Below, piece after piece: positions 1 through 15,497 of a DNA stretch of 15,497 nt. Source of the DNA: Abditibacteriaceae bacterium. Lineage in GTDB: Bacteria; Armatimonadota; Abditibacteriia; Abditibacteriales; Abditibacteriaceae. How positions within the stretch are numbered: the first letter of the stretch is position 1; each line of letters starts with the position of its first letter. Made by a program: the position numbers and the translations under genes. Location: assembly GCA_031372065.1 (NCBI GenBank), contig JANMKN010000144.1, positions 1 through 15,497 on the forward strand, written 5' to 3'. Below the pieces are notes generated by a model. That model was not told the DNA's origin. It saw only the letters and a program-made list of their open reading frames with translations, and ran no database searches.

Positions 1-1362
1 TTTCTGCGCGGAAAAAGCCATGTCGAAGGTGTGCTGAAACCAAGGGCCACTCTTGCTGTAGGCGGCATCGGGATAAGCCGCCATGTCGGTGTGTGAAAAG
101 CCGTCCACATCGGCGAGGCCGCTCAGCAGAGGCGTCCCTCCGGGCGGGCTTAACAAAGAGAACGCAACAATTTGTTCCAAGCCGCGCGCCTGATTTTTCC
201 ACACAATGGGAGCCGCGCCATCGCCTAAAGGCGCGCTTTTCCAGACGCCATACCAATCGAAAAATAGCACTTCGTCGCTGGAGACATCAAACGTCAGGGC
301 CGCGACATGGGAAGCGAAAGCGCGGTCGCCAAGCGTCTTTTTCTGCCAGGGCACACTGTTTTGCGGTTCGTTATCAAGTTTTTTCCAGGTTTCCCCTCCG
401 TCTTTCGACAGAAAAAATCGCGTTTTTTCCAGTTGGTTGGTGGCCGTGACGAGCGTTTTTTCGTCGCGCGGATGAACCGCGAAGGCGCTAAAGCCGTTTG
501 GCGCGTCCGAGGGCGAAACCGGCGGCGTAATGTCGCTCCAAACGGTGCCGTCCCACTTCCAAAGTCCGCCGCGCGCCGCATTTCCTTCGGCTTTGGCGCC
601 TTCCGCCGTCACCAGCAAACCATCAGCAACAAGTGCAAGGCGCAGCGCATTGGCGGGCGCGCCTTCGAGAACACTCCAGTTCGCGCCGCCATCGCGCGAA
701 ACCGAAATGCCCGCGCCAAAACTATTGACGTAAATCAGGTCGCGCGTTTTACCAATCAAGGCGATGGAAACGATGCCGATGCCTTTCTTGCCGGTTTGAG
801 GCAGCGTCGCGCGCGTCCAAGTTTGTCCGGCATCGCGCGACTGCCAAAGTTCTCCGGCGCGCGAGCCGAACATCAGATGCTTGCCATCGAACGGATCCAC
901 CGCCAGGCGTTCGCCGCCCCAGCGCCGATCTTCGTTGCCGCCCATTGGGATTTCGAGCGGCAGCTTCTTCCACGTCTTTCCGCTGTCAGCCGAGCGAAAA
1001 ATCGCGCCGTTTCCGGCCCAGTCAGCGGCGTATTTGCCCGCCGCGATGTATAAAATCGTGGGGTTTTGCGGGTCGAACGCGAAGCCTTCGCCACCGTAAT
1101 AATTGGATTGCGATGATGGGAAGCCATCCGAAATCGGCTGCCACGTTTCGCCGTCGCGCCGGTAAAAGCCGCCGACATCGGTGCGAATAAAGGTCGCGTT
1201 TTGCGTGGGATGCGAGAATACGCCGGTGACATAACCGCCGCCGCCTATCGCTACGCTTTGCCAATCGTAGCGGGGCGCCGCAACTGGAGCCGGAGCCGCG
1301 AACGCAGGTGCCAGCGAAGGCACCAGCAAAGCGGTGAGAAGAGTGAACGTAGAAGTTTTCAT
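1..1362 (-). CDS. Secreted GH74 xyloglucanase-like beta-propeller glycoside hydrolase (3' end beyond window start)
   Basis: Hand translation from ATG at 1362 is open to position 1 (454 codons, no stop), which is why the ORF track missed it. It has a signal peptide (MKTSTFTLLTALLVPSLAPAFA) and the GH74 motifs YDWQSVAIGGGGYVTG, FIRTDVGG (Asp62, codon 1177-1179), MGGNEDRRWGGERLAVDP and GLEQIVAFSLLSPPGGTPLLSGLADVDGFSHTD (Asp418, codon 109-111). Asp-boxes: SADSGKTW, SRDAGQTW, SKDGGETW. Confidence 0.88.
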   Translation of the reverse strand, partial: MKTSTFTLLTALLVPSLAPAFAAPAPVAAPRYDWQSVAIGGGGYVTGVFSHPTQNATFIRTDVGGFYRRDGETWQPISDGFPSSQSNYYGGEGFAFDPQNPTILYIAAGKYAADWAGNGAIFRSADSGKTWKKLPLEIPMGGNEDRRWGGERLAVDPFDGKHLMFGSRAGELWQSRDAGQTWTRATLPQTGKKGIGIVSIALIGKTRDLIYVNSFGAGISVSRDGGANWSVLEGAPANALRLALVADGLLVTAEGAKAEGNAARGGLWKWDGTVWSDITPPVSPSDAPNGFSAFAVHPRDEKTLVTATNQLEKTRFFLSKDGGETWKKLDNEPQNSVPWQKKTLGDRAFASHVAALTFDVSSDEVLFFDWYGVWKSAPLGDGAAPIVWKNQARGLEQIVAFSLLSPPGGTPLLSGLADVDGFSHTDMAAYPDAAYSKSGPWFQHTFDMAFSAQK

Positions 1363-1391
1363 AATGTTAAAAGTTGAGTAAGCCGCTGTTG

Positions 1392-1417
1392 AAGGGCAGT
1401 CGAACTCGACCGTCTTT
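1392..1417. repeat. Short imperfect intergenic palindrome (REP-like hairpin)
   Basis: aagggcagtcg-aact-cgaccgtcttt lies in the 58-bp gap between the two GH genes. Core stem gtcg/cgac is extended by G-U pairs and one mismatch. Confidence 0.45.
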
Positions 1418-1420
1418 ATG

Positions 1421-4400
1421 CTACGGCAATATTAAACGCAGGCCTTTCGTGTCGCCTAACGTGAGCGTTTGCTTGAGGAAGTTGGAATCGTTATCGGCGA
1501 GGGTGAGCGACAAGCGGAACGGCGCGCTTCCGGCCAGAGTTTTCGGCATCGTCAGCGCATACAGGGTGTTCCCACCTTCGCGCGTGATCGTTGTCTGGAT
1601 ATTTGGTGTTCCGGTTGCGACTGATTTGCCGCCGACAAGTCCGGCTGTCGCGTCCACGAGCGTTTTTCCTGCCTCATCGCGCATGAAAACACGCAAGCTA
1701 TCGGCGTTTTTGAGTTCGTTCGCACTGGGCGCTTCAACCAGTTGGTCGTCCGTCACCGCAACATACAGGTGCAGGTTTGCACCGCTTTCGCGCAGCCAGA
1801 CGAGGGCCAACAAATCTTTTTCGCCCTTATACCAGCGCGATTGTTCGGGTTCTTTGACAAAGAAGTTGGTGACGTTTTCGCCGCCTAAAACTGCGAGCGG
1901 CTGCAACGGCATCCAGTCGGCGCGCGTGGCCGGAATCGCGCCGCCCAACATCGGAATCGGTGCGCTAATTTGCACCGGCACGACTTGTTTGGACAACACT
2001 TTTCCCTTCGCCACAAGCGAAACGACCACGCGGTCGGGGTCGGTTCCGGCGCTGAGTGCCAGAGCGCGTTCTTTTGGCCCGCCGAACTCCAATTTCCAGC
2101 CGCCCGAACCGCTGAGAACAAGGACGGAGATGATGTTGCGGCCTTTTTTTAGCGGCAAATCGAAGGTGTGATCGGCCAAACCGCCGTGTTCGTTGCCCTT
2201 TTCGAGCGTGTTATAAACCTCGCGTCCGTTGACATTCCATCTCATATACCAGTCGGCGCTGGCCGCGACCGGCAAAACCATGTCGCGCGGCGCGTCTATT
2301 GTCGAAACCGCCAATGCCGCGCGCTTTTCGCCGAATCCGCCCGCCACGCGCGCGAGTTCCAAACGCTCTCCGCCGGGGAAACTTTGACTCGCAACAAATT
2401 GCCCTGTGACCGCGTTTTGAGCGCCCGCAACCGTGTCCGGCATCGAATTCAAAGCGTCGGGCGACAGTTTGGCGGCGTCCACATCGGTGAACACTTTCCA
2501 CCACGTCGGCAATGCAAGCGGCAAATCGGATTTGCTCAAAGCGACCGAAATTTGCGAGAAAACCGGCTCGCCATCGGCGCGCAGCATGATTTTCGCGGGC
2601 ATCGCCGTCGCTTTAATCGGCAAGCGCGCAAAAGTCTCAACCTTGATTTCGGCGGACTGCGCTTTTGCGTCGGGGTTGCGCGCCAAAACCGGAATTTGAG
2701 TCGTCGCGCCCACAAGCAACGGTTCTTCAGCGCGCACGGTTAACAGCAAAGGCGCGACATCAACTAAAGAAGTGGCTCCGCTCGACTGCCACGAAACGAA
2801 CATCGGTTCGATGCCGACAGGCACCGTGGCAATGTTGCCGGCAACGATTTTTGTAGGCGTTGCGTTGCCGAATAAATCGTAATTCTGCGCGCTCGTAACC
2901 TTGCCGCCGCGCGCGTCCAGACGCAGCGAGACATCGAACTGCGCCGGAGCTTCCGACCACGCCACAAGCGTTTTGCGGCCTGTAGCCGCGCCCTTAGCAT
3001 CGCGTTCTTCAAACAAATGCGCTTGAATTCCGGGCGCGCCCATCGCTTTGGCGAAATCCACATCTTTGACGAAATGGTGGTGGCGCAAGCGTTCAACTAA
3101 GTTGCGATACGCCATCACCGACGGGCGCGGCTCCAGGCGATGATCGGTCATGCCATAGCCGCCTTCGCTGCCGTCGCCTTCCATGAACAAGCGGAAAAAC
3201 ATGAAAGTTTCCATCCGCTGCGACTGCGCGTAGGTCAGTTTTTCGACTGTTGTGCGCGCTTGCTCCATCAAGCCATTGCGGTCGTTGCCCGAAAAGCCCG
3301 ATTCGGTTTCAATAAAGCGCGCGTTCGGCTTGCCGCCTTTGGCTGCCGCATCGCGCACGCGGTTCAAGTTGTCGCGCTCCGATTCGCCGCCTTTGCCGTG
3401 ACCGTGATACGCGATGGCATCGAACAATACGCCGTCCGCGATCTGAAGAAATTCGTAGGAACGCTTTTCGCCCTCCGGCCCGGCGAACGACAAACCGCCG
3501 TTCATCACAACGGTGGCTTCAGGCCCCAGTCCGCTTTGCGCCGCGCCTTTCTTGATGGCGGCGCGCATCTCTGCAAAAGCCTGTGCATATTCGGCCATCG
3601 TGCCGGGATAAAAGCCTCTCAAATCCGGCTCGTTGCCCAACTCCCAAAAGCGAATTTTGCCGAAGCCGCGTCCCGCATAAAGGCGAGCGATTTCTTCCAA
3701 TCGCGCGGCAGTTTTCGCCAACTCCTCGTTGCGGCGATTGGCATCGCCGTTTTTGGGAGGGTCAATCATCAACATACCGCGCATATTTTCGGCGCTCAGA
3801 CGTTGCAGCGATTTGCCGATGTCCGCGACGTTCTGCGGCCCCTCGTTTTTGCGGTGCAAATCGCGCAGAATATCCACGCCCATCAGGCGATAAAACGCCA
3901 TGCCGTTTTTGTCCTGCGTATCGAAAATGTAAGTGTTGGCGGCGTCGAGTCCGAAGAGAAACTCGCCATCGCGCGCTTTGGGCAAAATGGCGTTGCTGAC
4001 CACGCCTAAACGCAAAGTGCGCGTGTAAATCGGCGTCTTGTCGCTTTGCGCTAAAAACAGCGACAGCTTCGCGTCATAGGGGCCAAGCGGCCAACGGCTC
4101 GTGTCGAAAACAAGTGGCAGCGTCGTGTTCGCCCCGGCTGCGAGCGTGAGTGTTCCCGTTGCGCTGTGGCGATTTTTGTCGTCATAAGCGGACACGTCGA
4201 AACGATAAAACACGGGCCGCGCGACGCCTGCCTTATTTTGAATCGGCACGCGAATCTCGTGGCGCACCGCACGCAGAAAAACGAAAATCCCGCCCGCCGT
4301 GTCGGTTTCGATGGTGCCGGTTTGGAGCATCTGCGCCCAGTTCCCGTTTTCTTGCGGCGCGACGGCAACTCCAATCGGAGCTTCGGCAGCGAGTGCGGGC

Positions 4401-4477
4401 GTTGCGCTCGAAAGCGCCAGAACCAGCGCGCCAAGCAATTGCCCAAGCAACGCCGGAATGGGGTGTGATTTATTCAT
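1421..4477 (-). CDS. Secreted multidomain clan GH-A glycoside hydrolase (GH39-like TIM barrel) with Ig/beta-sandwich domains and a C-terminal CBM9/DOMON-like domain
   Basis: ATG at 4477 is preferred over 4576 because it opens a signal peptide (MNKSHPIPALLGQLLGALVLALSSATPALA-AE) and leaves room for the divergent promoter. Acid/base motif FWELGNEPD (Glu codon 3629-3631), DAIAYHGHG, nucleophile motif FIETESG (Glu codon 3302-3304). The C-terminal LHLYVAVTDD...ADSLRVF resembles a CBM9-like sugar-binding domain. 1018 aa. Confidence 0.75.
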   Translation of the reverse strand: MNKSHPIPALLGQLLGALVLALSSATPALAAEAPIGVAVAPQENGNWAQMLQTGTIETDTAGGIFVFLRAVRHEIRVPIQNKAGVARPVFYRFDVSAYDDKNRHSATGTLTLAAGANTTLPLVFDTSRWPLGPYDAKLSLFLAQSDKTPIYTRTLRLGVVSNAILPKARDGEFLFGLDAANTYIFDTQDKNGMAFYRLMGVDILRDLHRKNEGPQNVADIGKSLQRLSAENMRGMLMIDPPKNGDANRRNEELAKTAARLEEIARLYAGRGFGKIRFWELGNEPDLRGFYPGTMAEYAQAFAEMRAAIKKGAAQSGLGPEATVVMNGGLSFAGPEGEKRSYEFLQIADGVLFDAIAYHGHGKGGESERDNLNRVRDAAAKGGKPNARFIETESGFSGNDRNGLMEQARTTVEKLTYAQSQRMETFMFFRLFMEGDGSEGGYGMTDHRLEPRPSVMAYRNLVERLRHHHFVKDVDFAKAMGAPGIQAHLFEERDAKGAATGRKTLVAWSEAPAQFDVSLRLDARGGKVTSAQNYDLFGNATPTKIVAGNIATVPVGIEPMFVSWQSSGATSLVDVAPLLLTVRAEEPLLVGATTQIPVLARNPDAKAQSAEIKVETFARLPIKATAMPAKIMLRADGEPVFSQISVALSKSDLPLALPTWWKVFTDVDAAKLSPDALNSMPDTVAGAQNAVTGQFVASQSFPGGERLELARVAGGFGEKRAALAVSTIDAPRDMVLPVAASADWYMRWNVNGREVYNTLEKGNEHGGLADHTFDLPLKKGRNIISVLVLSGSGGWKLEFGGPKERALALSAGTDPDRVVVSLVAKGKVLSKQVVPVQISAPIPMLGGAIPATRADWMPLQPLAVLGGENVTNFFVKEPEQSRWYKGEKDLLALVWLRESGANLHLYVAVTDDQLVEAPSANELKNADSLRVFMRDEAGKTLVDATAGLVGGKSVATGTPNIQTTITREGGNTLYALTMPKTLAGSAPFRLSLTLADNDSNFLKQTLTLGDTKGLRLILP

Positions 4478-4565
4478 GATATTTTCTGAGAACGAACTCA
4501 TTACGCTCCATAATGTTGGCGCATAAGGACGACCTTTATTTTGCTCTTCCTCACCTGTAACTCTG

Positions 4566-4582
4566 TGGTATACCATATACCA
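4566..4582. promoter_or_regulatory. FadR-subfamily GntR operator (palindrome plus extra direct-repeat half-site)
   Basis: Perfect palindrome TGGTATACCA at 4566-4575 matches the core of the FadR-subfamily consensus TGGT-N2/3-ACCA (UxuR/ExuR/PdhR/LldR type). TATACCA occurs twice in tandem (4569-4575, 4576-4582). The site lies between the divergent GH gene and the FadR-type regulator. Confidence 0.75.
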
Positions 4583-4615
4583 ACCGCGAGAAACGCCGGG
4601 AATTGAGAGGTTTTC

Positions 4616-5377
4616 ATGAAAAATATCCAGGAGTTTGAGGCTTTAGAGCGCGGGGCAACCCTGGCGAACCGGGTGGTAGCGCGCTTGGAGGGCATGATTG
4701 TCGAACAGGAATTGCGGCCTGGCGACCGCTTGCCGCCTGAACGAGAATTGGCGCGGCAGTTCGGAGTTTCGCGCACCGTGGTGCGTGAAGCCGTCACGCA
4801 TTTGAGCGCCAAGTCGTTGCTCCAAGCCGCTCCGGGCGGCGGTGCGCTCGTCAAAGTGCCCGACGCCGGTCATGTGTCGCAGGGCATGACGCTCCTGCTC
4901 TGCGCGGGAGAACGCAAAGTTCCCGGCCCACAGATTCAGGAAGTGCGCCGAATGTTAGAAACCGAAATCGCCGGATATGCCGCCCTGCGTCGCAGCACCG
5001 AAGACATCGCCGCGTTGCGTCAACTTTTGGACGAAATGGTGGTTTTGAATACGCGACACGACGAAGCAAGCCTGGAAAAGTTGGTCGCCAACGATGTCGG
5101 GTTTCACGCGGCCTTAGCGCGGGCCACGCAAAACCTGCTTTTCAGCGTGCTGTTGGATTCGGTTGCCGACATCATGCTCGCTGTGCGCCGGGTGGGACTT
5201 CGCATTGAAGACTCGCGCGTGGGCGCCCTCGCGCATCACCGCGCCATTTTCGCGGCGGTCGAGGCGGGCAGTGAAAGCGCCGCGCGCACTGCGATGGGCC
5301 ATCATCTGACGGAATCGGAGGCTGTGATGCAGCGCGCCATGACAAAAATGGCCGAGGAGACGACTCCGACAGCATGA
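4616..5377 (+). CDS. GntR family transcriptional regulator, FadR subfamily (wHTH + FCD domain)
   Basis: wHTH motif LRPGDRLPPERELARQFGVSRTVVREA. FCD motifs RRMLETEIA, DVGFHAALARATQN, HHRAIFAAV and MGHHL. RBS-like gagagg 5 nt before the ATG. Confidence 0.95.
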   Translation: MKNIQEFEALERGATLANRVVARLEGMIVEQELRPGDRLPPERELARQFGVSRTVVREAVTHLSAKSLLQAAPGGGALVKVPDAGHVSQGMTLLLCAGERKVPGPQIQEVRRMLETEIAGYAALRRSTEDIAALRQLLDEMVVLNTRHDEASLEKLVANDVGFHAALARATQNLLFSVLLDSVADIMLAVRRVGLRIEDSRVGALAHHRAIFAAVEAGSESAARTAMGHHLTESEAVMQRAMTKMAEETTPTA

Positions 5378-6438
5378 CGACGCCGATGGGACAAATCTCT
5401 GCTTCTTCACAACATCCGTCGCCGCTGCGATTCGCCATTTTCGGCACTGGTTTCTGGGCACGCTTCCAACTCGCCGCATGGCGCGAGCTGGAAGGCGTGC
5501 AGTGCGTGGCGCTTTTCAATCGCACTGTCGCCAAAGCACAGCAATTGGCGGCGCAGTTTGATATTCCGGCGGTTTATGGCGACGCGGAAGCACTTTTAAA
5601 AGCGGAGCGGCTGGATTTTCTCGACATTATCACCGACGTGGAAACGCACCCGCGCTTTGTCGAAATGGCGGCCAAATACGGCGTTCCGGTCATCTGCCAG
5701 AAGCCGATGGCGCCCAATTTGGAAACGGCGCGCCGCATGGCTCAAACCTGCCGCGCGGCGGGAATTCCCTTGTGGATTCACGAAAATTGGCGTTTTCAAA
5801 CCCCGATTCAAGCACTTAAAGCCGAACTGGAACGCGCGCCGATTGGCACGCCGTTTCGCTTCAACCTCAAGATGGTGACGGGCTTTCCCGTTTTCGCCAA
5901 CCAGCCTTTCCTCAAAGAATTGGAGCAATTTCTCATCGCCGATTTGGGTTCGCATCTTTTTGATGTGGTTCGGTTCTTGGCCGGTGAAGCCCAAAGCGTT
6001 TATTGCACCACGCAACGCATCCATACCGATATTCGCGGCGAAGATTGCGTCACGGCCACTTTCATAATGCAAAGCGGCGCGACGGTGGTTTGCCAGATGG
6101 CTTATGCCGAAAATTTCCTTGAAGTCGAACGCTTTCCCGAAACCCTGATTTTCGTCGAAGGGTCGCACGGTTCGATTGAATTGGCGCCCGATTGCTGGAT
6201 TCGCACCACAACCCGCGAAGGCACCTTCGCCAAACGCGCCGTGCCACATCATTATGCGTGGGCAGACCCGGCTTACGACTTGGTTCACGCCTCGATTGTG
6301 CCCTGCAACGCCGATATCTTGGCCGATGTGCGCGGCGAACGCGCTGCCCAGACACGCGCCGAGGATAATTTGAAGACCGCCGAACTGGTCTTTGCCGCTT
6401 ACGAGTCCACCGCGCGAAACCAAGTGGTGACGCTCTAA
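5374..6438 (+). CDS. apsD: Gfo/Idh/MocA oxidoreductase, D-apiose dehydrogenase (ApsD)-like
   Basis: Rossmann motif IFGTGFWA, CQKPMA, IHENWRFQTPIQA, VFANQPFL, IADLGSHLFDVVRFL, IRGED, RFPETLI and DNLKTAELVFAAYES. These match the ApsD subgroup as I recall it (CQKP rather than CEKP; HENxR; QPxL; FPETL). Adjacent to an ApnL-like gene. ATGA overlap with the regulator stop. The family call is firm; the substrate is inferred. Confidence 0.8.
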   Translation: MTTPMGQISASSQHPSPLRFAIFGTGFWARFQLAAWRELEGVQCVALFNRTVAKAQQLAAQFDIPAVYGDAEALLKAERLDFLDIITDVETHPRFVEMAAKYGVPVICQKPMAPNLETARRMAQTCRAAGIPLWIHENWRFQTPIQALKAELERAPIGTPFRFNLKMVTGFPVFANQPFLKELEQFLIADLGSHLFDVVRFLAGEAQSVYCTTQRIHTDIRGEDCVTATFIMQSGATVVCQMAYAENFLEVERFPETLIFVEGSHGSIELAPDCWIRTTTREGTFAKRAVPHHYAWADPAYDLVHASIVPCNADILADVRGERAAQTRAEDNLKTAELVFAAYESTARNQVVTL

Positions 6439-6439
6439 A

Positions 6440-8309
6440 ATGAACACGATTTTACGCGCCGGCCCCTTGCAGTTGGTTTATGGAAACGGCGAAGTTCGCA
6501 GCCTCACTTTGGAATCAAGTGGCATTGAGGTCGTGCGCCGCATTTACGGCGCCGTCCGCGACCGCAACTGGGGCACGGTTCCGCTGCGAATTACTAACGA
6601 AAAAATCGAGGATGGCGGCGACCATTTTCATGTTTCGTTCGACGCGCTGCACACTCAGGCTTCGCACGGACTCAGAGGCAACTCGCGCAACGACATCGAG
6701 TTTCAATGGCACGGCGAGATTCGCGGCGGCGCCAATGGAACCGTTGTTTTCTCTTTCGATGGTCGGGCCAAAACTACCTTTGAACGCAATCGCATCGGCT
6801 TTTGCGTGCTGCATCCGATTCGAGAATGCGCGGGCGTGGCGGCCCGTGTCGAACAAAATGGAAGCATCGAAAACGCCCGCTTTCCGCGTCAAATCGCGCC
6901 GCACGAGCCGTTTCAAGACATCACGGCTCTCTGCCATCAAGTCGCGCCCGACCTGTGGGCGCGACTGGCATTCGAGGGCGAGGTTTTTGAAACCGAAGAC
7001 CAGCGCAACTGGATTGACGCGAGTTTCAAAACTTTTTCCACGCCACTTTCGCTGCCGTGCCCAGTGACGGTCGAAGCCGGAACGCACGTTTGGCAAAGCG
7101 TCACCTTAGATTTTTTGGGGTCAGTGCCTTCACAGGCAGGGCCGCACAACTCCCCCATTCTAAACCGCGACCCTCGAAAACAAGCCGTGCGCGTTGCCGT
7201 TGAGGCGGAGTCGGCGACAAGACTTGCGCCCATTGGCCTTTGTGTAGCAACAGTGGACGCTCCCAGCCAAGGGCAGCCTTTGATGCCGCGCGAAATCGAG
7301 GCGCTTCGGATGCTCCATTTAAATCACCTCCGCGTTGACCTGACTTTGCACAGTGATTATCAAGCCGCCTTGCGGCAGGCGGCGGGCGGCGGGCGAAGCG
7401 AATCTGCTGAATTGCGCTTTGGAAATCGCGGTTTTTCTGGGCCGTGAAAGCCCGGAAGCCATGCCGGAAGCCTTGCGGCAAGACGAAACTGCGCTGCTCC
7501 TTTCGCTGGCGGCACTTTTGGACGAACTCGCAACGCCGGTTCACGCTTTCCTCATTTTTGCCGATAATTTGCGGCCCGCGCCACGCAGCGTTTTGTTGGA
7601 AGCGCGGCGGATTTTAGGTCGCTTTGCGCCGGTTGGAAGCGGCTCAAACGCCAATTTCGCCGAATTCAATCGCCAGCCGATGGACGCGGAGGCGCTCGAT
7701 AGAGTGTCCTTCGCGGCGAATCCTCAGGTTCATGCCTTCGACGACCAATCGGTGATGGAAACACCCGAAGCCCTGCCCCACGTCGTGCAAAGTGCGCGCG
7801 TGCTGTTTCCCGGCAAAGGGGTGAGCATTTCTCCGCTCACTCTCAAACCACGCTTCAACGCCGTCGCCCTCGGCCCGGAGCGCGTGCCGCTCCCCGGCGA
7901 ATTGCCGCCGAATGTGGATGAGCGTCAAAAAGAGCCGTTCTGTGCGGCGTGGACGTTAGCTGTGCTGGCTGCACTGGCGCAAAGCGGGTTCGGCAGTGAA
8001 CACGACGGCTCGAAGATGAACGGGCCAGGAGACAGCCTGACGCTCTTTGAAACCATCGGCCCGCGCGGTGTGATGGACGAAGGCGGCCCGTTCCCCGTTT
8101 TTGAAGTGCTGCGCCAGATCGCACTTTTCAGGGGGCAAAAAGTGTATGGCACCACATCCACCGATGCACGGCGGGTGGCCGCTCTGGCCTTTCAAAGCGC
8201 ACTTTTTGTGGCAAATCTGAGCGACGAAACCCAAGCGGTGGATATTGAGGGACGGCAAGCGGAACTTTTGCCTTACGAAGTGCGGAAAATCGAGAGGAAA
8301 TCGTGTTAA
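6440..8309 (+). pseudogene. apnL: D-apionate lactonase (ApnL)-like gene split by a frameshift near 7379-7392 (real lesion or sequencing error)
   Basis: The N-half ORF 6440..7447 has LRAGPL, VRDRNWGT, NRIGFCVLHPI and FETEDQRNWIDASFKTFSTPLSLP. The C-half, in another frame (7353..8309), has NFAEFNR, NPQVHAFDDQSVMET and DERQKEPFCAAWT. Both sets match ApnL as I recall it. Removing one GCGGCGG unit joins them as ...LRQAAGEANLL..., giving 620 aa. Confidence 0.8.
7372..7395. repeat. 7-bp-period tandem repeat at the apnL frameshift
   Basis: GCGGCAG-GCGGCGG-GCGGCGG-GCG at 7372-7378, 7379-7385, 7386-7392 and 7393-7395. Confidence 0.85.
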
Positions 8310-8325
8310 AAGGATTCAGAAAATC

Positions 8326-9247
8326 ATGAAATTCGCAATTATTTGGCGGCACCGGCGCCATGGGCGGCGCTTTAGGCGCGGCGTTGTTCGAGGGCGGCCA
8401 CGAGGTTGTTCTGGTTGATGTCGCGCGCGAAGCGGTTGAGAAAATCAACGCCGATGGCCTGCACATCACCGACAAAAGCGGCGCAACGCGCGCAGTGCGC
8501 GTTCCAGCGACGCTTTCGCCCACCGAAACCGGCGCGGTGGATGTCGTTGTTGTGTTCGTGAAATGCTATCACACCGAAACCGCGATGCGCGCTGCCGCGC
8601 CGTTGCTGGGGCCGCAAACCGTCGTGCTTTCGTTGCAAAACGGTTGGGGAAACGCCCCGCGCATCGCGCAAATCGTGGGGGAAGAGCGCGTTTTGGTCGG
8701 CGTCACCTACCACTCGGCCATACTGGTGGAAGCAGGCCACATTCGACATTCGGGAGTCGGCAAAACCTTGCTGGGCGAACTGGGAGGCACTGTCACACCG
8801 CGCCTCGAACAGGTTGCCGGCGCGCTGAGAGACGCGGGATGGGAAGTCGAAGTCTCGACCGATATTCGCAGCAAAATCTGGGGAAAATTAGCGCTTAACG
8901 TCTGCACGCTGCCCACCTCGGCTTTGCTGCGTTTCACGGCGGACGAACTTCCCAAGCATGAGGGCATATGCCGTCTGATGCGCGCGTTGCTCCATGAAAC
9001 CATCGAGGTCGCCCAGGCGCAAAATATCGCGCTCAATTTCCATGAGCGATGGGACGCCATTATTTCGCTGCTGGAAAAAGCGGTCGGGGCCAAAAGTTCG
9101 ATGCTGCAAGATGTCGAGCGCGGTCGCAAAACCGAAATTGATGTGATTAACGGCGCCATCTGCGAGGCCGGAACACGACTTGGCATTCCGACCCCTTACA
9201 ACGACGCGCTGCTGTCGCTGGTGAAGGCTTTGGAGGAAACATTTTAA
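8326..9247 (+). CDS. panE: Ketopantoate reductase (PanE/ApbA) family 2-hydroxyacid dehydrogenase with an apparent +1 frameshift after codon 6 (intact ORF 8360..9247)
   Basis: Motifs VFVKCY, LSLQNGWGN, IWGKLALN (catalytic Lys) and KSSMLQDVERGRKTEIDVINGAI (catalytic Glu). ATG8326 reads MKFAII, then one extra T, then GGTGAMGG, which is the Rossmann start. The symbol denotes the family only. Confidence 0.85.
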
Positions 9248-9270
9248 AACCCAAACTTCGATTTTTTGGC

Positions 9271-10008
9271 GTGGCGGCGTATGAAATCGTCAATGCGCGC
9301 GGCCAGCACATCCTGCTCGATCCGTTTTTAGATGAGAATCCCGGTTCGCCGGTCAAGTCGCACGAGTTGGAGCACGTTGATTTAATTGTCGTATCGCACG
9401 CGGCCTTCGACCATCTGGGCGACACGGAAACTCTGGCAAAACGCACCGGCGCACCTGTTGTCTGTGGCGGCGAGGTCAAGGCGTATCTGGTGGCCAAGGG
9501 CGTTCCCTCCGAGCAGATTCGCGCTACGACGTGGGGCATCCGCGTCGAAGTCGCGGGTGTAGAAATACAGCCCGTCGAATGTCATCACTGGTCGCAAATC
9601 CAGATGCCGGACGGCACCTTTGCTTCGGGTGTGCCGATGGGATTCGTCGTGGATGTCGCTGAGGACGTGCGGTTTTACCATTATGGCGACACGGCAATTT
9701 TCAGCGATTTGAAGCTCTTCGGCGAACTTTACAGGCCGACTATCGGCTGTTTTGGCATCGCCAACCCGCTCGAAATTCTGCATCGCATCAGCGCGCCGGG
9801 GCGGATGATGACGGCGGAAATGAATCCGCGCGAAGGCGCTCTGGCGGCGCAGTGGATCGGCGTGCAAACCGCGTTGCCCTGCCACTTTATCAATCCCGAT
9901 TGCCCCGAAGTCCGCGAATTCAATTTGCATCTGGAAACTGCGCGCGAGCAAGGCCACAGCGTGCCCAAATCGGTGGTTCTGGCGCCGGGAGACTGGCTGG
10001 AGCTTTAA
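9271..10008 (+). CDS. Metallo-beta-lactamase-fold hydrolase (UPF0173/UlaG-like); true start probably ~9241-9244
   Basis: ILLDPFL, SHAAFDHLGD (variant of HxHxDH), ECHHWS, YHYGDTAIFSDL, MNPREGALAAQW, LPCHF and LAPGD. The in-frame upstream LKPKLRFFG looks like the first beta-strand of the fold. Confidence 0.85.
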   Translation: MAAYEIVNARGQHILLDPFLDENPGSPVKSHELEHVDLIVVSHAAFDHLGDTETLAKRTGAPVVCGGEVKAYLVAKGVPSEQIRATTWGIRVEVAGVEIQPVECHHWSQIQMPDGTFASGVPMGFVVDVAEDVRFYHYGDTAIFSDLKLFGELYRPTIGCFGIANPLEILHRISAPGRMMTAEMNPREGALAAQWIGVQTALPCHFINPDCPEVREFNLHLETAREQGHSVPKSVVLAPGDWLEL

Positions 10009-10009
10009 A

Positions 10010-10151
10010 AGATAGTCGAAAAGTAGCGGCGACTCCCTTCCCCTTTGCCGTATCAAGGGGAAGGGCCGGGGATGGGGTTGCCGTTAAGCCGCAGAACCCC
10101 ACCCTAACCCTCCCCTTAAACGGCAAGGGGAGGGGACTTTTCAGACTATCT
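10010..10151. mobile_element. MITE-like/boxC-like nested palindromic intergenic element
   Basis: Terminal inverted repeats agatagtc-gaaaagt (10010-10024) and acttttcagactatct (10136-10151) match at 15/16 with one indel. Two inverted inner units each carry a perfect hairpin: cccttcccctt/aaggggaaggg (10035-10065) and ccctcccctt/aaggggaggg (10108-10134). Tails ggggatggggtt / aaccccaccctaa. Confidence 0.7.
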
Positions 10152-10159
10152 CAAACATT

Positions 10160-11206
10160 ATGCAAGCAATCATCATGGACGCGCCCGGTGCGATGCGCGT
10201 GGGAGAATGGGACACGCCTCGGCCTGGTGCGGGCGAAGTGTTGGTGCGCGTCGAAGCTGTGGGCATTTGCGTCGGAGACACCCACATTTACGCCGGCAAA
10301 AGTCCTTATGCCAAATTTCCCGTTATCGGCGGACACGAAATCGCCGGAGTCATCGAAGCCACAGGGGAAAGCGTCGCGGATTTTGCCGGCGGTGAGCGCG
10401 TGGTCGTCGAGCCGTTTTTGGGATGCGGAACCTGCTATCCGTGTCGCATCGGCAAATCGAATTGCTGCGCCGACCTGCAAATCATCGGGGTGACGCGGCC
10501 CGGAGGGTTTGCGGAGTTCGTTTTGGCGCCCGCAACTCATGTGCATCGGGTGCCCGAAGGTTTATCCGTTTTTGAAGCCGCGTTTGCCGAGCCGGTTGCG
10601 ATTGGCGTGCAGGCTTGTCGCCGTGCCCAGTTGGGCGAAGGTGAATCGGTGCTGATTTTAGGTTGCGGGCCGATTGGTCTGGCGCTCATTGAAGTGGCAC
10701 GGGCACACGGCGCGCAGGTATTTGCTGCCGATGTGCGAGCCGAACGCCGCGAATTCGCCGCAACTCTGGGAGCGCATACCTTCGACGGCGCCGACCTTTT
10801 GCCCGCCATCATGGAATTGACAAACGGCGAAGGGATGCCCGTAGTCATCGAAGCGACCGGCGTGCCCGCCGTGATGGAACAAACCGTTTCTCTGGTTGCC
10901 TCCGGCGGGCGCGTGGTCATCGTGGGCCTGGCCAAGCGCGGCGAAGGCGTCACCTTTCCGGGCCTCGATTTCACGCGCAAGGAACTCACGGTTTTAGGTT
11001 CGCGCACCTCGGTTGACTGTTTTCCCGAAGCCCTCCAACTTTTAGTGGATAGTCACATCACTTATCCGCGCGTTGCTACGCCGCTTTGCCTGTGGGACTC
11101 TCCACAAATCTTCGCGGAAATGGCTCGCAACCCCGAAAAAATGCACAAAGGCGTGCTGCTTCCCACCATTCCTGCTCTGGAATCTAAAATTGAGCCAATC
11201 TCATGA
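10160..11206 (+). CDS. Zinc-dependent medium-chain alcohol dehydrogenase, sugar-acid dehydrogenase type (L-galactonate/L-gulonate 5-dehydrogenase-like)
   Basis: Catalytic Zn motifs GICVGDTH and GHE, structural Zn motif CGTCYPCRIGKSNCC, NAD motif GCGPIG, and C-terminal KELTVLGSR. Confidence 0.9.
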   Translation: MQAIIMDAPGAMRVGEWDTPRPGAGEVLVRVEAVGICVGDTHIYAGKSPYAKFPVIGGHEIAGVIEATGESVADFAGGERVVVEPFLGCGTCYPCRIGKSNCCADLQIIGVTRPGGFAEFVLAPATHVHRVPEGLSVFEAAFAEPVAIGVQACRRAQLGEGESVLILGCGPIGLALIEVARAHGAQVFAADVRAERREFAATLGAHTFDGADLLPAIMELTNGEGMPVVIEATGVPAVMEQTVSLVASGGRVVIVGLAKRGEGVTFPGLDFTRKELTVLGSRTSVDCFPEALQLLVDSHITYPRVATPLCLWDSPQIFAEMARNPEKMHKGVLLPTIPALESKIEPIS

Positions 11207-12021
11207 AAATCTACCGTTTCACGCATCAACAAAAGACTTATTTAGGTGTCGAGGAAAATGGCGCTTTAGTGCCGTTTCAAGGCATCGAAAACTTTCAAAG
11301 CTGGCTGCAAAACCCAGACGTTGAAAAGGAACAGCGGACTTTTTCCTTTGAAAAAGTCGAACTTTTAGCGCCTTTGCTGCCCGGCAAGATTCTGTGTTCG
11401 GGCGTCAATTATCGCGGTCACATCGAAGAGAATCCGGCGGCGAAATTTCCCGACTTCCCCTTTTTCTTCGCCAAACTGCCAAGCGCAGTTATTGGCCCCG
11501 GCGTGCCGATTATTAAACCCACGATGACGGCGCAACTCGATTATGAGGTAGAATTCGCGGTCGTTCTGGGCAAATCCATTCACCACGCGACGCCCGCCGA
11601 AGCCCTCGACGCCGTTTGGGGCTACACGATTCTCCACGACGTTTCAGCGCGCGATGTCCAGTTCACCGACGCCCAAATCACATTGGGAAAAAACTTCGAC
11701 ACTTTTGCTCCCATCGGCCCTTGTCTGGTTTCGCGCGATGAAATCCCCGACCTGAGCGATGTGCATCTTCGCACTTTCGTCAACGGCGAGATTTTGCAAG
11801 ACGGCTCGACGAGCGATTGGGTGTTTCCTTTGGGCGAACTGCTGGGACATCTGTCGCAGGTTATGACGCTGCAAGCGGGCGACCTCATTACAACGGGCAC
11901 GCCGGCAGGTGTCGGCTATTTTCGTTCACCACAACGCTTTTTGGTCGAGGGCGACACCGTAGTGCTGGAAATCGAGGGCATTGGCCGCTTGGAAAATCCT
12001 GTCATCGGTCAAAGCGCCTGA
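11203..12021 (+). CDS. Fumarylacetoacetate hydrolase (FAH) family protein
   Basis: GVNYRGH, FFAKLPS, LDYEVEF, HDVSARD, GKNFDTFAPIGP and GDLITTGTPAGVG. ATGA overlap with the upstream stop. Confidence 0.93.
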   Translation: MKIYRFTHQQKTYLGVEENGALVPFQGIENFQSWLQNPDVEKEQRTFSFEKVELLAPLLPGKILCSGVNYRGHIEENPAAKFPDFPFFFAKLPSAVIGPGVPIIKPTMTAQLDYEVEFAVVLGKSIHHATPAEALDAVWGYTILHDVSARDVQFTDAQITLGKNFDTFAPIGPCLVSRDEIPDLSDVHLRTFVNGEILQDGSTSDWVFPLGELLGHLSQVMTLQAGDLITTGTPAGVGYFRSPQRFLVEGDTVVLEIEGIGRLENPVIGQSA

Positions 12022-12431
12022 TGCAAAAACTCGAACACCTTGGACTCGATCATCTCGCCATCGTCGTGCCTGACACCGAAGCGGCGCTTGTGGTTTGGCG
12101 CGACCATTTCGGGTTTCCGGTTTTGTATTCCGAAAAAGTCGCCGGCGACACCGTTCTGCTCACTCATCTCGATTTGGGAAACGTGCAATTACAGCTCGTT
12201 GAACCTCTCGTTGAAAACCACCCGTTGCAACTGTGGCTGCGCGAAAATGGGCCGGGCCTGCATCACTTTTGCTTGAAAGTGGAAGACATCGGTGATTCTC
12301 TCGAAGCGATGACGAAACTGGGGCTGGCTTCAAGTTCTGTCGCGCCGCATCAGGGAACGCAGGGCAAGCGCGCCCTGTTCTTGGATAAAAACGCCGCGAT
12401 GGGCGTTCAAGTGGAGCTAACCGGTGATTAA
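12021..12431 (+). CDS. VOC family protein (methylmalonyl-CoA epimerase/glyoxalase-like)
   Basis: ATG at 12021 overlaps the FAH stop (TGATG); the ORF-track start at 11817 lies inside the FAH gene. Metal-ligand motifs LDHLAIVV, QLQLVEP, GLHHFCLKVEDI and GVQVELT. 136 aa. Confidence 0.88.
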   Translation: MQKLEHLGLDHLAIVVPDTEAALVVWRDHFGFPVLYSEKVAGDTVLLTHLDLGNVQLQLVEPLVENHPLQLWLRENGPGLHHFCLKVEDIGDSLEAMTKLGLASSSVAPHQGTQGKRALFLDKNAAMGVQVELTGD

Positions 12432-13815
12432 AGCGGATTTATTAGCCGCTCTGCCTCCGATTTGGCCCCACGACTTGAGCGGTGGCATCGCGGATCATTT
12501 GAGCCGGTTAAATCGAACCATCGTCGTGCTGGACGATGACCCGACCGGCACTCAAACTGTGTTTAACGTGCCCATTCTCACCGTTTGGGATATGGAAACG
12601 CTGACGGCGGAACTGGAAACACAATCGCCGATTTTCTATGTTCTCACCAACTCGCGTGCGCTCACCAGCGCACAGGCGGGCCAACTCGCGCATGAAATTG
12701 GGCGCAATTTGCGCGCGGCCAGCGCGGCGTCTGGTCGGGACATCGAAATTCTCTCGCGCGGCGACTCGACGCTGCGCGGCCATTTTCCCGGTGAAGTCGA
12801 AGCTCTGGCCGACGGATTAGAAACTTCCTTCGATGCGACTTTGCTCGTCCCCGCGTTTTTCGAGGGTGGGCGTTTTACGCTCGGCGATGTGCATTACGTG
12901 CAGGAAGGCGAAAACTGGTTGGAAGCCGCTTCGACGCCTTTCGCGCGCGATGCCGCGTTTGGCTACACCCGCTCGAATTTGCGCGAATGGGTCGAAGAAA
13001 AAACGGCGGGGCGTGTGCGCGCCGCTGACGTGGCCTCGCTTTCTCTTGAAGCTTTGCGCGCCGGGCCGCAAAAAGTTTTAAAGCGCCTTTTGACACTACC
13101 CCAAGGCGCGATTTGCGTGGTCAACGCGCTCGAAGACCGTGATTTGGAGGTTTTGTGCCTCGCGTGGCTCCAATCGGAACGCAAAATAGTGGCGCGCTGC
13201 GCCGCGTCTTTGGTGCCGATTCGGGCCGGACAAAAGCGCCGCGAACTGCTTTCACTGGGAGAATTGGGCTTGCCCGCAAGCGGCGGAACCTTAGTGGTCG
13301 CCGGTTCCTACGTTCCCAAAACAACAGCGCAACTCGCGCAATTAGAAGCGCGCCTGAGCATCCAAAAAATCAAAGTCGAAGTCGCGCGCGTGCTCAATAA
13401 AACCGAGCGTGATGGCGCGATTCGAGAAGCGATTGAGGCGATGAACGGTGCGCTCGCCGCTGAAAAAGACGTATTGCTTTGCACCTCACGCGCGCTCGTC
13501 ACGGGCTGCGATGCAGCGGCGAGCCTGCAAATCGGCGCGCGAATTTCGACGGCTCTGGTGGAAATCGTGAGCGGACTTAAGCAGCGCCCACGCTGCGTGG
13601 TGGCCAAAGGCGGCATCACTTCGAGCGACCTGGCGACCAAAGCCTTCGGTGTGCGCCGCGCGCTGGCGCTTGGCCCCATTGCGTCGGGAGTTCCTGTTTG
13701 GAAATTAGAAAAACAGTGCCGCTTTCCCGAACTGATTTACGTTGTATTTCCTGGAAATGTCGGAGATGAAGCGGCTCTTGCAAAGGTCGTAGAGAAAATC
13801 AGTGTCAGGAACTGA
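12424..13815 (+). CDS. Four-carbon acid sugar kinase family protein (DUF1537; SBD_N + NBD_C)
   Basis: VVLDDDPTGTQTV, LTNSRAL, SRGDSTLRGH, PAFFEGGR, AGSYVPKTTAQL, AKGGITSSD and FPGNVG. GTG start with GGAG 7 nt upstream. Confidence 0.92.
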   Translation: MIKADLLAALPPIWPHDLSGGIADHLSRLNRTIVVLDDDPTGTQTVFNVPILTVWDMETLTAELETQSPIFYVLTNSRALTSAQAGQLAHEIGRNLRAASAASGRDIEILSRGDSTLRGHFPGEVEALADGLETSFDATLLVPAFFEGGRFTLGDVHYVQEGENWLEAASTPFARDAAFGYTRSNLREWVEEKTAGRVRAADVASLSLEALRAGPQKVLKRLLTLPQGAICVVNALEDRDLEVLCLAWLQSERKIVARCAASLVPIRAGQKRRELLSLGELGLPASGGTLVVAGSYVPKTTAQLAQLEARLSIQKIKVEVARVLNKTERDGAIREAIEAMNGALAAEKDVLLCTSRALVTGCDAAASLQIGARISTALVEIVSGLKQRPRCVVAKGGITSSDLATKAFGVRRALALGPIASGVPVWKLEKQCRFPELIYVVFPGNVGDEAALAKVVEKISVRN

Positions 13816-13909
13816 AATTCCGACGGGTTTCGCAGACGATTTTACCGAATCAAGCGACTCAATCGGTGACGGCTCAGGCCGGCGCCGGGGCAATCCCCGC
13901 CCTTGTGCT

Positions 13910-14956
13910 ATGAACATTTCAACTCAAAACGTCGCCGTCCGGCGCGAATTACTTACACAATTGTTTCCGAGCGGTATCCCACGCCTGTGGTGTCCGGCTT
14001 TGACGCACTTTTCCGACGCTCAAACGCCCGATTTTGCGCGCATTGAAACGCATCTGCAAAAACTCGCGCCCGATGTGCGCGGGCTGCTTATTCCCGGCTC
14101 GACCGGCGAAGGCTGGGAAATGAGTGATGCCGATATTCGCGGTTTGCTCCAAGGCGTTTTACCGCTCGCCAAAGCCAACGGGCAGAGCGTTTTAATCGGC
14201 GTTTTGAAGACCACCACGCCCGCTGTATTGCAGTGCTTGCAGGACACAATTTCATGGTTGGTCGAAACTTCCGGCGCGAGTTCGCCGCTTGAAGCAATGC
14301 AAAAAATGGGCGTCGTTGGCTTTACCGTTTGTCCGCCGCAGGGCGCGGATTTGTCGCAAAACGAAATCGAAAGCGCGTTGCGGCAAGTCTTGCAAATCGG
14401 CGTTCCAACGGCGCTTTATCAATTGCCGCAAGTGACACAAAATGAAATGGCGCCGGAATTGGTGGCGAAATTGGCGGCGGAATTTCCCAATTTTTTGCTT
14501 TTCAAAGATACCAGCGGGCGGGATGTCGTCGCCAATTCGCGCCTCGATTTGGGCGGCGTATTTTTGGTGCGCGGCGCAGAAGGCCATTACTGCGATTGGA
14601 CAAAAGCCGGGGGCGGCGTTTACGATGGACTTTTGCTTTCGACGGCGAATGTTTTCGCGCCGCAATACAGCGAAATTTTCCGGCTGCTGGACGCCGGTGA
14701 AACCGAAAACGCAGCGCAGCTTTCTGCGCGCGTTTCGCAAGTTGTCGCCGCCGGTTTTGAATTGGCGGGCGGAATTGCGCTCGGAAATCCGTTCACCAAC
14801 ACGAACAAGCTCTTCGACCACGTTTTGGCGCACGGCAAAAAGGCGCTCGAAGTCGCGCCGCCGCTACTCTATTCGGGCACGCGATTGCCGCAAAGCGCGG
14901 TGCAAAGCGCAGCGGAATTGCTCGAAAAAGCGGGGCTGGCTCAAGAAAATATGTGA
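13910..14956 (+). CDS. Dihydrodipicolinate synthase / N-acetylneuraminate lyase family class I aldolase
   Basis: GSTGEG carboxylate-binding motif, LYQLPQVT (Tyr) and FKDTSG (Schiff-base Lys, codon 14504-14506). ATG 13910 is preferred over GTG 13802, whose extension overlaps the kinase gene and looks non-coding. Confidence 0.85.
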   Translation: MNISTQNVAVRRELLTQLFPSGIPRLWCPALTHFSDAQTPDFARIETHLQKLAPDVRGLLIPGSTGEGWEMSDADIRGLLQGVLPLAKANGQSVLIGVLKTTTPAVLQCLQDTISWLVETSGASSPLEAMQKMGVVGFTVCPPQGADLSQNEIESALRQVLQIGVPTALYQLPQVTQNEMAPELVAKLAAEFPNFLLFKDTSGRDVVANSRLDLGGVFLVRGAEGHYCDWTKAGGGVYDGLLLSTANVFAPQYSEIFRLLDAGETENAAQLSARVSQVVAAGFELAGGIALGNPFTNTNKLFDHVLAHGKKALEVAPPLLYSGTRLPQSAVQSAAELLEKAGLAQENM

Positions 14957-15061
14957 TGCTCCAAATCCTTGTTGCCAAACGAAATGGCTTGGCCAACCGG
15001 CCCGATGGGTTCTGAACCTGAAAACATGAGAGTTTTCTCATCTTGAAGGTCAATTCCGAGG

Positions 15062-15137
15062 TAAAAAAACTCAAACCAAATAGGTTCGACATTACGATGG
15101 TGCAGGCAGCCAGAACACAGAGAAATGTCGAACCCAT
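15062..15137 (-). terminator. Long-loop stem followed by a U-rich tract downstream of the HTH gene (possible terminator)
   Basis: Perfect 11-bp inverted repeat ggttcgacatt (15083-15093) / aatgtcgaacc (15124-15134). It extends to 14 bp with one G-U pair on the minus strand and has a 30-nt loop. On the minus strand it is followed by TTGGTTTGAGTTTTTTT. Confidence 0.4.
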
Positions 15138-15154
15138 AAAATTGAATCCAGACC

Positions 15155-15436
15155 TTATTTTTGATTACGCTGAGCCCAACGCTTCTTTTGTGATTTTGAA
15201 ATCTGCTCTTTGGTCTCGGCGCTGACCGAGATGCCTGCGGGGCGTCCGCCCTTCCTGCCCGGCCTGCCGGCATATTTCACCGGCTCCCAAGTATGCACGT
15301 CGGATTCCTTGACACCCATGTGCCCTAAAATCAGGACATGGGGCAACCGGCCATCAGCGATGGCCGCGTAAACGGCGGAGCGGGACACTCCCTTGAATTT
15401 GGCGGCTTCGGCAACCGTGAGCAGTTTGGCGGACAT
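15155..15436 (-). CDS. Small excisionase-like HTH (HTH_17/MerR-like) DNA-binding protein with GRP motifs and a NUMOD3-like basic tail
   Basis: LLTVAEAAKFKGVSRSAVYAAIADGRLP is a typical Xis-type HTH, followed by GRPGRKGGRP and SAETKEQISKSQKKRW. ATG 15436 (93 aa) lies just downstream of a perfect extended -10 box. Confidence 0.85.
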   Translation of the reverse strand: MSAKLLTVAEAAKFKGVSRSAVYAAIADGRLPHVLILGHMGVKESDVHTWEPVKYAGRPGRKGGRPAGISVSAETKEQISKSQKKRWAQRNQK

Positions 15437-15444
15437 TTCCACTG

Positions 15445-15453
15445 ATTATAGCA
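15445..15453 (-). promoter_or_regulatory. Extended -10 sigma70 promoter element for the HTH gene
   Basis: The minus strand reads TGcTATAAT, ending 8 nt before the ATG at 15436. Confidence 0.7.
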
Positions 15454-15461
15454 TGACTTTT

Positions 15462-15497
15462 TATACATATCTTGACATTTGTCTATATTTATGTATA
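15462..15497 (+). promoter_or_regulatory. AT-rich imperfect palindrome overlapping a rightward -35 box (truncated by window end)
   Basis: TTGACA at 15472-15477, then 16 nt, then TATA at the window edge. Inverted repeats tatacata (15462-15469)/tatgtata (15490-15497) and gaca/tgtc (15474-15483). Confidence 0.5.

Follow-up and report, generated by a model that had tools for sequence, protein, structure and literature searches.

The sugar apiose is widespread in plant cell walls, and oxidative routes for D-apiose and D-apionate, numbered 1-3, were reportedly described by Carter et al. in 2018. To deal with the branch, the known apiose routes rely mainly on rearrangement and C1 decarboxylation, not on direct removal (PMC13753588, 2026). 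For four-carbon acids, a three-step L-threonate route (LtnD, 2-OtnK and 2-OtnC; Arthrobacter ZBG10) and the plant LTD have been described (PMC12540250). Here we analysed a window of 15,497 nucleotides from an Abditibacteriaceae bacterium (contig JANMKN010000144.1), in which ApsD- and ApnL-like genes head a run of other enzyme genes. The original prediction held that these genes replace the lower part of the oxidative routes. No description of the set was found in the main texts of open-licence papers and bioRxiv preprints; gene-cluster figures in the supplements to PMC13753588 and PMC12994016 may contain it.

Organization and state of the operon

The FadR gene and the nine enzyme genes were confirmed as real. 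All ten lie on the + strand between 4616 and 14956 and are separated by -14 to +16 nt, the single exception being 151 nt ahead of the Zn-dependent dehydrogenase (Zn-ADH) gene. The Pfam domains confirmed were GntR/FCD, Gfo/Idh/MocA, ApbA, Lactamase_B_2, ADH_N, FAA_hydrolase, Glyoxalase_4, SBD_N with NBD_C, and DHDPS. Promoter and terminator scans stayed near chance level. The features are as follows.

4616..5377, +, FadR/GntR-FCD regulator (Pfam)
5374..6438, +, ApsD-like Gfo/Idh/MocA dehydrogenase, predicted to convert D-apiose to apionolactone (PDB match 5UHW)
6440..8309, +, ApnL-like lactonase, frameshifted, in pieces 6440-7447 and 7353-8309 (NF049900)
8326..9247, +, PanE/ApbA-family 2-hydroxyacid dehydrogenase, predicted NAD+-type, frameshifted (TIGR00745)
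9241..10008, +, UPF0173-like MBL-fold metalloenzyme, start lost (Pfam, motif, predicted fold)
10009..10159, no strand, intergenic palindromic repeat (31 blastn matches in the genome)
10160..11206, +, Zn-dependent dehydrogenase, RspB/polyol type (PRK10083; RspB 4ILK)
11203..12021, +, FAH-family C-C hydrolase/decarboxylase (Pfam; PDB matches)
12021..12431, +, VOC protein, putative C3 epimerase of 2-oxo-tetronate (nearest to methylmalonyl-CoA epimerases)
12424..13815, +, DUF1537 kinase, LTD / 2-oxo-tetronate kinase type (LTD similarity, tree)
13802..14956, +, DHDPS-family protein, overlapping the kinase gene (Pfam)

Three genes of this copy are damaged, which the original prediction had overlooked. 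The apnL frame is broken near 7380-7395 by a 7-nt tandem duplication, the switch being placed by comparison with 22 intact relatives; the full-length frame would be about 600 aa. One extra base at 8342, not present in a related strain, shifts the panE frame just past its ATG (8326), and no ATG precedes the conserved first strand of the MBL gene, which leaves ATT at 9241 or GTG at 9271 as the only start options. The apnL break was found with identical letters in contigs of three runs, and the panE break was matched by the main X2 contig; run X1 is possibly the source and was left uncounted, the apnL match being shown by contigs from two other runs of that study. Because these sibling-run contigs match and a genome-wide test found only apnL frameshifted among 91 genes, assembly error was rejected as the origin of the frameshifts. 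This genome's operon has probably lost its function. Split genes were also observed in two other loci (L162 and L100) and in otnC of Mesorhizobium. Intact orthologues are available from plasmid NZ_CP045498.1 of Mesorhizobium sp. INR15 and from L075/L174.

Upper-pathway and canonical genes

The Gfo protein matched the PDB structure 5UHW far better (E = 3e-74, about 40% identity as counted from the printed alignment) than the runner-up (8e-18), and 5UHW was likewise far ahead of other Gfo structures for the Mesorhizobium copy. We take 5UHW to be ApsD; its PDB label merely reads 'Oxidoreductase protein'. Some relatives bear the JGI name D-apiose dehydrogenase, and the surroundings of its relatives (80 loci) contained ApnL in 35, ApnO in 31 and apiosidase-like genes in 19 cases. 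By its nearest structure and this apiose-gene neighbourhood the protein is thus ApsD-like and predicted to oxidise D-apiose. The apnL-like gene had no match in the local Pfam copy. It matched NCBIfam NF049900 in two pieces (198 and 87 bits; curated cut-off 750); its intact relatives scored 292-478 bits, also far under the cut-off, and no protein exceeded 750 in two samples of 301 genomes. The original assignment of the first two genes as ApsD- and ApnL-like was supported.

Locus-derived tblastn queries for ApnO, OiaK and RuBisCO-like proteins gave no match at E<=1e-3, either in the window, as first noted, or in the 93.9%-complete genome, and the PF16896 profile found none in the genome. The best genome matches for OiaC-like TIM barrels reached 26-28% identity, the query being a barrel beside ApnO that was assumed to be OiaC. 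For the transketolase apiose route (isomerase, apulose kinase and AptA/B) only the transketolase halves were searched, and they gave 30-37% matches on another contig.

Conservation of the module

The association of PanE-like, MBL, Zn-ADH and FAH genes with apsD/apnL-like ones was found repeatedly, in Verrucomicrobiota, Chloroflexota, Alphaproteobacteria (Mesorhizobium INR15) and the bacterium's own phylum. Across these four named phyla the module genes stand in shuffled order, at 53-75% identity and with their catalytic motifs kept. In 73 loci with an MBL match of at least 55%, PanE was present in 47, Zn-ADH in 40 and FAH in 29, and FadR/GntR-FCD relatives adjoined the module in 9. After collapse at 90% nucleotide identity, apsD/apnL occurred in 13 of 54 lineages, all 13 with PanE. 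Of 19 well-covered MBL loci, 3 were without any partner gene. An apnL-like gene was found in every whole genome carrying a close MBL relative (11/11), in every genome found by MBL-only searches (7/7) and, within the class Anaerolineae, in 4/4 MBL-bearing genomes against a background of 24/301. Distribution is very patchy (3/301, 1/251, 4 close/401 and 2/251). An apiosidase-like gene lies 3' of MBL in L087 and another inside the cluster of genome G838. Members of the module can be missing: no close Zn-ADH or FAH was found in G952, no FAH in G901, and a kinase search of G838 and G1111 gave no match.

Conservation of the PanE/MBL/Zn-ADH/FAH/VOC/DUF1537 set with apnL in other phyla was thus supported, and the combination that would have refuted the original prediction, canonical genes elsewhere in the genome and a set not conserved with apnL, did not turn up. 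The claim of replacement fared less well. ApnO, OiaK and RuBisCO-like proteins were not found here, but strict replacement does not hold, since 5 of the 11 genomes that bear the module also have ApnO, while the other 6 show no intact ApnO. Strict mutual exclusion of module and ApnO was rejected on the same count. Because ApnO even shares the operon with the module in several cases (G901, G952, L110, L118 and L121), the module may serve another substrate in ApnO-bearing genomes.

Properties of the module enzymes

The PanE-like protein scored 252.7 bits against TIGR00745 (cut-off 141.35). All 35 of 35 aligned sequences have the catalytic Lys/Glu and an Asp that closes strand beta-2; an acidic residue at this position is typical of NAD+ use and suggests an NAD+-type enzyme. 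In the MBL protein the motif HxHxDH is replaced by HAAFDH, and the second His is absent (Ala or Pro) in 51/51 aligned sequences, which retain the other ligand motifs. Its predicted structure (pLDDT 97.4) had 3X2Y, 7E3W and 6HRG as nearest folds; UPF0173 proteins came first in the fold search, which pointed to no mechanism, and an Atlas search returned generic MBL clusters only. The Zn-ADH was closest to PRK10083 (228 bits) in NCBIfam and to RspB (4ILK) in the PDB; identification as a thiol-dependent formaldehyde dehydrogenase is weak, such models scoring 89-116 bits. The FAH protein matched 8SKY, 6IYM, HpcE and 8GSR (2,4-diketo-3-deoxyrhamnonate hydrolase) in the PDB and scored 162.6 against a cut-off of 500 for the 2,4-diketo acid hydrolase model.

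The DUF1537 kinase gave no match in a PDB sequence search. It is 45% identical to the kinase domain of Arabidopsis LTD, and a tree joined the two with 99/98 support, OtnK and OiaK lying elsewhere; it scored only 53.8 bits against the 3-OtnK model NF043035 (cut-off 350). The tree was built without 2-OtnK of Arthrobacter ZBG10, whose link to LTD was taken from PMC12540250. Two loci (L122 and L143) combine an LTD-type kinase with an FBA-II protein 53% identical to the C-terminal domain of LTD; this operon has no FBA-II 2-OtnC partner, the best FBA-II matches being 38-40%. Three natural kinase-ApnL fusion proteins were found, and in Mesorhizobium INR15 OtnK (509 bits, cut-off 350) and OtnC flank the module in place of the window-type kinase, with no OtnI seen in the cluster. 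The VOC protein is closest to methylmalonyl-CoA epimerases, and its gene lies directly upstream of the kinase gene in 11 of the 21 kinase loci listed, one of them a duplicate. In two tetronate clusters an Asp/Glu racemase-family gene precedes the kinase, the same epimerase-type position. An epimerase-type gene ahead of the kinase would be meaningful only if the substrate is a linear 2-oxo acid that bears hydrogen at C3. The kinase type points to a four-carbon 2-oxo-tetronate product, which had escaped the original prediction.

A DHDPS-like gene accompanied the module in 0/73 MBL loci and 0/80 Gfo loci, and its relatives at E<=1e-40 were conserved with the module in 0/26 cases; the proposed DHDPS-like retro-aldol step was rejected as part of the pathway. 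The evidence does agree with three other predicted steps: oxidation at C2 (PanE), epimerisation (VOC) and phosphorylation (DUF1537).

A candidate branch-removing route and its alternatives

We propose, with confidence evenly balanced, an ApnO-independent oxidative D-apiose route that would remove the branch carbon and lead through 2-oxo-tetronate to DHAP. ApsD- and ApnL-like enzymes, assigned by homology and context, would yield D-apionate. The NAD+-type PanE would then oxidise the C2(R) hydroxyl to 2-oxo-apionate, a step suggested by the structural analogy of apionate to pantoate. One hydroxymethyl arm would be cut off to leave 2-oxo-tetronate. It would depart in one of two forms, to which we give similar odds: formate, once the Zn-dehydrogenase has oxidised the arm and FAH or MBL has hydrolysed the 2,4-dioxo acid, or formaldehyde, through retro-aldol cleavage on MBL. 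VOC would set the C3 configuration, the kinase, of 2-OtnK type by family, would phosphorylate, and a 2-OtnC-type aldolase, encoded elsewhere or replaced by the DHDPS-like protein, would release DHAP and CO2. Three independent endings (LTD-type kinase with FBA-II, OtnK with OtnC, and the kinase-ApnL fusions) argue for the oxo-tetronate product, as does the epimerase-type gene ahead of the kinase. Loss of formaldehyde following oxidation at C2 has been discussed as a possible but disfavoured mechanism of ApnO (PMC13753588). RspB-type Zn-ADHs usually oxidise secondary alcohols and the apionate arms are primary, which counts against this route. Also against it stand ApnO in 5/11 module-bearing genomes, the members not found in G952, G901, G838 and G1111, the MBL loci without partner genes, the ApnL-like scores under cut-off, the transketolase pair of L101 and the lack of 2-OtnC in this operon. 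A scan of 124 neighbour proteins, out of 225 candidates, found no formaldehyde-detoxifying family.

More tentative is a fifth apiose pathway, in which a PanE homologue would run in reverse on apionate and an MBL protein lacking one metal ligand would cleave a C-C bond, the branch leaving as formaldehyde or formate. If true, the MBL fold would gain a new reaction, and apiose would lose its hydroxymethyl branch directly, in a route feeding tetronate catabolism.

The foremost alternative, which we hold to be unlikely, is an ApnO split in two: PanE would oxidise C2, MBL would shift the hydroxymethyl group to give 3-oxo-isoapionate, and the last steps would follow the known routes, carried out by FAH, by a kinase/decarboxylase pair of broad specificity or by a transketolase. 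PanE is indeed the commonest MBL partner (47/73), the altered binuclear MBL site resembles the metal-dependent isomerisation of ApnO, and L101 ends in a transketolase pair divergent from the module. However, the kinase falls outside the OiaK clade, an epimerase upstream of it would have no role on a quaternary carbon, and ApnO and MBL often share one operon, which would be redundant.

Next, and also improbable, comes a co-located tetronate pathway, with PanE as threonate/erythronate 2-dehydrogenase, MBL as tetronolactonase, VOC and kinase as three-step lower route, and apionate handled elsewhere or not at all. Tetronate clusters have been reported beside ApnO genes, the kinase is of the type of the three-step L-threonate route, and ApnO occurs in 5/11 genomes. 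Yet the 6/11 genomes without intact ApnO still hold apnL-like genes, three proteins fuse the kinase to ApnL, and in the two plain tetronate clusters inspected the NAD(P)-dependent oxidoreductases bear other annotations, with neither PanE nor MBL present.

Less probable still is that ApsD/ApnL paralogues serve to degrade some other sugar acid with a branch, for example aceric acid of rhamnogalacturonan-II. It would account for the coexistence with ApnO, the ApnL-like scores under cut-off and the two ApsD-like paralogues in L075/L082, and a secondary alcohol would suit the Zn-ADH and a substituted oxaloacetate the FAH. Aceric acid, however, is a 5-deoxy sugar without the terminal hydroxyl that tetronate kinases need, and its C2 configuration is opposite to that of PanE (R)-acids; the apiosidase-like genes after MBL in L087 and in the G838 cluster also speak against this alternative. 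Finally, mobile catabolic genes might have come together by chance, or be falling apart, without forming a single pathway. The three lesions here, the split genes in L162, L100 and Mesorhizobium otnC and the very patchy distribution suggest this, but it is highly improbable given that the genes recur across four named phyla, shuffled yet 53-75% identical and with their catalytic motifs kept.

Comparison with known systems

The branch-removing route, if true, would be new chemistry joining apiose to tetronate catabolism, would give functions to an unnamed MBL subfamily and to a PanE subfamily prone to mis-annotation as pantothenate biosynthesis, and can be tested in a cultured carrier, Mesorhizobium sp. 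INR15. With oxidative routes 1-3 the locus shares the ApsD-like dehydrogenase, the ApnL-like lactonase, the committed C2 oxidation of apionate (proposed here) and a DUF1537 kinase; it differs in that no ApnO, OiaK or RuBisCO-like gene and no OiaC-like barrel above 26-28% identity was found in the genome and that its kinase belongs to another clade. The PanE-like protein has the fold and catalytic Lys/Glu of ketopantoate reductase and would likewise handle a 2-hydroxy acid with a quaternary C3, but it carries the acidic residue typical of NAD+ use and stands in a catabolic context, with the oxidative direction proposed. The L-rhamnonate 2,4-diketo acid hydrolase route consists of a C4 dehydrogenase and an FAH hydrolase. 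The dehydrogenase and FAH pair found here could similarly cleave a 2,4-dioxo acid, although this FAH lies under the model cut-off and the leaving group would be formate. With the four-step tetronate route (OtnI, OtnK, OtnC) the connection lies in Mesorhizobium INR15, where OtnK and OtnC flank the module; the window kinase is not OtnK, and the INR15 cluster showed no OtnI. The three-step L-threonate route differs in its entry, which here would be from a five-carbon branched acid via PanE and MBL in an operon without LtnD and 2-OtnC, but shares with this locus and its relatives the kinase type, here with 45% identity to the domain in LTD, and the FBA-II partner seen in L122 and L143.

Gene content of the window and host genome

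Gene calls and Pfam searches recovered the close-packed run of a FadR gene and nine enzyme genes described in the original prediction, on a window that is one full contig of a 6.1 Mb host genome (93.9% complete). The window carries the following features:

1-1362 (-): BNR/sortilin-repeat protein (Pfam), secreted-looking, truncated by the contig end, presumably resembling xyloglucanase-type beta-propellers
1421-4576 (-): 1051-aa protein divergent from the operon, with a signal-like N-terminus, no match in Pfam or NCBIfam, and a WELGNEPD motif that we take to be that of clan GH-A glycoside hydrolases
4616-14956 (+): operon of FadR, Gfo (ApsD-like Gfo/Idh/MocA dehydrogenase), apnL-like, panE, MBL (UPF0173-like metallo-beta-lactamase-fold protein), ZnADH, FAH, VOC, DUF1537 kinase and DHDPS-like genes
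10009-10159: intergenic palindromic repeat (31 blastn matches across the genome), replaced by a different sequence in the related strain X4
15155-15442: excisionase-like HTH_17 ORF, close to the contig end

Sequence searches of this 93.9%-complete genome gave no match to ApnO, OiaK or RLP (RuBisCO-like protein). Apiosidase-like genes are present on contigs other than the window.

Lesions in the window operon

The frame of the apnL-like gene switches near 7380, owing to a 7-nt tandem duplication, panE has a single additional base at 8342, and the MBL gene has no normal start upstream of the conserved first strand. Contigs from runs X2 and X3 of the same study span the apnL break without difference, and among 91 genes tested across the genome only one, apnL, was frameshifted; the lesions are therefore genuine and local. 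The additional panE base is present in the main X2 contig and absent from a related strain, represented by X4 and by a minor X2 contig. The module (PanE, MBL, ZnADH and FAH) is thus degenerate in the host genome, where this operon copy is probably inactive. Split genes were seen in several other module copies too.

Conservation of the module

We pooled 77 loci, made up of 8 others and the 69 metagenome loci left once five with MBL identities of 30-34% had been excluded; the 73 loci with an MBL identity of at least 55% were retained for counts. Among these 73, MBL was accompanied by PanE in 47, ZnADH in 40, FAH in 29, Gfo in 13, ApnL in 12-13, VOC in 12, the kinase in 11, ApnO in 3 and DHDPS in none, many of the contigs being short. 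Nineteen loci had 2.5 kb on either side, of which three were found via Gfo and a fourth came from one of those genomes, so that these four are not independent; PanE, ZnADH and FAH occurred together in 13, an apiose marker in 12, and no partner in 3. Named carriers of the module are Verrucomicrobiota (L075, L076, L082), Chloroflexota (G838, G901, G915, G952, of the same class as a Caldilineaceae record), two genomes of the host phylum and Mesorhizobium sp. INR15, and the module was rare in each sample surveyed.

An ApnL-like gene was present in each of the 11 whole genomes that encode a close relative of MBL. ApnO was present in five of these incomplete genomes and absent in five, and the remaining one had only a stop-containing fragment of 41 residues. 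In G901 and G952, the operon holding PanE and MBL also contains ApnO, a TIM barrel and a GHMP-kinase/cyclase module; the module is therefore not simply an ApnO substitute. That the gene set is a split ApnO is unlikely. In loci L199 and L201, the neighbours of a more distant MBL subfamily (45-46%) are ApnO, the TIM barrel and a gene resembling LtnD.

Proposed chemistry

We propose an ApnO-independent D-apiose route in which the branch carbon would be removed and 2-oxo-tetronate formed. The catalytic residues of PanE are retained, and strand beta-2 ends in an Asp in each of 35 sequences compared; such an Asp generally marks NAD+ use. D-Apionate, with a C2(R) hydroxyl according to PMC13753588, resembles pantoate in that this hydroxyl adjoins a quaternary carbon. 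Conversion of 2-oxo-apionate to 2-oxo-tetronate would require the loss of one carbon, and its loss as formate would fit two dehydrogenases and FAH. Genome searches found no close ZnADH or FAH in G952 and no FAH in G901; in some lineages PanE and MBL have just one of the two nearby, and PanE usually stays with MBL. Because the second His of HxHxDH is lost in 51 of 51 MBL sequences, MBL is the first candidate for cleavage, by either retro-aldolase or deformylase activity. Alternatively, it may be a plain lactonase. Its structure, confidently predicted, shows a UPF0173-like fold only. Against the proposed route, no formaldehyde-detoxifying protein was seen among the module neighbours scanned.

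Kinase and end product

The window kinase shares 45% identity with the LTD kinase domain from Arabidopsis and clusters with it, separate from OtnK (tetronate kinase) and OiaK. PMC12540250 relates this domain to 2-oxo-tetronate kinase in a three-step L-threonate route, with an FBA-II protein as partner; such a partner follows the kinase in loci L122 and L143. VOC, whose closest family is the methylmalonyl-CoA epimerases, lies immediately upstream of the kinase. A racemase-family gene occupies its place in plain tetronate clusters, and one lies upstream of MBL in L083 and G838. In Mesorhizobium, a true OtnK is present together with an OtnC gene that is split, both divergent from the module. Against the proposed route, searches with the kinase gave no match in two of the module-bearing genomes. 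A tetronate pathway simply co-located with the module is unlikely, and slightly less probable than a split ApnO. In three database proteins (P0241, P0242, P0243) a 2-OtnK-type kinase is naturally fused to an ApnL-like domain.

Upper pathway

Gfo matched PDB 5UHW, which we take to be ApsD, at 3e-74, and the second-best structure at 8e-18. Among 80 genome loci of Gfo relatives, ApnL-like genes occurred in 35, ApnO-like genes (recognised by PF16896 and PDB 5T57) in 31, OiaK-like in 15, RuBisCO-like in 14 and apiosidase-like in 19; the Gfo family is therefore linked to apiose. The only model matched by the apnL-like gene was ApnL, with a score under cut-off, as for every intact relative tested. 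A different branched acid as substrate is unlikely. On a Chondrinema plasmid (L178:6137-12725), the same kinase type occurs with an isocitrate/isopropylmalate-family dehydrogenase, a cyclase, an MFS protein and a Gfo 32% identical to that of the window, possibly forming another branched or tartrate-like acid route.

In loci L087, L090, L091 and L204 a related SDR precedes the MBL or apnL-like gene, with no Gfo seen nearby; PMC13753588 mentions an alternative apiose dehydrogenase, for which this SDR is a candidate. In L099, L101 and L160 the Gfo gene is separated from the apnL-like gene by a small ABM-family gene, possibly a mutarotase. Another non-canonical module adjoins apsD/apnL-like genes in L064, L187, L195, L196 and L205, with the same ZnADH as the first module in four of these five. 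It comprises a GHMP kinase, a cyclase, an SDR, an NAD-epimerase family protein and a 2-hydroxyacid dehydrogenase, which carries a fused Rpe domain in L064 and L163.

Comparison with known apiose routes

The existence of a conserved module is well supported, and that there is no pathway at all is very improbable; the chemistry proposed for the module is hypothetical. No description of this gene set was found in the main text of open-licence papers. The upper steps resemble ApsD/ApnL and the lower steps tetronate routes. What would be new is the proposed link joining them, which corresponds to none of the four published routes for apiose that PMC13753588 summarises.
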